Below, piece after piece: positions 1 through 64,000 of a DNA stretch of 64,000 nucleotides; within the stretch, counting starts at the first letter, position 1; every line of letters starts with the position of its first letter. Both the position numbers and the translations under genes were made by a program. Below the pieces are notes generated by a model that saw nothing but the letters and a program-made list of their open reading frames with translations, was not told the DNA's origin and searched no databases. The stretch comes from Alphaproteobacteria bacterium (lineage in GTDB: Bacteria > Pseudomonadota > Alphaproteobacteria > UBA7887): NCBI GenBank assembly GCA_965216755.1, contig CBDCGL010000011.1, positions 4,192,001 through 4,256,000 of the forward strand, read 5' to 3'.

Positions 1-1048
1 CCGCGATCGTTGGCTCTGGCGCGGCATCGCCGATCCGTCGCCAGGCCGCACGCAGGGCCATCACCGCATTGTAGTGGGTCATCGCCAAGTAGCCGATCGG
101 CGTGTCCGCGCCGAACAACCGCCGCACGCGCTGGACGAAACCGGGAACACCCTTTTCTGGGTCCGTGACGGCAAACGGCGTTGTGGTGTGGATCCGCTCA
201 GCCTGCGCCGGTGTCAGGCGCGCATTCAAGGTCTCGTTATATCCGATCCAACCGATCTGCAGCCGCTCAAGCAGCGCCATTTCGTCGGCCTGGCGGACAA
301 ACTCGCACCCATGGCGGCGCATCACGCAGAACAGCACGACCTCGGCGCCGACTTTGTCAATCCATTTCAGGATCGGGGTGAAGTCGCGCTCGCCAACGTT
401 GGTTTGGGCTTGGCCCAACACTTCGATATCACGCTCGGCCATGGGAAACCGGATCTGGCGAAACATCGAGGTTTGCCAACTGGGATACGACCCGACCATG
501 AAATAGCGCTTACCGGCGCCGCCGTCGTCCAGAAACTTTACCAGGCTATGACCATCGTGATTGACGGTCGGGCCGACGGAAAACAGGGTCGGGTGGCAAA
601 ACCGGCCCTCATGGTTGGAGGCATTGACCAGCGGTACTTTGCGGCGGCCCAAATAACGCGCCGCATAGCGTCGGCCGGCCGAGACCCAGGGGCCGACAAA
701 CGCCGCGACACCCTGGTTGTCGATCATGTCATGGCAGACTTTTGGCAAAACCGCCGGGCTGGTGGCGGAGTCGCCATAAATCACCTGCAACTCGCGGCCT
801 AGGGCACCGCCGGCCCCATTGATCTCGGCAATCGCGGTTTCGATGCCCATGCGCATCTGCGCGGCATAGGCCTCCGCGTCGCCGGTCAGAGGCAGCAGGG
901 CACCGATCCGGAGTGGTCCCGGTAGCGCCAAAGCCGGTGCCGCAATGCCAGAGACGCATGCCGCGCCGAGCCCCCGCAGAACCGCGCGCCGATTATGGCC
1001 GATTGTCGCGGCTCCGCTTCGCAGATATCGCCCGTCATGCCTGCCCAT
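1..1048 (-). CDS. ABC transporter substrate-binding protein, LivJ/UrtA (branched-chain/amide/urea) family; runs off the window start
   Basis: Not in ORF track because the stop is outside the window. Manual translation: MGRHDGRYLRSGAATIGHNRRAVLRGLGAA (Tat-like RR signal) then LRIGALLPLTGDAEAYAAQMRMGIETAIAEINGAGGALGRELQVIYGD, the typical family N-terminus. Confidence 0.85.
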   Translation of the reverse strand, partial: MGRHDGRYLRSGAATIGHNRRAVLRGLGAACVSGIAAPALALPGPLRIGALLPLTGDAEAYAAQMRMGIETAIAEINGAGGALGRELQVIYGDSATSPAVLPKVCHDMIDNQGVAAFVGPWVSAGRRYAARYLGRRKVPLVNASNHEGRFCHPTLFSVGPTVNHDGHSLVKFLDDGGAGKRYFMVGSYPSWQTSMFRQIRFPMAERDIEVLGQAQTNVGERDFTPILKWIDKVGAEVVLFCVMRRHGCEFVRQADEMALLERLQIGWIGYNETLNARLTPAQAERIHTTTPFAVTDPEKGVPGFVQRVRRLFGADTPIGYLAMTHYNAVMALRAAWRRIGDAAPEPTIA

Positions 1049-1206
1049 GGTCGCCCCATCGATCGCATATGTTTTCCGCCCGCCAGTCTGCCGGATGCCG
1101 TGCGGGGTGAGCAAGCCGATTGCGCCTCAATTCTTTATTCATCTGGCGCTGGCAGCCTAACTGCGGGACCGCACGCAGCGGTCGCGAGCGAAACACGGAA
1201 TGCGCC

Positions 1207-2310
1207 ATGGCCAAAGTGCTCACCGACAGCCTTCAAGACCGAATTGCGGATCGGTCGCGCCGCCACATGCGGATCAGCATGCGCGACCATGGTTGGGTCG
1301 TCGCCTATGCCAGCATTTATGTTTTGATCGTCTACGCCTTGGTCTGGGGCAAAGGTCACCAGGTGCCGATCATGTCGTTGGACTATGCCGGCATGGCCTT
1401 GGTCCCCGTGGTTTTCGCGGTTGCCGCCCTGGCGCTGGGGCATGTCGTCCATCACGTGGCCCATGTCCGGCCGTTCCAGCTTGGCGCGGTTTGGCGCGCG
1501 GTGCGCGACGATGAGCGGTTGACATTGGAGCGGGCCATTTATTGCGCCGTTCCTTTGGTCGTTATCCCTTTTTTTAATAAAGCCTATTCGACCTTCAAGA
1601 CCTTGCTTGGCCAATTCCAGCCATACGATTGGGATCCGCAACTGGCGGCATGGGATCAGTGGCTGCATTTCGGCGTGCACCCGTGGGAATTGCTGCAGCC
1701 GTTGCTTGGTTCGCCGCTGATCACGTCGGCCATCAGCTATCTCTATAATTTCTGGTTTGGGCTGATGTTTCTGATCGTCTACTGGTTCGTTTTCTCATTG
1801 CAGAACCGCGTCCTGCGGATGCGCTATTTGCTCAGCTTTGTGCTGACCTGGTCGCTCTTGGGTAGCCTGGCGGCAGTTTTCTTCGCGTCCGGCGGGCCCG
1901 TCTACTACGGTCATTTTGTCGGCCCCCCCGATCCCTTTGCGCCTTTGATGAGCTATTTGCTCGACGCCGGAGAGGCCTACCGCAATTGGTCTCTAGAAGC
2001 GCAAAACTATCTGTGGCTAATCCACAAGCACGAACTGCTCGATTTCGGCGGGGGTATATCGGCCATGCCCAGCTTGCATGTTGCCGTCGCCGCGTTGCAG
2101 GCGCTCGCCGCCCGTCATGTCAGCCGCCGCATGTGCGCGATCTTGACCATTTATCTGCTCGTGATCATGGTCGGCTCCGTGCATCTGGGTTGGCACTATG
2201 CCATCGATGGTTATGTTTCCTTGATTGCCGTTTTTGTGATCTGGAAGCTGTCCGGACTGGTGATGCGTTGGCATCCGCTGTCCCGGGCCGACAACACATC
2301 CCCCTTATGA
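1207..2310 (+). CDS. PAP2-superfamily membrane phosphatase/phosphotransferase (AUR1/IPC-synthase-like)
   Basis: Multiple TM segments; motifs SAMPSLHVA and HLGWHYAIDG; start moved to ATG 1207. Confidence 0.85.
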   Translation: MAKVLTDSLQDRIADRSRRHMRISMRDHGWVVAYASIYVLIVYALVWGKGHQVPIMSLDYAGMALVPVVFAVAALALGHVVHHVAHVRPFQLGAVWRAVRDDERLTLERAIYCAVPLVVIPFFNKAYSTFKTLLGQFQPYDWDPQLAAWDQWLHFGVHPWELLQPLLGSPLITSAISYLYNFWFGLMFLIVYWFVFSLQNRVLRMRYLLSFVLTWSLLGSLAAVFFASGGPVYYGHFVGPPDPFAPLMSYLLDAGEAYRNWSLEAQNYLWLIHKHELLDFGGGISAMPSLHVAVAALQALAARHVSRRMCAILTIYLLVIMVGSVHLGWHYAIDGYVSLIAVFVIWKLSGLVMRWHPLSRADNTSPL

Positions 2311-2372
2311 CTTAAGAAAGCGGCCAAACAGCCCTAATATGGGGGCTCCCGCAATCGGCGCAGGGGGCCGTC

Positions 2373-4844
2373 ATGCCAGCAGCACAGACACCGCGACCCG
2401 AGCAGTTTGAGCAGCTTGGGGCGTTCTACCTTGGGCGGCCGTATGATCTTGGGACCGGACAGGTCGCCGGCGGTCCGCTCTTATATGACTCTAAGGATCT
2501 GACAACACACGCCGTGTGTGTTGGCATGACCGGCAGCGGCAAAACCGGCCTCTGCGTCTCGTTGCTCGAGGAAGCTGCCCTCGATGGAATTCCGACCCTC
2601 GCCATCGACCCGAAAGGTGATCTCGGCAATCTCTTACTGACCTTTCCAAAGTTGACCGCCCAAGATTTCGCGCCGTGGATCGATCCCGACGAAGCCGTGC
2701 GCAAGGGCATGACCGTGGCCGAGCGCGCGGCCGCCGTCGCCGCGCTTTGGAAAAAAGGTCTGGCCGCCTGGGGCCAAGACGGCGCGCGGATTGGGAAATT
2801 GCGCGACGCAGCTGATTTCGCCATCTATACGCCCGGCAGTGATGCCGGCATTCCGGTTTCGGTCTTGCGTTCGTTTGCCGCACCGCCGGTTGCCGTGCGC
2901 GACGACGGTGATGTGTTTCGCGAACGGGTCGGGGCGACGGTCGCCGGCCTCCTGGCCATGCTCGGTATTGACGCCGATCCTGTGCAAAGCCGCGAACATG
3001 TGCTGTTGGCGAACATCCTTGATCACGCCTGGCACGCGGGCCGTGATCTGACCATCGAATCGCTGATTCGGGATGTACAGGCGCCGCCGTTCGACAAAGT
3101 GGGGATGTTGGATCTTGAAACGGTTTACCCGTCGAAAGATCGCATGGGTCTGGTCATGGCCATCAACAATCTATTGGCGTCGCCCGGTTTCAGCGCTTGG
3201 CGCGATGGCGTGCCGCTGGACATGCAAAGCCTATTGTGGACGCAAGACGGGCGCCCCCGCATTGCAATCATATCGATTGCGCATCTGAATGATGCTGAGC
3301 GCATGTTTATCGTCACCATGCTTCTCAACGAAATGGTGTCGTGGATGCGCAGCCAAAGTGGCACCACCAGTCTGCGGGCGCTGCTGTACATGGATGAGGT
3401 GTTCGGCTATATGCCGCCAACGGCGAACCCGCCGTCGAAAACACCCATGTTGACGCTCATGAAACAGGCCCGAGCCTACGGTGTCGGCGTTGTCCTGGCG
3501 ACACAGAACCCGGTTGATTTGGACTACAAAGGCTTGTCAAACGCGGGCACTTGGTTCCTTGGGCGTTTGCAAACCGAACGCGATAAGTTGCGCGTTCTCG
3601 ACGGGCTGGAAGGCGCGTCGGCCGCGTCCGGTGCGACGTTCGATCGCGCGCGGGTGGAGACGATTTTGTCAGGATTGGCCAGCCGTGTTTTCTTGATGAA
3701 CAACGTCCATGAAGACGCGCCGATCCTTTTTCACACGCGCTGGGCAATGTCCTATTTGCGCGGACCGCTGATCCGCGATCAGATCAAAGCGCTGATGGCG
3801 GGCCGGGCTAAAGCATCAGCACATCCAACGACCGTCGCCGAACCCGAACCGGCGGGTCGGCAAGACCGCGGCAGTGGCACGTTGCCTATCGTTCCCTCCG
3901 TGGCCGCCGAACGTTTTGCCGCGGCTGATTTGGCCGCGCCGGCCGATGCGAATTTATTGTATCGCCCGGCGCTTTTGGGCTTTGCCGATGTGCACTATGT
4001 CAATGCACGGGCGAAGGTCGATACATGGCGCAAGGTGGTGCGCCTTGCCCATTTGCGTGGGGCGGCGCACAATGTTTGGGGCGATGCGCTTTCCGTTGCG
4101 CCCGATGCCCTGCGTCTCGAAGAGGCGCCGCGCGACGGTGCGCGATTTGCGACATTGCCGGCACGTGCCGGTCGCGAGAAAGTGTATCCGTCGTGGCAGA
4201 ATGCGCTGCGTCTGGCCATTTATCGCGACTGCGCATTGACTTCATGGAACTGCAAGGTGTTGAAATTAACTTCAACGCCAGACGAGAACGAGCGCGCATT
4301 CCGCGTTCGCGTCCGTGACGCGGCCCACGAAACGCGTGACTTGGCGATCGAAAAGTTGCGCAACAAATACGCGCCGAAACTGGCGCGGCTTGAGGAACGC
4401 ATCCGCAAAGCCGAGGCGCGGATCGCCCGCGAAGCATCGCAATACTCGCAGCAGAAGGTCCAAACCGCGATTTCGATCGGAGCCACTGTTTTGGGCGCCT
4501 TGTTTGGCCGCAAACTGGGCAGTGCGTCGACGGTGGGCCGGGCGACAACCGCGGCACGCGGGGCCAGCCGGGCGGCGCGCGAACGCCGCGACGTTGCACG
4601 CGCGCGCGAAGATCGCGATGCGCTGGAGCGGCAACTCGCCGACTTGTCTGATCGTTTCGACGAAGACGCACGCGCGCTACGCGAGAAATTTGACCCCGAC
4701 AACCTCGATATTCGGGAGCGAGCCGTGCGACCACGTAAAGCGGACATCACGATTGAGGCGCTGCATTTGGTGTGGTTGCCATGGTGGGTCGACGATGCCG
4801 GCGTCGCGCAACCGGCCTATGATTTGGGTGAGGTCGCGTCATGA
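2373..4844 (+). CDS. HerA/FtsK-superfamily P-loop ATPase (DUF87/DUF853-like) with C-terminal coiled coil
   Basis: Walker A GMTGSGKT, IDPKGD, Walker B LYMDEVF, VLATQNP. Confidence 0.85.
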   Translation: MPAAQTPRPEQFEQLGAFYLGRPYDLGTGQVAGGPLLYDSKDLTTHAVCVGMTGSGKTGLCVSLLEEAALDGIPTLAIDPKGDLGNLLLTFPKLTAQDFAPWIDPDEAVRKGMTVAERAAAVAALWKKGLAAWGQDGARIGKLRDAADFAIYTPGSDAGIPVSVLRSFAAPPVAVRDDGDVFRERVGATVAGLLAMLGIDADPVQSREHVLLANILDHAWHAGRDLTIESLIRDVQAPPFDKVGMLDLETVYPSKDRMGLVMAINNLLASPGFSAWRDGVPLDMQSLLWTQDGRPRIAIISIAHLNDAERMFIVTMLLNEMVSWMRSQSGTTSLRALLYMDEVFGYMPPTANPPSKTPMLTLMKQARAYGVGVVLATQNPVDLDYKGLSNAGTWFLGRLQTERDKLRVLDGLEGASAASGATFDRARVETILSGLASRVFLMNNVHEDAPILFHTRWAMSYLRGPLIRDQIKALMAGRAKASAHPTTVAEPEPAGRQDRGSGTLPIVPSVAAERFAAADLAAPADANLLYRPALLGFADVHYVNARAKVDTWRKVVRLAHLRGAAHNVWGDALSVAPDALRLEEAPRDGARFATLPARAGREKVYPSWQNALRLAIYRDCALTSWNCKVLKLTSTPDENERAFRVRVRDAAHETRDLAIEKLRNKYAPKLARLEERIRKAEARIAREASQYSQQKVQTAISIGATVLGALFGRKLGSASTVGRATTAARGASRAARERRDVARAREDRDALERQLADLSDRFDEDARALREKFDPDNLDIRERAVRPRKADITIEALHLVWLPWWVDDAGVAQPAYDLGEVAS

Positions 4845-5542
4845 CGGCGCGTGATCCGGGCGCGACGCCCGTCAAAATGACCTATTTTTCTGATGTCTTG
4901 TGTATTTGGGCGTATTGCGCCGAGGCCCGCGTCGCGGAAGTGAAGGCACAATTCGGCGACAACGTTGCCATTGACTATCGGTTTTGCGAGATCTTCGCTG
5001 ACACCGCCACGCGCGTCGGCCAAGGCTGGGAGGCGCGTGGCGGATATGACGCATTTGGCGCCCATGTGCATGAAGTGGCGGCCAAATTTGGCCATGTGAC
5101 CGTCCATCCGGAGCTGTGGATCAAGGTGCGGCCGGCATCGTCGGCCAGTGCCCATATGTTTCTGAAGGCGATCGGTTTATGGCAGGCGACGAAGGCGCCT
5201 GCTCCTACACCCGGGGTGTTGGAGCAGGCTGCGTGGGCCGTGCGGCTTGCTTTCTTCCGCGATGGGCGCGATATCGCGACCCGCACCACGCAAAACGCTA
5301 TCGCAGACGAGCTCGAATTGCCCGTTGATGCAATCAATGTGTTTATCGACAACGGCGGGGCGATGGCGGCCTTGTGGCATGACCATCAAGCCGCCGAGCA
5401 CTTTCGAATCGAAGGCAGCCCGACATTCTTGCTCAATGACGGCCGCCAAAAGCTCTATGGCAACGTTGGTTATCGTGTCATCGAAGCCAATTTGCGTGAA
5501 CTGCTCAGCGCGCCCGACGCGGCGCAGGCGAGTTGGTGTTGA
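4841..5542 (+). CDS. DsbA/FrnE-like thioredoxin-fold protein
   Basis: YFSDVLCIWAY N-terminal motif, IEGSPTF cis-Pro motif; ATGA overlap with the upstream ATPase. Confidence 0.85.
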   Translation: MTARDPGATPVKMTYFSDVLCIWAYCAEARVAEVKAQFGDNVAIDYRFCEIFADTATRVGQGWEARGGYDAFGAHVHEVAAKFGHVTVHPELWIKVRPASSASAHMFLKAIGLWQATKAPAPTPGVLEQAAWAVRLAFFRDGRDIATRTTQNAIADELELPVDAINVFIDNGGAMAALWHDHQAAEHFRIEGSPTFLLNDGRQKLYGNVGYRVIEANLRELLSAPDAAQASWC

Positions 5543-5561
5543 AGACCAGCTGGGCGAGCGC

Positions 5562-6038
5562 CTACGCGTCGGCGAGCGCGATGACGAAACGAGGCAGGCG
5601 GCGGCCGGGAATGGACGCCGATGGCGACTCGCCGGCGCGCACGCAGCCCATGCGCGCGTAAAACCCGGCCGCGTTGGGATCCGAATCGATCGTCAGTTGT
5701 TTGACGCCGGCGCGGTGGGCCTGGTTTGTCAAATGCCGGAAAAGGGCGGCCCCGACGCCCCGGCCAATTTGACTCGGTTCCACAAACAGGGCGGCAACCT
5801 CGGCCATATCCGGCGCGGTCAGGTCCAGGCTGTAGTAGCCTATGGGGCGGCCGTCCCGCTCGGCTACGAAAACGGTTTCTGTCGCCAGGCGGGCGGGCGT
5901 GATCGTCAATTCCGCGCGGGATCTTGCCATGAAGTCGGCGTCATAGCCCCAATGGGCCTTTGATGCCAAACCGAGGGTCGTCAGAGGCCCGGCGTCGGCC
6001 GTGGTCGCCCGGCGTATGGTGAATTGCGCTAGAGTCAT
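5562..6038 (-). CDS. GNAT N-acetyltransferase
   Basis: LFVEPSQIGRGVGAAL acetyl-CoA motif, SDPNAAGFY. Confidence 0.85.
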   Translation of the reverse strand: MTLAQFTIRRATTADAGPLTTLGLASKAHWGYDADFMARSRAELTITPARLATETVFVAERDGRPIGYYSLDLTAPDMAEVAALFVEPSQIGRGVGAALFRHLTNQAHRAGVKQLTIDSDPNAAGFYARMGCVRAGESPSASIPGRRLPRFVIALADA

Positions 6039-6063
6039 GTGGTTTGGCCCAAGGATATCGCCG

Positions 6064-7185
6064 ATGGGATGCCCGCTCAAATTGTCCGGCCTTGTACTGT
6101 TGACGTTGCTTTTATCGCCGGTTGCCGCGCGCGCGGATTCACCGACGCCGCCGGATGTCCGGCTCCCCGCCGGCCATGTCAGCTTGATCGCCGTGGGGCC
6201 CCCGGAAGAAATCGCCGGTTCGTTTGCCCGCCTGTTTCACTACCGATTGTACCTGCCGGCCGACTACCACGCCGCGGCGCCAGCGCGCTATCCGGTGATG
6301 TTCATCGCCTCGCCAAGTGGCCATGCGTCCATGGGCGCCATGGCGGCGCGTTTGCGGCGTGACCGCTGGGTGGTCGTTATGTTGGTCGAGTCGCGCAACG
6401 GTTCGAACGATTGGATGCCCAATTTCCTGGCCGCCCATGATGACGTGATGGGCCGTGTGCGCGTTCATCCTGACATGAAGTTCTGTACCGGATTGTCCGG
6501 CGGCGCGCGCGTATGCAGCGTCTATCCCGGAATGCGCAGCGGGTTTCGCGGCCTGGTCCTACAGGCTGCGGGCTTGTGGAGCCCGCGCATTTTTGCCGAT
6601 GGCGCCAACCGGGATTTGGTCATCTACGGCACGTTCGGTGCCTTCGATTTCAATCTCAAATTTGCCCGCCAAGTGCGGCGCGCGATCCCGCCCGGTGCGC
6701 GCGGGCTGGCCGAGGTCTGGGATGGCGGCCACGCTTGGGCGCCGCCCGAAGTATTTGATCGCGCCATGGATTGGGTCGAAGACGCTGTCTTTTTGCGCGG
6801 CGGTCTGCGCGCCGACCATCGTGATCTGGACCGCTGGTACCTCGACAATCGGCTGGCCGCTTTCGAACGCCTTGCCAACGACCCGACCCTGGCGGTGGCG
6901 ACCATGGCCGACCGGTTGCTCCGGTTTGCCGCCCATCGCCGTCTTGACTTGGATCCATCTATCGCCGGCATGTTGAGGTCGGCGGCCGATCGTCGGACCG
7001 CGGCTGATCGCGCGGCGCAATCATATTATCGGCTCTTGATAGGAGAGCAGGGGCTGCGTGGAAATGGGTTACCGGTGATCGCCGATCAATATCAGGCCCT
7101 GAGTGACCGGTTTCCAAAGACCGATTTTGGTCGGCGCGCCGGCCAGCGGGCGCGGGCCCTTGCCTTTGAAACGGGTCGTCGATGA
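6064..7185 (+). CDS. Exported alpha/beta-hydrolase-fold protein (putative esterase)
   Basis: Signal peptide (LVLLTLLLSPVAARA), nucleophile elbow TGLSGGA, GGHAW His motif; start uncertain. Confidence 0.65.
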   Translation: MGCPLKLSGLVLLTLLLSPVAARADSPTPPDVRLPAGHVSLIAVGPPEEIAGSFARLFHYRLYLPADYHAAAPARYPVMFIASPSGHASMGAMAARLRRDRWVVVMLVESRNGSNDWMPNFLAAHDDVMGRVRVHPDMKFCTGLSGGARVCSVYPGMRSGFRGLVLQAAGLWSPRIFADGANRDLVIYGTFGAFDFNLKFARQVRRAIPPGARGLAEVWDGGHAWAPPEVFDRAMDWVEDAVFLRGGLRADHRDLDRWYLDNRLAAFERLANDPTLAVATMADRLLRFAAHRRLDLDPSIAGMLRSAADRRTAADRAAQSYYRLLIGEQGLRGNGLPVIADQYQALSDRFPKTDFGRRAGQRARALAFETGRR

Positions 7186-7313
7186 TCGAATAGCCGTGGA
7201 CCCGACCTGTCGATTGGCATTGGCGCGACGATCGGTCATAATTGCGTCGAGCCCGTGGGGACTTCTGGACGCGGACAAGAGGCCTGGCGCGTTAACGAAC
7301 GTGCGCCGCGCTT

Positions 7314-7934
7314 GTGGCGGTGCAGGTAGATGCCGGAGTCCGCGGAATGAGAACTCAGATCATATGCGATATTGCAGCCTTTGCTGGCGCCTGGACGAAG
7401 GCGCTGCGCGTTGGCCGTCGTGGCCATGTGGCCGTCATGCTGGTGACAACTCTAACGATTGGCGGCTGTCAGATTCAGATGGGCGTCTATGCCGGCTTGA
7501 CAGAGAGCGATCGGTTGATCATGGCTGACGCGACGCAGCAGGCCTTAGATAACAATCGGACTGGCGAAAGCACCAACTGGTCCAATGACGAAACCGGCCA
7601 TTTGGGCACGATCACACCAACCGCGACGCGCAAGTCCTCGGCCGGTGAGGATTGCCGTGGCTATCAAGAAACTTTCACGATCGACGGTGAGACCCAACGT
7701 GGCGATGGCATTGCTTGCCGCACGGCCAACGGGGTCTGGGAAACCATTGATCTGCGCTATGCCCGCCGCGGCGACCATTACGATCCATATGGTTATCCGT
7801 ACTACTGGTACCCTCCTTACGACTATTGGCCGCCGGATATATTTTATCGGCATCATTTATGGTTTGGTCACCACCGTCGCTATCATAACAGGCACGGTGC
7901 GACATTCGGCTTCCATTTTGGCCATTATTTCTAG
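7314..7934 (+). CDS. RT0821/Lpp0805-family (17-kDa antigen-like) surface protein with Tyr/His-rich tail
   Basis: QQALDNNRTGESTNWSN...CRGYQETFTIDG...GIACRTANGVWE; possible lipobox IGGC; real start probably downstream of 7314. Confidence 0.75.
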   Translation: MAVQVDAGVRGMRTQIICDIAAFAGAWTKALRVGRRGHVAVMLVTTLTIGGCQIQMGVYAGLTESDRLIMADATQQALDNNRTGESTNWSNDETGHLGTITPTATRKSSAGEDCRGYQETFTIDGETQRGDGIACRTANGVWETIDLRYARRGDHYDPYGYPYYWYPPYDYWPPDIFYRHHLWFGHHRRYHNRHGATFGFHFGHYF

Positions 7935-8179
7935 GGGTTAGCGGAGACACGGGCGTTGAGATTGTGCGTTATGCACAAAGTAAGGGAGCTAAAAAAGGTC
8001 TGCCACTTGCGGCAAATTTTCTTGTCACCTGGATCAATGAGGAGTCGACTCACTCAAATCGGTGTCATAAAATGGATATCAATGATCGCTGATCGGGCTT
8101 TCGCCCAATAAGGTCTGGCTGGTGGTCTATTGGTTCTAGGACGCTCGTTTTTTCGGAGTGTGCGTCTCCTATCGACAAA

Positions 8180-8213
8180 GCCGCCTGGGTGTGAGTGCCC
8201 AGGCGGCGTTTTT
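8180..8213 (+). terminator. Rho-independent terminator
   Basis: GCCGCCTGGG-N8-CCCAGGCGGC followed by GTTTTT. Confidence 0.75.
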
Positions 8214-8411
8214 CGTTGGGCAAGTGGTCCATGCTGGCTTGCTTGCGTGGCGGCGACGCATTGGTCAAGATCACAGATATAGCTGTTCGCGCTATCCTGC
8301 CGCCGCCCGCTCGAATGACGGACGCTGGTACCGGCACCTATGGCGCTGATCAGCAAAAATTGGGGCTCTCGACAATTCGGCCCGATGAATCATGGGGAGG
8401 ACGCACGCGCC

Positions 8412-10379
8412 ATGGAAGCCACGACCGCGCTGCACGAAAAACTCTATCGCACAATGGTGCAAATTCGCGCCTTTGAGGACCGTACGACCAAATTGTTCAA
8501 TGACGGTTTCGTCAAAGGCACGGCCCACAGTTATATGGGCGAGGAAGCGGTGGCGGCCGGCGCGTGCGCCGCATTGCGTGAGGACGATTATATCGCCAGC
8601 TATCACCGCGGCCATGGCCATTGCATCGCCAAGGGCGCCGATCTCAATCTGATGATGGCGGAACTCATGGGCCGCGACACCGGCTATTGCCGGGGTCTTG
8701 GTGGCTCGATGCACATCGCCGACCTTAAGCTCAATATTCTCGGCGCCAATGGCATCGTCGGCGCCGGTATGCCGCTGGCGACGGGCGCCGGATTGGCGGC
8801 GCGCATTCGCGACTCGGACCAGGTGTCGATCGCCTTTTTCGGCGATGGCGCCAGCAGCCAAGGGGTTTTCCACGAATCGCTGAACTTGGCCAAGGTCTGG
8901 AAACTGCCGGTTATTTTTATTTGTGAAAACAACCAATACGGCTTGTCGACCGCGTTCAAGAATATATCCGCGGTGGATCGGGTCTCGACGCGGTCGACCG
9001 CCTACGACGTGCCGGGAACGACCGTTGATGGCAATGATGTATTGGCCGTGCACGAAGCTGTCAGCGCTGCCGTGGTGCGGGCCCGTTCGGGTGAGGGGCC
9101 GAGTTTGATCGAAGCGCTGACCTATCGCTGGGGCCAACACAGCATGCGCGCAAACCTGCCCGATCCGCGTGCGGACAAGGAAATCGAGCAATGGATGGCC
9201 CGTGATCCGATCCCGCGCTTCGAGGATGTGCTCGAAGAGCGCAAGATCTTAAGCCGCGCGCGCATGGATGAGATCAAGGCCGAGGCAGAAGTCGCTATGG
9301 ACTCGGCCGTTGCGTTTGGTGAGAAAAGCCCGGAGCCGACGGTCGCGATGATGGAACAGGCCGTGTACGCGCCCCATGTGCTGCACAATGCACCGCCGGC
9401 CGAAGGCCGCAGCTTGAGCTTTCCCGACGCCCTGAATGAAGCCATGCGCCAGGAGATGGCGCGCGACGAGAGTGTCTTTTTGATGGGCGAGGATGTGGGA
9501 AAAACCGGCGGTATCTTCACCGTGTCGAAGGGCTTGCTCGACGAATTCGGGCCCGAGCGCGTGCGCGACACACCGATTGCCGAGGCGACCTTCTCGGGCG
9601 CCGGCGTGGGCGCCGCGATCGCCGGCATGCGCCCGGTCGTCGAAGTCCAGATCTTCGACTTCGTCAGCCTGATGATGGACATGATCGTCAACCAGGCGGC
9701 CAAGTTCCGCTACATGCTGGGCGGTAAGCCGACCGTGCCATTGGTCATCCGCGGCCCGCAAGGTGGCGGCATACGCCTTGCCGCGCAGCATTCGCAAAGC
9801 CTGGAAGCCTGGTTTACCCATGTGCCGGGCTTGGTGGTGGTGGCACCATCGACGCCCTACGACGCCAAGGGCTTGCTGACCGCCGCAATCCGTGACGACA
9901 ACCCGGTGATTTTCTTGGAGCACAAGCTGCTCTATCTCGGCCAAACCGGCCCGGTCCCGGAAGATCCCTACGCGATTCCGCTGGGCAAGGCTGACGTCAA
10001 ACAAGAGGGCACCGACGTCACCATTGTTGCGACCCAAATGATGGTGCATCGTGCCTTGGCGGCCGCCAACGATCTGGCCCGCGCCGGGATCAGCGCGGAG
10101 GTGATCGATCCGCGTACTTTGGTACCCCTGGATCTTGACACCATCGTGGCCTCGGTGCGCAAGACCAATCGGGTCGTGATTGCGCATGAGGCGGTTAAAC
10201 GCGGCGGCTATGGCGCGGAGATCTCGGCGCAGATCACCGAGAACGCCTTTGATTATTTGGACGCGCCGATTGTCCGGGTTGGCGCCCGTGCTGTGCCGAT
10301 GCCTTACAATGACGAGCTGGAACGGTCGGTGATCCCAACCCAGCAGGACATTGTCGACGCCGCCAAGGGCTTGTTCTAG
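8412..10379 (+). CDS. Fused E1 alpha/beta TPP-dependent 2-oxoacid/acetoin dehydrogenase
   Basis: HRGHGH, GDGASSQG...ENN TPP motif, beta domain MGEDVG, VRDTPIAE, AAQHSQ, EVIDPRTLVPLD; RBS GGGAGG upstream of 8412. Confidence 0.9.
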   Translation: MEATTALHEKLYRTMVQIRAFEDRTTKLFNDGFVKGTAHSYMGEEAVAAGACAALREDDYIASYHRGHGHCIAKGADLNLMMAELMGRDTGYCRGLGGSMHIADLKLNILGANGIVGAGMPLATGAGLAARIRDSDQVSIAFFGDGASSQGVFHESLNLAKVWKLPVIFICENNQYGLSTAFKNISAVDRVSTRSTAYDVPGTTVDGNDVLAVHEAVSAAVVRARSGEGPSLIEALTYRWGQHSMRANLPDPRADKEIEQWMARDPIPRFEDVLEERKILSRARMDEIKAEAEVAMDSAVAFGEKSPEPTVAMMEQAVYAPHVLHNAPPAEGRSLSFPDALNEAMRQEMARDESVFLMGEDVGKTGGIFTVSKGLLDEFGPERVRDTPIAEATFSGAGVGAAIAGMRPVVEVQIFDFVSLMMDMIVNQAAKFRYMLGGKPTVPLVIRGPQGGGIRLAAQHSQSLEAWFTHVPGLVVVAPSTPYDAKGLLTAAIRDDNPVIFLEHKLLYLGQTGPVPEDPYAIPLGKADVKQEGTDVTIVATQMMVHRALAAANDLARAGISAEVIDPRTLVPLDLDTIVASVRKTNRVVIAHEAVKRGGYGAEISAQITENAFDYLDAPIVRVGARAVPMPYNDELERSVIPTQQDIVDAAKGLF

Positions 10380-11221
10380 TTCGCTGCGGTTTCATCTAGC
10401 GCGGCGTCGAGGCCGCGCAAATAGCCGATCGCGCGTGCCGCGCGCGCGGCGCCGTCCGGCTCGTAAATAAACGGCTCGACCGCGATGACGCCGTCGTAGC
10501 CATTGCGCCGCAGTGCGCTCAATATGGCGGCGAAATCGTCGCAACCCTGTCCGGGCGCTTTTTTGTTGGTGTCGTTGACTTGGATGTGGCGAATGTGGCC
10601 GGTTGGCAACCAACGATCGATCACTGTCGGCAGCGGGTCGGTTTCGGCGATACCGCTGGAACAGGTGTCGATCATGGTTGCCATAGCCGGGCTGTCGACC
10701 GCCTCGACCATGGCGACGGCATCAGCGATTGTGTTGATAAAGTTGGTTTCGCGTGACGCCAATGCCTCAATGCAATAGGTGATGCCGGCTTGCGCCGCAC
10801 TGTCGGCGATCGCCGCGAATGTATCTCGTGCGCGCGCCCAATAGGCCTGCGGGTCGCCGTCGGATGGGACATGACGTGCCGGCGGCGAGCCATGAACCAT
10901 GATTTTGGCCCCTAGGTCGGCGCTCAATCCGATTAGCCTTTGCAGGACCGCGATGGTTCGCGCGCGCAAATCATCGTCGGTGCTATGGATCGACAGGCCC
11001 GGAGGCGTTACCAACAGCCAGTGCAAACTGACAATCTCAAGACCCACGTCCGAGGCCGCCCGGCGGATCGTCGCACGTTCACTGGCGGGCATCAGGTGCG
11101 GCGTCTCGCCCAATGTGAAGGGGGCCAACTCGATTGCGTCATAGCCGACCGCCGCCGCAAACGCGCACTGGTCGGCGAACGGCAGATCGCGGATCACTTC
11201 GTTGCAAAGCGCGTATTTCAT
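10376..11221 (-). CDS. Sugar-phosphate isomerase/epimerase (xylose-isomerase-like TIM barrel, ketose 3-epimerase-like)
   Basis: True start MKYALCNE overlaps tctA stop (TGATG); GYDAIELAP, CIEAL...ETNFINT, HIQVND, GYDGVIAVE. Confidence 0.85.
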   Translation of the reverse strand: MKYALCNEVIRDLPFADQCAFAAAVGYDAIELAPFTLGETPHLMPASERATIRRAASDVGLEIVSLHWLLVTPPGLSIHSTDDDLRARTIAVLQRLIGLSADLGAKIMVHGSPPARHVPSDGDPQAYWARARDTFAAIADSAAQAGITYCIEALASRETNFINTIADAVAMVEAVDSPAMATMIDTCSSGIAETDPLPTVIDRWLPTGHIRHIQVNDTNKKAPGQGCDDFAAILSALRRNGYDGVIAVEPFIYEPDGAARAARAIGYLRGLDAALDETAAN

Positions 11222-12741
11222 CAGTTCGAATCCCGGGTGCGGCGCAACGGTATCAGCCAGCGGCCGATGTTGCGGCGCAGTGCTGGGAAACTGAGCAAGA
11301 TGGTCAACAACGTGACGGTTGCCAAGACCGCACAGATGGGTCGGGTGAGAAAGGGCGTGATGTCGCCGTCGGTCAGGACCAGGCCGCGGCGCAAGCTTTT
11401 GTCCAGGATTTCGCCCAGCACAATGCCCAGCACAAGGGGCGCCATGGGATAGTTCATTTGGCGTAATGCAAAGCCGAGCAAGCCGAAGCCCAGCATGACC
11501 CAAATGTCGAAGATACGGCTGGCGATGGCGAACGACCCAATCGTGCATAGCACGAAAATGACCGACATCAGGTGGGCCCGCGACACTTGCAGGACCATCA
11601 ACAGCAGGCGCGTCAAGATTAGCCCGTAGAACAGGATCGCCAAACTGGCGAGAAAGATCATAGCCACCACTTCGTACACGAATGTGGGCGATTCGATCAT
11701 GATCAACGGGCCGGGCCGCACCCCGTGAATGAACATGGCGGCCAGCAACACCGCCGCGGGCGCCGAGCCCGGCACGGCCAGGGTCAGTACCGGAATGATC
11801 GCGCCCGGCACGGCGGCGCTGTTGCCGGTTTCCGCGGCCATCAAACCATCCACGGAACCGCTGCCGAATTGGTCGCGTTCCTTGCTGGTGCGCCGCGCCG
11901 CCGCGTAGGACGCCCAGGCGCCCATGTCCTCCCCGACGCCGGGGATCAGGCCCATCATGGTGCCGATCACGCCGGACCGCAGGATCGTCCAACGATAGTG
12001 CAGCACTTCGCCGAGACGGGGCAGAACGGAATCCATCTTGCCGCGCACCGTTTCATAGGCGCGGCTTTGCATGACCACGAGGATTTCAGCAAAGCCAAAC
12101 GCGCCCACCAGGGCGGGCAGCAGACCGAAACCACCCGCCAGATCCGTGACCCCGAAACTAAAACGTTCATAGGCATGAATGCCTTCCATGCCCACGGTTG
12201 CCAGAAGCAGACCCAAGAAACCCGCCAACCACCCCTTGAGAGGATCTCCAAGCGCGGTCAAGTGGCCGGAAATCACAATGCCGAACAGCGCCAGCCAAAA
12301 GAATTCGTAAGCGCCGAAGGCGAGCGCGAAGTCGGCCAAGATCGGCGCCAACACCGCCAGAAATACCATGCCGATCAGCGTGCCGATGACGGATCCTGAG
12401 GTCGCGATACCCATTGCGCGCCCGGCGCGCCCACTGCGCGCCAGCGGGAAACCATCCAATGTTGCGGCGGCGCTCGCGGGCGTGCCCGGGATGTTGAGCA
12501 AAATCGCGCTGCGGCTGCCGCCATAGATGGCACCGACATACATGCAGATCAGGATCAGAATCGCATCGCCGGCTTCCATGCGGAAGGTCAGCGTGGTCAT
12601 CAGCGCGACGCCAAGCGTCGCGGTCAAGCCGGGCATCATGCCGACGGTAATGCCCAGCAAAGTTGCCCACAGCACGCTGAACAGCGGCGACCAATGCATA
12701 AGGGCCGCCAGCGCCGCGATCAATTGTCCCAGCCCTTCCAT
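11221..12741 (-). CDS. tctA: Tripartite tricarboxylate transporter permease TctA
   Basis: GMMPGL, YGGSRSAILLNIPGTP, AAETGNSA, GVRPGP motifs; highly hydrophobic. Confidence 0.92.
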   Translation of the reverse strand: MEGLGQLIAALAALMHWSPLFSVLWATLLGITVGMMPGLTATLGVALMTTLTFRMEAGDAILILICMYVGAIYGGSRSAILLNIPGTPASAAATLDGFPLARSGRAGRAMGIATSGSVIGTLIGMVFLAVLAPILADFALAFGAYEFFWLALFGIVISGHLTALGDPLKGWLAGFLGLLLATVGMEGIHAYERFSFGVTDLAGGFGLLPALVGAFGFAEILVVMQSRAYETVRGKMDSVLPRLGEVLHYRWTILRSGVIGTMMGLIPGVGEDMGAWASYAAARRTSKERDQFGSGSVDGLMAAETGNSAAVPGAIIPVLTLAVPGSAPAAVLLAAMFIHGVRPGPLIMIESPTFVYEVVAMIFLASLAILFYGLILTRLLLMVLQVSRAHLMSVIFVLCTIGSFAIASRIFDIWVMLGFGLLGFALRQMNYPMAPLVLGIVLGEILDKSLRRGLVLTDGDITPFLTRPICAVLATVTLLTILLSFPALRRNIGRWLIPLRRTRDSN

Positions 12742-12747
12742 GGCAGG

Positions 12748-13248
12748 CTAGGGCAATCGAACCAGAAACACGTAGCGAAAGACCAGCGTGACGATGACGG
12801 CGACGATGACGGCCTGGACCAGGGCGGTCGTCGTGAGTCGAGTCAAATCGCGGCGCGAGGCGCCGCGCCGATACGCGAAAACGACGATGAAGGCAAAGAC
12901 GAACAGGCCGGTTGCCAACCAAAACGGCAGCGTTCCGACCAGCCCGGCCGCGTAGCCGATGGTCAGGCCGAGCGTGATAAGCACCCGCTGCGCGGCCGGC
13001 GTGCGGACCAATGTACCGGTCCCGGCCCAGGGATTGCCAATGCGCCAACCGCCGCGCCGTGCAGCGCGTAGGGTGAGCAGCAATCCCAACGCCAGAATCA
13101 TGACGCCAAGCAGGCCCGGCACGATCCCCGGCACCGTGTAGGGATTGACGGACAGATGCGCGAAGCGCGGCATGCGCAAGGATTCGAATAGCGCAAACAG
13201 GCCGAGCCCGAAAAACAGGAGGCCGGTGACGAAATCCGCGCGGGCCAT
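12748..13248 (-). CDS. tctB: TctB small membrane subunit
   Basis: Four TM helices, ends FRYVFLVRLP; lies between tctC and tctA. Confidence 0.88.
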   Translation of the reverse strand: MARADFVTGLLFFGLGLFALFESLRMPRFAHLSVNPYTVPGIVPGLLGVMILALGLLLTLRAARRGGWRIGNPWAGTGTLVRTPAAQRVLITLGLTIGYAAGLVGTLPFWLATGLFVFAFIVVFAYRRGASRRDLTRLTTTALVQAVIVAVIVTLVFRYVFLVRLP

Positions 13249-13251
13249 GCT

Positions 13252-14259
13252 TTAAGGCTTCGGTATGCCCGCGTCCTCGGGCGACATCACAGTGCGGCCG
13301 GCAGCATGCAACATCCAGGCGTCGGCTTGTACAGTCGGATAGACTTCATCGTGGGCCTTTTCACCATAGAACGGCGCAAACACCGTGCCCCGTTGCTTGG
13401 CATATGCCTGCAGCGCCGCTGAATTGGCGATCTTGTCCTGCCAGATCGTATCGAACGTGGCGATGACGTCCGGTGGGATATCGTGCGGCACGAAGATGCC
13501 GAAATGGGTCAAGGTGTTGGGAATTTCACCGACCCAGTCGCTGACTGGTGGCAAGGTTCCCAGGCCCTCCATCGCGACCGGCTCGTTGGCGGCAACGGCC
13601 AATATGCGCAGGCGGCCGGCGCGCGCCATTTCGATCTGTTCGGTCGAAAGTTGGGTCGTGACCTCAGTTTCCCCTGCCACCGTGGCGATTACGGCAGGAT
13701 TGCCGCCATCATAGCTGACGTGGCGATATTGCAGGTCAGCGGCTTGGGCGATGGCTTCCATGGTGGAATGGCCGGAAGATCCCACGCCCGCGGTGGCGAC
13801 CGAGATCTCGCCGGGCCGTGCGCGCATGGCGTCGACCAAGTCGGCCATGGTCTGGTAGGGCGTGTCGGGATTGACACCGACCAAGCTTGGCGTGACCACA
13901 TCCAGGTAAAGGAGCCAATCTTCAATGTTCGTATCGAACAGCCCGGTCAGCTTATAGGTGCCGAGCATTTTGGCGCCGCCCGCGGTCCAGGTGTAACCGT
14001 CATGGGGCGCCTGCCAGGTGTTCTTTTTGCCGATCGAACCGGACGCACCGGGCTGATTGACCACGACAATTTTCTGACCGAGGGCGGTTTCAAGCTCGCC
14101 CGCCAGGACGCGGGTCACCTGGTCGGTCGAGCCGCCGGCGGCCCAGGGCACGATTATCGTGATTGGTTTGGTCGGCTGCCATGGCAGATCATCGGCCAAA
14201 GCGGCACCGCCGAGGATGACGACCGCCAACGCGGCGCAAACAACTTTGAATCCGTGCAT
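13252..14259 (-). CDS. tctC: TctC/Bug family substrate-binding protein
   Basis: PITIIVPWAAGGSTD, VVVNQPGASGSIG, HDGYT; signal peptide. Confidence 0.92.
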   Translation of the reverse strand: MHGFKVVCAALAVVILGGAALADDLPWQPTKPITIIVPWAAGGSTDQVTRVLAGELETALGQKIVVVNQPGASGSIGKKNTWQAPHDGYTWTAGGAKMLGTYKLTGLFDTNIEDWLLYLDVVTPSLVGVNPDTPYQTMADLVDAMRARPGEISVATAGVGSSGHSTMEAIAQAADLQYRHVSYDGGNPAVIATVAGETEVTTQLSTEQIEMARAGRLRILAVAANEPVAMEGLGTLPPVSDWVGEIPNTLTHFGIFVPHDIPPDVIATFDTIWQDKIANSAALQAYAKQRGTVFAPFYGEKAHDEVYPTVQADAWMLHAAGRTVMSPEDAGIPKP

Positions 14260-14395
14260 AGCCGATTCTCCCTCTAATTCACACGCGCCCGTCAATGCGA
14301 AGCATGCCGAGCGCGACGCCGTGCCGTCAAGCGGCTAGCCGACCGCGCTTGGTCGCGCATATCATGGCAATGAGAAAACAAAGGAGGGCTCGGCC

Positions 14396-15412
14396 GTGAC
14401 GTCGAACATGCCGAGAATTCAGACGACGGTGGTCGGATCCTACCCGCTGCCCGATTGGTTGGCGGCTAATCCAACCGAGCAAGCCTTGGACGATGCCGCG
14501 CGCGTCGTCATCCACACCCAAGAACATGCCGGTATCGATCTGGTTTGTGACGGCGAACTATATCGGTTCGATGTCAACCACCCGGCTACCAACGGCATGA
14601 TCGAATATTTCTTGCGGCCTATGGCCGGGGTGCGGACGGCGATTCGGTTCGACGAAGCGGTCGCGTATCGGGCGCGCAGCGACATGGCGTTTCGCAGCCG
14701 CCCGCCTGGCGTCGTTGACGGGCCGATTGAGGCCGGCACGCTCGATTTGCCGGCGGCCTGTGCCCGGGCGCGCGCCCTTGCCCAAGCCCCATTGAAGTTC
14801 ACGCTGACCGGGCCGCATATGCTGGCGAAGACGTTGGTGGACAACTACTACAACGACCGTGACGCGTTGGTCGACGCCATCGCCGATGTGTTGGCCGCCC
14901 AAGTGGCTCAGTGCGATGCCGACGTCATCCAGGTCGACGAAGCCAATCTGCCGGGCCACCCGACGGAATGGCCGATGGCGTCGCGGGCGATCAACAAGGT
15001 GCTCGATGCCATCCCGAGCGTGTCAGCGGTGCATTTGTGCTTTGGCAACTATGGGGGGCAGACAATACAAGACGGTACCTGGGGGCCGTTGCTCGACTAT
15101 CTAAACAGTCTGCATACTGACCACATCGTTATGGAAAATGCGCGTCGGCCGGCTGAAGAATTGGCTGTTTTTCGGGACCTCAAACCAGAAATTGGCATGG
15201 GGCTTGGCGTGATCGATATCAAACAGACCGAGATCGAAAGCGCCGACGACGTGGCCCGCGCGATCGAGCGCGCCGATACTGTGATTGGCGCCGGACGGGT
15301 GCGCTATATCCACCCGGATTGTGGCTTTTGGATGCTCAAACGCCCAATCGCCGACGCCAAAATCAGAGCGCTCGTCAAGGGCCGCGACGTGTATGAAGGA
15401 CGACACGCATGA
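14396..15412 (+). CDS. Cobalamin-independent methionine synthase II (MetE C-terminal)-like zinc protein
   Basis: TTVVGSYPLP, DGELYR, IQVDE, Zn ligands HLCFGN / E / HPDCG. Confidence 0.88.
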   Translation: MTSNMPRIQTTVVGSYPLPDWLAANPTEQALDDAARVVIHTQEHAGIDLVCDGELYRFDVNHPATNGMIEYFLRPMAGVRTAIRFDEAVAYRARSDMAFRSRPPGVVDGPIEAGTLDLPAACARARALAQAPLKFTLTGPHMLAKTLVDNYYNDRDALVDAIADVLAAQVAQCDADVIQVDEANLPGHPTEWPMASRAINKVLDAIPSVSAVHLCFGNYGGQTIQDGTWGPLLDYLNSLHTDHIVMENARRPAEELAVFRDLKPEIGMGLGVIDIKQTEIESADDVARAIERADTVIGAGRVRYIHPDCGFWMLKRPIADAKIRALVKGRDVYEGRHA

Positions 15413-15568
15413 AACTGAAACGCGTCGAATGTATCGCCATCGTCGCCGCCTGTTGGTCACTTACGGGGCGGAGATGTCGCTGGCCATGACCAGCTTTGGT
15501 GGGTGTATAGACCGTGCCTTCACACCCACGGGTCACCCGCGGACGCGCTCCGTGGGGCAGAAAGTGCG

Positions 15569-16393
15569 CTAAACCAGCGCGGCGAAGCGTTCCTTGGCAA
15601 TGCGGACAACCTCTTCGGGATCGCGCTGCCACCAGTTGTTCTGAGAGAAGATCTCCACTTCGATCGGTCCGTCATAACCGGCCGCGTCGATCCAAGACCG
15701 AATGCGCGCGATATCGATGACGCCGTCACCCATCATGCCGCGATCCAACAAGAAATCGGTCGTCGGCACCAGCCAGTCGCAAACGTGAAAACCGAGAATG
15801 CGGTCTTTGCCGGCGCGGGCGATCTGGCGTTCCAAGGTGGGATCCCACCAGACGTGATAAACATCGACCGCGACGCCCACGCCATCGCCCAACGCGTCGC
15901 AAAGGTCCAAGGCGTGCGACAGCGTGTTGATACAGGTGCGGTCGGCGGCATACATCGGATGCAGCGGCTCGATGGCCAGTGGCACGCCGGACGCGCGGGC
16001 ATGGGGCAGGATCGCCGCCAGTCCGTCGGCGATCATGGCGTGGGCACCGGGTAGATCCTTGGAGCCCTTGGGCAAGCCGCCGCCCAAAATCACCAAACAC
16101 CGCGCGCCGATTGTGGCGGCCTCATCAATTGCACGCTTATTGTCATCAATCACGGCTTGGCGTCCCGCCGCGTCGGCAGCCGGGAACATGCCGCCCCGGC
16201 AGACGCTTGAGGCCGAAAGGCCGGCATCGCGAATGCGCATCCCCGCTTGGTCAACGCCGCACGCGGCCAGCTGATCGCGCCATGGTGCGACCCATCGAAT
16301 GCCCGCGGTGGCACAACCGTCGATAGCCGCCGGGGCATCCCACTTCATACGTGTGGTGGCAAAATTCCATGACAGCCGCGTGCTGTTGGCCAT
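15569..16393 (-). CDS. Sugar-phosphate isomerase/epimerase (AP_endonuc_2 family)
   Basis: LAIEPLHPMYAADR, DVYHVWWD, FHVCDW, RGMMGDGVID, EVEIF. Confidence 0.88.
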   Translation of the reverse strand: MANSTRLSWNFATTRMKWDAPAAIDGCATAGIRWVAPWRDQLAACGVDQAGMRIRDAGLSASSVCRGGMFPAADAAGRQAVIDDNKRAIDEAATIGARCLVILGGGLPKGSKDLPGAHAMIADGLAAILPHARASGVPLAIEPLHPMYAADRTCINTLSHALDLCDALGDGVGVAVDVYHVWWDPTLERQIARAGKDRILGFHVCDWLVPTTDFLLDRGMMGDGVIDIARIRSWIDAAGYDGPIEVEIFSQNNWWQRDPEEVVRIAKERFAALV

Positions 16394-16396
16394 CGT

Positions 16397-17818
16397 TCAA
16401 ACCTCTTCCGATAACATCGGTCGCAAGCTCGACCAATCCGGCAACGCTGCGGTTGCGAATCCGGGACATGCGAGCGAGCCGATCGCCAATTCGCCGTGGC
16501 GAATGTTTATGCGCACTGGTCCATCCTGCTGATGATAGAGGTCGCCGTGCGCGGCCAAAAATTGCTGTTGTTCGTGTTCCGGCGCGGCGCCCATTCCGTT
16601 CGCATAGTGATGACCATTGCGCTCGACATGACGGCAACCGATCATCGCCGCCAAGGCCAAATCCTGCTGTACGCAAATACCGGCTTGGGTCGACAAATCC
16701 TCGGCCGACATGAAATAGGTGTCGCGGCCGGACTCGCTATTCCAATGGGCGCAACGGGCGCGGTTCAAGAACGATTTGTAGAGACCCTTACAGCCCTTCG
16801 ACGACACGCCGTGATAGCCGAGCGCGCGGGCGCGAGGAAATATATCCAAGGATTCATCGGACTCGTCAATAATCACCGGCTTGCCGATAGTGAGATCGGA
16901 AATATCAATTTCCAACGCGACATTGCGGGAAACCGGTTGCTCAACAAATAGAATCGAATCGTACAAACGGCGCAACGCCGGCGTGGCGCGCATCACAGCC
17001 ATCAATTCTTCAATGCCAGACAGATCATTATATTGCTCATTACCGTCGAGTGTTGAGTGATACGTCTCCCCGCTTTGGTCCAACACCTCGGCGATTTGTG
17101 TCAGCCGTTCGACGTCTGCTTTAAAATCACCGCCAACCTTGATCTTGAAAAATCTCTGGCCGTATGCGCTGACCACCTGATCCAGGGTTTCCGGCAAGCC
17201 ATCATTGACTGACGACTCGCTGGCCGACAATGGGTCGACAAGGCCGACCGTGTGTCGGGGAATTATGGTCGCCGGCGGGTGTATCGTTCCAAGCAGGCCA
17301 TCAATATCGAATCCAGCCAAATCCGTGCTCAGCGCGCCGACCGACAGCCCAGCGATGTTGGCGGCCATGCCCTCAAAAACAGACACATCGGCGAGACGAC
17401 ACACCGCGTCCAGGATGGCCCTGTCAAGGACCGCCGGGCCATAGCAAGACACCAACGGGTTCAAACCACGCGCCGCACCGGCTGCGATCTGGTCGCGATA
17501 GCAAGCTTGATAAAGGCCAAAGGGCGTCTGCCAACCGGCGCTTTGATAGGCGTCGGTCGCCAGCCGCAGTGCGGTGCGCAACTGGCGTTCGTTGTCGGCG
17601 TCGGTCAGGGCCGGGTTTTTGTCGAACCATTTCGGCACCAGCAACTCGGCGGCCACGCCGCTTGATTCGCGGTTCTGTTCATCGCGTACCCGAACGCGCA
17701 CAAACGCCTGCTTCGCTTCGGTGAGAATGATCACGCCAAATCGAAACGGAATCCTCAGCCGCACGTCGCGTTCGGCAAAGGCGACGTCGTCGACCGTGAT
17801 GCGCGGCGCGGCGCTCAA
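16397..17818 (-). CDS. Enolase/mandelate-racemase superfamily protein, substrate unknown
   Basis: FKIKVGG (KxK), LDGNEQY, FVEQP, IIDESD acidic metal ligands. Confidence 0.75.
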   Translation of the reverse strand: MSAAPRITVDDVAFAERDVRLRIPFRFGVIILTEAKQAFVRVRVRDEQNRESSGVAAELLVPKWFDKNPALTDADNERQLRTALRLATDAYQSAGWQTPFGLYQACYRDQIAAGAARGLNPLVSCYGPAVLDRAILDAVCRLADVSVFEGMAANIAGLSVGALSTDLAGFDIDGLLGTIHPPATIIPRHTVGLVDPLSASESSVNDGLPETLDQVVSAYGQRFFKIKVGGDFKADVERLTQIAEVLDQSGETYHSTLDGNEQYNDLSGIEELMAVMRATPALRRLYDSILFVEQPVSRNVALEIDISDLTIGKPVIIDESDESLDIFPRARALGYHGVSSKGCKGLYKSFLNRARCAHWNSESGRDTYFMSAEDLSTQAGICVQQDLALAAMIGCRHVERNGHHYANGMGAAPEHEQQQFLAAHGDLYHQQDGPVRINIRHGELAIGSLACPGFATAALPDWSSLRPMLSEEV

Positions 17819-17821
17819 AGC

Positions 17822-18988
17822 TTATTGCGCCACGCCGTGGACGGCGAGCATCGATTTCATGCGATCGCTCGCCAGTTCTGGATCGCGCAAGAGATTTGCG
17901 GCATCGGCCAGACGAAACAACTCGGCCAGGTGCAGCAGCGACCGGGCACTTTGTTGACCCCCGACCATGACGAAATGATCTTGATGGCCGTTGAGCCAAG
18001 CCATGAAGACAACGCCCGTTTTGTAGAAACGCGTCGGCGCTTTGAATATGTGGCGCGACAGGGGTACGGTCGGCGCCAGCAACGCGTGAAAACTGCCACG
18101 TTCATTATTCGCAAGCGCATCGAGTGCGGCGGACGCCGCCGGCGCGATGGGATCAAAGATTCCCAGCAAGGCATCGCTATAGCCAACCGTATCGCCATCA
18201 ATCAGCTCGGCATAATTGAAATCATCGCCCGTATACATGCGAACACCTTCGGGCAGTCGGCGACGCATGGCGATTTCTTTGTCTTTGTCCAGCAGCGAAA
18301 CCTTGATGCCGTCGACTTTGTCGGCGTGGGCCCCGATCACATCCAGGCAAACGTTCATGGCGTCCATGTGATCGGCGTGGCCCCAATAGCCTTCAAGAGC
18401 GGGGTCGAACATTTCGCCCAACCAATGGATAATAACGGGTCTTGCGACTTGGCCCAAGATCCGGTCATAGACCTGGACATAGTCATCGGGCCCTTGAGCA
18501 CAGGCGGCCAATGCACGGCTTGCCATCAAAATGATATCGCCGCCCAGCGATTCGATGAACGCGACTTGTTCCTCGTATGCCGCCACAACCGCGTCGAGCG
18601 TCAGGTCGCCGTTTGGCTGGACATGGTCGGTTCCGGCGCCCGAAGCAATGCGCGCGCCAGGGACGGTCTTGGCCGCTTCAAGACTCCGCCGGATCAGCTC
18701 ACGGCTGGTTTGCCAATCGAGCCCCATGCCGCGCTGGGCCGTATCCATGGCTTCCGCCACGCCTAAACCCAAATCCCAGAGCTGGTGGCGATAGGCGATC
18801 GTCGTGTCCCAATCCAATGCGGGTTCAAGCCATGGATCGACGTCGGCGCGTGAATCCGCGACCACATGCGCCGCCGAATACGCCACGCGGTTAAAAGGAC
18901 GGTTGGAGCGGACCGGAAAGGCGCGCGGCTGGCGCAAGGTGAACGGCGCCAAATCGCCATTTTCAGTCGGCAGATTAATCGTTGTCAT
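17822..18988 (-). CDS. DUF993 dihydrodipicolinate-synthase-like protein
   Basis: AYSAAHVV, GVAEAMDTAQRGMG, HWLGEMFDP, GIKVSLL, YTGDDFNY. Confidence 0.88.
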   Translation of the reverse strand: MTTINLPTENGDLAPFTLRQPRAFPVRSNRPFNRVAYSAAHVVADSRADVDPWLEPALDWDTTIAYRHQLWDLGLGVAEAMDTAQRGMGLDWQTSRELIRRSLEAAKTVPGARIASGAGTDHVQPNGDLTLDAVVAAYEEQVAFIESLGGDIILMASRALAACAQGPDDYVQVYDRILGQVARPVIIHWLGEMFDPALEGYWGHADHMDAMNVCLDVIGAHADKVDGIKVSLLDKDKEIAMRRRLPEGVRMYTGDDFNYAELIDGDTVGYSDALLGIFDPIAPAASAALDALANNERGSFHALLAPTVPLSRHIFKAPTRFYKTGVVFMAWLNGHQDHFVMVGGQQSARSLLHLAELFRLADAANLLRDPELASDRMKSMLAVHGVAQ

Positions 18989-18997
18989 CGGTTATCC

Positions 18998-20149
18998 CTA
19001 TCTCTCCAGTTCGGGCAAATCGATCCAGCGCCGCTCGCGCCAACTTTGCAAGGCGGCCTCCGCCAACTGCACGCCCTTGGCACCGGCGCGTAAATCCCAG
19101 GGAAACGGCGTGTCATCACACACATGGCGCAAGAACTGTGCCCATTGCGCCTTGAACGCGTTATCGTCATCGAGCGTATCCGGCACAACCTGCCAGCCGG
19201 CAAAGTGGTCAATTGTCGATGGCACGTCCGGGTTCCAAACCGGCTTGGGCGTGGTCGCGCGTGGCTGAACACGACAGTCGCGTAAGCCTGCAACGGCCGT
19301 CCCATGTGTCCCGTCGACTTGGATCGTCAGCAAATCGTCGCGGCGCACGCGTACTGCCCAGGAACAGTTGAAATGGGCGATCACGCCGTCGGCAAGTTGA
19401 AACGTCATATAGGCGGCGTCATCGGCGGTGGTGTGATAGGGCACGCCATTTTCGTCCCACCGTTCGGCGATGTGGGTCGCGCCCAAACAACTCACCGCTT
19501 CGACAGGGCCAATCGTGTTGTCGAGCACATAGCGCCAATGGGGCGCCATATCCAAAATGATGCCGCCGCCATCTTCGGCCCGATAATTCCACGACGGCCG
19601 TTGGGCTGGCTGTAAATCGCCCTCAAACACCCAGTAGCCGAATTCACCGCGCACCGACAGGATTTGGCCAAGCAAACCGGAATCGCGAACCAGCTTCAAT
19701 TTTCGTAAGCCCGGCAACCACAGTTTATCTTGCACGACACCATGTTTGACGCCCGCGTCGTGCGCGGCGCGATAAACGTCGAGCGCATCGGCAAGAGTGG
19801 CCGCAACCGGCTTCTCGCAGTAGATGTGCTTGCCGGCGGCGATCGCCCGGCGCAGCAGCTCGGCGCGCATGAGAGTCGCCGCGGCGTCGAAAAAGACGCC
19901 GAAATCGGGTTCGCTCAGCGCGGCGTCCAAATCGGTCGTCCAGCGCCTGATGTTGTGGGCCTTGGCGAGTGCCGCCAGCTTGGTTTCGTTACGCCCCACC
20001 AGCAGGGGGTCGGGAATGACCCGCGAACCGTCGGCAAGCGGTACGCCGCCGCTATCCCGAAGGGCCAGGATTGAACGCACCAAATGCTGATTCATGCCCA
20101 TGCGCCCGGTCACGCCGTGCATGATGATGCCGAGTTTCTTGGCGGTCAT
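18998..20149 (-). CDS. Gfo/Idh/MocA oxidoreductase
   Basis: GVTGRMG, GKHIYCEKP, GGGIILDMAPHW. Confidence 0.92.
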   Translation of the reverse strand: MTAKKLGIIMHGVTGRMGMNQHLVRSILALRDSGGVPLADGSRVIPDPLLVGRNETKLAALAKAHNIRRWTTDLDAALSEPDFGVFFDAAATLMRAELLRRAIAAGKHIYCEKPVAATLADALDVYRAAHDAGVKHGVVQDKLWLPGLRKLKLVRDSGLLGQILSVRGEFGYWVFEGDLQPAQRPSWNYRAEDGGGIILDMAPHWRYVLDNTIGPVEAVSCLGATHIAERWDENGVPYHTTADDAAYMTFQLADGVIAHFNCSWAVRVRRDDLLTIQVDGTHGTAVAGLRDCRVQPRATTPKPVWNPDVPSTIDHFAGWQVVPDTLDDDNAFKAQWAQFLRHVCDDTPFPWDLRAGAKGVQLAEAALQSWRERRWIDLPELER

Positions 20150-20175
20150 GGTGTCTCCCTAAAGCGCGCTGCGTA

Positions 20176-21237
20176 TTAGTTTAGCCAACGACCCAAGTTG
20201 TCGGCGACAAAGGCGTCGTCGTTCAGGTCGGGATAAGCCCCGCAGACCCGAGTGATTTCCTCGCCCTGACCTGGACTGAGTGTTTCATCAGGGTCCAAGC
20301 ACCAAATGCCATCCAACAGCCCTTGTCGGCGCAGTATCTCATGGCATCCTGCGATACAGCCGCGAAAATTGTTGCGGACATCGAAAATCGCGCCGTTGGC
20401 ATCGGTCCAGCGGCTGTCCAGAGCGAGCAGGTCGCCATCGATCCGACCCGTGTCAACGGCGCCGTGCAGGCGTTCCAGCAGTGCGACGGCGCTGTGGGTC
20501 CAGACACCCCACTGGCCAAGCAGGCCACCGCGTATGCGGACACTGACGGGCCGCTGATTCCGCATCGTGACAAACGGCGTCAGCAAGTCCAGTACAATAT
20601 GGTCGTCATTGCCGGTATAGAGACTGATGCGATCCTCGGCGCCCGCCTCGATGACCCCGCGCACGACATCGACTGTCCGATAGCGATTGAATGGCGCGAT
20701 CTTGATGGCAATCACATTGTCAATAGAGGCGAAGCGACGCCAAAACGAAACCGCCAATACAACGCCGCCCACCGCCGGCTGCAAATAGAAACCCACCAAC
20801 GGCATTGCCGCCGCAAGGCGCGCGCAATGATCGATCATGTCATCCTCGCTTGCGCCATGGAACGCTGCCATGCTGACCATGCCGGCATGGTAGCCGTGTG
20901 CACGCGCGATCTCGGCTTCGGCCAGCGCCTGCGCGGTGCGTCCAGCCAAACCGGCGATCATCAGCAGCGGGCGATCGGTCCACGCCGTCGCGGTTTCAGC
21001 AGCGTGGCGCAAGACCGTCTCGTAGAGACCGGCTTCCCGGATCGCGAACTGTGTGGCGTGCACGCCGACCGCCAAGCCACCGGCGCCGGCATCCAAGTAA
21101 TAGCGTGTCAGCGCCCGTTGCCGCCTTTCATCCAATTTGCGGTCAGCCGTCAGTGCCAAGGGATGCGCGGGAATGACCGTGCCGGCACGCAGCAGCACGC
21201 GCACCGACGCTGGGATGTTATCTATATTGAGTGGCAT
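20176..21237 (-). CDS. DHDPS-family class I aldolase/dehydratase
   Basis: VIPAHPLAL, GVHATQF, GFYLQ, Schiff-base Lys in AIKIAPF, YTGNDD. Confidence 0.88.
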   Translation of the reverse strand: MPLNIDNIPASVRVLLRAGTVIPAHPLALTADRKLDERRQRALTRYYLDAGAGGLAVGVHATQFAIREAGLYETVLRHAAETATAWTDRPLLMIAGLAGRTAQALAEAEIARAHGYHAGMVSMAAFHGASEDDMIDHCARLAAAMPLVGFYLQPAVGGVVLAVSFWRRFASIDNVIAIKIAPFNRYRTVDVVRGVIEAGAEDRISLYTGNDDHIVLDLLTPFVTMRNQRPVSVRIRGGLLGQWGVWTHSAVALLERLHGAVDTGRIDGDLLALDSRWTDANGAIFDVRNNFRGCIAGCHEILRRQGLLDGIWCLDPDETLSPGQGEEITRVCGAYPDLNDDAFVADNLGRWLN

Positions 21238-21325
21238 GGATCATCGATATTACGAAGTAACTGATTGGTTACTTTAGTGTGCGTGTATCGTGTCGTCAAG
21301 CTTAGCTCCAGCGATATCGAATCAA

Positions 21326-22216
21326 CTAGCCAAATTCTGGTCCGGCGACGGCAAAGGTCAATTCGGGCCGACCGGGAACCAAATCGGAATTGGTCATGCG
21401 CGCGAACTGTCGCACTGGCTCGAAACCCGCGCCGGCCAAATCGGTGTGCAACACGGTTTGTTGATCGCAAACATCGATGACAACCGAGCCATCGCACCGG
21501 GCCGCAGCCTCTCTCATAAGCGCTTGAGCGACCGGTGCCGACTCGGCGATCAGCGGTCCGATGTGCATGGCCCGGCGACCGTCGCGCGCGCAGGCCAACG
21601 CGACCACTTTTCCGTCGCGCGTGGCGACCATGGCTTGGGCAGGGCGGCGCCGACAGAAATCCGCGATGACGCGCCGGCGCGGTGCACCAAAGGCCAAGCC
21701 GTCGACAGCCACGGCTTGAGCCAAATGACTTTCCGACATCGGCGCCACGATTTCCGCCATGCCGGTCGGCAAAGGCGCGAAGTCCAACGCCTCGCTGTTT
21801 GCGCGCATACGAGTGAACGTCCACATCTCGCGAAACCCAAGCGGCCGATAGGTTGGTTGTCCCAGAGACGTCGCGTCCAGCACCGCTTTGCGGCGCCAGC
21901 GCGTCAAGCATTCGAGGCACTGTAAGACAAGCCGTGTTGCAATGCCGCGCCGGCGCCAACGGGCGCTCACCAGCACCATGCTGATCCATGCAAAATCGCT
22001 ACCGTAGGGCACCACCAGGGCGCTGGCGATTGCTGTACCGTCGGTTGCGAAAATGCCGAATCCGCCGCCAAGCCCCAGCATCAGACGCCAATCTGATACG
22101 GTCTGGTTCCAGCCGGCTTCGTCGGACAGTGCGATCAGACTGGCGGCGTCGGCGCCTGAGAGAGGCCGGTGAACAAAAGAGGCCGGCAGATCAGAATCGG
22201 CCGTCACGCGACTCAT
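21326..22216 (-). CDS. Two-domain GNAT acetyltransferase (YitH-like)
   Basis: GWNQT, WISMVLV...RRRGIA, LDATSLGQPTYRPLGF, HIGPLIA; start uncertain. Confidence 0.85.
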   Translation of the reverse strand: MSRVTADSDLPASFVHRPLSGADAASLIALSDEAGWNQTVSDWRLMLGLGGGFGIFATDGTAIASALVVPYGSDFAWISMVLVSARWRRRGIATRLVLQCLECLTRWRRKAVLDATSLGQPTYRPLGFREMWTFTRMRANSEALDFAPLPTGMAEIVAPMSESHLAQAVAVDGLAFGAPRRRVIADFCRRRPAQAMVATRDGKVVALACARDGRRAMHIGPLIAESAPVAQALMREAAARCDGSVVIDVCDQQTVLHTDLAGAGFEPVRQFARMTNSDLVPGRPELTFAVAGPEFG

Positions 22217-23228
22217 ACGCCGTCGGCTTGCCATAGCTGGGTCGGTCATGGGTGACCCAGTCGGCGGTCCATTCAATCAGACGCGCGGTGGCAACAATCG
22301 GATTGCCGAACATGCGCGCCGCGCGATCGCCGTTCATCACCCAGGCGCTGTCGGCTTCGGCATAGGCAAAAATCGGTGCGTTGCCGATTAGGGCGCCGAA
22401 AGCTTGGGCCAGGGCGCGGATACTGACGATTTCAGGAGACGTGATATTGAGCGGCGCGGTCGGCTGCGTGCAGTGGTTCAATGCCCGTAAGATCTGGCTG
22501 CTCGCATCGCCTTGCCAGATGATCGATACATGGCCGGTGGTCAAGTCGATAGGTTGCCGATCGCGCACTTTGCACGCGATTTCGTGGAACACGCCATACC
22601 GCATGTCGATGGCGTAGGCCAAACGAATGAGCCGACCGGCATTGCCGTAGCGCGCCGAGGCATGTTGGAACATGCGTTCGCGGCCAAGGCAGCCATTGGC
22701 ATATTCGCCGGGCGGTGCCGGCACAAGATCTTCGGTTGCGCCGCCGCCGGCCACCGGAGAAAACGGATAAACGCAGAGCGTTGAAAACGCGACGACCCGC
22801 GACCCGCGAAATATTTCCGCCACCATTGCCGGCACAAGCACATTCATGGCCCAGCTGAACGGCTCGTCACCGGTGGTCCCAAACTTGCGGCCCGCCATGA
22901 AAATGACGTTGGCAAGGCGCGGTAAGGCGGCGAGCTGATCTTGGTCCAGCAAATCGCAGGCGATCGTCTCAATGTTCCACGATTCCAACCGCGAGCGCAG
23001 CTGCGGATCCGTGAAGCGCGCGACGCCAACAACCCGCTTGTCGGGTGCGGCGCGCTTGGCCAGACGCGCCAGTGTCGGGCCGACCTTGCCGGCGACGCCG
23101 AGAATAAGCAGATCGCCATCCAACGTCGCCAGGTCGTCGATCAAGGCCTGGCTCGGCCGCGACAGCAACTCTTCCAGCGCATCGACGCTTTCGATTCGGT
23201 CCGGTAGCGTTTCGGCAGAAAGCAACAT
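22191..23228 (-). CDS. NAD-dependent epimerase/dehydratase (paralog B)
   Basis: LILGVAGKVG, FMAGRKFG, YAIDMRYGV. Confidence 0.88.
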   Translation of the reverse strand: MLLSAETLPDRIESVDALEELLSRPSQALIDDLATLDGDLLILGVAGKVGPTLARLAKRAAPDKRVVGVARFTDPQLRSRLESWNIETIACDLLDQDQLAALPRLANVIFMAGRKFGTTGDEPFSWAMNVLVPAMVAEIFRGSRVVAFSTLCVYPFSPVAGGGATEDLVPAPPGEYANGCLGRERMFQHASARYGNAGRLIRLAYAIDMRYGVFHEIACKVRDRQPIDLTTGHVSIIWQGDASSQILRALNHCTQPTAPLNITSPEIVSIRALAQAFGALIGNAPIFAYAEADSAWVMNGDRAARMFGNPIVATARLIEWTADWVTHDRPSYGKPTAYESRDGRF

Positions 23229-23230
23229 GG

Positions 23231-24262
23231 TCAAAACACGCCGTCGCGCACGGCGAAATGTGTTGGTTTGTCGATGGTCGCGCCGCCGCGCGCGATCCAA
23301 TCGGCGGTCCAATCGATCATGCGCCGCAGCGGCACGGATGGATAGCCGAATAACCGCGCGGCTTGGCTGGTGTTTACCAACCATGCATCGGTGGCTTCGC
23401 GGCCGCTCAAGACCGGCTCTTTGTCAAAGGCCGCGCCAAATACATGCGCCAGCCAACGCACCGACACCGTTTCCGGGCCGCTGATGTTCAGCGGCGCGAT
23501 CGGCGTTGTGCAGTGACCGAGCGCGCGCAAGGCTTGGCTCGCCGCATCGCCTTGCCAGATGACATTGACATGGCCCGTGGTGAGGTCCACCGGTCGACCT
23601 TCGAAGACCGCCTTGGCCACGTCGTGCAGCACGCCATACCGCATGTCGATGGCGTAGTTCAAACGCAGCAACCGCCCCGACGTTCCATGGCGTGCCGAGT
23701 GAAATTGGAAGAGTCGCTCGCGGGCGACGCACGACCATCCATAGTCGCCGGGTGGCGGTTCGAGTGCTGTGGCTTCGGTCGCACCGCCACTCCCAACATC
23801 AACATACGGATAAACGCAACCGGTTGAAAAGGCGACGATGCGCGATTCGCGGAATGCGTTGGCGACCATTGCGGCAACCCGCGCGTTTGTCGCCCATGTT
23901 TCGCCAGGGCCTTGAGCCGAACCGAATTTCCGCCCCGCCATGAAGATGACGTTTGCCACTTTCGGCAGCGATCGCAATTGTTCGCCATCGGCAAGATCGC
24001 ACACGATAGTCTCGATTCCGGACTCCTCCAGGGCGCTCCGGGTTCGTCCGTCCGTGAACCGGGCAACGCCCAACACATGCTTGCGCGGCGCCGCCTGCTT
24101 TGCCAATTGCGCCAATGTCGGTCCGATTTTGCCGCCGACGCCGAGGATCAGAATGTCGCCGTCGATCGCGTCTAGCTCGGCGGTCAAGGTCGACGATGGC
24201 CGGGACAGAACCCGATCCAGTTCCACTTCGGATTTCAGTGTGTCGGGCAGGGCATCTGTCAT
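23231..24262 (-). CDS. NAD-dependent epimerase/dehydratase (paralog A)
   Basis: LILGVGGKIG, FMAGRKFG, LNYAIDMRYGV. Confidence 0.88.
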   Translation of the reverse strand: MTDALPDTLKSEVELDRVLSRPSSTLTAELDAIDGDILILGVGGKIGPTLAQLAKQAAPRKHVLGVARFTDGRTRSALEESGIETIVCDLADGEQLRSLPKVANVIFMAGRKFGSAQGPGETWATNARVAAMVANAFRESRIVAFSTGCVYPYVDVGSGGATEATALEPPPGDYGWSCVARERLFQFHSARHGTSGRLLRLNYAIDMRYGVLHDVAKAVFEGRPVDLTTGHVNVIWQGDAASQALRALGHCTTPIAPLNISGPETVSVRWLAHVFGAAFDKEPVLSGREATDAWLVNTSQAARLFGYPSVPLRRMIDWTADWIARGGATIDKPTHFAVRDGVF

Positions 24263-24633
24263 CGTCGGGTGTCTGCGCGTTATGTGGCTGTTCTGGTCGA
24301 CATAACACCATAAGCGATCGTGTGCATGACGATTTTTGAAATCCCGGCGCAGCTTCAGGTGGAGAACCGCGCGCACTGACCAGCCGCGCCGTGTCATGCC
24401 TTCTTATTCTGGCGCCGATTGGCTGATATGGACCATTGACATGGTTGGGCCACGCTTACAAACTTGCCATATCCTGCCGCGTCAGTGGGATATGGGAAGT
24501 CACGTGTACTGGTGCGGCGGCGGTGCAAATGCGATCTTGTTGTCGCTGTCTTGGCGTTAAAGAAGCAATGTCGGTCGTTCGGCTGAGATGGTTTTTGGGT
24601 CGCGTAAGTGAGGCTTGTTAGGGAGGATAATTT

Positions 24634-26448
24634 ATGATTGGGCGTAAGACACGGGGCATCGCCTACGGTCTCGCAGGCGCGAGCTTGCTGACCTTGGCCA
24701 TGGCTCTGCCCGCGACCGCACAAACGGTCACGACAGACGACGCTTTGTTGAATGCCGATGCGAACCCGGCGAACTGGGTGACCGTCGCGCAGAATTACAA
24801 ATCGCATCGTTATTCGGCTCTCGATGAAATCAACAAGGATAACGTTGGTGACTTGAAACTGGCCTATGCGCTGTCACTTGGTGGATCCGACGGCGGCGGT
24901 TTCTGGCAATATGGCAATATCGAAGGCACGCCGCTGGTCGAAGACGGCATTATGTATATGCCCAACGGCTGGAGCGAGCTGTTCAAGATCGACTTGCGTA
25001 AAGCCGGTCAAGGCCCGGACATGGTCGAATGGATCTTTGATCCGGCGGTCGATAAGGACTGGGCGGGCAACGTGACCTGCTGCGCGATCAACAATCGCGG
25101 TGTCGGCTTATATCAAGACGGCGTCATCATCAGCACTCTGGATGGCCGGATGATCCGCGTTTCCAAGGACACCGGTGAGGCTGTTTGGGAAACGCAATTG
25201 GCAGATCCGGCGATTGCCGAAACCGTCACGGTCGCCCCGCTGATCGTCAAGAATATGGGCATTACTGGTGTTTCGGGCGCTGAATACGGCATTCGTGGTT
25301 GGATCGCCGCCGTTGATTTGGACTCCGGCAAAGAAAAGTGGCGCCGTTACACGGTACCTGGGCCGGGCGAAGCTGGCTTTGACACCTGGAAAGACGACTA
25401 CGACGCCTGGATGACCGGCGGTGGTTCATCCTGGCAGACCGGTTCGTACGATCCAGATCTCAATTTGGTCTATTGGGGCGTCGGCAATCCGGGCCCCGAC
25501 TGGGACAATGACTATCGTCCCGGCGATAACCTCTACACCAGCGGCATGATTGCGGTTAACGCCGACACCGGTGAGATCGAGTTCCACTTCCAGTACACGC
25601 CCAACGATCCGTATGACTATGACGGCATCAATGAGCAGGTTCTGGTTGACGCGGTTGTTGGCGGTGAAGAGCGTAAAGCGATCATCCACGCCGACCGTAA
25701 TGGCTTCTTCTATGCCATCGATCGCAGTGACGGCAAATTTATCTACGGTCTGCCGTTCGTGAAAGAGGTCAACTGGACCCGTGGTCTGGACAAGGTCACC
25801 GGCTTGCCGCTCGACTATGACGCCAGCCGCGACGTTCAGGTTTACATCGCCGAACGGACGCCGAATCGGACCAACAAGTCGGCCACGTTCTGCCCGAACC
25901 TGATGGGTGGCAAGAACTGGATGCCGATTTCCTACAGTCCGAAGACCAACATGGCCTATGTGCCGACCATTGAAAGTTGCATCACGGTCAATAACGAGGA
26001 AGAAGTTCCGGGTCCGGACGGCTCCTACGTGTTGCGTGAGTGGTTCTCGGGCGGCATGCCGGATGTGACCACTGCCCAAGGTTCCGATGGCAGTGATCTG
26101 GCCGGTAGCCTGACCGCGATCGATATCGCCAATGGCCGTATCGTGCGCAAAGTCGACACCCGTTATCCGCTGATGGCCGGCGTTCTGTCGACCGGTGGTG
26201 GTTTGGTGTTTGTCGCACAGCACGAAGGCAAATTCTGCGCCTTTGACGACGAGTCACTCGATGAACTGTGGTGCTTCCACACCAATACGCTGATGGACGC
26301 GCCGACCATGAGCTTCGGCGTTGACGGCAAGCAATATATCGCCGTTGCGTCCGGCGGCTGGGGCACCGTTCCGACTTACTTTGCCCCGTCGGTTCCGGGT
26401 CTTGAGAAGGTCAAGCCTGGCAACATCCTGTGGGTATTCGCGCTCTAA
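24634..26448 (+). CDS. Periplasmic PQQ-dependent alcohol dehydrogenase-family protein, lanthanide-type active site
   Basis: Signal peptide, vicinal CC (TCCAINNRG), SGAEYG, GVGNPGP, TPNDPYDYDGINE, HADRNGF, CPNLMGGKNW; strong RBS GGGAGGA. Confidence 0.92.
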   Translation: MIGRKTRGIAYGLAGASLLTLAMALPATAQTVTTDDALLNADANPANWVTVAQNYKSHRYSALDEINKDNVGDLKLAYALSLGGSDGGGFWQYGNIEGTPLVEDGIMYMPNGWSELFKIDLRKAGQGPDMVEWIFDPAVDKDWAGNVTCCAINNRGVGLYQDGVIISTLDGRMIRVSKDTGEAVWETQLADPAIAETVTVAPLIVKNMGITGVSGAEYGIRGWIAAVDLDSGKEKWRRYTVPGPGEAGFDTWKDDYDAWMTGGGSSWQTGSYDPDLNLVYWGVGNPGPDWDNDYRPGDNLYTSGMIAVNADTGEIEFHFQYTPNDPYDYDGINEQVLVDAVVGGEERKAIIHADRNGFFYAIDRSDGKFIYGLPFVKEVNWTRGLDKVTGLPLDYDASRDVQVYIAERTPNRTNKSATFCPNLMGGKNWMPISYSPKTNMAYVPTIESCITVNNEEEVPGPDGSYVLREWFSGGMPDVTTAQGSDGSDLAGSLTAIDIANGRIVRKVDTRYPLMAGVLSTGGGLVFVAQHEGKFCAFDDESLDELWCFHTNTLMDAPTMSFGVDGKQYIAVASGGWGTVPTYFAPSVPGLEKVKPGNILWVFAL

Positions 26449-26507
26449 GGAACGGACTTGACTCGCGGCGTCGCGCGAAAGCGGCGTAGCGGGTCACGAC
26501 GGTCAAC

Positions 26508-26546
26508 AAAAAGGGGCGGTCTCAATCGGGGCCGCCCTACTTTTTT
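26508..26546 (+). terminator. Rho-independent terminator, possibly bidirectional
   Basis: AAAAA-G-GGGCGGTC...GGCCGCCC-TAC-TTTTTT downstream of the PQQ dehydrogenase. Confidence 0.7.
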
Positions 26547-26559
26547 GTTCGTTGTCCGG

Positions 26560-26653
26560 AGTTATGGTGACGGTTTACTAAATGTACTATTTGTTGTGTG
26601 TTTGTGCGACATGGCGCAACATATGGTGTATTTAGTAAACTGTCACCGTAATT
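26560..26653 (+). other. Long AT-rich hairpin (31 bp + 8 bp stem)
   Basis: 26560-26590 pairs with 26623-26653 and 26592-26599 with 26614-26621; eight G-T pairs, one T/T mismatch. Confidence 0.75.
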
Positions 26654-26663
26654 GGAAACGGCC

Positions 26664-27326
26664 CTAACTGCTGTCGGCCTTTCGCCACACCTCGAAGCGC
26701 GTCGCGCTGACCATTTCGGGGCCATCTTCACCAAACGTGCGATAGAAATTTGTCCACAGTTCGACGGTGCGATTGCCCAGATCCTTGCGGCAATGGTCGT
26801 TCATGTAGACGCCGCCGATCGGTTGCGCCTCGCCCGATGGCGGCTCGGTTTCGCATGTCCAACCGCCTTGTCCAAATCGAAACTTGACGATGCGGCCCAG
26901 CTGCCGGGCGCGGCGCTTGTGATACTCCCGCTCGCCTGGATCGGTCACCGCGCGCAGAGCCTCGACGACGCCACCATCAGTAAACAGCAAAGACAAGATA
27001 ATCGGATGGCCTGCGACCGCCGTTCCTTCGAGGTCTTCGTATACGACCTCCGAGTCATCATACTGGAACGCCACTTCGTGAAGCCCGTGTTGGTCTTTGG
27101 GGCAGGCGGCGAAATCCGCCCATCCGGCGATCGGTTCGCCGGGCGCGCTGCCATTGTTGCCACAGGCGAAATTCAGATATCCTTCTTTAGGTAGCTCCGC
27201 AACTGTTAGTCCAGTTGTAAACATGCGAATATCGCCCTGTGCCGGGGCTTCGCCGATGTCCGCGGTGGTCGCCATCAGCGCCGCTGCACAGGCTATCCCG
27301 GCGCGTCTGCCCCATATTTTCGCCAT
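26664..27326 (-). CDS. Exported hypothetical protein with four Cys in the mature region
   Basis: Signal peptide; FACGNNG, FAACP, WTCE, DHCRK; normal codon usage and RBS. Confidence 0.75.
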   Translation of the reverse strand: MAKIWGRRAGIACAAALMATTADIGEAPAQGDIRMFTTGLTVAELPKEGYLNFACGNNGSAPGEPIAGWADFAACPKDQHGLHEVAFQYDDSEVVYEDLEGTAVAGHPIILSLLFTDGGVVEALRAVTDPGEREYHKRRARQLGRIVKFRFGQGGWTCETEPPSGEAQPIGGVYMNDHCRKDLGNRTVELWTNFYRTFGEDGPEMVSATRFEVWRKADSS

Positions 27327-27389
27327 GCCTGCTTCTCCTGTCGATGGCTCTATTTCTTTTTGGTTTGTGCCGGCTCCGAAATCTTGGCG

Positions 27390-27734
27390 TTATTCTTTGC
27401 TCAGACTGAGTATGTAGCCGACGACATTATCGAGATCCGTCCCTTTCAATTCAAAGGACTCGTCCGGCCAGTGCGGCACCGCCAACGCCGCTTTCAAGGG
27501 TTCCAAAGCTTGCAAAGCCGGGTCCCCAGCAATCATCACGAGAGAAAGGGCCGGCGTTGCTGTGTCGCTTGCCGCAGTTTGTCTAGCCGGTTTGATGCCC
27601 GGGGCTTCGTGGCAGGAAATACAGCGTTCCGCCACCAAACCCTTGGCGGCGTCGATATCGGCCGACATGAACGCCATGACGCTCGACGTGCACAACATAA
27701 GGCAGCCCCATCCGCCAATCAACACCCGCGGCAT
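27390..27734 (-). CDS. Small monoheme c-type cytochrome
   Basis: Signal peptide, CISCH, C-terminal VVGYILSL helix; RBS AGGAGG. Confidence 0.8.
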   Translation of the reverse strand: MPRVLIGGWGCLMLCTSSVMAFMSADIDAAKGLVAERCISCHEAPGIKPARQTAASDTATPALSLVMIAGDPALQALEPLKAALAVPHWPDESFELKGTDLDNVVGYILSLSKE

Positions 27735-27843
27735 GTCGGCCTCCTGTTGGTTTTCTTGACGCGGCATCGACCATCGCCACGACACCGCTGGACATGGGCG
27801 CGACTGGCCGTGGAAACAAGGGCCGTGGCGCACTGTTCCGCCA

Positions 27844-28368
27844 TCAGTTTTCGGGCTCGGGCGTCCACGAATCAGCCCGTTGTTCTGCTTTGGCGATTTC
27901 CTCCGCAGTTAGAAACTCACGCAATACCTCTAGATGTCCTTCCGCGCCGGTTCGACCCTGCCGGCTGGCAATCAAGAACCATTTGTAGGATTCGACAAAG
28001 TCCTGTTTGACGCCAAACCCCTCATCCAGCATGAAGCCAAGATTTGTCATCGCCTCTGCAAAGCCCTGTTCGGCGGCGCGCCGATACCATTTGACAGCTT
28101 CGACGTGACTCGCGGGAACCCCGCGGCCCTTGCGGTACATGAACCCGATGTTGTTTTGCGCTTGCGGATCGCCGGCCTTCGCCAGCGGCAGCCAAGCGTT
28201 GAAAGCCGTTTCATAGTCGCGCTTGGCGTAGGCTTCGTTGCCGGCCTCGAATTCGCCGGCTGCCCAGGTCGGCGTGCTAAGCAGCACGATTCCGATCGCC
28301 ACGTTTATTGCTGGCCCGGCAATCCAATGGACAAGCTTCATGGTCAGAATGATCATCCTTCCTCTCAC
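27844..28368 (-). CDS. Sel1-repeat periplasmic protein
   Basis: GDPQAQNNIGFMYRKGRGV, AVKWYRRAAEQG; start may be up to 27 nt shorter. Confidence 0.88.
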   Translation of the reverse strand: MRGRMIILTMKLVHWIAGPAINVAIGIVLLSTPTWAAGEFEAGNEAYAKRDYETAFNAWLPLAKAGDPQAQNNIGFMYRKGRGVPASHVEAVKWYRRAAEQGFAEAMTNLGFMLDEGFGVKQDFVESYKWFLIASRQGRTGAEGHLEVLREFLTAEEIAKAEQRADSWTPEPEN

Positions 28369-28371
28369 GAC

Positions 28372-28929
28372 TCAGTGGCCGCCACCGCCGCCACCACCAC
28401 CAGCGGATTCAAGGTCGCGGCACATGCGGGATTTGCCAAAGAAGATCGCACAATCGCTTTGTAACAGCGCGTTATCCCGACCCTCGAAATGATCGATAAT
28501 AAACGAGGCGACGTTGGAAATCTGCCGGGCCGATAATAGGTTCCGAGACTTCCCAGGCATATCATCCGCGCCTAAATCTTCCTTGGTGAGGCCTTCGTAG
28601 CATTCGTAAGCTTCGTACGCTTCCTTGCGATGGTATGGCATGCCGGTCGCGGGCCGGCCGCAGGCGATGACCTCAATCAGTTGCTTTTTTGTCAGGAAAT
28701 TTTCGCGGAAGTTGATTGGTGTGCCGCCGTATCCGGGGCCACCCATACCGTGCCATTTGTGGCATACAATGCATCCCGACTTTTTGTATACCGATGCGCC
28801 TGGATGTCCCGCTTGCGGTTGCGCAAATGCCAAATGACTCAATCCGACCGACAATGTTACAAATGCTGCGACGCTCAGGGATAGTAAATGCCAAGTTGGC
28901 CGCGTTCTTGGCCACTTTCCATTATTCAC
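28372..28929 (-). CDS. Monoheme c-type cytochrome with extra cysteines
   Basis: CIVCHKWHG, GRPATGMP axial Met, four additional Cys, Gly7-His C-terminus. Confidence 0.88.
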   Translation of the reverse strand: MNNGKWPRTRPTWHLLSLSVAAFVTLSVGLSHLAFAQPQAGHPGASVYKKSGCIVCHKWHGMGGPGYGGTPINFRENFLTKKQLIEVIACGRPATGMPYHRKEAYEAYECYEGLTKEDLGADDMPGKSRNLLSARQISNVASFIIDHFEGRDNALLQSDCAIFFGKSRMCRDLESAGGGGGGGGH

Positions 28930-29150
28930 GTTTCTTCTCCCTCCAAGCTCTTTTTATTATCTTAAGCCCTGATAGAGCCCACGACCTGTGCCGAAACGTC
29001 ATACCACAGGTCGTGACGCAGCCGAAATAAGGCCCCATTACGTCTAACCCCCGCGCGTTCGCGTCCAGGGTCGGATTCTGGCTGCAATATTACTGGTGGC
29101 ACCGCGGTTCGCAAGATTCAAGGCCTTCGGCAACGATGCTGCCGGCCCAA

Positions 29151-30491
29151 TCAATCGCACGTGGCGCCGGCCATACCGTCCGAAATCCACGCGACACTGT
29201 CTGTGCCGTCGGGCGGGTTCACGCAGGCGGCCGGGTAGCGAATGACATCTACAATGGTTGGTGCGCCGGTTTCAGGATTGCGCATGAACGTGCCATAGGC
29301 CGTGCTTGTGATCGCCTGATGGCCACCGCCGATGGCCATATCGACTGTCGTACCCAAGCCCTCGAAAGTGAGATACTCAAAGGCATCAATAACCGCGTCT
29401 GTGGTCGGCAGGCTGTCGCCGCCTGCGGCCTTTTCATAGGCCGCCTTAAGGCCAAGCAACGCTTGCGCCATCTGATAGGCTGGATAGGTCGGCGGTGTGC
29501 CATATGCCGCATCAAAGCCCTCACGGAACCATTGGTTCAGCGGTGTGTCGTCGGCAAAGACGCCATAGGGGCCGCGGCCGCCGATCACCACACCTTCGGG
29601 CATGCGGTCACCGAGCAAATACATCATCGTCTCGCCCGTGCTCAGCACCAAAGTGGCGGTATCGTGCAACCCGCGAGCGCCGGCTTGGTTGATGAACGCC
29701 TCCAGGTCGCCGCCCCAAAGACTGGTATGGATGGCCTCAGCACCACTGATCAGCAGTGCCGAGATCTCTGCATTGTATTGCCCGGCAAACAGTTTCGGCC
29801 ATTGTTCGGTGGCGACCTCCATGCCGGGATTAAGGGCGTCCATGGTCAGCGCGTAATCGCGCCAGGAATCCTGGCCCCAGGCGTAGTTTTGATTGATACC
29901 GGCATGGCGTTTGATGTCCGGTGCGCGGTCAAGCACATAGCGCGCCGCCGCGATGCCATCCATGGCCGCGTGTGCCGCTGTGCGAAAGACATAGCGATAG
30001 TCGCGCTCTTCGAAGATGCGCGGCGTCCCACAATCGAAAAACACGGTGAGCGTCTTCAGTTCCTCGGCGATGGGCGCGACGCCCAGGCAGCTGCCACTGG
30101 AGATATAGCCGACCACGGCATCGACACCGCGCCGCTGGACGAGGTTGCGAAACTCGGTCACCTGTTTGGTCGTCCCGCCGGCTTCGTCAATCAGGATCAT
30201 CTCAAGGTTGGCCCCCTTGATCCCCGGCGTGTCATACGGCGCCGGCACGGTGCCCACATTGAGTGCCTCGACGATCATGCTAGCGGCATTCGCCGCCGGC
30301 ACACCAAACGGGCCTGCCGCAGGGCCTGAAAGAAAGGTAACGACCCCGATTTTCAGGGTTTCGGCGCGTACGGCAGGCGCAAGCGCGGACACCAGGGTCA
30401 GAAGCGCCAATACCAACGCAGCATGTGTGAATTTGCCGATGCGTGGGAAGACCACGCTGGGCTTTCTATGTGGGGAATTCAACGCTTTCAT
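29151..30491 (-). CDS. ABC substrate-binding protein, LivJ-like family (no permease in window)
   Basis: LKIGVVTFLSGPAAGPFG, GYISSG, YVFRT, NYAWGQD. Confidence 0.88.
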   Translation of the reverse strand: MKALNSPHRKPSVVFPRIGKFTHAALVLALLTLVSALAPAVRAETLKIGVVTFLSGPAAGPFGVPAANAASMIVEALNVGTVPAPYDTPGIKGANLEMILIDEAGGTTKQVTEFRNLVQRRGVDAVVGYISSGSCLGVAPIAEELKTLTVFFDCGTPRIFEERDYRYVFRTAAHAAMDGIAAARYVLDRAPDIKRHAGINQNYAWGQDSWRDYALTMDALNPGMEVATEQWPKLFAGQYNAEISALLISGAEAIHTSLWGGDLEAFINQAGARGLHDTATLVLSTGETMMYLLGDRMPEGVVIGGRGPYGVFADDTPLNQWFREGFDAAYGTPPTYPAYQMAQALLGLKAAYEKAAGGDSLPTTDAVIDAFEYLTFEGLGTTVDMAIGGGHQAITSTAYGTFMRNPETGAPTIVDVIRYPAACVNPPDGTDSVAWISDGMAGATCD

Positions 30492-30498
30492 CCCGCCC

Positions 30499-31089
30499 TC
30501 AACTTTCTGGCGGCGGGTCTTTTGGCGCCAGAATCGGATCGGGCCGATCGAAAAACGTGTATTTGGACTGTGGTGCATGTTCACCCGGCTTTCTCGGCCG
30601 TCGCTCGCTAACTCCGATTTGTCGCGCGCCCTCGACGACCCGGACCTTGGCTTCCTCTACCTCGCGATGAGTCTCGCGGGAATAAGGCAGCCGGTATGCG
30701 CGCGGTTCTTGATCGGGCTGCAACCGCGTGTCGACGGCACCGGGCGTGTAGACGTCGCTTTCCTCGACCGGCCCACCCGGCAATTCCATAACCCACAGAA
30801 TGATCGCGCCCGAGGTCTGCGCGGCTTCGTTCGGTTCGTTGATGACGGCATAAACCAACTCAAAACGATCAGGCAGGCCGGCGTTGGTCGGCCAGCCGCT
30901 GATCTGGCGGATAGATGCAAACTCGACGAAAAAAAAGCCGATCGTGAGCACGATCGCGGCCGCTTTGATCCACCAGCGGAGCCGCGCCCAAATCAAGATC
31001 GCAAGCAGAATGACCGCCAATAAGACGTAGGCGGCGACCAGTTCCAGCTCGCCCAGGGCATATGGCTGTAGGCGGTCGAAAAAACTCAC
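30499..31089 (-). CDS. Hypothetical membrane protein (2 TM + GWP motif + soluble domain)
   Basis: Two hydrophobic helices, SGWPT, VINEP, EPRAYRLPY, LAPKDP; tightly coupled to upstream gene. Confidence 0.75.
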   Translation of the reverse strand: MSFFDRLQPYALGELELVAAYVLLAVILLAILIWARLRWWIKAAAIVLTIGFFFVEFASIRQISGWPTNAGLPDRFELVYAVINEPNEAAQTSGAIILWVMELPGGPVEESDVYTPGAVDTRLQPDQEPRAYRLPYSRETHREVEEAKVRVVEGARQIGVSERRPRKPGEHAPQSKYTFFDRPDPILAPKDPPPES

Positions 31090-31091
31090 GG

Positions 31092-31718
31092 CTACGTATT
31101 CCCGTAAAGATCTTTGGGCAGGGTGTTGATGTTGGTCAGGTCGCCGGTCGGCGTCAGGGTGAAACGGACGGCCGTGATCTCGTCACCCTGACCGCGGAGC
31201 TCCACTGTTTCGTAAAAGACCACTTTGACGATCGGGTTGACTTTTTCCACTTTGACCGTGACGGGAATCGGCGGATTGCGGACACTGCTGTTCTCCAGGT
31301 CCCCGGGGTCGTAGGCATACATGTGTACGTTGACGACAAATTCACCCGGAACGATGCCGCGGATTGTCGCAACCTCTTGATTGAGCGGATTGAGCACTGT
31401 GGCGCCGTTGACGGTAATCACATCACGCGTGGTGCCCGTATCATCACGATCCAAATGCATCAGCCCGGCTTCTTTCGCGGCGTACCAAATCAAATTGCCG
31501 CCGGGATCCTGTATCCAGGTGTCAACATCCGACGGATTGCCGTCCGGCCAGGTCACGGTGATCAGAACCTCGGCCTTGGTTTCAATCGTCCCGGTCTTGG
31601 CAATCGGGTTCATGAAGATCAGAGCAACAGCAAACATAAACACGAAGCCGATGAGCGCATTGAATAGCAGATCGGTGAACGCGTCCGCGTTTTCGCGCCG
31701 GTGCTCTCTACGCCGCAT
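31092..31718 (-). CDS. ExbD/MotB-like TM helix fused to a YfaP/DUF2135-like periplasmic domain
   Basis: AFTDLLFNALIGFVFMF (membrane Asp); ITVTW...DVDTWIQDP...LDRDDTG...NQE...PGEFVVNVHMY. Confidence 0.7.
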   Translation of the reverse strand: MRRREHRRENADAFTDLLFNALIGFVFMFAVALIFMNPIAKTGTIETKAEVLITVTWPDGNPSDVDTWIQDPGGNLIWYAAKEAGLMHLDRDDTGTTRDVITVNGATVLNPLNQEVATIRGIVPGEFVVNVHMYAYDPGDLENSSVRNPPIPVTVKVEKVNPIVKVVFYETVELRGQGDEITAVRFTLTPTGDLTNINTLPKDLYGNT

Positions 31719-32499
31719 GGCGTGTCTCGGTCGAATCTGTCTGCTCGAGCGCCGGTACCACATAGACCTCGGTGATCTCGGTGGTCATAGAGATCACCTC
31801 ATCCGTGCTGCCTTCAAGAAAAAAGTACTGTAATTTCAATAGCATTCCGCCGATCAGACCGCACAAGGTCGTGTACAGCGCGACGGCCATGCCCGACGAC
31901 ATGGACGACAACACTTGGCGCATCGACGCCACGTCAATGGCCTCGACCGCGGCCAGCGGGCCGAGCATCAAGATGAACCCTACCACTGTGCCGAGCAGGC
32001 CCAAACGCAGCATCATGTCGGATATGAAAAAACCAATTTCCTGAGGGCCTTTAAGTCGGTCCTCAAATGCCTTCAACAGCAAAGTCTGGTCGAGCTTGCC
32101 GACCCCGATGCCGGCTTTCACGATCAAATCTCGAACATGTTCAGTGAACGCGCAGGCGCGCAAATCGGTTTTGTCCCCGACCGTGACGCGATCGCCCGCA
32201 ACGCTGTAGGCCGGTGCGTTTTTGGCGATTTGATCGGCGCCCAAACCGGTCAAATTGAGCTGTCGCGAAATAAACAGAATTTGGACCATGCAATGGATCG
32301 ACGTGATCACATACAGCAAGGTAATGGCAATGGAGATGTAGCTCTTGTCGCTTTCAAAGACCTTGCCGACCAAGCCGTAGGTCCACGCGATCACGAACGC
32401 GAACAGGGCGACGCCGGTCAAGATCATCCATTTGAGAAGCAGTTGATGGTGCTTTTCAATACCAAACAAGCGCCACAGGCTGAACGGCTGTACTGCCAC
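31708..32499 (-). CDS. MotA/TolQ/ExbB proton-channel family protein
   Basis: LGLLGTVVGFI and GMAVALYTTLCGL; GTG start with GGAG RBS. Confidence 0.9.
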   Translation of the reverse strand: MAVQPFSLWRLFGIEKHHQLLLKWMILTGVALFAFVIAWTYGLVGKVFESDKSYISIAITLLYVITSIHCMVQILFISRQLNLTGLGADQIAKNAPAYSVAGDRVTVGDKTDLRACAFTEHVRDLIVKAGIGVGKLDQTLLLKAFEDRLKGPQEIGFFISDMMLRLGLLGTVVGFILMLGPLAAVEAIDVASMRQVLSSMSSGMAVALYTTLCGLIGGMLLKLQYFFLEGSTDEVISMTTEITEVYVVPALEQTDSTETRHAA

Positions 32500-32673
32500 G
32501 ATCTCACTCCAACGCCGTGACCGCTTAATCGGCCAGTGGCTTCCAGACAAAGCAATGCAGACTGCGCGTGGCCCAAACCGTTCGCAAACGACCTGGGCGG
32601 CGCGCAGCGCCAGAGGCTATTACAGCTGCGCGTGGGCATCAAGCCGACCCTGAGGCCAGGCCGGCATGTGACG

Positions 32674-33132
32674 TCAATCCATATTCGGAGCGTTGAAATC
32701 CCAGCAGCGCGATCCTTGACGTTGGCCAGCGGCCAGCGAGCCGGTTGTGCCGGTCTGGAAATCGCGGACGAGTTTTAGCGCTTCGTAGTGGCAATGGCGG
32801 GGGATGTGATCGCGCTGCAGCTTCTGATGATGCTGTTTCGCAGCGCGTATTCCCGCTTGGTCAGCCAACATCAGCCAGACATACGCCGATATCACGTCTT
32901 TTTGTACGCCGGTGCCGTTGGCCAGCATCAAACCAAGTTGGTATTGCGCCTTGGCATCACCGGCCAAAGCGGCTTCGCGCCAATGCTGGTGCGCGGCCGG
33001 GTAATCCCGTGCATCATAGGCTTCCTGGCCGGCGTCGAAATCAGCCATGGCCGCGGTGGGCAGCGCCAGACCGGCGCACAATGCCGCCACAATGCGGTAT
33101 CTCCGTAGGGTGTGCAGAGGCTTGCTCACCAT
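32674..33132 (-). CDS. Sel1-repeat periplasmic protein
   Basis: Signal peptide, GDAKAQYQLGLMLANGTGVQKD. Confidence 0.85.
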   Translation of the reverse strand: MVSKPLHTLRRYRIVAALCAGLALPTAAMADFDAGQEAYDARDYPAAHQHWREAALAGDAKAQYQLGLMLANGTGVQKDVISAYVWLMLADQAGIRAAKQHHQKLQRDHIPRHCHYEALKLVRDFQTGTTGSLAAGQRQGSRCWDFNAPNMD

Positions 33133-33219
33133 TGCTTCGCCTGTCCGTTGTCTGATCCCATGCCTGACGTGCCCATTGTGTTTGGCAATTTCAAGTCGCT
33201 TGCCCGCCAACAGGCTTGG

Positions 33220-34203
33220 TCAATAGGCCGGCGTCGCGGAATCCAAATCCTCGGCCTCATACTGGCGAAACAGCGTAAACATGGACCGTTGGAACTCAAT
33301 CTGCACGGTTTCCAGTTGCTTGTATTGGTCCAAGTTCGCCTCGCCGATGCTCTCGGCCAGCGTGTCGCCGCGCCGCGCCGCGGCCTGCGCATAGTCGCGC
33401 AGGAATCCCAGATAGTCGCGCAGATCGGCGAGCTCATCGGGATCGTTCACCATCGGGCCATGACCGGGAACCAGGCGTCGCCACCGCATGGTGGCAATCC
33501 TGTCCAGATGCTGTAGCCACACATCGATATTGGCATGCGGCACGGATGGCGCGCGATTGCGAAACACCAGGTCGCTGGCAAAAAGGGTTTCCGTGGCCTG
33601 GTCGAAGACGACCAAATCGCCAGGTGTATGACCGAATTCGAACGGCGTCACGCGGACGATGCGGTTGCCCAAGTTAAACGTCTTTTCCCGCCACGTGGTC
33701 TGGGTTGGGCGCACAATCTTCAGGCGCGAGGTCCACTGATTGCCGATCACCACGGTCATGAAGTTCAGCACCGCTTCGCCATCGCGGGCCAACAACGGCG
33801 CGGCATTGCGATGCATCAACACCGGCGTATTGATCTTCTTGAACGCGGCCATGCCATAGGAATGATCGAAGTGGTGGTGCGTCACCACGGCCTGACGGAT
33901 GGGTTTGTCGGTGATCGATCGGATCACCCGGATGAGCTCCTCGGCGTAATACTGGGTGGGTCCGGTATCGACCACCAGCACCGCGTCGTCGCCGACGATG
34001 AAAGCAATATTGACGACGTTGCCGCCGTTGCGCGGGGTCAGTTGTTCTTGCAAGCCCCACAAAACGTAAACGCCTGGGGCGACTTCATCCGGCGATAGAC
34101 CGTAGGTTGAACCGCGCGCCCAGGCTGCGCCCATAAAGGCGGTGTAAATGAACAGCCCAACGACAAGCAATTGTGCCACGGCAAAACGTAGCGGTTGTTT
34201 CAT
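33220..34203 (-). CDS. SoxH-like MBL-fold zinc metallohydrolase (quinoprotein relay system type)
   Basis: NGGNVVN, VVDTG, THHHFDH, GHTPGD, LFASDL, VPGHG; exported. Confidence 0.85.
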   Translation of the reverse strand: MKQPLRFAVAQLLVVGLFIYTAFMGAAWARGSTYGLSPDEVAPGVYVLWGLQEQLTPRNGGNVVNIAFIVGDDAVLVVDTGPTQYYAEELIRVIRSITDKPIRQAVVTHHHFDHSYGMAAFKKINTPVLMHRNAAPLLARDGEAVLNFMTVVIGNQWTSRLKIVRPTQTTWREKTFNLGNRIVRVTPFEFGHTPGDLVVFDQATETLFASDLVFRNRAPSVPHANIDVWLQHLDRIATMRWRRLVPGHGPMVNDPDELADLRDYLGFLRDYAQAAARRGDTLAESIGEANLDQYKQLETVQIEFQRSMFTLFRQYEAEDLDSATPAY

Positions 34204-34247
34204 ACCACCGCGCTTTCTTTCTTGGTCAGACGCACCCGATGGTCAAT

Positions 34248-35039
34248 TTACCACTCGAACGCTGGCGACTCGAACTCCAGGCCTTTGTTGTCGCGTGCGC
34301 GCACTTGGACGTTCTGCTTTAGCTCCGGCATGTCGACCGTGATGATCGGGTCAGAGGCCATGGCCGCCCGCGTTACAACTTCCATCACGACACCGTCGCT
34401 ATCCGTGACTTCGACCTTTTCGACGTAATACGCTTCTATCAGGTCACCATCGTCGCCGACGGCAAATCCGGTATCCATCGGGTGCACAATACGAAATTTC
34501 AGCCGCTCTTGCCCGTCGCGGTCATATTTGCGCACCGCAATGTCACCGAGCATCCGGTTGCCTTCGGAGTCGACGGTCCAATCGCCGGGTACCGAACAGC
34601 CGCCCGGGGTCAACACGTTCACCCACTGAGAGCCGATATGCCACACGCCGTCATCGGTTTTTACGCCGGCACGAACGGCGGTCGACATTTCCAGGCGAAT
34701 CTTAAGGCCGAGCGATTCGATCGACCGATGTGGCATCAGTCGGGCGATATGCTGGATCGGGTTATTTTCCGCCACAACCATGATTTCGGTGACGGTGCCA
34801 AGCTCAGGCGACAAATAAATGGCCAGCGGTACATCCGCGCTGTCTTCGACGTCTTGCGGCAAAATCACCTCAACGCCATCGTCGAAAATGACATCGCCAT
34901 CCGCGTAAAACGTCTCGCGCACGTCCGGCCAAACCGGTGTGTCCAGCGGGTCAACCAAGAAATTTTGCGCATTGGCCACGCTGCCAAATGTTGCCGGCAC
35001 CAAGATACCGCACATCAACCATCGTAAATGTCTGCGCAT
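34248..35039 (-). CDS. Quinoprotein dehydrogenase-associated SoxYZ-like fused carrier
   Basis: VEDSADVP, ENNP, carrier motif GGCS followed by SoxZ-like IVHPMDTGF and MASDP. Confidence 0.85.
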   Translation of the reverse strand: MRRHLRWLMCGILVPATFGSVANAQNFLVDPLDTPVWPDVRETFYADGDVIFDDGVEVILPQDVEDSADVPLAIYLSPELGTVTEIMVVAENNPIQHIARLMPHRSIESLGLKIRLEMSTAVRAGVKTDDGVWHIGSQWVNVLTPGGCSVPGDWTVDSEGNRMLGDIAVRKYDRDGQERLKFRIVHPMDTGFAVGDDGDLIEAYYVEKVEVTDSDGVVMEVVTRAAMASDPIITVDMPELKQNVQVRARDNKGLEFESPAFEW

Positions 35040-35258
35040 AAGTGTCACCCTCAATACAGGTCTGCCGCGGCAATGACCGCGTGGGCGCTATTCCGCAACG
35101 CTGATCACCGTGACGCCGATCGATTAGCCGAGCCAATCGTAAGGATATACAGATCCGCCGCAGCTGGGTCAAATTGCAGACCCGGAAAAACCAAGGATTC
35201 GTCTAGGATTTTAGGACCGGTACCGTACCATGATCGCAGGGATGCGGGTACGTGAAAT

Positions 35259-35303
35259 CGCATGTTCGGCGGTGGATCCGAAAGCCCACCCGCCGAGCAT
35301 GCG
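35259..35303. terminator. Stem-loop downstream of the LolA-like gene
   Basis: CGCATGTTCGGCGG...CCGCCGAGCATGCG inverted repeat; no clear U-tract. Confidence 0.45.
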
Positions 35304-35315
35304 GGATATCCCTCG

Positions 35316-36152
35316 TCAGCGGGCGCGCTTCAGGGCTGCCGTCGACAAGTCATTTTCCGAGATGCCGGTACGGAACTCATAGCCGTCATAGGCGAGTTCG
35401 GTGCGCTTGCCGGTTTGATGATTGATCATTTCCATTCGGTTTGGGCGCCAATACTGATCGAGATACTGCACGTAATCTTCGAAGGTCAGTGTTTTCAGCA
35501 GATCGTCCTTGCGGTCATAGAAATCGACTTTGATGATTCGATACTCTGCTTGATCGATCCAGGCGACCCGCCGGGTATACCCTGAATGTTCGTAAAGCGG
35601 ATATTGTTCGACCACGAAGCAGTTGAAGTCGCCACAAGGTTCGTCGCGCAACCATTTATACGTGTATTTGCCAACCTCTTGAGATGACAGATCTTCATAG
35701 GCGAACTCGCTGCCGACAAACGGCCCAGATTTGTTGGCGGATGATATTCTTTTGACGCGCTTTAGGGCCGGCAAATAGAGCCATTGGTCGTCAGGGTCGG
35801 TTATATGGGTGAAGCTCAGGAAGGCCGTACCTTTGACATCCGCCGGACGATCAAACACGGTCAGGCTCTTGTCACCTTGGGCGCGGTCCGGCACTTCCAG
35901 AGTCTTGATGCGCAGTTCGCGGGTGCTGGTTTCCCCTTGACGGTTGTGCAAGACCATTCGCAGCGTCACTTCGGAATCGCCAAAACCGGCGTCGCGCAAG
36001 TCGGCTTCCTCCGCAATTGCCAGCCCTTTTTCCTCCGGCGTTTGTGCGCTGGCAATATGTGCCCCGCCCAACGCCAGGGCCACGGCGCCAATGGCGACGC
36101 GCGCTTGCCTAAACAGGCGCTGTGACGGAATCGGGTTTTTCTTGAGGTACAT
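35316..36152 (-). CDS. Outer-membrane lipoprotein-sorting (LolA-like) protein
   Basis: PADVKGTAFL, DDQWLYLPALKRVKRISS, FVGSEFAYED. Confidence 0.9.
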   Translation of the reverse strand: MYLKKNPIPSQRLFRQARVAIGAVALALGGAHIASAQTPEEKGLAIAEEADLRDAGFGDSEVTLRMVLHNRQGETSTRELRIKTLEVPDRAQGDKSLTVFDRPADVKGTAFLSFTHITDPDDQWLYLPALKRVKRISSANKSGPFVGSEFAYEDLSSQEVGKYTYKWLRDEPCGDFNCFVVEQYPLYEHSGYTRRVAWIDQAEYRIIKVDFYDRKDDLLKTLTFEDYVQYLDQYWRPNRMEMINHQTGKRTELAYDGYEFRTGISENDLSTAALKRAR

Positions 36153-38466
36153 GCTGTTCTCTCTCCATGGTGATCAAAACAGGCGGTAGGAAAAGGAAAT
36201 CGGCCAACAGCGCGAAGCCGATGGTGATCGCGGTCAGCAAGCCCATCCAGGCGTTGAGCATGAAGGTGGATTGCGACAACACCAAGAACCCGGCTATTAG
36301 CACGACCGACGTCACCCACAAGGCCGTCCCCACCGTGTGGAAGGCGTAGCGGACCGAGTCCGACGGGCTGGCGTCGCGTTCGCGACGTGCGCGCAAATAC
36401 TTGCTCAAGAAGTGAATGGTGAAGTCGACAACAATGCCCAGGCTCATCGCCGTCACAATCGAAATGGCAACATTGGCTTCGCCGACGATCAAGCCCCACA
36501 AACCGAACGCCATCAACGCCGGCACTAGATTGGGGAATAGGCTGATCACGCCAAATTTGACCGATCGCAACGCCAGGATGAGCGACAGCGAAATAAGAAT
36601 AAGCGCCGCGGTGGTCCCGAACAGCATGCTCTCGATGTTTCGTTTCGAGATGTAGGCGAACATGACGAAGGAGCCGGTTGCCGAACTGCGCATATGTTCG
36701 GGCGCATTGGCAGCCAGCCACGCATCCGCGCGCCCCGTTAACGCGCGCACTTCGCGCGTGCTGATGGCGTCCGTGGTGATCACCAACCTAGCCGCCGACT
36801 TATCGACATTGACCTGGTTGTTCAAGTCCAGCCCATAGGGCAGGGACATCTCATAGAGCAATAAATATTGCGCGGCCAATTGACGATCATCGGGCAAGCG
36901 ATACCAATCTTGATCGTCGCCATGCATGCTCTTGTTCAGACGCTTCATGATATCGGTCAAGCTGTTGACGTGCACGACACCCGGTTGCTCTCGATACCAA
37001 TTGGCGAACGCCTCCAGCACCGCGAGATATTCCGGATCCGCGACGCCGCCGCTGTCTTTGGCCGCCAGCGAGTATTCCACCGCATAGATCCCCGACAGCT
37101 TCTCAGCTGCAAAATCGGTATCCGCGCGAAATTCGATGGCCGGATCGAAATACTGAACAAACCGGTCGTTGAGATCGATACGCGGGATAAACGCCGCAAG
37201 GCCAATAATCAAAAGTCCGATGACGACGATTAACGGCGTCCGACGGGCGACGACAAATTCCGCTAAGCGATCCATGGCTGTCGTTTGCGCGCCTTTGCGC
37301 ACCCGCACCCGCATTGGCATGATGTCCAGGAACACAGGCAGAAAGAAGACCGAATAAACGTAGGCCGCTACGACCCCCATTGCCGTGATATTGCCCAGAT
37401 GCGCGAATGGTGGGGCGTCGCTGGCGTTCATGCTCAGAAAGCCGATCACGGTGGTCAAGCTTGTCAGGAACACCGGCTGCATATTGAGGCGCAGCGATTC
37501 AACAATCGCATCGCGTTTGGTCGCGCCGCCACGCATTTCCGCCAGCATGGTCACCAAAATGTGCACACTGTCGGCAATCGCCAGCGTCATGATGATGATC
37601 GGCGCGCTGGCACTGGGCGCCGTGAGCGGGATGTTGAGCCACCCGGCCAGCCCCATCGCCGAGCCGGCGGAAAAGATGATGATCAACACCGTGCCGAGCG
37701 TGCCGGCCGTCGAGCGGAACAACAGCGCGATCGCCAGCACGATAATGCCAAACATAATCGGGATCAGGGTTGCTGAATCGCGTTGGCTCGACTCCGGGAA
37801 GGCATTGTTGAGCATGACGATCCCGGTCAAGTAAATCCGGACTTCGGGATATTGTGCTTCAATCTTGGCGGCAAGCTCGCGGGCGAAATGGGCGGCCTTG
37901 GGCACCTCGGCGATTTCTTTGCCGGGCAATTGCAGGGTGACGTTGACCGCCGTCACGTCGGTTGTCTCGCGAATGAGGCGATCGCGCAGCAAAGGTTCGG
38001 CCAATGCGATGTCGCGTGCAGCCGCGATTTCGTCCGGCGTCCGCGCCCCCGCGTTTTGAACAAGATCGGCGACCACCAAGTCGTCGCCGTCAGCGGCGGT
38101 GTGTTGGTAGTTGGTGAGCGAATCAACCCGGATCGAGTATGGGACTTGCCATGCCTCTTCGGTCAGCGTTTCCACTGCCGCCAAAGTTTGCGGCGTGAAG
38201 ACGTCTTCGTCGCGCGGTGCAATCACGAAAAGAATGTTGTCATTCTTGGTGTAGCGTGCCTGCAAGGCCTCGAAGGCCTGCAATTGTGGGTTTTCGTCGC
38301 TGAAGAAAACCCGGTAATTGTTGACGAAAATCAGCCGCTGCGCGCCCATGAATGTGGCGACAACCATTACCAAAGTTAGCGCTAAGACGATCCATCGCCA
38401 TCGCAAAATGGTTTGGGCGTAAGAAACGGTCAGTCGGTCGGCGCGCGATAGTTCGCTTTTAGCCAT
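36109..38466 (-). CDS. MMPL/RND-family transporter
   Basis: Two TM repeats with LAIADSVHI and LGIVVDFTIHF; large periplasmic loops. Confidence 0.92.
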   Translation of the reverse strand: MAKSELSRADRLTVSYAQTILRWRWIVLALTLVMVVATFMGAQRLIFVNNYRVFFSDENPQLQAFEALQARYTKNDNILFVIAPRDEDVFTPQTLAAVETLTEEAWQVPYSIRVDSLTNYQHTAADGDDLVVADLVQNAGARTPDEIAAARDIALAEPLLRDRLIRETTDVTAVNVTLQLPGKEIAEVPKAAHFARELAAKIEAQYPEVRIYLTGIVMLNNAFPESSQRDSATLIPIMFGIIVLAIALLFRSTAGTLGTVLIIIFSAGSAMGLAGWLNIPLTAPSASAPIIIMTLAIADSVHILVTMLAEMRGGATKRDAIVESLRLNMQPVFLTSLTTVIGFLSMNASDAPPFAHLGNITAMGVVAAYVYSVFFLPVFLDIMPMRVRVRKGAQTTAMDRLAEFVVARRTPLIVVIGLLIIGLAAFIPRIDLNDRFVQYFDPAIEFRADTDFAAEKLSGIYAVEYSLAAKDSGGVADPEYLAVLEAFANWYREQPGVVHVNSLTDIMKRLNKSMHGDDQDWYRLPDDRQLAAQYLLLYEMSLPYGLDLNNQVNVDKSAARLVITTDAISTREVRALTGRADAWLAANAPEHMRSSATGSFVMFAYISKRNIESMLFGTTAALILISLSLILALRSVKFGVISLFPNLVPALMAFGLWGLIVGEANVAISIVTAMSLGIVVDFTIHFLSKYLRARRERDASPSDSVRYAFHTVGTALWVTSVVLIAGFLVLSQSTFMLNAWMGLLTAITIGFALLADFLFLPPVLITMEREQHVPQEKPDSVTAPV

Positions 38467-38468
38467 GG

Positions 38469-39074
38469 CTATCTCGCTTTCAAGCTTCCCAAATAGTGGA
38501 TCAAACCGGCGACGCAAGCCTCGATAACGTCTGGCCGCCGTGACGCCTTGATGGCGCCGATGCTGCCCTCCACAGCGGCAATGAAAAAGGTAGCGGTTTG
38601 TGTCGGATCGATGTCTGGGCGCACCTCTCCGGCGTTCTGGCCTTCCGCGATGGCTTCGGCTAGGCGTCTCTGCCAGATCGTGAATACATCACAAAGATGC
38701 GCCCGAAACTCGTCGTCAATCGGCGACATCTCTTGGGCCAAATTGTTCAACGGACAGCCGAGCGCCACGGTTTCCGGTGTTGCTTCTGCCGCAGCCGCCT
38801 TGACCCGTGCGATGAGGGAATCGATGACACCGCCACCGGTCGACGGCGCCTCCAGCCAGTCGGCGAGCACGCGGTCGGCGATCACCTCGTCTATGACCGC
38901 CAATCCGAGATGTCGCTTGGTCGGAAAATGATGATAAAGGGCTCCCTTTGTCACCCCCGTCCGCGCCAAGATCTCGGTCATGCTCGCGGCCTGAAATCCC
39001 TTTCGATGGATCTCGTGGAACGCCGCATCCAACAGGGCTTGTCGGGTGGCTTGTGGATTGTAGGCAGCGGGCAT
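38469..39074 (-). CDS. TetR/AcrR regulator
   Basis: HTH GVTKGALYHHFPTK, GCPLNNLAQE. Confidence 0.92.
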   Translation of the reverse strand: MPAAYNPQATRQALLDAAFHEIHRKGFQAASMTEILARTGVTKGALYHHFPTKRHLGLAVIDEVIADRVLADWLEAPSTGGGVIDSLIARVKAAAAEATPETVALGCPLNNLAQEMSPIDDEFRAHLCDVFTIWQRRLAEAIAEGQNAGEVRPDIDPTQTATFFIAAVEGSIGAIKASRRPDVIEACVAGLIHYLGSLKAR

Positions 39075-39093
39075 GGAACCAAAGCGTATACAT

Positions 39094-39111
39094 TCATACC
39101 TGTCGGTATGA
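39094..39111. promoter_or_regulatory. Probable TetR operator
   Basis: Palindrome TCATACC-tgtc-GGTATGA about 20 nt upstream of the TetR start. Confidence 0.65.
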
Positions 39112-39241
39112 TTCATCAGAACACGATGTCCGTCAATCGGATTACGAAATGGTGAAGTCAAACGCGCATGTCAGGCGGCCAAGAAAGCGCGTCTAGGGCC
39201 GGTTGGCCAACTTCAGCTGTGGGACACCGTGGTCAACCGCG

Positions 39242-39512
39242 CATCGCCCGTTCGGGCGATGGCTGACGACTGTGGGGGCGGTCAACGGATCATCGCCCGT
39301 TCGGGCGATGGTTGACGACTGTGAGGGCGGTCAACGGATCATCGCCCGTTCGGGCGATGGTTGACGACTGTGAGGGCGGTCAACGGATCATCGCCCGTTC
39401 GGGCGATGGTTGACGACTGTGAGGGCGGTCAACGGATCATCGCCCGTTCGGGCGATGGTTGACGACTGTGAGGGCGGTCAACGGATCATCGCCCGTTCGG
39501 GCGATGGTTGAC
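39242..39512. repeat. Tandem array of a 49-bp palindromic REP-like unit (5.5 copies)
   Basis: Unit CATCGCCCGTTCGGGCGATGGTTGACGACTGTGAGGGCGGTCAACGGAT at 39242, 39291, 39340, 39389, 39438, partial at 39487; the first copy has two substitutions. Confidence 0.95.
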
Positions 39513-39513
39513 C

Positions 39514-40692
39514 TTAGTACCTTCGAACTGCCCCTTTGTTTTCCAATGAACCAATCACGGGGACGCCGAGCACAGCTTCGGCGACTTCCGGTCGCTCCAC
39601 GCGGTGATTGAAATACTGCCGCAAAAAGGCGATCAGTAGCGATAGGACGAAGCCGCCGATCATGGCAATCTTTATGTAAAAGATGCGCGAGTGATTGGGC
39701 CGTGCAGGCGCCGAGGCATATTCGATGATCTGCACGTTGATGAGATTTTCGGGTACTGCCTCGCGGGCACGCTCTTGCTCGTAGCGGTCTCGATAGTCCA
39801 AAAAGATCGTCTCTTGAGCACTGATCCGGACGTTCAGATCGTTGATGGTTGATTGCCGTGACTCAAGCCCGCGCAAATCGCGGTTGCGCGCAGTCAGTTC
39901 GGTTTCCTGCGCGGTGATCGAATCAGTGATGGCCGTCACACGCGGATGGTCATTGGAATAAAGCGACAAAAGCTCCGATCGTTCGGTGTTGAGCGTTGCA
40001 ATGCGATCACGAATGCGGCCCACTTCCCGAAGCAGTTCGGCCTTGGCTTCTTCGGGCGAGGTCACCGAATGTTCGGCCATATAATCCGACAGCAACTGCC
40101 GCAGCCGATCCAATTCGATCGAGGCCTCCTCCAGCTTGGTCTCGAAATATTTGCTTGCGCCGCGCGAGTTCACCAACGAGCTGCGATAAGCGATATACGA
40201 CTCCGTCACCGCATTGACGATTAGCATGGCCAAGTTCGGATCACGACTGCCATAAGAAATTGTCATGATGTTCGAATCGACGATGGGTTTGATCTTGATA
40301 TCGTCGGTGAGATTCTCAATCCAGGCTTCGCGCGGCGGCACGGCCGTACGCAAGCCCAAGCGTTCCATGAGTGACGGCTTCTCGGCGCCCAACGGGTTGC
40401 CGCTGTCACCGGCATTCTGTGGAATGAATTCATCGACAACGGCTTCGATCACCGGTCGCGACCGAACAATCTCGATCTCGGTGTTCATGGCTTCAGCCAT
40501 TTCCGGAACGGTCGTCAGTGGCCCGGTGATAATCGGTGCTTTGGTCCGTTCAACCAAAACCGTGCCGCTGGCGATATAGGCGGGCGGCCTGAAATAGGTC
40601 AGTACGGTTACGATCGCGACCACAAACACCCACCAGCCGAGGATGCTGCTCTTATAGCGAAACAGAAACCATAGAATGTCGCGTTTGGTCAT
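39514..40692 (-). CDS. Polysaccharide co-polymerase (Wzz/GumC family), no kinase domain
   Basis: N- and C-terminal TMs, TEIEIVRSRPV, SNIMTISY, YSNDHPRV, coiled coil. Confidence 0.85.
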   Translation of the reverse strand: MTKRDILWFLFRYKSSILGWWVFVVAIVTVLTYFRPPAYIASGTVLVERTKAPIITGPLTTVPEMAEAMNTEIEIVRSRPVIEAVVDEFIPQNAGDSGNPLGAEKPSLMERLGLRTAVPPREAWIENLTDDIKIKPIVDSNIMTISYGSRDPNLAMLIVNAVTESYIAYRSSLVNSRGASKYFETKLEEASIELDRLRQLLSDYMAEHSVTSPEEAKAELLREVGRIRDRIATLNTERSELLSLYSNDHPRVTAITDSITAQETELTARNRDLRGLESRQSTINDLNVRISAQETIFLDYRDRYEQERAREAVPENLINVQIIEYASAPARPNHSRIFYIKIAMIGGFVLSLLIAFLRQYFNHRVERPEVAEAVLGVPVIGSLENKGAVRRY

Positions 40693-40784
40693 CGTGTCAG
40701 CTCTGGCTGTTTGTGCTTGCCTAAATCGAATTTACGGCATCGCCAATTCCGTCGTCTCGCTCGGCGCGGCGTTCTATTTGGCCA

Positions 40785-42005
40785 TCAATAGAAAAAACTC
40801 GGAATTGGGAAATCTCTCTTGTTCAAAACCACACTGCTCAACGTCAGCGTGGCGTTGCTCAGCTCGTCGCGTAGCCGCTCGATCGCTTGGACGGTCGTGC
40901 GTTGGGTATCGATCACCAAAATCACCTGTGTTGAAACACTGGCCCAACGATAAGGCGTGTCCGTGCTTAGGGCGCCTGCATCCACAACAACAACGTCATA
41001 GCGATTGCGTAAGTTCTCAAATGTATCCGACCAACCGTTTTCATAAGGAAAGCGGCCGTCCGCGCCATTGGCCAACGCCATCGCGTCGACGCCCCAATTG
41101 TCGATTTTAATGACGTTATCGTCATCGACGAGATTCGCCGGATCTTTGATCGGCGTCGGTCCACTACCCGGCAAACGCTGGGTCAGCCGATTGCCGTTTT
41201 CGGCCGCATCCACCAACAAGATTCGGTCGTCGCCGTTGCGTGCAAACGAGCGAGCCAGCCCACCGGCGACCGTTGACACGCCTTCGCCGGGCGTGCGGGA
41301 TGTCAGCACGATCACAATCGCGCCACGCCGCTCGCTGTAATCATTTGCCGCAGCAATTATCCGTAGCCGAATTGAATCAAAAACTTTCTCGATCCGCTGA
41401 ACGCGTCGGCTGACGCGACGCGGGCGCGACCGCTCCCGACGGCTGGGCGCAATCTTCTTGGTCCGCAGGTCAATTCCCGCTGCCGCTTCGGTGTCGCGGC
41501 TCCTTGTCGGTGTCGAAGGCACCTCGGCCACGAGTCCCTGACCGCTGCCGGGTTCGGTCGCGAACGGTTTGATCGTCGGACGTTCTGCCACCAACGGCTT
41601 GGTCGCGCGGCCATTGGGTTTTTCATCGCCCGACGCCGCAGTCGTCTTCAACTCAGGGCGCTCGGCAATCAGTGGTGTCGGTGCATCGCTACGCTGTTTT
41701 TTTTCAGGTTTCGTTTGGGAACTATCGAATTGCGCGAGAATGCGGGCAACGCGCAGATCGCCGGCTTGGCGCGATTTGTTGCAATTGGCGTGGACGAGCG
41801 CGAAGTTGGCAGGTTCGTCCTTACCGCCCTCGCGAATTGGTTCAACATGCTCGATATGCAGCGACGCGTCGTCGTTATCGGTCGCCTCGGCAACATCGAT
41901 CGGCTTGCCGCACAAATAACAGGTGCCGTTTTGGCGATTCGCTAGCCCTTGAACAAGGTCTTTGCGCTCAGATCCAGAAAGGCCTTTTAGGTACTGAGAT
42001 CCCAT
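40785..42005 (-). CDS. HNH-domain / CpsD-CapB (BY-kinase-like) fusion protein
   Basis: N-term CYLC...IEHVEP...GG...NFALVHANCN; C-term TSRTPGEGVST, ILLVDA, YDVVVVD, VVLNKR. Confidence 0.75.
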   Translation of the reverse strand: MGSQYLKGLSGSERKDLVQGLANRQNGTCYLCGKPIDVAEATDNDDASLHIEHVEPIREGGKDEPANFALVHANCNKSRQAGDLRVARILAQFDSSQTKPEKKQRSDAPTPLIAERPELKTTAASGDEKPNGRATKPLVAERPTIKPFATEPGSGQGLVAEVPSTPTRSRDTEAAAGIDLRTKKIAPSRRERSRPRRVSRRVQRIEKVFDSIRLRIIAAANDYSERRGAIVIVLTSRTPGEGVSTVAGGLARSFARNGDDRILLVDAAENGNRLTQRLPGSGPTPIKDPANLVDDDNVIKIDNWGVDAMALANGADGRFPYENGWSDTFENLRNRYDVVVVDAGALSTDTPYRWASVSTQVILVIDTQRTTVQAIERLRDELSNATLTLSSVVLNKRDFPIPSFFY

Positions 42006-42426
42006 CTGTCGCCCTTAGTCCACGCTCTTGCCGTCTTTTTTGAGCGTTTGTGTGTTCCACGCCGCAGCTTGTCGCCTCATGCCGCCATCGTTGCGGCGTG
42101 CACAAAGCGCCAGGCGCGGACGCCCCAATTCAATTTCGTCTCGGCGACAGCGATACCCCACCACCTTCGGCCGTAAGGGCTCGAAGACCGCTAACACCGG
42201 CATGTTTGCTTCTGCATATCAGAAGCTCAGCTTCGGTCGCCACGGCATAACTCTGGGCACTCCCAGTCTGTCATCCAATCGGCCCAACGATGACAAGCCG
42301 GCCCGTGCCTTCTTGCAACAGCATCCAGAGTATCGCCCAGGTTGGATGCTACCAGCAATTTGCTTGTTCTTATCGCACACCCTGCTACGCCGCACAATGA
42401 AACTAATCCGCAATAGTCCGACCAGA

Positions 42427-43458
42427 CTATGACGCCGACGGCGCGATTGGGCGGTCCAAAACCTGTGTTTGTGGGGGCCGTGATGATGTCGCCAGATGCC
42501 TTTCCCATTCCAGCGCCGTGCGCACGATATGTCCCAAATCATCATATTGTGGCTGCCAACCCAGCGTTTTCCTTATGCGGCTATTATCAGCGATAAGCGC
42601 TGGTGCATCGCCGGCGCGCCGCGCGTGTTCGTGCACCGGAAAATCGATCCCGGCTACCCGTTTCACTGCCGCAATTACCTCACGCACGCTGGCACCATGG
42701 CCGTAGCCACAGTTTAAAACTGCCGAATCACCGCCCCGGTCCAAATATTCCAAAGCATCAACATGGGCCTGCGCCAAGTCGTCGACATGAATATAGTCGC
42801 GAATACAAGTGCCGTCGGGCGTATCATAATCGGTGCCAAAAATAGCCATGTTCGGTCGTTTTCCGACAGCCACCTCGCACGCCACTTTGATCAGATGGGT
42901 CGCGTCGGCGGTTGCTTGCCCAACTCGGCCCATGGCATCCGCGCCGGCCACGTTGAAATAGCGCAAACTGATGAAGCGCAGCGCGGTCGCCGCAGCCAGA
43001 TCCATGATCATCCGTTCGCTCATCATTTTCGAGGCGCCATATGGGTTGATCGGCTGTAGCAGGGTATCTTCATCGATCAGTGAGGCCTCGGGTATGCCGT
43101 AGACGGCTGCGGTCGACGAGAACACGATCTTGCCGATCCCAAATCGGTCGCACAGGCGCAGCAGAGCCAAAGTATTGGCCGTATTGTTGTTGTAATATTT
43201 CAGTGGATCGCGAACCGATTCCGGCACGACGATATGGGCCGCCATGTGGCAGACGGCATCGAAACTCTGCGCGTCCAGCAGCTTCCCAAGGCGGGTCGCA
43301 TCGGCAATGTCACCCTCCACCAGGGTGCCTTGGGTCACCGCCCAAGCGTGCCCGGTCGAAAGATTGTCATAAGTGACGACTTCATGCCCGGCCTCTGCCA
43401 GACGAATGAGAATGTGGCTGCCGATATAGCCCGCGCCGCCGGTCACCAAAATACGCAT
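42427..43458 (-). CDS. galE: UDP-glucose 4-epimerase
   Basis: TGGAGYIGSH, FSSTAAVYG, PYGASK, LRYFNVAGA, DGTCIRDYIHV. Confidence 0.95.
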   Translation of the reverse strand: MRILVTGGAGYIGSHILIRLAEAGHEVVTYDNLSTGHAWAVTQGTLVEGDIADATRLGKLLDAQSFDAVCHMAAHIVVPESVRDPLKYYNNNTANTLALLRLCDRFGIGKIVFSSTAAVYGIPEASLIDEDTLLQPINPYGASKMMSERMIMDLAAATALRFISLRYFNVAGADAMGRVGQATADATHLIKVACEVAVGKRPNMAIFGTDYDTPDGTCIRDYIHVDDLAQAHVDALEYLDRGGDSAVLNCGYGHGASVREVIAAVKRVAGIDFPVHEHARRAGDAPALIADNSRIRKTLGWQPQYDDLGHIVRTALEWERHLATSSRPPQTQVLDRPIAPSAS

Positions 43459-43497
43459 GTCGCTATTCTCCGAAGACTTCTTTCGGCCCTGTTTGAC

Positions 43498-44679
43498 TTA
43501 GCGCGTGCGCCAAGCGGCGATCAGATCGCGCGCAGCGTTTTCCATTCGAAACGCCAATTTCGATCGCTGTAAAGTGAGCGCCGATCGGTATTCCTGGTCG
43601 GTGGCCAACCGCCGTTTATGAAACGTGTCTCCGTGCAGAAAATCGACAACCGCTGCGCCCGTGTGTAAGCCATGCACAATACCCAAATAGTCGCATAGCA
43701 AGCCGATGCTGACATCCTTGTGCGGGCTTCGCATAAGCCCCCACTGGTAACAGTAAATGCGACGGTCAAAGACGAAATTGTAAATGTAACCAATGGGTTT
43801 GGGCCCGGCACGTACACGCAAAAGCTGAATCTCACCTGCCGCGAAGCGCCGATTGACGAGATCAGCGTGGAATTGGCGAAACCAGGGGGATTCGAGCGAC
43901 GTCGAAAAGCCCCGATCTTGCCAATCCGCCAAATGAAGGTTCGCAAGTTCCGACAGATAGGTCTGCGCCTCGGGCAAGGTCGCGGCCGTGTCGATGCTGA
44001 GGGCGCCATTCTGTTCGACCATCTTCCGCGATTTGCGCAGATGACGGCGCGTCTTCTTGCCCAAAAGCGCCTCAAAATCGCCACCCGACGCGCGCACTTT
44101 GTCGAGGTCGACGATGTGGCTCGTCAGGTCGCGGGATACCAGGCCAGGCGCCTGCAACGCTGCGGCGTGTTGGACATAGTGGGGCGCCACGCCTGACAAC
44201 TGGATCTCGTCCCATTCGCCTTGTTGTAGGCCTGCCACCAGCCGCGTAATGGCGGCCCGCTCAATCGTCAGAGCGCCGACGTCTTGGGTCAGAAAGCCGT
44301 TATGCTCGATGGTTAGACGGTCGTACGGCATCGTCCCCGTCTCATGAAGATGGAGGCGACGAGACGAGATCAAACTGCGGCGCCGCAGGCGTTTTTCAAC
44401 AAGGATTCCCAGACCGACGGTCCGGTCCCGGTGATGCACACGCAAAACCAGCAGTCGCAACGCGGCCGGAATGTGTGCCAGCCAGCATTCGATCCAACTC
44501 CAGGACTGGAAAAAGCTGGGTTGGCCCTGGCATTGCAAGTTCTGCCAAGAATTGGCCAAGTCGCCAACATCCGTCAGCGGCATCAGCTCAGCATGCAGCT
44601 CATCCAGCGCAATAGTGGCCGGCCTGCTATCCGCTTGGGTGGTATCTCTTAGAACTGTGTTCGTATTCGAAACCATCAT
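43498..44679 (-). CDS. GNAT acyltransferase, CelD/BcsL family
   Basis: FFQSWSW, LGKKTRRHLRK, DFLHGD..HKRRLA; polysaccharide-cluster context. Confidence 0.8.
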   Translation of the reverse strand: MMVSNTNTVLRDTTQADSRPATIALDELHAELMPLTDVGDLANSWQNLQCQGQPSFFQSWSWIECWLAHIPAALRLLVLRVHHRDRTVGLGILVEKRLRRRSLISSRRLHLHETGTMPYDRLTIEHNGFLTQDVGALTIERAAITRLVAGLQQGEWDEIQLSGVAPHYVQHAAALQAPGLVSRDLTSHIVDLDKVRASGGDFEALLGKKTRRHLRKSRKMVEQNGALSIDTAATLPEAQTYLSELANLHLADWQDRGFSTSLESPWFRQFHADLVNRRFAAGEIQLLRVRAGPKPIGYIYNFVFDRRIYCYQWGLMRSPHKDVSIGLLCDYLGIVHGLHTGAAVVDFLHGDTFHKRRLATDQEYRSALTLQRSKLAFRMENAARDLIAAWRTR

Positions 44680-44935
44680 ATTAGATAATGGGGTCGCCGC
44701 TTGGCGCGGACGAGCCGCCGCGGTGCTTGGAATACCTGATGTTGTTAGTCCCCAACGGGGTCAGTGTCTGACGAGTGACGTAATATGGCAAGAGCCCTTG
44801 CCACGAACGCGCCCGTTATGGGCCATTTTGGGCGGCGTGGTGTGCTGAGCCAGGCCCCGACCGCAGTTTGCGACTTGGCCTTGGATGGCCGCGTGCGGTG
44901 TCAGTTAACTTTTTGAAATGATTGCGATTTGACCG

Positions 44936-44970
44936 AAAAATAAGGTCCGGCACAGTTGCTGTGCCGGACC
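44936..44970 (-). terminator. Rho-independent terminator after the export lipoprotein gene
   Basis: 12-bp stem GGTCCGGCACAG/CTGTGCCGGACC then TTATTTTT on the minus strand. Confidence 0.8.
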
Positions 44971-44995
44971 CATATGATGAAGCCGTTTGTTCGGT

Positions 44996-46018
44996 CTAGT
45001 CGTTTAAGTCATAGGTCAAGCCGAAGCCGGCGTTGAGGCTGAACGGCAGCATGTTCTTGATGTACTGCTCGATCCACAGATTCGCCTCGGCGATGCCGGA
45101 CGGCGGAACCACAACGATATCTTGCGGTATCAACTGAAAACTGGCGCCGTTCGGCGTGCCGCCGTCCGGCGACTTGCGCAAATTGAAACGCCAGTGGCTG
45201 TGCGTGCCGTCGTTGTTGAAACGTATTACCCGTACATCGCGGGGCGACGCCGTTGGCAAATAGCCCCCGGCGGCAGCGATGGCCATAAACGGATTGAAGG
45301 GGCGCGTATATTCGACGCCAATCGGGTTGACCACTTCGCCAACCACGTAGACCAGAGGAATGGCGCGCTCGGTGAGATTGACTGTCGCCTCGACCCGGCC
45401 GCCAAATTCACGTTCATAGGCGCTTCGCACGTCGGTCTGAACGTCGACGAGCGCCCTGTTGGCCATAATCGGGTCGATATAGGGCAGGGACAACATGCCC
45501 GAATCGGAGACCACAACGCTAAGCGGCAAATTGCCAAATCCCGAATCCAAGCCCATCAAACGCTCAAGCCGGCGATCGCCCTGTTCCACGACAACTGCGA
45601 CCTGTGACGTGCGAATCCCCCGGCTCCGGTAGGCGCTGGCCAGGTCTCGGCCAAGCGCATCGACCGATTTGCCGGCCGCCCGCACGCTGCCGACAACCGG
45701 CAGTGATATGTGCCCGTCTGGCAGGACAACGATGCCCGTGGTAGTCAGATTGTCGTGCTCCGCGACGCTGACCGCGAGCACGTCATATACGTTGATGAGA
45801 TAGCGCTGAGTCTCGACCTCGGTGTTGCGGTAATAGCGCACTTCCAGCCGGTCGCCGGGTCTGAGATTAAGCGACTGTGCGGCAGCATCATTGGCCGCCA
45901 TGGCTGATTCCGGAGAGCTCGCCGCGCCGCGTGGCGCCGGCGGATAAGCCTTAGTGGCGCAAGCCCCTAATAGCAAGGCTGAACATAAGGCTATCGCCTT
46001 GATTGTAAAGGAATGCAT
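44996..46018 (-). CDS. Polysaccharide biosynthesis/export lipoprotein (Wza-like, SLBB)
   Basis: Lipobox LGAC, VLPDGHISLPVVGSVRAAG, VYVVGEV, AIAAAGG, DIVVVP. Confidence 0.88.
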   Translation of the reverse strand: MHSFTIKAIALCSALLLGACATKAYPPAPRGAASSPESAMAANDAAAQSLNLRPGDRLEVRYYRNTEVETQRYLINVYDVLAVSVAEHDNLTTTGIVVLPDGHISLPVVGSVRAAGKSVDALGRDLASAYRSRGIRTSQVAVVVEQGDRRLERLMGLDSGFGNLPLSVVVSDSGMLSLPYIDPIMANRALVDVQTDVRSAYEREFGGRVEATVNLTERAIPLVYVVGEVVNPIGVEYTRPFNPFMAIAAAGGYLPTASPRDVRVIRFNNDGTHSHWRFNLRKSPDGGTPNGASFQLIPQDIVVVPPSGIAEANLWIEQYIKNMLPFSLNAGFGLTYDLND

Positions 46019-46810
46019 GGATACTCCGTCCGTTCCGACTACGTAACTGCGTCAAATTCCGGCAGACTCGCCGCAACGGCAACACCGTTGACGAAAGCAC
46101 TTTGCGCTAACCGGAAACATGGTCCCCAAGAAAGAACGATACCGTGAAGGGTGAGTGTAGGCACGCAACGCGCCCGCGGCCAAGCCCTGTCGCGTTCTTT
46201 GCACGCGATGCTAGGGTGTGACGCGAATGCCGCAGCCAATATAGACGGAAATTCCCGCATACCTTCCCTGTTCGCCGTAAGTGGCCAACCTACCCCTCTT
46301 TTGTATCAACGGCGCCGTCCGATCGCTTGCAGCGATTCCCTAGACAATCACCGTGTCCAGCCTTGTTTCGGCTAGATCACAGATAACTTAACATTAACAA
46401 GCTTTTGTGTCACCCTTGTCCAATGTCGCCGGGTCCTTATCAAGGGTTCGTCGATGCCGCGCACCGGATCCCGGTACGGACAATTGGTGAATCGCAGGAT
46501 TAGCTATGGTGCCGATGACGACATCGCGCGCATGCCGGCTGTCGGTTCAACTGTGCCATTCGCGCCGCACTCTGCGCCGTCTCCTCCCATCCTCGCCGAT
46601 CATTTTGTCACGCAATTATCACAACACGAGCGACGCAAGCAGGCGAATCATTTTGTTAGACGCGGGTAGCGATTCGAAACACAGTCGCTCATGAGGGGCG
46701 ACACGAGCAGCGGGCGCGAAAGACCGAAAGGGGTAGGCCGGTCGCGAATGCCCATAGGCGGTGTTTAGGTCGTGGCAAGCGTGATTGCTGGTTGATTTGA
46801 GAGAAATCCT

Positions 46811-46939
46811 GTGACTTTCGAAATTCCTGGCCGCTTGTGCAGCGAGCAAGTGAAAGCGTCCACGACGATTGTTCTGATGGTCGTGGCAAGCGCTGCGATT
46901 TGGTCGGCCCTGGTCGTGATTGGCGCGATCATTTTCTAA
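46811..46939 (+). CDS. Putative small single-TM protein (42 aa, or 29 aa from GTG 46850)
   Basis: MTFEIPGRLCSEQVKASTTIVLMVVASAAIWSALVVIGAIIF; below the ORF-track cutoff. Confidence 0.45.
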   Translation: MTFEIPGRLCSEQVKASTTIVLMVVASAAIWSALVVIGAIIF

Positions 46940-47123
46940 CGCAATTGCCGACGTTGAAACGTACCGCTTGAGAGTCTGTTCGCCGAAGCGAAGCAGTCAT
47001 TTATCCGGCTTCGCGAACGAGCTTGCGTGGGCGCGGCGCGTCTGAAGATCGCGATCCGGCAGCCGTGTAGAATGCGCCAAAGAGCGGGCGCACAATGTCG
47101 GCGCACAGTCTACCGCAAATCGT

Positions 47124-48659
47124 TTAGCCGTTCGGCGGATTTCGGTCACCGTCACTGGGTGCGCTCTTGTGCGTGGCGAGCCAAGTGCGGGCTTGGCTTT
47201 GGGCACTGTCGCGCTGGGCGGCCGACAACAGCGGTGCGCTCTTGGCGATATTCCGAGTGGCGCGGTTGCGCACCGCGCTGAGGTCGTCAGCCAGCGCGGC
47301 GGCGATATGCCACCATTTGTTCGCGCGCACGGTGTCTTGTGCGACGCCATGGCCCTTCAAGTACAAGACGCCAAGATTATGCTGCGATTCGACATGACCT
47401 TGCTCGGCGGCACGACGATACAGTCGGGCAGCGGCCCGATAGTCTTGGCCAACGCCTTGACCAAGATAGTAGAGTGTGGCGAGCGCGTGCTCGGCCTGCG
47501 GAAGGCCCACGTTCGCGGCGCGTTGGAACCATTGCGCGGCGACACTTGGATCGGCTGGAACACCCTGGCCATTTTCATAGAGCCCGCCGAGATTGTATTG
47601 GGCGATAGCCGATCCTTGTTCGGCGGCTTGGCGATACCAAAACGCCGCCGCGGCGAGGTCCCGGTCGACGCCATGTCCCAACGCATGCATGACGCCGAGA
47701 AAGTTTTGCGCGGTCGGATCACCGTCCTGCGCGAGCAACTCAAAAGCGCGGATCGCGCGGCCATGGTCTTGGGAATGATAGGCCGCGAAAGCATCGTCAA
47801 GGCCCTTGTCCCGGTCCTCTTTGCCCTTTGCGCCCCGGCCCGGCCCAGGTCCAGCGACCGCTGCCCCAGTCGCAGGCAAAGGCGACGAAGACGTCGTAGC
47901 GCCGTGCGTTGCCGTGACGGCGACGGCGTTGTCCGGTAAAGCCAGCACGCACGCGGCGCCGCGCGTCTTGAGTTGTGCGCAAATATGGCGTGCGCGCCGC
48001 TCATCGAGCGGCCCGGCGCGAACCCTGTGAATCTGGAAATTATTCGAGATCCCGTCACGCACGAATGTCTCGATTCCGGCGAACAGGTCGGCGTGCTTTT
48101 CCACCAATCCGCGTCGCAGATTTTCTGCTGGCGCGCGACCTGATCTGAATGCGCCCAATTGGATTTCGTAGCGCGGTGCCGCACGCGGCTGCGGCGGCGG
48201 TTCTTTCAGGCTTGGTCGTTCGGCCGGGACAGAACTGGACCGGGCAATCGTCGGCATTTGCCGGGCGTGCTGTGGCAAATTTCCTGGCGTCGGGATCGCG
48301 GGCGGCGCGGCGATCGAGTTCTTGCGGATACGCGTCCGTTGGAGCAAGTCAAGGACGTTGCGATGGCCCCACACGGCGGCCATCGTGGCAGGTGTCTCAC
48401 CAAATTGGTTGGTCGCTTCGACTTCGGCGCCATGGGCAATCAAGATGCCGACAATTTCGGTAAAGCCACTGGACGCTGCGACGTGCAAGGGCGTGTTGCC
48501 GTCGTGGCTCCGTGAGTCGACCGGGAGCCCAGCGCTGATAAGTTCGCGCACCCGGTCGGCATCGCCGGCGCGGGCGGCATCATGCAACGGGCCGGCTCGC
48601 GCCGCCGAAATCGTCAGTATGATTACCCACAGAAAGATGCCGTACCGAATCATTCGCAC
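47124..48659 (-). CDS. Exported ankyrin-repeat + SPOR-like + Sel1-repeat protein
   Basis: GNTPLHVAA ankyrin; YEIQLGAF...HRVRAGPL...AC SPOR; four Sel1 repeats. Confidence 0.85.
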   Translation of the reverse strand: MRMIRYGIFLWVIILTISAARAGPLHDAARAGDADRVRELISAGLPVDSRSHDGNTPLHVAASSGFTEIVGILIAHGAEVEATNQFGETPATMAAVWGHRNVLDLLQRTRIRKNSIAAPPAIPTPGNLPQHARQMPTIARSSSVPAERPSLKEPPPQPRAAPRYEIQLGAFRSGRAPAENLRRGLVEKHADLFAGIETFVRDGISNNFQIHRVRAGPLDERRARHICAQLKTRGAACVLALPDNAVAVTATHGATTSSSPLPATGAAVAGPGPGRGAKGKEDRDKGLDDAFAAYHSQDHGRAIRAFELLAQDGDPTAQNFLGVMHALGHGVDRDLAAAAFWYRQAAEQGSAIAQYNLGGLYENGQGVPADPSVAAQWFQRAANVGLPQAEHALATLYYLGQGVGQDYRAAARLYRRAAEQGHVESQHNLGVLYLKGHGVAQDTVRANKWWHIAAALADDLSAVRNRATRNIAKSAPLLSAAQRDSAQSQARTWLATHKSAPSDGDRNPPNG

Positions 48660-48844
48660 TGTTGCTTCAGGGCGCCCGGCGCACTTTGTGGCGGATTGCT
48701 GTCCTTGGCAAGCGCAACCATTTGCACACGCAGCAAATAGTTCTTGGTGCTGTCATCAGCCGAATCGGTGGTGGCGGTCGGGACGTAATGCCATGCGTCC
48801 GAAGTCATTGCGACTTTGTCGGATTATTGGTAAGAAAAACCTGC

Positions 48845-48915
48845 AAAAAAAAGCCGCGCCACGAAGGTGCGGCGCGGCCCGAGGGAGGGAGGAAAAGCCC
48901 GATTGGGCAAGCATG
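48845..48915 (-). ncRNA. suhB/MmgR (alpha-r8)-like small RNA
   Basis: Minus strand: GCCC-AAUC-GGGC hairpin, UUUUCCUCCCU core, terminator GCCGCGCC...GGCGCGGC-U8; 5' end uncertain. Confidence 0.65.
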
Positions 48916-49127
48916 CTACTAACGAAATAAATATCGACGATATACTGATTAATACAAGCTCCAGTCTTTCGGTCTGGGGCTTTTCTGTATCAGTGTCGTA
49001 TTTTCGCAACAGCAAAAGTCGTTATTCTCAGTATCTTACAAATTCTCAAATTGATCTTTCAAGTTCTGACAGAATTGGTTTGTCAAGCATTATCCAACGT
49101 GTACAAGTTCATTTTTGCGAGATCGAT

Positions 49128-49526
49128 ATGGTCAAAAATGACACGGAAAGCGGCGCATTTGTCGCGCATATCGTGGAGCTACTGTCGGTGGTCGGCAATG
49201 TCCGCGCCAAGCGGATGTTTGGCGGCCATGGCATTTTTCTCGATGACATGATGTTTGCACTAATTGCCGACGATGTTTTATATCTAAAAGCGAACGGACA
49301 AACGGCGGCGGCATTTGAATCGGCGGGGGCCGAGCCCTTTGTTTATACGGGCAAAGGTAAGCCAGTCACCATGTCCTATTGGAGCGCACCGGACGGCACG
49401 CTGGACAACGCGGTCGATATTGAGCCTTGGGCGCAGCTGGCCGTGGCGGCGGCGCGGGCGGCGAAAGCGGCCAAGCCAAATAAGGCGTCGAAACCAAAAT
49501 CGAAACGAAAATCGGCGAAACCGTAG
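49128..49526 (+). CDS. TfoX/Sxy N-terminal domain protein
   Basis: KRMFGGHGIF, MFALIADDVLYLK, PFVY, MSYW; start moved to ATG 49128. Confidence 0.9.
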   Translation: MVKNDTESGAFVAHIVELLSVVGNVRAKRMFGGHGIFLDDMMFALIADDVLYLKANGQTAAAFESAGAEPFVYTGKGKPVTMSYWSAPDGTLDNAVDIEPWAQLAVAAARAAKAAKPNKASKPKSKRKSAKP

Positions 49527-49545
49527 CTCTGGGCTGCGCCGTTCG

Positions 49546-51126
49546 TCATGTTACAAGAGCCGCCAGAGTCTGGGTATGATCGGCTTGGTCCGCGGGTTTG
49601 TCCCACCGGATTCGGTGAATGCGGGGGAAACGCAGCGCCAGGCCGGACTTGTGCCGTTTCGATTGGTGAACCGAATCAAACGCGACCTCCAGAACAAGTT
49701 CGGCCGTAACGGCGCGGACCGGGCCAAATCTCTCGACTGTGTGCTGACGCACCCATTTATCCAATTGGCGTAGTTCTTCGTCAGTGAAGCCGAAATAAGC
49801 TTTGCCGACCGGCACCAGTTCCTTGCCGCCGTCTGCGGCCGTCCGCCAGCAACCAAACGTGTAGTCCGAATAGAATGATGATCGTTTGCCATGGCCGCGT
49901 TGGGCGTACATCAACACGCAATCAGCGGTGAGCGCATCGCGCTTCCATTTAAACCACGGACCTTTCGGGCGTCCCGTCACGTACGGGCTCTGGCGGTGTT
50001 TCAGCATCAAGCCCTCGATGCCGTTGACCCGTGTCTCTGCGCGCAATCCGGCCAACGCATGCCAGTTGTCAAAGGGAACCAATGGCGAAATATCCATTCG
50101 CGACGGTTGCATTTGGGCATACCACTGTTCCAGTTGCGCGCGCCGTTGTTCAAATGACTGGCCGCGCAGGTCTGCATCACCCCAAAACAGTATGTCGTAG
50201 AGTCGCACATGGGCGGGCAATTCATCGCGCATGCGCGCCGACACGCGCTTGCGGCCAAGCCGTTGTTGGAGATCGTTGAACGGTGCAGGGGTGCCGTCAT
50301 GGGCGACCAGAAGTTCGCCGTCCAGAACGGCATCGAAACACAGCACTTCGACAATATCGGGGAACGCGTTGCTGATATCGTCGCCCGCCCGCGAAAAGAC
50401 GCGCGCGGCGTCGGCCCGCCCCACCAGCTGTACGCGGATGCCGTCCCACTTCCACTCGGCCAGATAGTCGGCGGGATCAAGATTGGCGAGATCTTTTTCA
50501 GCCAATGGATTGGCCAACATCAACGGCCGAAACACCGCGTGATCTGCGATGTCGGGCCGGCCGCCGCGCCCCTCCAGCCAGGCAAACAGTGGCGTGTAGG
50601 GGGGCGCCAGGCCGTGCCAAATTTCTTCGATGTCGGCAACCGGCTTATTGCCAAACATGGCCAGGCTGGTCTTGGCCAGGCGTGAGGAAATGCCGACGCG
50701 CAAGCCGCCGGTCATCAGTTTCAACAAGGCAAATCGGCCACTTGCGTCAAGCTCATCGAGCCAGCCTTCAATGAGAGCCGCGACCTCGGTTCGTTTGGCG
50801 CCCTGCAAGGCCTCAACCACGGTCGCCAAGCTGGGTGGATTTCGCGTTGTCGCGCCAGGTGGCCATATCAATGCGGCTGTTTCCGCCAAGTCTCCGACGA
50901 AATCGTAAGACAGCGCAAATAGCTCGGCCGCAACGCGGGTACTGACAAGCTCTCGGATGACGCGTGGCGTCGCATGGCCCAATCTCAGCTCGCGGGTCAA
51001 AATCGCCAGTCCATAGCCACGGTCCGGGTCGGGTGTGTCCGCGAAATACCTCCTGAGCAAGCCGAGTTTGGCGTTGCGTCCCGGCGTAAAAACCAAGCGT
51101 TCCAGCAATGCGGCGAATGGCTTCAT
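49546..51126 (-). CDS. ATP-dependent DNA ligase (ligase-associated damage-response cluster)
   Basis: EWKWDGIR, LDGEL, EGLMLK, WFKWK, LRFPR. Confidence 0.95.
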   Translation of the reverse strand: MKPFAALLERLVFTPGRNAKLGLLRRYFADTPDPDRGYGLAILTRELRLGHATPRVIRELVSTRVAAELFALSYDFVGDLAETAALIWPPGATTRNPPSLATVVEALQGAKRTEVAALIEGWLDELDASGRFALLKLMTGGLRVGISSRLAKTSLAMFGNKPVADIEEIWHGLAPPYTPLFAWLEGRGGRPDIADHAVFRPLMLANPLAEKDLANLDPADYLAEWKWDGIRVQLVGRADAARVFSRAGDDISNAFPDIVEVLCFDAVLDGELLVAHDGTPAPFNDLQQRLGRKRVSARMRDELPAHVRLYDILFWGDADLRGQSFEQRRAQLEQWYAQMQPSRMDISPLVPFDNWHALAGLRAETRVNGIEGLMLKHRQSPYVTGRPKGPWFKWKRDALTADCVLMYAQRGHGKRSSFYSDYTFGCWRTAADGGKELVPVGKAYFGFTDEELRQLDKWVRQHTVERFGPVRAVTAELVLEVAFDSVHQSKRHKSGLALRFPRIHRIRWDKPADQADHTQTLAALVT

Positions 51127-52142
51127 GCGCTGTCTTCGTCAAAGCCAATCAGCGACAGCGCTTCCGCATCGAGACCACGGGATCGCGCGTGAAAGACCAG
51201 CGCATCCTCACGGCCATGGGTGACCCAAACACGTGGCGCGGCAACATCGTCGAGCGTCGCGGTCAATTCATCCCAATCGGCATGATCTGAGATCACCATC
51301 GGCAATTCGACGCCGCGTTGGCGGGCGCGTTGGCGGACACGCAACCAACCAGATGCGGCGGCGATGACCGGATCGGGCAAGTCGCGCGCCCAGCGATCCG
51401 CGGTCGCCGACGGTGGGCTCAGCACGATCGCACCGGCCAGATCGTGCTTGTTGGCGGCGGTGACGGGCTTCAAAGCGCCCAGCCCAATCCCCTGCCTGTG
51501 GTAGAGCTCGCACAATGAGACAAGTGCCCCGTGTAACCAAATTGGTCGGTCATAGCCGGCTTGGCGCAACAACGCGATCACCCGTTGGCATTTACCCAAA
51601 GCGTAGACGCCGACCAAATGGCAGCGGTCCGGTTGGTTCCGAACCGAGTCCAACAGCTTGCCGATCTCCCCGCGGTCGGGTGGATGGCGAAACACGGGCA
51701 GGGCGAACGTGGCTTCGGTGACAAACAGGTCGCATGTGACCGGCTCGAACGGCGCGCATGTCGGATCGGGGCGCCGTTTGTAATCGCCAGAGACCACCAC
51801 CCGAAAGCCGCGATAGTCCAGAACAACCTGTGCGCTGCCCAATATGTGGCCAGCCGGTTCGAGTGTCACCGTCACATCGCCGACTTTCTGCGGCTTGCCA
51901 TAAGCGCAGGTCTCGAATTGGTGGGCGGCATCGTCGCCATAGCGGACCCGCATGATGGCGGCGGTCTCGGCGGTGCACAGCACGGCCCGATGGCCACGTC
52001 GCGCGTGATCGCCATGGCCATGGGTGACCACGGCGCGCGCGACGGCCGGTTGCGGGTCGATATAGAATTGACCCGGCGCGCACCAAAGCCCTGCTTTGGT
52101 GTTGATCAGCCAAGCCTTGGGATCGGATGACGTGTCGAACAT
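51123..52142 (-). CDS. Ligase-associated MBL/beta-CASP exonuclease
   Basis: THGHGDH, AGHILGSAQ, SGDYK, TEATF, SDHADW, VTHG. Confidence 0.92.
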   Translation of the reverse strand: MFDTSSDPKAWLINTKAGLWCAPGQFYIDPQPAVARAVVTHGHGDHARRGHRAVLCTAETAAIMRVRYGDDAAHQFETCAYGKPQKVGDVTVTLEPAGHILGSAQVVLDYRGFRVVVSGDYKRRPDPTCAPFEPVTCDLFVTEATFALPVFRHPPDRGEIGKLLDSVRNQPDRCHLVGVYALGKCQRVIALLRQAGYDRPIWLHGALVSLCELYHRQGIGLGALKPVTAANKHDLAGAIVLSPPSATADRWARDLPDPVIAAASGWLRVRQRARQRGVELPMVISDHADWDELTATLDDVAAPRVWVTHGREDALVFHARSRGLDAEALSLIGFDEDSA

Positions 52143-52184
52143 TGCGCACAGTATAGGCGGTCGCCGCGGGGGGCGCTTTGGGGT

Positions 52185-54626
52185 GTGGTCGTGACAGCTA
52201 AGCTGCCCGAGCCATTTCGTCGCTGGTTCGCCGGCCAGGGCTGGAAACCCCACGCCCATCAATTGGCGGTTGCTGCGACCGCCCAATCCAGGGGTGACGT
52301 GTTGCTGGTCGCGCCGACCGGTGGCGGCAAGACTTTGGCCGGCTTCCTACCAAGCTTGCTGACGCTCGCCGATGCTTCCGACACTGGTCTGCATACGCTC
52401 TATGTGTCACCGCTAAAGGCACTGACCGTAGACGTGCATCGCAATCTGCTGCAACCGATTGCGGATATGGCGTTGCCGATAAACGCCGAGACGCGCACCG
52501 GCGACACACCGCAGGCCCGCCGGCAGCGGCAACGGCGCCATCCACCGCACATTCTCCTCACCACGCCCGAATCCTTGGCGTTGATGTTGTCTTATGTCGA
52601 GGCCCCAGAGATCTTCCAGGGGCTGCGACAGGTTGTCGTCGACGAGTTGCACGCGATTGCAGGCACCAAACGCGGTGATCTTCTGGCCTTGGGGTTATCG
52701 CGCCTCAACGGTTTGGCCCCGGAGCATAGGCGGATAGGCTTGTCGGCGACCGTCGCCTGGCCCGACGATTTGCGCGCTTGGCTGGCCCGCGATGGCGACG
52801 GCGGCGACGTCCACATGATCAGCCATGACGACAGTGTGCCACCCGAGATCTCGATTCTCACACCCGATACACGTATTCCCTGGCGCGGCCACATGGGGGC
52901 CCATGCGATGGAAGCCGTGTACAAGCAGATCCAGGGTGCCGCGACGACCATCGTTTTCGTCAACACGCGGGCCCAGGCCGAGATCGTGTTTCGGCATTTG
53001 TGGGCACTCAATGACCAAAACCTGCCGATCGGCCTACATCACGGCAGTTTGGCGGTCGAACAACGACGTCGCATTGAGGCTGCGATGGCAGCCGGCAAAC
53101 TCCGCGCCGTGGTGGCGACTTCGTCATTGGATTTGGGCGTCGATTGGGCCGCGGTGGATTTGGTGATCCAAGTCGGCGCACCCAAGGGCGTCAGCCGGCT
53201 TATTCAGCGGGTCGGTCGCGCTGGCCATCGCCTGGACTGTCCGAGCCGCGCGGTATTGGTTCCAGCCAATCGCTTTGAAGTCCTGGAGTGCCGCGCCGCG
53301 GTCGATGCCGTGGCCGCGCGCACCCTGGACGGCGATCCGCCGCGGCCGGGCGGATTGGACGTGTTGGCACAGCACATATTGGGCACCGCGTGCTCGGTGC
53401 CCTTCGATGCCGATGCGTTGTATCGCGACGTGACCCAGGCCGCGCCCTATGCCGCTCTCAGCCGCACGGATTTCGATGACACACTGGCATTTGTCGAAAA
53501 TGGTGGATACGCGTTGAAAGCCTACGAACGCTATCGACGGATCCGCAAAGGCAAGGATGGTCGTTACCGGATTACCTCGGCGCGCGTCGCGCGTCTCTAT
53601 CGCATGAATGTCGGCACGATCGTCGAGGCGGTGACGATGAAAGTGAAGCTCAAAAAGGGCCGGTTCCTCGGCGAGATCGAGGAATATTTTATTCTCGGCC
53701 TGGTGCCCGGCGATACCTTCGTGTTTTCCGGCCAGGTCTTGCGCTTTGTCGGCTTGCAGGAAACCCACGCATTGGTCGAGCGAGCCACCGGTGGCGATCC
53801 GAAAGTGCCGGCCTATCAGGGTGGACGTTTGCCGTTGACCACCCACTTGGCGGATCGGGTGCGGGCGATGCTGGCCTCCCCCAAGAACTGGTCCGATCTT
53901 CCAGAACCGGTCAATGAGTGGCTGCGGTTGCAGCGCGCGCGGTCGACCTTGCCCAAGGCCAAGGGATTGCTGGTTGAGACCTTTCCGCGTGCGGACAAGG
54001 CGTATCTGGTCGCCTATTGCTTCGAAGGCCGTAACGCGCATCAAACACTCGGCATGCTGCTCACCCGTCGCATGGAGCGCGCCGGATTGGCACCGCTAGG
54101 CTTTGTCGCGACCGACTATGTGTTGGCGATTTGGAGCGTTCATCCGGCGACCGAGATCGAGTCTTTGTTCGACGAATCGATGCTCGGTGATGATCTGGAG
54201 GAATGGATGGACGAATCATCGATGCTCCGTCGCACGTTTCGCAATGTCGCCGTGATCGCCGGACTTATCGAGCGCCAGCATCCGGGGGAGCGGAAAACCC
54301 GGCGTCAGGTGACCTTCAACGCCGATCTGATCTACGATGTCTTGCGGCGCTACGACCCCAATCACATACTGCTGCGCGCCACGCGCGCGGATGCCGGCAG
54401 CGGATTGACCGATATCCGCCGCGTGGCCGGCATGCTGTCACGCATTCGGGGGCGTATCGTGCATCGCGAATTGGACAAAGTTTCGCCGTTGGCGGTTCCT
54501 GTGTTGTTGGAAATCGGCAAGGAAACCGTGTATGGCGCCGCATTTGATCATTTGCTCGACGAGGGCGAGCAACAACTGATTGACGAAGCATTGGCATTGC
54601 CGGGCCGGGCACGGGCATCCGCGTGA
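52185..54626 (+). CDS. lhr: Lhr-core DEXH helicase (ligase-associated)
   Basis: APTGGGKT, TTPESL, DELH, LSAT, HHGSL, QRVGRAGH. Confidence 0.93.
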   Translation: MVVTAKLPEPFRRWFAGQGWKPHAHQLAVAATAQSRGDVLLVAPTGGGKTLAGFLPSLLTLADASDTGLHTLYVSPLKALTVDVHRNLLQPIADMALPINAETRTGDTPQARRQRQRRHPPHILLTTPESLALMLSYVEAPEIFQGLRQVVVDELHAIAGTKRGDLLALGLSRLNGLAPEHRRIGLSATVAWPDDLRAWLARDGDGGDVHMISHDDSVPPEISILTPDTRIPWRGHMGAHAMEAVYKQIQGAATTIVFVNTRAQAEIVFRHLWALNDQNLPIGLHHGSLAVEQRRRIEAAMAAGKLRAVVATSSLDLGVDWAAVDLVIQVGAPKGVSRLIQRVGRAGHRLDCPSRAVLVPANRFEVLECRAAVDAVAARTLDGDPPRPGGLDVLAQHILGTACSVPFDADALYRDVTQAAPYAALSRTDFDDTLAFVENGGYALKAYERYRRIRKGKDGRYRITSARVARLYRMNVGTIVEAVTMKVKLKKGRFLGEIEEYFILGLVPGDTFVFSGQVLRFVGLQETHALVERATGGDPKVPAYQGGRLPLTTHLADRVRAMLASPKNWSDLPEPVNEWLRLQRARSTLPKAKGLLVETFPRADKAYLVAYCFEGRNAHQTLGMLLTRRMERAGLAPLGFVATDYVLAIWSVHPATEIESLFDESMLGDDLEEWMDESSMLRRTFRNVAVIAGLIERQHPGERKTRRQVTFNADLIYDVLRRYDPNHILLRATRADAGSGLTDIRRVAGMLSRIRGRIVHRELDKVSPLAVPVLLEIGKETVYGAAFDHLLDEGEQQLIDEALALPGRARASA

Positions 54627-55312
54627 CCGGGCGGTCGCTGGCGCTCAACGGGGCGACGCTTGTCGCCGATGTCAGTGGCGCGTTGTATTGGCCGAACGCG
54701 GAGACGGTGGTCGTCGCCGACTTGCATCTTGAAAAGGGCTCCCGATTCGCGCAGTTCGGCAATCTTCTGCCGCCGTATGACAGCCGTGCCACGTTGACAA
54801 CCTTGGCTGGCGTGCTGGCGCGGTTCCGGCCGCGCCGCGTTATCTGTCTGGGCGATAGCTTCCACGATGCGGACGCACCGGACCGGCTGTCCAAGGCGGA
54901 CGTCGGTCGGCTGATGACAATGACGGCGGCCCATGATTGGGTATGGGTGGCTGGAAATCACGATCCCGCGCCGCCCGGCGGTCTGGGTGGCCGCGTGGTT
55001 AGCTGGTTTGAGGATGGGCCGCTAAAATTTCGCCATGAAGCCCATCATGATGGTGACGTCAATGGCGAGGTTTCAGGACACTTCCATCCCCGCGCGGCGG
55101 TCACCGTACGTGGCCGACGCCTGGCGAACCGTTGCTTCGTCGGTGATCGATCGCGGGTGATCCTGCCAGCGTTCGGCGCTTATGCCGGTGGATTGGATGT
55201 CAGCGCGCCGGCGATCGCAGACCTGTTTGTCGATGGATTCACTGCCTACATATTGGGTCGACGCGGCGTGTATGCATTTGCCGGCGACGCCATCACGGCG
55301 GGGCGGTCGTAG
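54623..55312 (+). CDS. pdeM: Ligase-associated metallophosphoesterase/endonuclease PdeM
   Basis: ADLHLEK, LGDSFHD, GNHD, RHE, GHFHP, LPAFG; GTGA overlap with the helicase. Confidence 0.9.
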   Translation: MTGRSLALNGATLVADVSGALYWPNAETVVVADLHLEKGSRFAQFGNLLPPYDSRATLTTLAGVLARFRPRRVICLGDSFHDADAPDRLSKADVGRLMTMTAAHDWVWVAGNHDPAPPGGLGGRVVSWFEDGPLKFRHEAHHDGDVNGEVSGHFHPRAAVTVRGRRLANRCFVGDRSRVILPAFGAYAGGLDVSAPAIADLFVDGFTAYILGRRGVYAFAGDAITAGRS

Positions 55313-55346
55313 TCGTGACACGCTGGCCCCCAAGGAGAGCCCACCC

Positions 55347-56099
55347 ATGACCAAGACCAAATCTCATTTTTTCGTCGTCGCCGTCGTTGTCCTGATGTTC
55401 GGTGCCGGTAGCGCGCAGAGCCAGGACCTTCTGAACGATCTGTTGGGTGCGATTGAAGAGCTGGTGACCGGCGAGGAGGGGACTACGGCGGGACTCACCG
55501 ACGCCGACATCACGTCCGGCTTGCTGGAAGCGCTGCGGGTGGGCACCGAACGGGTGGTTGCGTCGGTCAGCGCGGTCGACGGCTACAATCTCGACGACGC
55601 CATCCATATTCCGCTACCGGAGAACTTGCACAAGGTGCAGGAAATCTTGGCGACGGTGGGATTGTCAAGTTTGGGTGATGATTTGGAGTTGAAACTGAAC
55701 CGTGCCGCCGAAGCCGCTGCACCGTTGGCTCGCGACGTATTCTGGAATTCGATCGATCAAATGACCATGGATGACGCGCTGGGCATATTCAACGGCCCCA
55801 ACGATGCCGCCACACGCTATTTCGAGCGCACCATGACTCCGCAATTGGTCACCCTGATGCGCCCGATCATCGACAACACCTTGGCCGATGTGGGCGCGCT
55901 CCAGGCCTATGATCAGATGATGGCGCCCTATCAAGCCCTGCCACTGGTCCCGGATGTCAAAGGCGATCTGCAGACCTATGCTGTCGAGCAGGCGCTCGGC
56001 GGTATGTTCTTCAAACTCGCCGAGGAAGAGGCCGCGATCCGCGAAGACCCGGCCAAACGAACAACAGAGATCTTGGAACGGGTCTTCGGACGCGGCTGA
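55347..56099 (+). CDS. DUF4197 family exported protein
   Basis: GLLEALRVG, LNRAAEAA, AATRYF, EEEAAIREDP. Confidence 0.88.
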   Translation: MTKTKSHFFVVAVVVLMFGAGSAQSQDLLNDLLGAIEELVTGEEGTTAGLTDADITSGLLEALRVGTERVVASVSAVDGYNLDDAIHIPLPENLHKVQEILATVGLSSLGDDLELKLNRAAEAAAPLARDVFWNSIDQMTMDDALGIFNGPNDAATRYFERTMTPQLVTLMRPIIDNTLADVGALQAYDQMMAPYQALPLVPDVKGDLQTYAVEQALGGMFFKLAEEEAAIREDPAKRTTEILERVFGRG

Positions 56100-56120
56100 G
56101 CGAGGCGCTATGGTGCCCCG

Positions 56121-56693
56121 TCAGCTGACCAACTCCCAAGATCCGTCCGGCTGCCGGCAGGCCCGACCATAGCCGTCTTCGACCTTGCCGCCGACGACGA
56201 CGGTGGTCGTATACTCGCGACAATAGCGCCCTTCGTCATAAGTGACCCGTGACGGTGTGACCGCGTAGTCGGCACGCGTGTTGGGGTTGGTCCAGCGTAC
56301 AGTCTGTCCGGGCGAGGCGTATTCGAGCGACTGCGAGACACAGTTGCCGTCGGCCGGATCCATATATTGCGACAAGGAACCGCCAAGCACGGCGCCCAAC
56401 AACGTGCCGGTGGCGGTGGCCGCCAACTGACCGGAGCCGTCACCGATTTGCGCGCCAAGCAAACCACCGACGACAGCGCCCAAGGCTCCGCCGAGCAGGT
56501 CACGGCCGCGGAAGCCGGCGTAGCATTGGTCCAAAAATCCGAAACCCGAAGGTTGGTGCGCGGCCTGGGTGCGATAGTCGTCGGCCACCGCCACTGTCGG
56601 CATGGCGATCGAAGCACCGGCCACGGCCACGGCCGCGGCGATCGCGATTGGCGCGCGGCGCGCGCGTTTCGATGGATTGCGGTACTGGGTCAT
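56121..56693 (-). CDS. RT0821/Lpp0805-family glycine-zipper surface protein
   Basis: GAVVGGLLGAQIGDGSG zipper; YCREY...GRACRQPDGSWE. Confidence 0.88.
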   Translation of the reverse strand: MTQYRNPSKRARRAPIAIAAAVAVAGASIAMPTVAVADDYRTQAAHQPSGFGFLDQCYAGFRGRDLLGGALGAVVGGLLGAQIGDGSGQLAATATGTLLGAVLGGSLSQYMDPADGNCVSQSLEYASPGQTVRWTNPNTRADYAVTPSRVTYDEGRYCREYTTTVVVGGKVEDGYGRACRQPDGSWELVS

Positions 56694-56758
56694 AAGTCTT
56701 GTCCTCACTATCTCGACTTCACATTGTGGCAGACGCCAAATGGTCATCCGCGATTGCC

Positions 56759-57241
56759 TTACTGACTGACAATCTCCCAACTACCGTCGGGTCTGCGGCA
56801 GGCCGTGCCATAGCTGTTCTGCACGCGTCCGCCGACCACCACCGACTGCTGAAACTCGCGGCAATACTGACCGCCATGGGCCTGATAGGTACTTTGCGGC
56901 GTGAACGTGCCGTGATGGCCGCTATCGGGATTGCTCCATGAAACGGTGCTACCGCTGGGCACGGATTCCAATCCGTAGCCGGCTGTTTGGTTGGCATACA
57001 TCAAGTCGGCCCGGTCCAGGGACACACCGACTTCGCTGCCGATCAAGGCACCGATCAGGGTGCCGGCGCCAACCGCGGCAAGTTTGCCGGTACCCTTGCC
57101 GATTTGCGAGCCGGCCAGGGCGCCGAGGCCGCCACCGATCAGCGCGCCGCCAGTTTGTTTGGGTCCGTATGCGGTGGTGCAGCCTGAGAGGGCAAGCGCC
57201 GCCGCGACGGCAAAAACGATGCTCAATTTTGTGCGGGTCAT
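56759..57241 (-). CDS. 17-kDa-antigen-like outer-membrane lipoprotein (RT0821/Lpp0805)
   Basis: Lipobox LSGC, glycine zipper, YCREF...GTACRRPDGSWE. Confidence 0.9.
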   Translation of the reverse strand: MTRTKLSIVFAVAAALALSGCTTAYGPKQTGGALIGGGLGALAGSQIGKGTGKLAAVGAGTLIGALIGSEVGVSLDRADLMYANQTAGYGLESVPSGSTVSWSNPDSGHHGTFTPQSTYQAHGGQYCREFQQSVVVGGRVQNSYGTACRRPDGSWEIVSQ

Positions 57242-57324
57242 AACCGACCTCCTTTCAGAACCGCGTCACGCGGGGGTGGCCACCGGTATCAACGTAAATG
57301 CCGGTGGCCGGTTTGTGGGCTGGG

Positions 57325-57651
57325 CTAATAACCCCGGAAATGGCGATAGTATTTGGGCGGGCAATAGGCGGGCGGCAGGTCGTACCAATACCGCTTGTGG
57401 GCGTGGCGATGCCGGCGCGGACGCTCGTCGTAGTACCAATCATCGGCGTGGTGCCGTCGCCGGTGCTTTACGTGATGGCGCTTATGACGTTTGATCACAT
57501 GATGGCTCCTGTGGGCCCGGTGATCGTACGCCCGCGGCGGCGGCTGCTGGTGGTTGTACCACCCGTCATGCCCGCGATCGTGTGCCAGCGCCGGTGTTGC
57601 CGCCAGCAGGCCGGTGATCAGCGTTCCCACCATGAACGAGGTCTTGAACAT
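57325..57651 (-). CDS. Exported His/Arg/Tyr-rich low-complexity protein
   Basis: Signal peptide ending PALA then HDRGHD...HRSHHVIKRHKRHHVKHRRRHH; GGAG RBS. Confidence 0.7.
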   Translation of the reverse strand: MFKTSFMVGTLITGLLAATPALAHDRGHDGWYNHQQPPPRAYDHRAHRSHHVIKRHKRHHVKHRRRHHADDWYYDERPRRHRHAHKRYWYDLPPAYCPPKYYRHFRGY

Positions 57652-57708
57652 GCTTCCAGTCTCCAATGGACTTTGATCAGATGTTGCGGCGATCTTGGCA
57701 AATGGCGG

Positions 57709-57747
57709 CTGAATTGATCCTGAAGACCGCGTTCATCGACCGTTCAT
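57709..57747. promoter_or_regulatory. Two opposed direct-repeat boxes, putative OmpR/PhoP-family binding sites
   Basis: CTGAA at 57709 and 57720; GTTCAT at 57731 and 57742; both with 11-bp period. Confidence 0.6.
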
Positions 57748-57771
57748 CTGTTCGCGCATAGGGTTCCGGCC

Positions 57772-58062
57772 ATGCGCAGCCTCATTTTCGGTGTCATTTT
57801 CGCGGTATTTTTCAGCGCCGCCGGTGCGTTCGCGCAAAGTCATGAGCGCGCCCGCGATGCGTTACAGGCGGGGCAGATTCGGCCGCTGGGCGAGATTATC
57901 TCGCGGGTCATGGGGCAAACCGGGGGTGAAGTGCTCGATGCGGAGTTGCACCAGGGCCAGCGCGGTTGGATTTATCGAGTCAAGATCCTGACCCCGGACG
58001 GTCGCGTCGAAGTGGTCCCGGCCGACGCCCAAACCGGGCGCATCTTGAGGAGGCGGCGCTGA
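57772..58062 (+). CDS. PepSY-domain protein
   Basis: HERARDALQAGQIRPL, GEVLDAEL, YRVKILTPDG, DAQTG. Confidence 0.88.
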   Translation: MRSLIFGVIFAVFFSAAGAFAQSHERARDALQAGQIRPLGEIISRVMGQTGGEVLDAELHQGQRGWIYRVKILTPDGRVEVVPADAQTGRILRRRR

Positions 58063-58733
58063 TGCGGGTTTTGGTCGTTGAGGACGAATCCACGCTGGCC
58101 GGCCAATTGCGCGATGCCTTGAGCGACGCCGGTTACGCTGTCGACGTTGCCCATGACGGCGAGGAGGGGCATTTTTTGGGGGATACCGAGTCTTACGACG
58201 TGGTCATTCTCGATCTCGGCTTGCCGCAGATGGACGGTATCACGGTGCTTGGCCGCTGGCGCGCCGACGGTCGCGACATGCCGGTGTTGATCCTTACCGC
58301 GCGCGAGCGTTGGAGCGAGAAGGTTGCTGGCTTTGATGCCGGCGCCGACGACTATGTGGTCAAGCCATTTCAGATGGAGGAATTGCTCGCCCGCGTCCGT
58401 GCGCTGATGCGGCGATCGGCCGGGCATGCCTCTGCCGTGCTCCGTTGCGGGCCGGTCGAGCTTGACACCAATCTTGGTCGTGCGGTGGTTGATGGCAACG
58501 CCGTGAAGTTGACCGCGCACGAATATAAATTGCTGGCCTATTTGATGCATCACCAAGGACGTGTTGTTTCTCGGACCGAACTGACTGAACATATCTACAA
58601 CCAGGAATTCGATAAAGATTCGAACACGATCGAAGTGTTCGTCGCGCGCCTGCGCCGCAAGCTGGGGGCGGAAATTATTCACACCGTGCGCGGCCTCGGC
58701 TATTTGGTGGCGACCGAGGATGACGTCTCCTAA
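58062..58733 (+). CDS. OmpR/PhoP-family response regulator (FeuP-like)
   Basis: True start MRVLVVEDE overlapping the PepSY stop; ILDLGLP, GADDYVVKPF, SNTIEVF, TVRGLGY. Confidence 0.93.
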   Translation: MRVLVVEDESTLAGQLRDALSDAGYAVDVAHDGEEGHFLGDTESYDVVILDLGLPQMDGITVLGRWRADGRDMPVLILTARERWSEKVAGFDAGADDYVVKPFQMEELLARVRALMRRSAGHASAVLRCGPVELDTNLGRAVVDGNAVKLTAHEYKLLAYLMHHQGRVVSRTELTEHIYNQEFDKDSNTIEVFVARLRRKLGAEIIHTVRGLGYLVATEDDVS

Positions 58734-58768
58734 GGCGAATTCTGTTCAACGCGACGCAGCGTGCCGAA

Positions 58769-60106
58769 ATGCGCCCTAGATCAATCGCGCTCCGGTTGGT
58801 GCTGGGTGCGGCGCTGTGGATCGCGGCGGCGCTGGCCGGCGGTGGTTTCTTGATCGCGGGCCTGTTTGCCGATCATATCGATCGCAGCTTCGACGATCGC
58901 CTGGCCTTTCTGCTCAAAGGTTTGGTGGCGGCCGCCGAGATCAACGCCGCCGGCGAAGTGGTGTTGATTCGTCTGCTCGGCGAGCCGGCGTTCGAAAGGC
59001 CCTTCTCGGGCTGGTATTGGCAGATTGATGATGGCCACCGCGTTCATCTCACATCGCGGTCTTTGTGGGATCAAAGCTTGGCCACAAACGATGATGCTGG
59101 AGGACAGTGGCGCGACGATGTCAGTGGACCGCAGGGGCAACGGTTGCGTATACATGAACGCGCCATCATCTTGCCCGGCGGCGCCGGGCCGTTCCGATTC
59201 GCGGTCGCGGCCGACAACGCGATCATTGATTCCGCGCTCAAGCCGTTCGTCGACACGCTGTCATGGTCGCTGGCGGTATTGTGGATCGGTCTTATCGGCG
59301 CGGTGATGGTTCAGGTGCGCTATGGGCTTAAGCCGCTGCGACGCATCGGCCAGGCCTTGGCGGCGATCCGTACGGGACAGGCCACCCGGCTCGAAGGGCA
59401 ATTTCCGTCGGAAATCAGCCCACTCGCTGACGAACTCAATGCGCTGATCGCGCAAAATGAAGCGGTGGTCGAACGGTCGCGCACCCATGTTGGCAATTTG
59501 GCCCACGCATTGAAGACCCCGCTGACCCTGCTCAACAACGAGGCCGGCCGCGACGGCGGCAAACTTGGCGAGGTTGTGCGACGCCAAGTCGATGTCATGC
59601 GTCGTTGGGTGGACCACTATTTGGCGCGCGCGCGGGCGGCCGCGACACGCGGCGTGTTGGGCGCGCGCACGGATGTCGACGCGGTTGTCGGTGATCTGAC
59701 ACGAACATTGCGCAAACTCTACCGAGATCGCGGTCTACAATTCACCTGGGACAGTGCCGACGGTCTGGCGTTCCAGGGCGATCGGCAGGATCTCGAGGAA
59801 ATGCTCGGCAATTTGATGGACAATGCGTGCAAATGGGCGGCGACCTCGGTTCATGTTGGGGTTGCCGCGTCGGACGGCATGTTGCAGATACGAGTCGACG
59901 ATGACGGGCCGGGCATGCCCACCGACCAACGCCAGGAAGCTCTGACCAGAGGCAAGCGCCTGGATGAAACCGTGATGGGCAGTGGCTTGGGCTTGGCCAT
60001 TGTCGCCGATATCGCCGGGCTTTACGCGGGCGGATTGGATTTGCAGCAGGCGCCGGCTGGTGGCTTGCGCGCCGTGCTCACGCTACCCGTTGCGGCGGCG
60101 GGGTGA
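58769..60106 (+). CDS. Sensor histidine kinase (FeuQ/PhoQ-like)
   Basis: SGWYWQ, AHALKTPL, GNLMDNACKWA, DDDGPG, GSGLGL. Confidence 0.93.
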   Translation: MRPRSIALRLVLGAALWIAAALAGGGFLIAGLFADHIDRSFDDRLAFLLKGLVAAAEINAAGEVVLIRLLGEPAFERPFSGWYWQIDDGHRVHLTSRSLWDQSLATNDDAGGQWRDDVSGPQGQRLRIHERAIILPGGAGPFRFAVAADNAIIDSALKPFVDTLSWSLAVLWIGLIGAVMVQVRYGLKPLRRIGQALAAIRTGQATRLEGQFPSEISPLADELNALIAQNEAVVERSRTHVGNLAHALKTPLTLLNNEAGRDGGKLGEVVRRQVDVMRRWVDHYLARARAAATRGVLGARTDVDAVVGDLTRTLRKLYRDRGLQFTWDSADGLAFQGDRQDLEEMLGNLMDNACKWAATSVHVGVAASDGMLQIRVDDDGPGMPTDQRQEALTRGKRLDETVMGSGLGLAIVADIAGLYAGGLDLQQAPAGGLRAVLTLPVAAAG

Positions 60107-60115
60107 GGCGATATC

Positions 60116-61063
60116 TTGAGCGAGGTCGTTCTTGTTGTTCACGGCGGCGCCGGACGGCTCAGCAGGCGAAGGATCGCGCGTCGGAGGCGCACAGAATACC
60201 AAAACGGCCTGGCGTGCGCGCTTCGGACCGGGCAGGACGTGCTTTTGCGTGGCGGCTCGGCGGTGCGCGCGGTCGCGGCTGCGGTGACCGTGCTTGAGGA
60301 TAATTCGCGGTTCAATGCCGGCACCGGGGCGGTCCTCTGTGCCGACGGCACGATTGAACTCAGTGCATCGATTATGAACGGCCGCGACCTGAGAGTTGGT
60401 GCGATGGTTGGGATGACGCGGACGAAAAACCCGGTCCGGGCCGCGCAAGCGCTAATGCGCCATCAACACGGTTTGTTGTTCGGTACCCACGCGGATGCCT
60501 ATGCCGAATCTCAAGGTCTCGCCGCGGTGGCGGCCGAGACGCTTGTTGTTCCGTTTCGACGGCGCCAGTGGCAAAGGGCAAAAAGGCATGGCCGTCTTAG
60601 TCTGGACCATAGCGATGGCGGCAATGCCGGTGCCATGGGAACCGTTGGCGCGGTGGCGCGCGACCGACGCGGTAATTTGGCGGCCGCGACATCGACGGGC
60701 GGTTTGGTCAATCAGCTGCCGGGTCGGGTCGGAGATACGCCTGTGGTTGGCGCCGGGACCTGGGCGGCCAACGGCGTGTGTGCCGTTAGCGCGACGGGCC
60801 AGGGCGATACCTTTGCCCGAGTGAGTTTCGCACGTCGCGTCGCTGATCTTATCGAATTGGCCAAAATGCCGACGGATTTGGCGGCGCAGCGCGCGCTGGG
60901 GGATGTGAAGCAGATTGGTGGGGTGGGCGGCTGTATTATCATTGACGCCGATGGTCAAATTGCGATGCCGTTTACCACTGCGCATATGTTGCGCGGCTGG
61001 GTGAGGGGGCGGGCCGCCCCATCGGTTGCGATTCTGCCCGACGACGCGTGCACACCGAACTAG
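60116..61063 (+). CDS. iaaA: Isoaspartyl peptidase / L-asparaginase (Ntn hydrolase)
   Basis: VHGGAG, FNAG, GTVGAVA (Thr nucleophile), ATSTGG, GRVGDTP. Confidence 0.88.
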   Translation: MSEVVLVVHGGAGRLSRRRIARRRRTEYQNGLACALRTGQDVLLRGGSAVRAVAAAVTVLEDNSRFNAGTGAVLCADGTIELSASIMNGRDLRVGAMVGMTRTKNPVRAAQALMRHQHGLLFGTHADAYAESQGLAAVAAETLVVPFRRRQWQRAKRHGRLSLDHSDGGNAGAMGTVGAVARDRRGNLAAATSTGGLVNQLPGRVGDTPVVGAGTWAANGVCAVSATGQGDTFARVSFARRVADLIELAKMPTDLAAQRALGDVKQIGGVGGCIIIDADGQIAMPFTTAHMLRGWVRGRAAPSVAILPDDACTPN

Positions 61064-61080
61064 TCGGCCGATGGCGTATG

Positions 61081-61407
61081 TCAGGGGTACTCGATCGGTA
61101 GACCGTCGTTGATCCAATCCAATATACCGCCATCCAGATGAACGGCGTTCGGCCCGGCCGCGTCGATCAAAAACGGCCCGGACAGGGCTGTTCGGGTGCC
61201 GCTGCGACAATAAAAAACAACCGTCTTGCCGTTCGTCTGGGGCATCGATGCCGCGGTCACATCGGACAGTGGGACGTGGAATGCGCCGGCAATATGTCCT
61301 TGCCGCCACTCCTCGGGCTCGCGAACATCGACCAACACGGCGCGCCCTTGTTCGACCCAGTTCTTGGCTGTTCTGGCATCGATGGCTTTGATGGGGGTGC
61401 TGTTCAT
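61081..61407 (-). CDS. Single-domain rhodanese
   Basis: VDVREPEEW, GHIAGA, YCRSGTRT, LDGGI. Confidence 0.92.
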   Translation of the reverse strand: MNSTPIKAIDARTAKNWVEQGRAVLVDVREPEEWRQGHIAGAFHVPLSDVTAASMPQTNGKTVVFYCRSGTRTALSGPFLIDAAGPNAVHLDGGILDWINDGLPIEYP

Positions 61408-61730
61408 TTACGAGCCTTTCTGGATCGTGCGGCCGACGGCGCGCAGTAGGTTTGGTACAGAAAATTCATCACTTCGCGCACGTCCTTGCGGGCGATCTGG
61501 TAGTAGATCGTTTGCGCCTCACGCCGTGTTGCCACCAATCCCATCTGGCGCAACATGGCCAGCTGCTGCGACATGGCGGGTTCACGCACGCCGACTGCCG
61601 CCGCGAGTTCGCCGACCGATTGCTCGTTCTCGACAAGAAGGCACAGGATAAGCAGCCGCGTCGGGTGCGATAGCACTTTCATCAAGCCGCTCACATCCTC
61701 AGCACGTGCACGCATTTCGTTGACGACCAT
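61404..61730 (-). CDS. ArsR/SmtB regulator, BigR/SqrR-like
   Basis: LSHPTRLLILCLL, MSQQLAMLR, C-terminal YC; two-Cys pattern. Confidence 0.88.
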   Translation of the reverse strand: MVVNEMRARAEDVSGLMKVLSHPTRLLILCLLVENEQSVGELAAAVGVREPAMSQQLAMLRQMGLVATRREAQTIYYQIARKDVREVMNFLYQTYCAPSAARSRKARK

Positions 61731-61740
61731 GTTTGCATTG

Positions 61741-61758
61741 ATATGCAGATACGCATAT
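61741..61758. promoter_or_regulatory. Putative ArsR operator
   Basis: Palindrome ATATGC-N6-GCATAT between the divergent arsR-like and dioxygenase genes. Confidence 0.5.
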
Positions 61759-61814
61759 ATGTCAAGCTGCGTGATATTTCGAAGATGCCAATGTGTGTTG
61801 TATTAGGGGGTGTC

Positions 61815-62681
61815 ATGAACAGGCCGGACGTCAAAGCGTTTTTCGACAAAGCCACATTCACGGTTTCCTACATTGTCAGTGATCCGGCGACAAGAGCCGC
61901 GGCGATTGTTGATTCGGTACTTGATTACGATCCGCACTCTGGACGCACGCGCACCGACTCGGCCGACGCGATTGTTGCCGATGTGCGTGAACGCGGCCTG
62001 GATGTGCACTGGATCATGGAGACCCATGCCCATGCCGATCATTTGACAGCCGCGCAATATCTGAAGGCGGAACTTGGCGGTAAGACCGGAATCGGCGCCC
62101 ACATCAGTGCGGCCCAGGCGGGGTTGGCCAAGGTGTTCAATCTGGGTCCGGAGTTTCGTGCCGACGGTTCACAGTTTGACCATTTGTTCAATGACGACGG
62201 TTGCTTCACGATTGGGACCTTGGCCGGTCGGGTCTTGCACACGCCGGGCCACACACCGGCGTGCGTCACCTACGTTGTCGGCGATGCCGCATTTGTTGGC
62301 GATACGATTTTCATGCCCGACTATGGCACCGCGCGCTGCGACTTTCCGGGTGGCGACGCGCGGGTCCTTTATCGCTCTATCCGCAAGCTATTCGCGCTGC
62401 CGGCGGAGACCCGGCTGTTCATGTGTCATGATTACAAGGCCCCCGGCCGCGATGACTTCAGTTGGGAGACCACGGTCGCCGCCGAACGTGCCGACAATGT
62501 CCATGTACACGATGGCGTCACCGAGGATGACTTTGTCGCGACCCGCACCGCGCGCGACGCGACCCTGGACATGCCGCGCCTGATCTTGCCTGCCGTGCAA
62601 GTCAATATCCGCGCCGGTCACTTTCCGCCTCCGGAAGCGAATGGCGTCAGCTATCTTAAGATCCCGGTGAATGCCATTTGA
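61815..62681 (+). CDS. MBL-fold persulfide dioxygenase (Blh/ETHE1-like)
   Basis: ETHAHADH, HTPGHTP, GDTIFMPDYGTARCDFPGG, MCHDY. Confidence 0.9.
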   Translation: MNRPDVKAFFDKATFTVSYIVSDPATRAAAIVDSVLDYDPHSGRTRTDSADAIVADVRERGLDVHWIMETHAHADHLTAAQYLKAELGGKTGIGAHISAAQAGLAKVFNLGPEFRADGSQFDHLFNDDGCFTIGTLAGRVLHTPGHTPACVTYVVGDAAFVGDTIFMPDYGTARCDFPGGDARVLYRSIRKLFALPAETRLFMCHDYKAPGRDDFSWETTVAAERADNVHVHDGVTEDDFVATRTARDATLDMPRLILPAVQVNIRAGHFPPPEANGVSYLKIPVNAI

Positions 62682-62694
62682 CGCGCCGGTCGCG

Positions 62695-63711
62695 CTATGG
62701 GCCAACAACGCGCGCGCGCCCGAGCGTGTTCTTGTCAGTGCCGAACCAAACACTCCCCGTCCCGACGCGATAATGCATGTGGCGAATCGAGCCGGCGCCG
62801 GAGGGTACCGGTGTGATCGATATGAACTCGGCTGAACGGGTGTCGAAGCCGACAAACAGGTTCGGCGAGACGCCCGTTTCGACCACCCAAACTCGGTCGT
62901 GGTCATCGGCGGCCATACCATAGGGCAACGCGGCATCGCCGGATGGCAATTGCCATTCGGCAAATTCTTGGGCGTGCGGATCGTATAAGCCCAGATAGCC
63001 GCGATTGTAGTCGGCATACCAGACACGACCGTCGCTGGTGATGTCCAAGCGTCGCGGTCGCGCCCCGGCGGCCGGAATCTCATACTCGGTCAATGCCAAG
63101 GTATCTGGGTTCACCGCCGCCAACTTGTTGCTGCCCAAAAGAACCACCCAGGGCGTTCCATCGGGCGCGATTTTGATGCCATAGGGCCGGGCGCGGGGCG
63201 TCGGAACCGGAACAAGGTCGACGGCCGAATCGGCAATGGTCAGGCGGCCAACGAAATTGCCGCCTTGTACCGTAAACCAGATCCGTCGCTCGTCTCGGTC
63301 AAAGACCAAGGTATGCGGATCGCTGGCTTGCGGATTTGGCATGGCGATCTTGTCGATGACATCCGTCGCGGGGTCATAGCGCCCGATGTAACCCTTGCGA
63401 TTGCCCGCATACCAGACGATACCGTCGCGGCCGACGATCAAATTGTGTGGCCCCGCGGAGTCCGGCAAATCGCGTTTGAAAAACGCGCCGGTTGTTGGCG
63501 TGAAGCGGGCCAGATAGTGGCCTGCCTGGCCGACGAACCACACTTCATCTGCGCCAGCCGCAAAGGGATCGCGCGTGCGTCCACCATAGGGGACATCCCA
63601 TTCCGTGATCTCAATGGGATTGAGCGGGTCGGCCGCGCGGCTTTGCCACGCGCCGACGGGCAAGCAAAAGACGACGAGCAGGGCGATGGCAACGGCGTTT
63701 TGTGCGGACAT
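62695..63711 (-). CDS. Virginiamycin B lyase (Vgb)-family beta-propeller, exported
   Basis: Repeats GPHNL, DPHTL, RPYGI, RPRRL, LPYGM; start uncertain (63711 or 63741). Confidence 0.85.
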   Translation of the reverse strand: MSAQNAVAIALLVVFCLPVGAWQSRAADPLNPIEITEWDVPYGGRTRDPFAAGADEVWFVGQAGHYLARFTPTTGAFFKRDLPDSAGPHNLIVGRDGIVWYAGNRKGYIGRYDPATDVIDKIAMPNPQASDPHTLVFDRDERRIWFTVQGGNFVGRLTIADSAVDLVPVPTPRARPYGIKIAPDGTPWVVLLGSNKLAAVNPDTLALTEYEIPAAGARPRRLDITSDGRVWYADYNRGYLGLYDPHAQEFAEWQLPSGDAALPYGMAADDHDRVWVVETGVSPNLFVGFDTRSAEFISITPVPSGAGSIRHMHYRVGTGSVWFGTDKNTLGRARVVGP

Positions 63712-63767
63712 GTGGGTACCATGAGTCTCGTGGACGGCCATGTTACCACGCCGACGTGCCCACGCGG

Positions 63768-64000
63768 TCACGTCGCGCGGGGATTGTCGCGACTGGCGTT
63801 GTTCACATGTTGCCGAAGGTCTGCGAACAGCGCTGCATCCGTGACCACGCGCGGCACCTTGTGTTGGCCGCCAAGCTGACCGCGCTTGCGCATCCATTCG
63901 GCGAATCCGCCCGGGGGCAGGCAGACGACGGACGGCGGCGCCAGCCCGGATTCGGCCATGCGGTGCACTTCATAGTCTTCGTTGGTGGCGCACAGGCTTC
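63768..64000 (-). CDS. GH3 (auxin-responsive promoter) family protein, C-terminal part
   Basis: NEDYEVHR...FAEWMRKRGQLGGQHKVPRV; continues beyond the window end. Confidence 0.8.
   Translation of the reverse strand, partial: SLCATNEDYEVHRMAESGLAPPSVVCLPPGGFAEWMRKRGQLGGQHKVPRVVTDAALFADLRQHVNNASRDNPRAT

Follow-up and report, generated by a model that had tools for sequence, protein, structure and literature searches.

An HNH module and a BY pseudokinase domain in one reading frame of an alphaproteobacterial polysaccharide export locus

Stand-alone BY pseudokinases that go with kinase-less polysaccharide co-polymerases (PCPs) are already known, and their role as phosphorylation-independent scaffolds of such co-polymerases has been recognised only recently (PMC12004946). 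The pairs described there are EcpK/EpsV of Myxococcus xanthus and HfsB/HfsA of Caulobacter crescentus, in each of which a BY pseudokinase is matched with a kinase-less PCP-2. GumC of Xanthomonas is called a possible "pseudo-BY-kinase" in another article (PMC9800525). GumC and PslE of Pseudomonas are PCPs whose fused kinase-like domain does not work by phosphorylation.

The window, i.e., the whole stretch of 64,000 nucleotides analysed here, comes from an alphaproteobacterial genome and contains an open reading frame that joins an HNH module to a BY pseudokinase domain (Table 1). The fusion is real in the sequence and probably a lineage-specific protein made as one chain. With EcpK/EpsV and HfsB/HfsA it has in common a cytoplasmic BY-kinase fold without the Walker A Lys or a Tyr cluster and a kinase-less PCP-2, the locus also encoding an outer-membrane polysaccharide export (OPX) protein like Wza. 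Binding to the C-terminus of the PCP is predicted for the window protein and was likewise modelled for both pairs, according to the same text (PMC12004946). In contrast to EcpK and HfsB, which stand alone, the window pseudokinase bears an N-terminal HNH module and a linker of ~100 residues. Its gene is adjacent to the PCP gene, whereas ecpK does not lie beside epsV, and it belongs to a family that keeps G-E-G-V-[ST]-T, the Walker B Asp, and the last Tyr, whereas EcpK is described as having no Walker motif at all (PMC12004946). The likeness to EcpK and HfsB is one of description.

The fold of the window domain is also that of the catalytic BY-kinases VpsO (6u1q), CapA/CapB (4jlv, 2ved, 3bfv), BceF (6z0p), Etk (3cio), and Wzc (3la6, 7nhr), and in CapA/CapB chimeras the partner tail adds onto the domain, as is predicted for the tail of the window PCP. 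Unlike these kinases, the window domain has Val in place of the Walker A Lys, a single terminal Tyr instead of a cluster, a Walker A' motif (LLVDAAENGNR) without the second Asp, and a Walker B motif without the Pro. In GumC and PslE, the kinase-like domain is part of the PCP chain, whereas in the window the PCP is a protein of its own and the domain is joined to the HNH module; PslE chains match positions 141-209 of our family profile, the C-terminal motif region, with E 3e-12.

Table 1. Features of the fusion gene and its surroundings (positions of the window)
Feature	Position	Strand	Remarks
Whole ORF	40785..42005	-	406 codons + stop: HNH module, linker, BY pseudokinase in one frame
Shine-Dalgarno-like AAGGG	42012..42016	-	6 nt 5' of ATG at 42003-42005; read from sequence
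HNH module, residues 1-95	41721..42005	-	N-terminal helices, putative beta-beta-alpha-Me core, C-terminal helix
Linker, residues 96-197	41415..41720	-	predicted disordered over modelled residues 102-130
Repeat 1 LIAERP, residues 112-117	41655..41672	-	
Repeat 2 LVAERP, residues 138-143	41577..41594	-	
Repeat 3 LVAEVP, residues 158-163	41517..41534	-	
BY pseudokinase domain, residues 198-406	40788..41414	-	
Modified P-loop GEGVST, residues 240-245	41271..41288	-	Val at Walker A Lys position
Kinase-less PCP-2 (Wzz/GNVR type), 392 aa	39514..40692	-	Pfam Wzz 25.0 bits (cut-off 25.5); NCBIfam EpsF 89.9 bits, below cut-off
PCP cytoplasmic C-terminal tail, residues 358-392	39517..39621	-	predicted to dock on pseudokinase
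GalE, UDP-glucose 4-epimerase	42427..43458	-	TIGR01179 459 bits (cut-off 262)
GNAT / FemAB-like acyltransferase	43498..44679	-	Pfam Acetyltransf_6 79.8 bits
Wza-like OPX lipoprotein	44996..46018	-	Pfam Poly_export 80.2 bits, SLBB

The BY pseudokinase family and the adjacent co-polymerase

The pseudokinase family is widespread in the form of stand-alone proteins of ~210 residues; a phmmer search with the fusion as query returned 1,765 matches at E up to 1e-3, both halves taken together. Against the PDB, the family profile finds VpsO (E 3e-32) and CapA/CapB (2e-26) as well as BceF, Etk, and Wzc (range to 1e-17). The AF2 model of the domain has a pLDDT of 89.7 and reaches Foldseek TM values of 0.66-0.75 with the BY-kinase domains of VpsO, Wzc, BceF, and CapB (0.62-0.75 over all the catalytic BY-kinases named above); profile, model, and structural comparison all point to a BY-kinase/MinD-like P-loop fold. 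The HMMER alignment sets geGVtT opposite GEGKTT of VpsO, and V243 stands opposite the Lys of VpsO and CapB, in agreement with a preliminary description of this DNA, which had noticed a CpsD/CapB-like P-loop with Val for the Walker A Lys. The same description called the kinase domain degenerate, but this is not a local decay, since the Lys is lost throughout the family: among 77 aligned members, that column holds Val in 66, Thr in four, Ser in three, Ala, Ile, and Cys in one each, and Lys in none. G242, D342, and P402 are invariant in these 77 sequences. The consensus of the Walker A' motif is hhhhDxDxR and that of Walker B hhhhDxxP. Here, Walker A' reads ILLVDAAENGNR, with the first Asp kept (D in 62 of 77) and Ala for the second, and Walker B reads VVVVDAGA, with an invariant Asp and with Ala at the position of the Pro, which is found in only 6 of the 77. 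A C-terminal Tyr cluster had been said to be missing, which is so in that the last 20 residues contain one Tyr (family median 2, maximum 4, n = 77); what has to be corrected is that this very last residue, Y406, is conserved (73/77). The domain thus departs from catalytic BY-kinases in the Walker A Lys, in Walker A' and B, and in the Tyr cluster, and its earlier classification as a pseudokinase is consistent with the modelled fold and with these residues. As its motifs are conserved, whereas EcpK is reported to be without them, the family may, to judge from its sequences, still bind nucleotide. One supposed member, from locus L105, was discarded, its open frame of 568 aa being an ordinary Wzz-kinase fusion with GEGKS, and a search of contigs with the pseudokinase alignment produced 41 pattern matches, none of which was confirmed.

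The next gene had been taken for a kinase-less co-polymerase, and it does encode a PCP of the Wzz/GNVR type, which stops 35 residues beyond its second membrane helix and is 53% identical to the PCP that comes after the pseudokinase in the metagenome locus L013. Of four metagenome loci, three were examined (L010, L011, and L013), and in all three the layout of ORFs places a PCP gene after that of the pseudokinase, the PCP being confirmed in L013 only. For the pseudokinase domain together with PCP residues 350-392, complex prediction gave an ipSAE of 0.76 against 0.40 for the best control, a score that speaks for likeness and not for binding, since CapA/CapB-like complexes have already been solved. 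The pair passes the mark applied in this prediction, as do 116 of 157 solved complexes and 2 of 215 mismatched pairs. The predicted interface consists of PCP residues 362-385 and residues 195-203 of the 212-residue domain chain, i.e., protein residues 389-397; the runs agree in at least 84% of the contacts and the pLDDT of the partner is at least 75.

With a pseudokinase separate from the PCP, a cognate kinase-less PCP-2 next to it, and an OPX protein encoded in the locus, the arrangement is that of a pseudokinase/PCP-2 pair. An XrtA/PEP-CTERM or EpsE/F/G-type locus is not what is found, and the scores of the respective NCBIfam equivalog models lie so far below the cut-offs that they indicate distant kin only (TIGR03018, 43 bits with a cut-off of 230.65; TIGR03029, 25.4 with 313.8; TIGR03017, 89.9 with 422.75; TIGR03007, 65.6 with 278.85; TIGR03027, 75.6 with 180). 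No glycosyltransferase, flippase, or polymerase is encoded beside the export module. A cluster at C11:830-836 kb was considered as the missing biosynthetic partner and rejected; its deacetylase, GT4, and Wzy are just 27-32% identical to those beside the pseudokinase in L013.

HNH module, linker, and continuity of the reading frame

The HNH motif is defined by a catalytic His, an Asn, a final metal-ligand His or Asn, and zinc ligands in the form CxxC...[CH]xxC. The N-terminal HNH/Zn motif pointed out earlier, i.e., CYLC (29-32), EH (52-53), N67, and HANCN (72-76), falls on invariant columns of its family: C29, C32, H53, N67, H72, C75, and N76 are kept, as are all invariant columns of a 40-sequence alignment, and next to the catalytic His the D52 of the family is replaced by Glu. 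Pfam HNH (PF01844) matches residues 29-79 with 33.9 bits (cut-off 21.4). In the AF2 model of this part (mean pLDDT 70), strands are formed by residues 49-53 and 68-72 and a helix by residues 73-77, and the top Foldseek matches, weak as they are (best E 4.3e-3, TM 0.34-0.47), are all HNH nucleases (Cas9 HNH, Gme HNH, and Cap5).

From the first Met onward, residues 1-95 share 45-56% identity with the N-termini of an HNH family of ~535 aa, and proteins of 530-541 residues whose first ~100 residues resemble the window protein are encoded in 80 loci (L024-L103) from many phyla. The HNH module corresponds to the N-terminal fifth of this family; the window protein is a fragment that lacks the conserved C-terminal region of ~440 residues, which includes the conserved segment FDGQHKAAAQILLG. 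In the own genome, only residues 1-105 of the parent-family protein P0059 were found at E up to 10, the remainder not being detected, and the parent family was not found in 400 sampled genomes of the same class. Its genes often lie beside those for methylases (DNA methylase, SNF2, or recombinase neighbours in five of eight loci examined), whereas the window copy is situated in a polysaccharide locus and has no methylase or other immunity partner beside it in the window. No Pfam or NCBIfam model covers the parent family beyond the HNH, and the label "putative HNH endonuclease" of its members is an automatic Atlas cluster name. PADLOC returned weak PtuB-type HNH matches only (best E 4e-5) and no known defence system. 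A weak lead from the Atlas connects the parent family to GmrSD (score 0.83-0.84; GmrSD_N in 23-88% of members, two viral clusters), and its DGQHK segment may resemble the ParB-like DGQQR/DGQHR motifs of GmrSD and DndB.

No other sequence of the family alignment has diverged as far as the HNH of the window. Of 33 columns with a conservation of 90% or more, it is off consensus at 9, as compared with no more than 3 (median 0) in the other 39 sequences; seven of the nine deviations are conservative (F/Y, I/L, D/E, T/V, S/N, R/K, and K/R). This divergence could be due to relaxed selection rather than to a new role. The lost ~440 residues presumably give target recognition or control, and the HNH core by itself may be inactive; in the reading that we favour, it would still bind metal and DNA at the inner membrane face.

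For linker residues 96-200, no homologue but the query itself was found among proteins of 223-711 aa. In the AF2 model, pLDDT is below 50 for residues 102-130, the last ones modelled. Three phmmer alignments extend to residues 119-121, R105 falls on a near-invariant column of the HNH family, and residues 96 to ~119 may by their sequence be a diverged continuation of that family. The repeated L(I/V)AE(R/V)P noticed before in this linker of ~100 aa is indeed present, in three copies starting at residues 112, 138, and 158. Elsewhere in the genome (5.0 Mb, six frames), L[IV]AE[RV]P is matched just four times, and its triple occurrence in a stretch of 60 residues is therefore far beyond chance. Over P-L-[IV]-A-E-R-P, repeats 1 and 2 differ in seven of seven codons, six of them synonymously, the argument from synonymous differences being one of n = 7 codons; local alignment of the 21-residue repeat units scores 46. 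At the DNA level, Tandem Repeats Finder reports nothing for 40700-42500, as hardly any synonymous site is shared between the copies. Both the HNH module and the linker motif have probably been kept by selection.

The preliminary description had spoken of one uninterrupted ORF, which is correct once the strand is corrected to minus: the frame runs from 42005 down to 40785 over 406 aa with no internal stop. Its N-terminus, MGSxYL, agrees with the native N-terminus of the ~535-residue HNH family. Before residue 231, the sole possible internal starts are the GTG codons at residues 159 and 162, both in repeat 3, and between residues 162 and 231 there is no ATG, GTG, or TTG; stand-alone relatives of the pseudokinase begin ~10-15 residues ahead of the FD motif (window residues 209-210). 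In each of the three segments, frame 0 has the best codon log-odds of the six frames (HNH 0.26, linker 0.12, pseudokinase 0.32), on a scale where genuine coding chunks span 0.12-0.49 (5th-95th percentile) and the 95th percentile of off-frame chunks is -0.17; the linker, at the 5th percentile of real coding sequence, gives a weak signal. The GC content of 0.53-0.62 around the gene is unremarkable for a contig of 0.592. The scan for promoters and terminators showed no excess over shuffles, with none on the minus strand near the fusion gene, and an Rfam scan of 38000-47200 at E up to 0.1 gave nothing. Combined MAFFT alignments of HNH and kinase sequences laid the HNH over kinase columns (identity to the query 20-38%), and the halves were folded separately. 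Production and maintenance of the fused protein are favoured by the intact catalytic and zinc residues, the synonymous divergence of the repeats, the host-like codons, and the lack of an internal start like that of the family; translation of the fused chain would begin at the HNH start.

Read support across the junction, which had been asked for, is provided by three assemblies of one sample, among which not a single letter differs within 40700-42450 or the parts of it that they cover: the Logan contigs of runs X1 and X2 cover this region with 0 differences, and pieces of a third run, X4, bridge the junction of HNH and linker. All three runs are from a sample that is possibly the source of the window itself, and their agreement is therefore not independent support. 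In run X3, from a second sample, a contig stops at 41575, with two short unitigs branching off at 41571 and 41575, one of them continuing into C11:831569 within a Wzy-like gene of another polysaccharide cluster. Read with the GATC of the window at 41571-41574, both junctions spell GATC-GATC. Such a sequence arises when, in a proximity-ligation (Hi-C) library, ends cut at GATC are filled in and ligated. In view of this spelling at both sites, we read the branches as library junctions and rejected a structural variant that breaks the linker. A 55-nt unitig of X3 (depth 8.4 as compared with ~4) runs straight through 41546-41600, X3 having no cover beyond 41600, a gap that says nothing either way.

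No protein spanning both halves was found in the 150 best of the 1,765 phmmer matches (1.84 billion representatives), nor among the five matches in a set of 5.8 billion, and none of the 22 same-family genomes searched contained an orthologue of the fusion; among the genomes searched, the genus is represented by one. The HNH family and the pseudokinase family were never neighbours (0/80 and 0/30 loci; positive controls, 80/80 and 30/30), many of the 30 loci having flanks of 1.5 kb only. In the literature, nothing relevant on HNH with BY-kinase or Wzc turned up by title or abstract. The statement that no HNH-BY-kinase fusion has been described therefore holds for the ground covered, i.e., the 150 best matches and titles and abstracts.

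Origin and possible roles of the fused protein

On balance, we consider it probable that a single chain combines a pseudokinase that sits on the PCP tail with a retained HNH module of a restriction-like protein, carried on a disordered linker. Residues ~198-406 are the BY pseudokinase, which would dock on the cytoplasmic tail of the kinase-less PCP-2 encoded next to it and, by analogy to the described pairs, would scaffold the oligomeric state of this PCP without tyrosine phosphorylation. The PCP would work with the Wza-like exporter, whose gene lies three genes upstream. The HNH module of a restriction-like, defence-island-type protein of ~535 residues makes up residues 1-95 and perhaps extends to ~119. 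The remaining four fifths of the parent gene are gone, and the part kept is joined to the pseudokinase via the disordered linker, which seems to have grown by duplication of a unit of ~21-26 residues with P-L-[IV]-A-E-R-P. Any role of the HNH module would be dispensable for export. Of the "recent chance fusion" proposed earlier, the origin by rearrangement stands, since only a truncated part of a longer gene, mobile and restriction-like, is left in the HNH, but "recent" fits poorly with host-like codons, repeats saturated at synonymous sites, and the most diverged HNH of its family.

It is rather unlikely, in our estimation, that the fusion is merely a neutral accident, in which an HNH gene landed upstream and a deletion removed its 3' four fifths together with the start of the pseudokinase. 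The HNH would then be a vestigial and drifting passenger, tolerated since the long linker keeps it away, and only the pseudokinase would matter. A singleton fusion would be expected from such an event, as would an HNH that is a fragment of a mobile family not found in the 400 same-class genomes, that is the most diverged one (9/33 conserved columns as compared with at most 3), and whose family does not recurrently neighbour that of the pseudokinase; furthermore, as it has no start codon like that of its family, the pseudokinase now depends on the HNH start, and this alone would keep the frame open. However, a drifting passenger hardly accounts for catalytic and zinc ligands that are all intact, for the conservative nature of seven of the nine HNH deviations, for repeat peptides that are kept while their codons diverged, or for a motif otherwise near-absent from the genome (four other matches in six frames), and the HNH codon score of 0.26, normal for this genome, speaks for a long-resident and translated sequence. 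The intact catalytic core, a parent family that appears restriction-like, and a linker motif seemingly under selection could also mean that pseudokinase and PCP serve as a membrane anchor for HNH modules on tethers of ~100 residues at the export site, where they might cut incoming foreign DNA or otherwise link export to DNA, the repeats being docking motifs. The kinase domains of Wzc and CapB are octameric rings according to the titles of structure entries, and a ring would display several copies. We regard this as improbable: there is no second example and the two families are never neighbours (0/80 and 0/30 loci), the C-terminal ~440 residues of the parent are missing, PADLOC matches are weak and of the PtuB type (best E 4e-5), and in the window no methylase or immunity partner accompanies the gene, so that a nuclease without restraint would put the DNA of the cell itself at risk. 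Least of all do we expect that there is not one protein, either because translation starts internally at GTG 159 or 162 with a silent HNH frame or because an assembly error joined two genes. Both GTG codons do exist, and the runs covering the junction are all from one sample, possibly that of the window, but the three assemblies of it are identical over 40700-42450 or parts thereof, the SD-like spacers are 3 nt for GTG 159 and 12 nt for GTG 162 as compared with AAGGG at 6 nt for the ATG at 42005, frame 0 has coding scores in both HNH and linker, and, there being no stop codon, a ribosome starting at the ATG makes the fusion.

If, against our expectation, the protein were an envelope-anchored nuclease, i.e., HNH heads on tethers bearing P-L-[IV]-A-E-R-P at the cytoplasmic mouth of a polysaccharide exporter, which we think improbable, it might cut DNA that enters at the injection sites of capsule-recognising phages, or it might provide or process DNA attached to the polymer being exported, and it would be the first BY pseudokinase scaffold to recruit an enzyme. 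What is new irrespective of this is a large, mostly stand-alone pseudokinase family with a conserved Lys-less P-loop (GEGV[ST]T), Walker B Asp, and terminal Tyr, and, in the window, a pseudokinase that carries a second, enzymatic module. An active HNH would tie envelope export to DNA cleavage; an inactive one would make the fusion a clean case from nature in which a housekeeping-type gene has received its 5' end and start codon from part of a mobile defence gene. The general weight of the fusion is modest, as it is one gene in one genome.

A minor observation concerns the PCP tail, which reads VERPEV and thereby has ERPE in common with linker repeat 1 (AERPEL). We treat this as coincidence, judging from the sequence of the L013 PCP tail, which has STPD at this place.

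The fusion gene and its export module

A single open reading frame of 406 codons fills the minus strand from 42005 down to 40785, uninterrupted as the preliminary description had it. It belongs to a five-gene export module in which the next gene, as was also anticipated there, codes for a Wzz/GNVR-type polysaccharide co-polymerase (PCP) of 392 residues. The flanks of this module are unrelated genes, i.e., those for a TetR protein and an MMPL transporter on one side, and for a Sel1/ankyrin protein, TfoX, an ATP-dependent ligase, and an Lhr helicase on the other, and no glycosyltransferase, flippase, or polymerase is encoded beside the five genes. As three full-length Wzc-like proteins (open frames of 760-777 residues) are encoded elsewhere in the genome, the module constitutes an additional system. 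A further polysaccharide cluster of this genome (L015, G000:C11:830000-837000) comprises two adjacent Wzy-like genes together with genes for a polysaccharide deacetylase, a GT4, and a GT2.

A gap of 420 bp (42006-42426) separates galE from the fusion gene, and neither a notable ORF, nor an Rfam match, nor, in a simple scan, a promoter-like site was found in it. In metagenome relatives, the pseudokinase gene follows about 100 bp after the end of a GT4 gene, and therefore this gap may be the site at which the locus was rearranged.

Features of the window, of the remaining genome (contig C11), and of two loci of the HNH family
Feature	Position	Strand	Remark
Wza-like exporter	44996-46018	minus	
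GNAT/FemAB-like acyltransferase	43498-44679	minus	
GalE	42427-43458	minus	
HNH-pseudokinase fusion	40785-42005	minus	
Wzz/GNVR-type co-polymerase	39514-40692	minus	no kinase domain
LIAERP, linker repeat 1	residue 112		
LVAERP, linker repeat 2	residue 138		
LVAEVP, linker repeat 3	residue 158		
Full-length Wzc-like gene	near C11:670 kb		
Full-length Wzc-like gene	near C11:1,149 kb		
Full-length Wzc-like gene	near C11:1,892 kb		
HNH gene (~535 residues)	L031:6001-7614		example
HNH gene (~535 residues)	L073:5998-7602		example

The pseudokinase half and its predicted co-polymerase partner

The C-terminal half has no match above any curated threshold, and its top NCBIfam matches are all polysaccharide tyrosine-autokinase models (TIGR03018, 43 bits; TIGR01007, 42.5 bits; TIGR03029). 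By word-indexed search, only four relatives came up, three of them stand-alone proteins of 235-260 residues with 45-48% identity to this half, and an exhaustive phmmer search of 1.84 billion representatives gave 1,765 matches at E up to 1e-3. In the best 150 of these 1,765, residues ~200-406 are matched mostly by proteins 205-220 residues long, and by a few Wzz-fused forms (680-870 residues). A profile built from 77 of the stand-alone proteins matches solved BY-kinases (VpsO, 3e-32; CapA/CapB, 2e-26; BceF, 3e-19; Etk, 1e-18; Wzc, 1e-17), and with the AlphaFold2 model of residues 195-406 (mean pLDDT 89.7) Foldseek retrieves VpsO, Wzc, BceF, and CapB at TM 0.62-0.75.

The kinase-like domain had been called degenerate, and the Walker A Lys is indeed replaced by Val; this is not decay of the present gene but a conserved family character, since in the 77-row alignment this column holds V in 66 rows, T in 4, S in 3, A, I, and C in one each, and K in none. 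The modified P-loop G-E-G-V-[ST]-T is sharply conserved in the stand-alone family, G242, the Walker B residue D342, and P402 are invariant, and the C-terminal motif reads N-K-R-x-[FY]-x-[IV]-P-x-x-[FL]-Y, the last residue, Y406, being kept in 73 of 77 members. The C-terminal Tyr cluster described as missing is absent, the last 20 residues containing one Tyr versus a family median of two. The three full-length Wzc-like kinases of the genome might act on the terminal Tyr.

Pairs of a pseudokinase and a PCP are an already known kind: one report presents EcpK/EpsV from Myxococcus and HfsB/HfsA from Caulobacter as stand-alone BY pseudokinases with kinase-less PCP-2 partners (PMC12004946), and GumC is labeled a possible pseudo-BY-kinase in another (PMC9800525). 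Whereas EcpK reportedly lacks any Walker motif, the family discussed here keeps a modified P-loop and an invariant Walker B Asp, suggesting that it may still bind nucleotides. We found no description of such a Lys-less, otherwise well-conserved P-loop family, nor, above all, of the HNH fusion.

By ORF layout, the order pseudokinase-PCP recurs in L010, L011, and L013, the three examined of four metagenome loci, and the downstream PCP is confirmed only in L013 (53% identity to that of the window). A complex predicted for the pseudokinase domain and PCP residues 350-392 reaches an ipSAE of 0.76 versus 0.40 for the best control, a score that indicates likeness rather than proof of binding because complexes of the CapA/CapB type are already solved. 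At least 84% of the contacts are common to the runs and the partner pLDDT is at least 75; the mark for such predictions is reached by 116 of 157 solved complexes and 2 of 215 mismatched pairs. PCP residues 362-366 fall within the predicted interface.

The HNH half and the linker

The N-terminal HNH motif noted previously corresponds to a Pfam HNH domain at residues 29-79 (33.9 bits; gathering score 21.4). All residues that are invariant across an alignment of 40 sequences are kept (C29, C32, H53, P56, G61, D63, N67, H72, C75, N76, and others), yet the sequence is the outlier of its family, with departures from the consensus at 9 of the 33 columns conserved to 90% or more, seven of them conservative (other 39 sequences: median 0, maximum 3). 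The AlphaFold2 model of residues 1-130 (mean pLDDT 70) has a beta-beta-alpha-Me core with residues 102-130 disordered, and its top Foldseek matches are all HNH nucleases (Cas9 HNH, Gme HNH, Cap5), at weak E values of 4e-3 or worse.

Relatives of residues 1 to ~100 (45-52% identity) carry the HNH domain at their own N-terminus. When one genome per species was scanned, 160 such loci were confirmed, and nearly all of the best 80 encode proteins of 530-541 residues, with a mutual identity of only 45-93%, in hosts recorded as Nitrospira, Planctomycetes, Verrucomicrobia, Acidobacteria, Proteobacteria, Firmicutes, Chloroflexi, and an archaeon. Their HNH domain is followed by a conserved region of ~440 residues, containing FDGQHKAAAQILLG...LPVRVF, for which no Pfam or NCBIfam model exists. 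DNA methylases, SNF2 helicases, type I R-M subunits, or recombinases are neighbors in five of eight loci examined, the other three having no telling neighbors; the methylases among these frequent neighbors include very large ones of the Eco57I type. The family looks like an undescribed restriction or defense nuclease family. Its ~535-residue protein is represented in the genome under study by residues 1-105 only, even at E up to 10, and the family is missing, at E up to 1e-8, from all 400 genomes sampled from this class. Thus the HNH half is what is left of a mobile, restriction-like gene that was imported and truncated to its opening fifth, with exactly the native Met as its start (MGSQYL; MGSLYL in the family).

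The linker spans roughly residues 96-197 and contains three copies of the previously described L(I/V)AE(R/V)P motif; this pattern has only four further occurrences when the 5.0-Mb genome is read in all six frames. P-L-[IV]-A-E-R-P is common to repeats 1 and 2, while none of its seven codons is the same in both, with six of the changes synonymous, and the surrounding 21-residue units align with a score of 46, which suggests an old internal duplication maintained at the peptide level. The tetrapeptide ERPE is common to the cytoplasmic tail of the PCP (…HRVERPEVAEAVLG…, 39517-39621, minus strand) and repeat 1 (…PLIAERPELK…, 41655-41672, minus strand); as the L013 PCP has STPD instead, this is probably chance.

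Uniqueness, translation, and readings of the fusion

The fusion is a singleton. None of the best 150 of the 1,765 phmmer matches covers both halves, and any relative with both domains would rank above all matches to a single one; the fusion protein is alone in its 90% cluster, on a single contig, and no orthologue was found in the 22 genomes of the same family that were covered. The kinase-like profile is absent from 80 HNH loci (820 kb) and the HNH profile from 30 kinase-like loci (128 kb, many with flanks of only 1.5 kb), with positive controls at 80/80 and 30/30; in these loci the two families are never neighbors. Literature searches on HNH with BY-kinase or Wzc brought up no paper of relevance, judged by title or abstract, in line with the preliminary description.

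AAGGG lies 6 bases ahead of the ATG. Family members start 10-15 residues ahead of the FD motif (209-210), and no ATG, GTG, or TTG occurs between residues 162 and 231, so that no family-like start is left; SD-like sequences precede the GTG codons at residues 159 and 162 at unfavorable distances. With codon log-odds from a training set of 1,251 long ORFs of this genome, frame 0 ranks best of six in each segment, with 0.26 (HNH), 0.12 (linker), and 0.32 (pseudokinase) per codon, real coding chunks scoring 0.12-0.49 (5th-95th percentile) and off-frame chunks -0.17 (95th percentile).

We consider it fairly probable that a single chain is made, with a C-terminal half acting as a phosphorylation-independent scaffold and an HNH-linker part from a truncated gene, long resident and apparently constrained. 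By analogy with EcpK and HfsB, and from the complex prediction, the C-terminal half would sit on the tail of the PCP as part of a Wza/PCP export module; the HNH and linker would stem from a restriction-like gene and have stayed long enough to adopt host codon usage. The AAGGG, the lost start, the poor GTG spacing, the codon scores, and the repeats count for a fused protein that is made and kept; the low linker score and a repeat argument resting on very few codons count against it. Singleton status, an HNH domain diverged faster than its family, and the missing C-terminal region of the parent also count against it. An HNH domain drifting as a tolerated passenger that merely supplies the start codon is an unlikely but serious alternative. 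A functional envelope-tethered nuclease, which the intact invariant HNH columns would allow, seems rather improbable. Known from a single gene of a single genome, the fusion has modest general weight.

That the gene does not yield one protein, owing to an internal start or an assembly artifact, is very improbable. Contigs of runs X1 and X2 cover 40700-42450, through the junction, with no differences, and pieces of run X4 bridge 41477-41991; as all three come from one sample, possibly the source, this is consistency and not independent proof. Contigs of X3, from a second sample, stop at 41571-41575, a GATC site, with foreign letters attached, and two short unitigs branch there. A structural break in the linker was rejected: both junctions spell GATC-GATC, which we take to be the ligation scar of a GATC-cut proximity-ligation library, and one partner lies inside an unrelated Wzy-like gene. 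Once contigs are placed on a stretch, proximity-ligation runs mimic breakpoints at every GATC.
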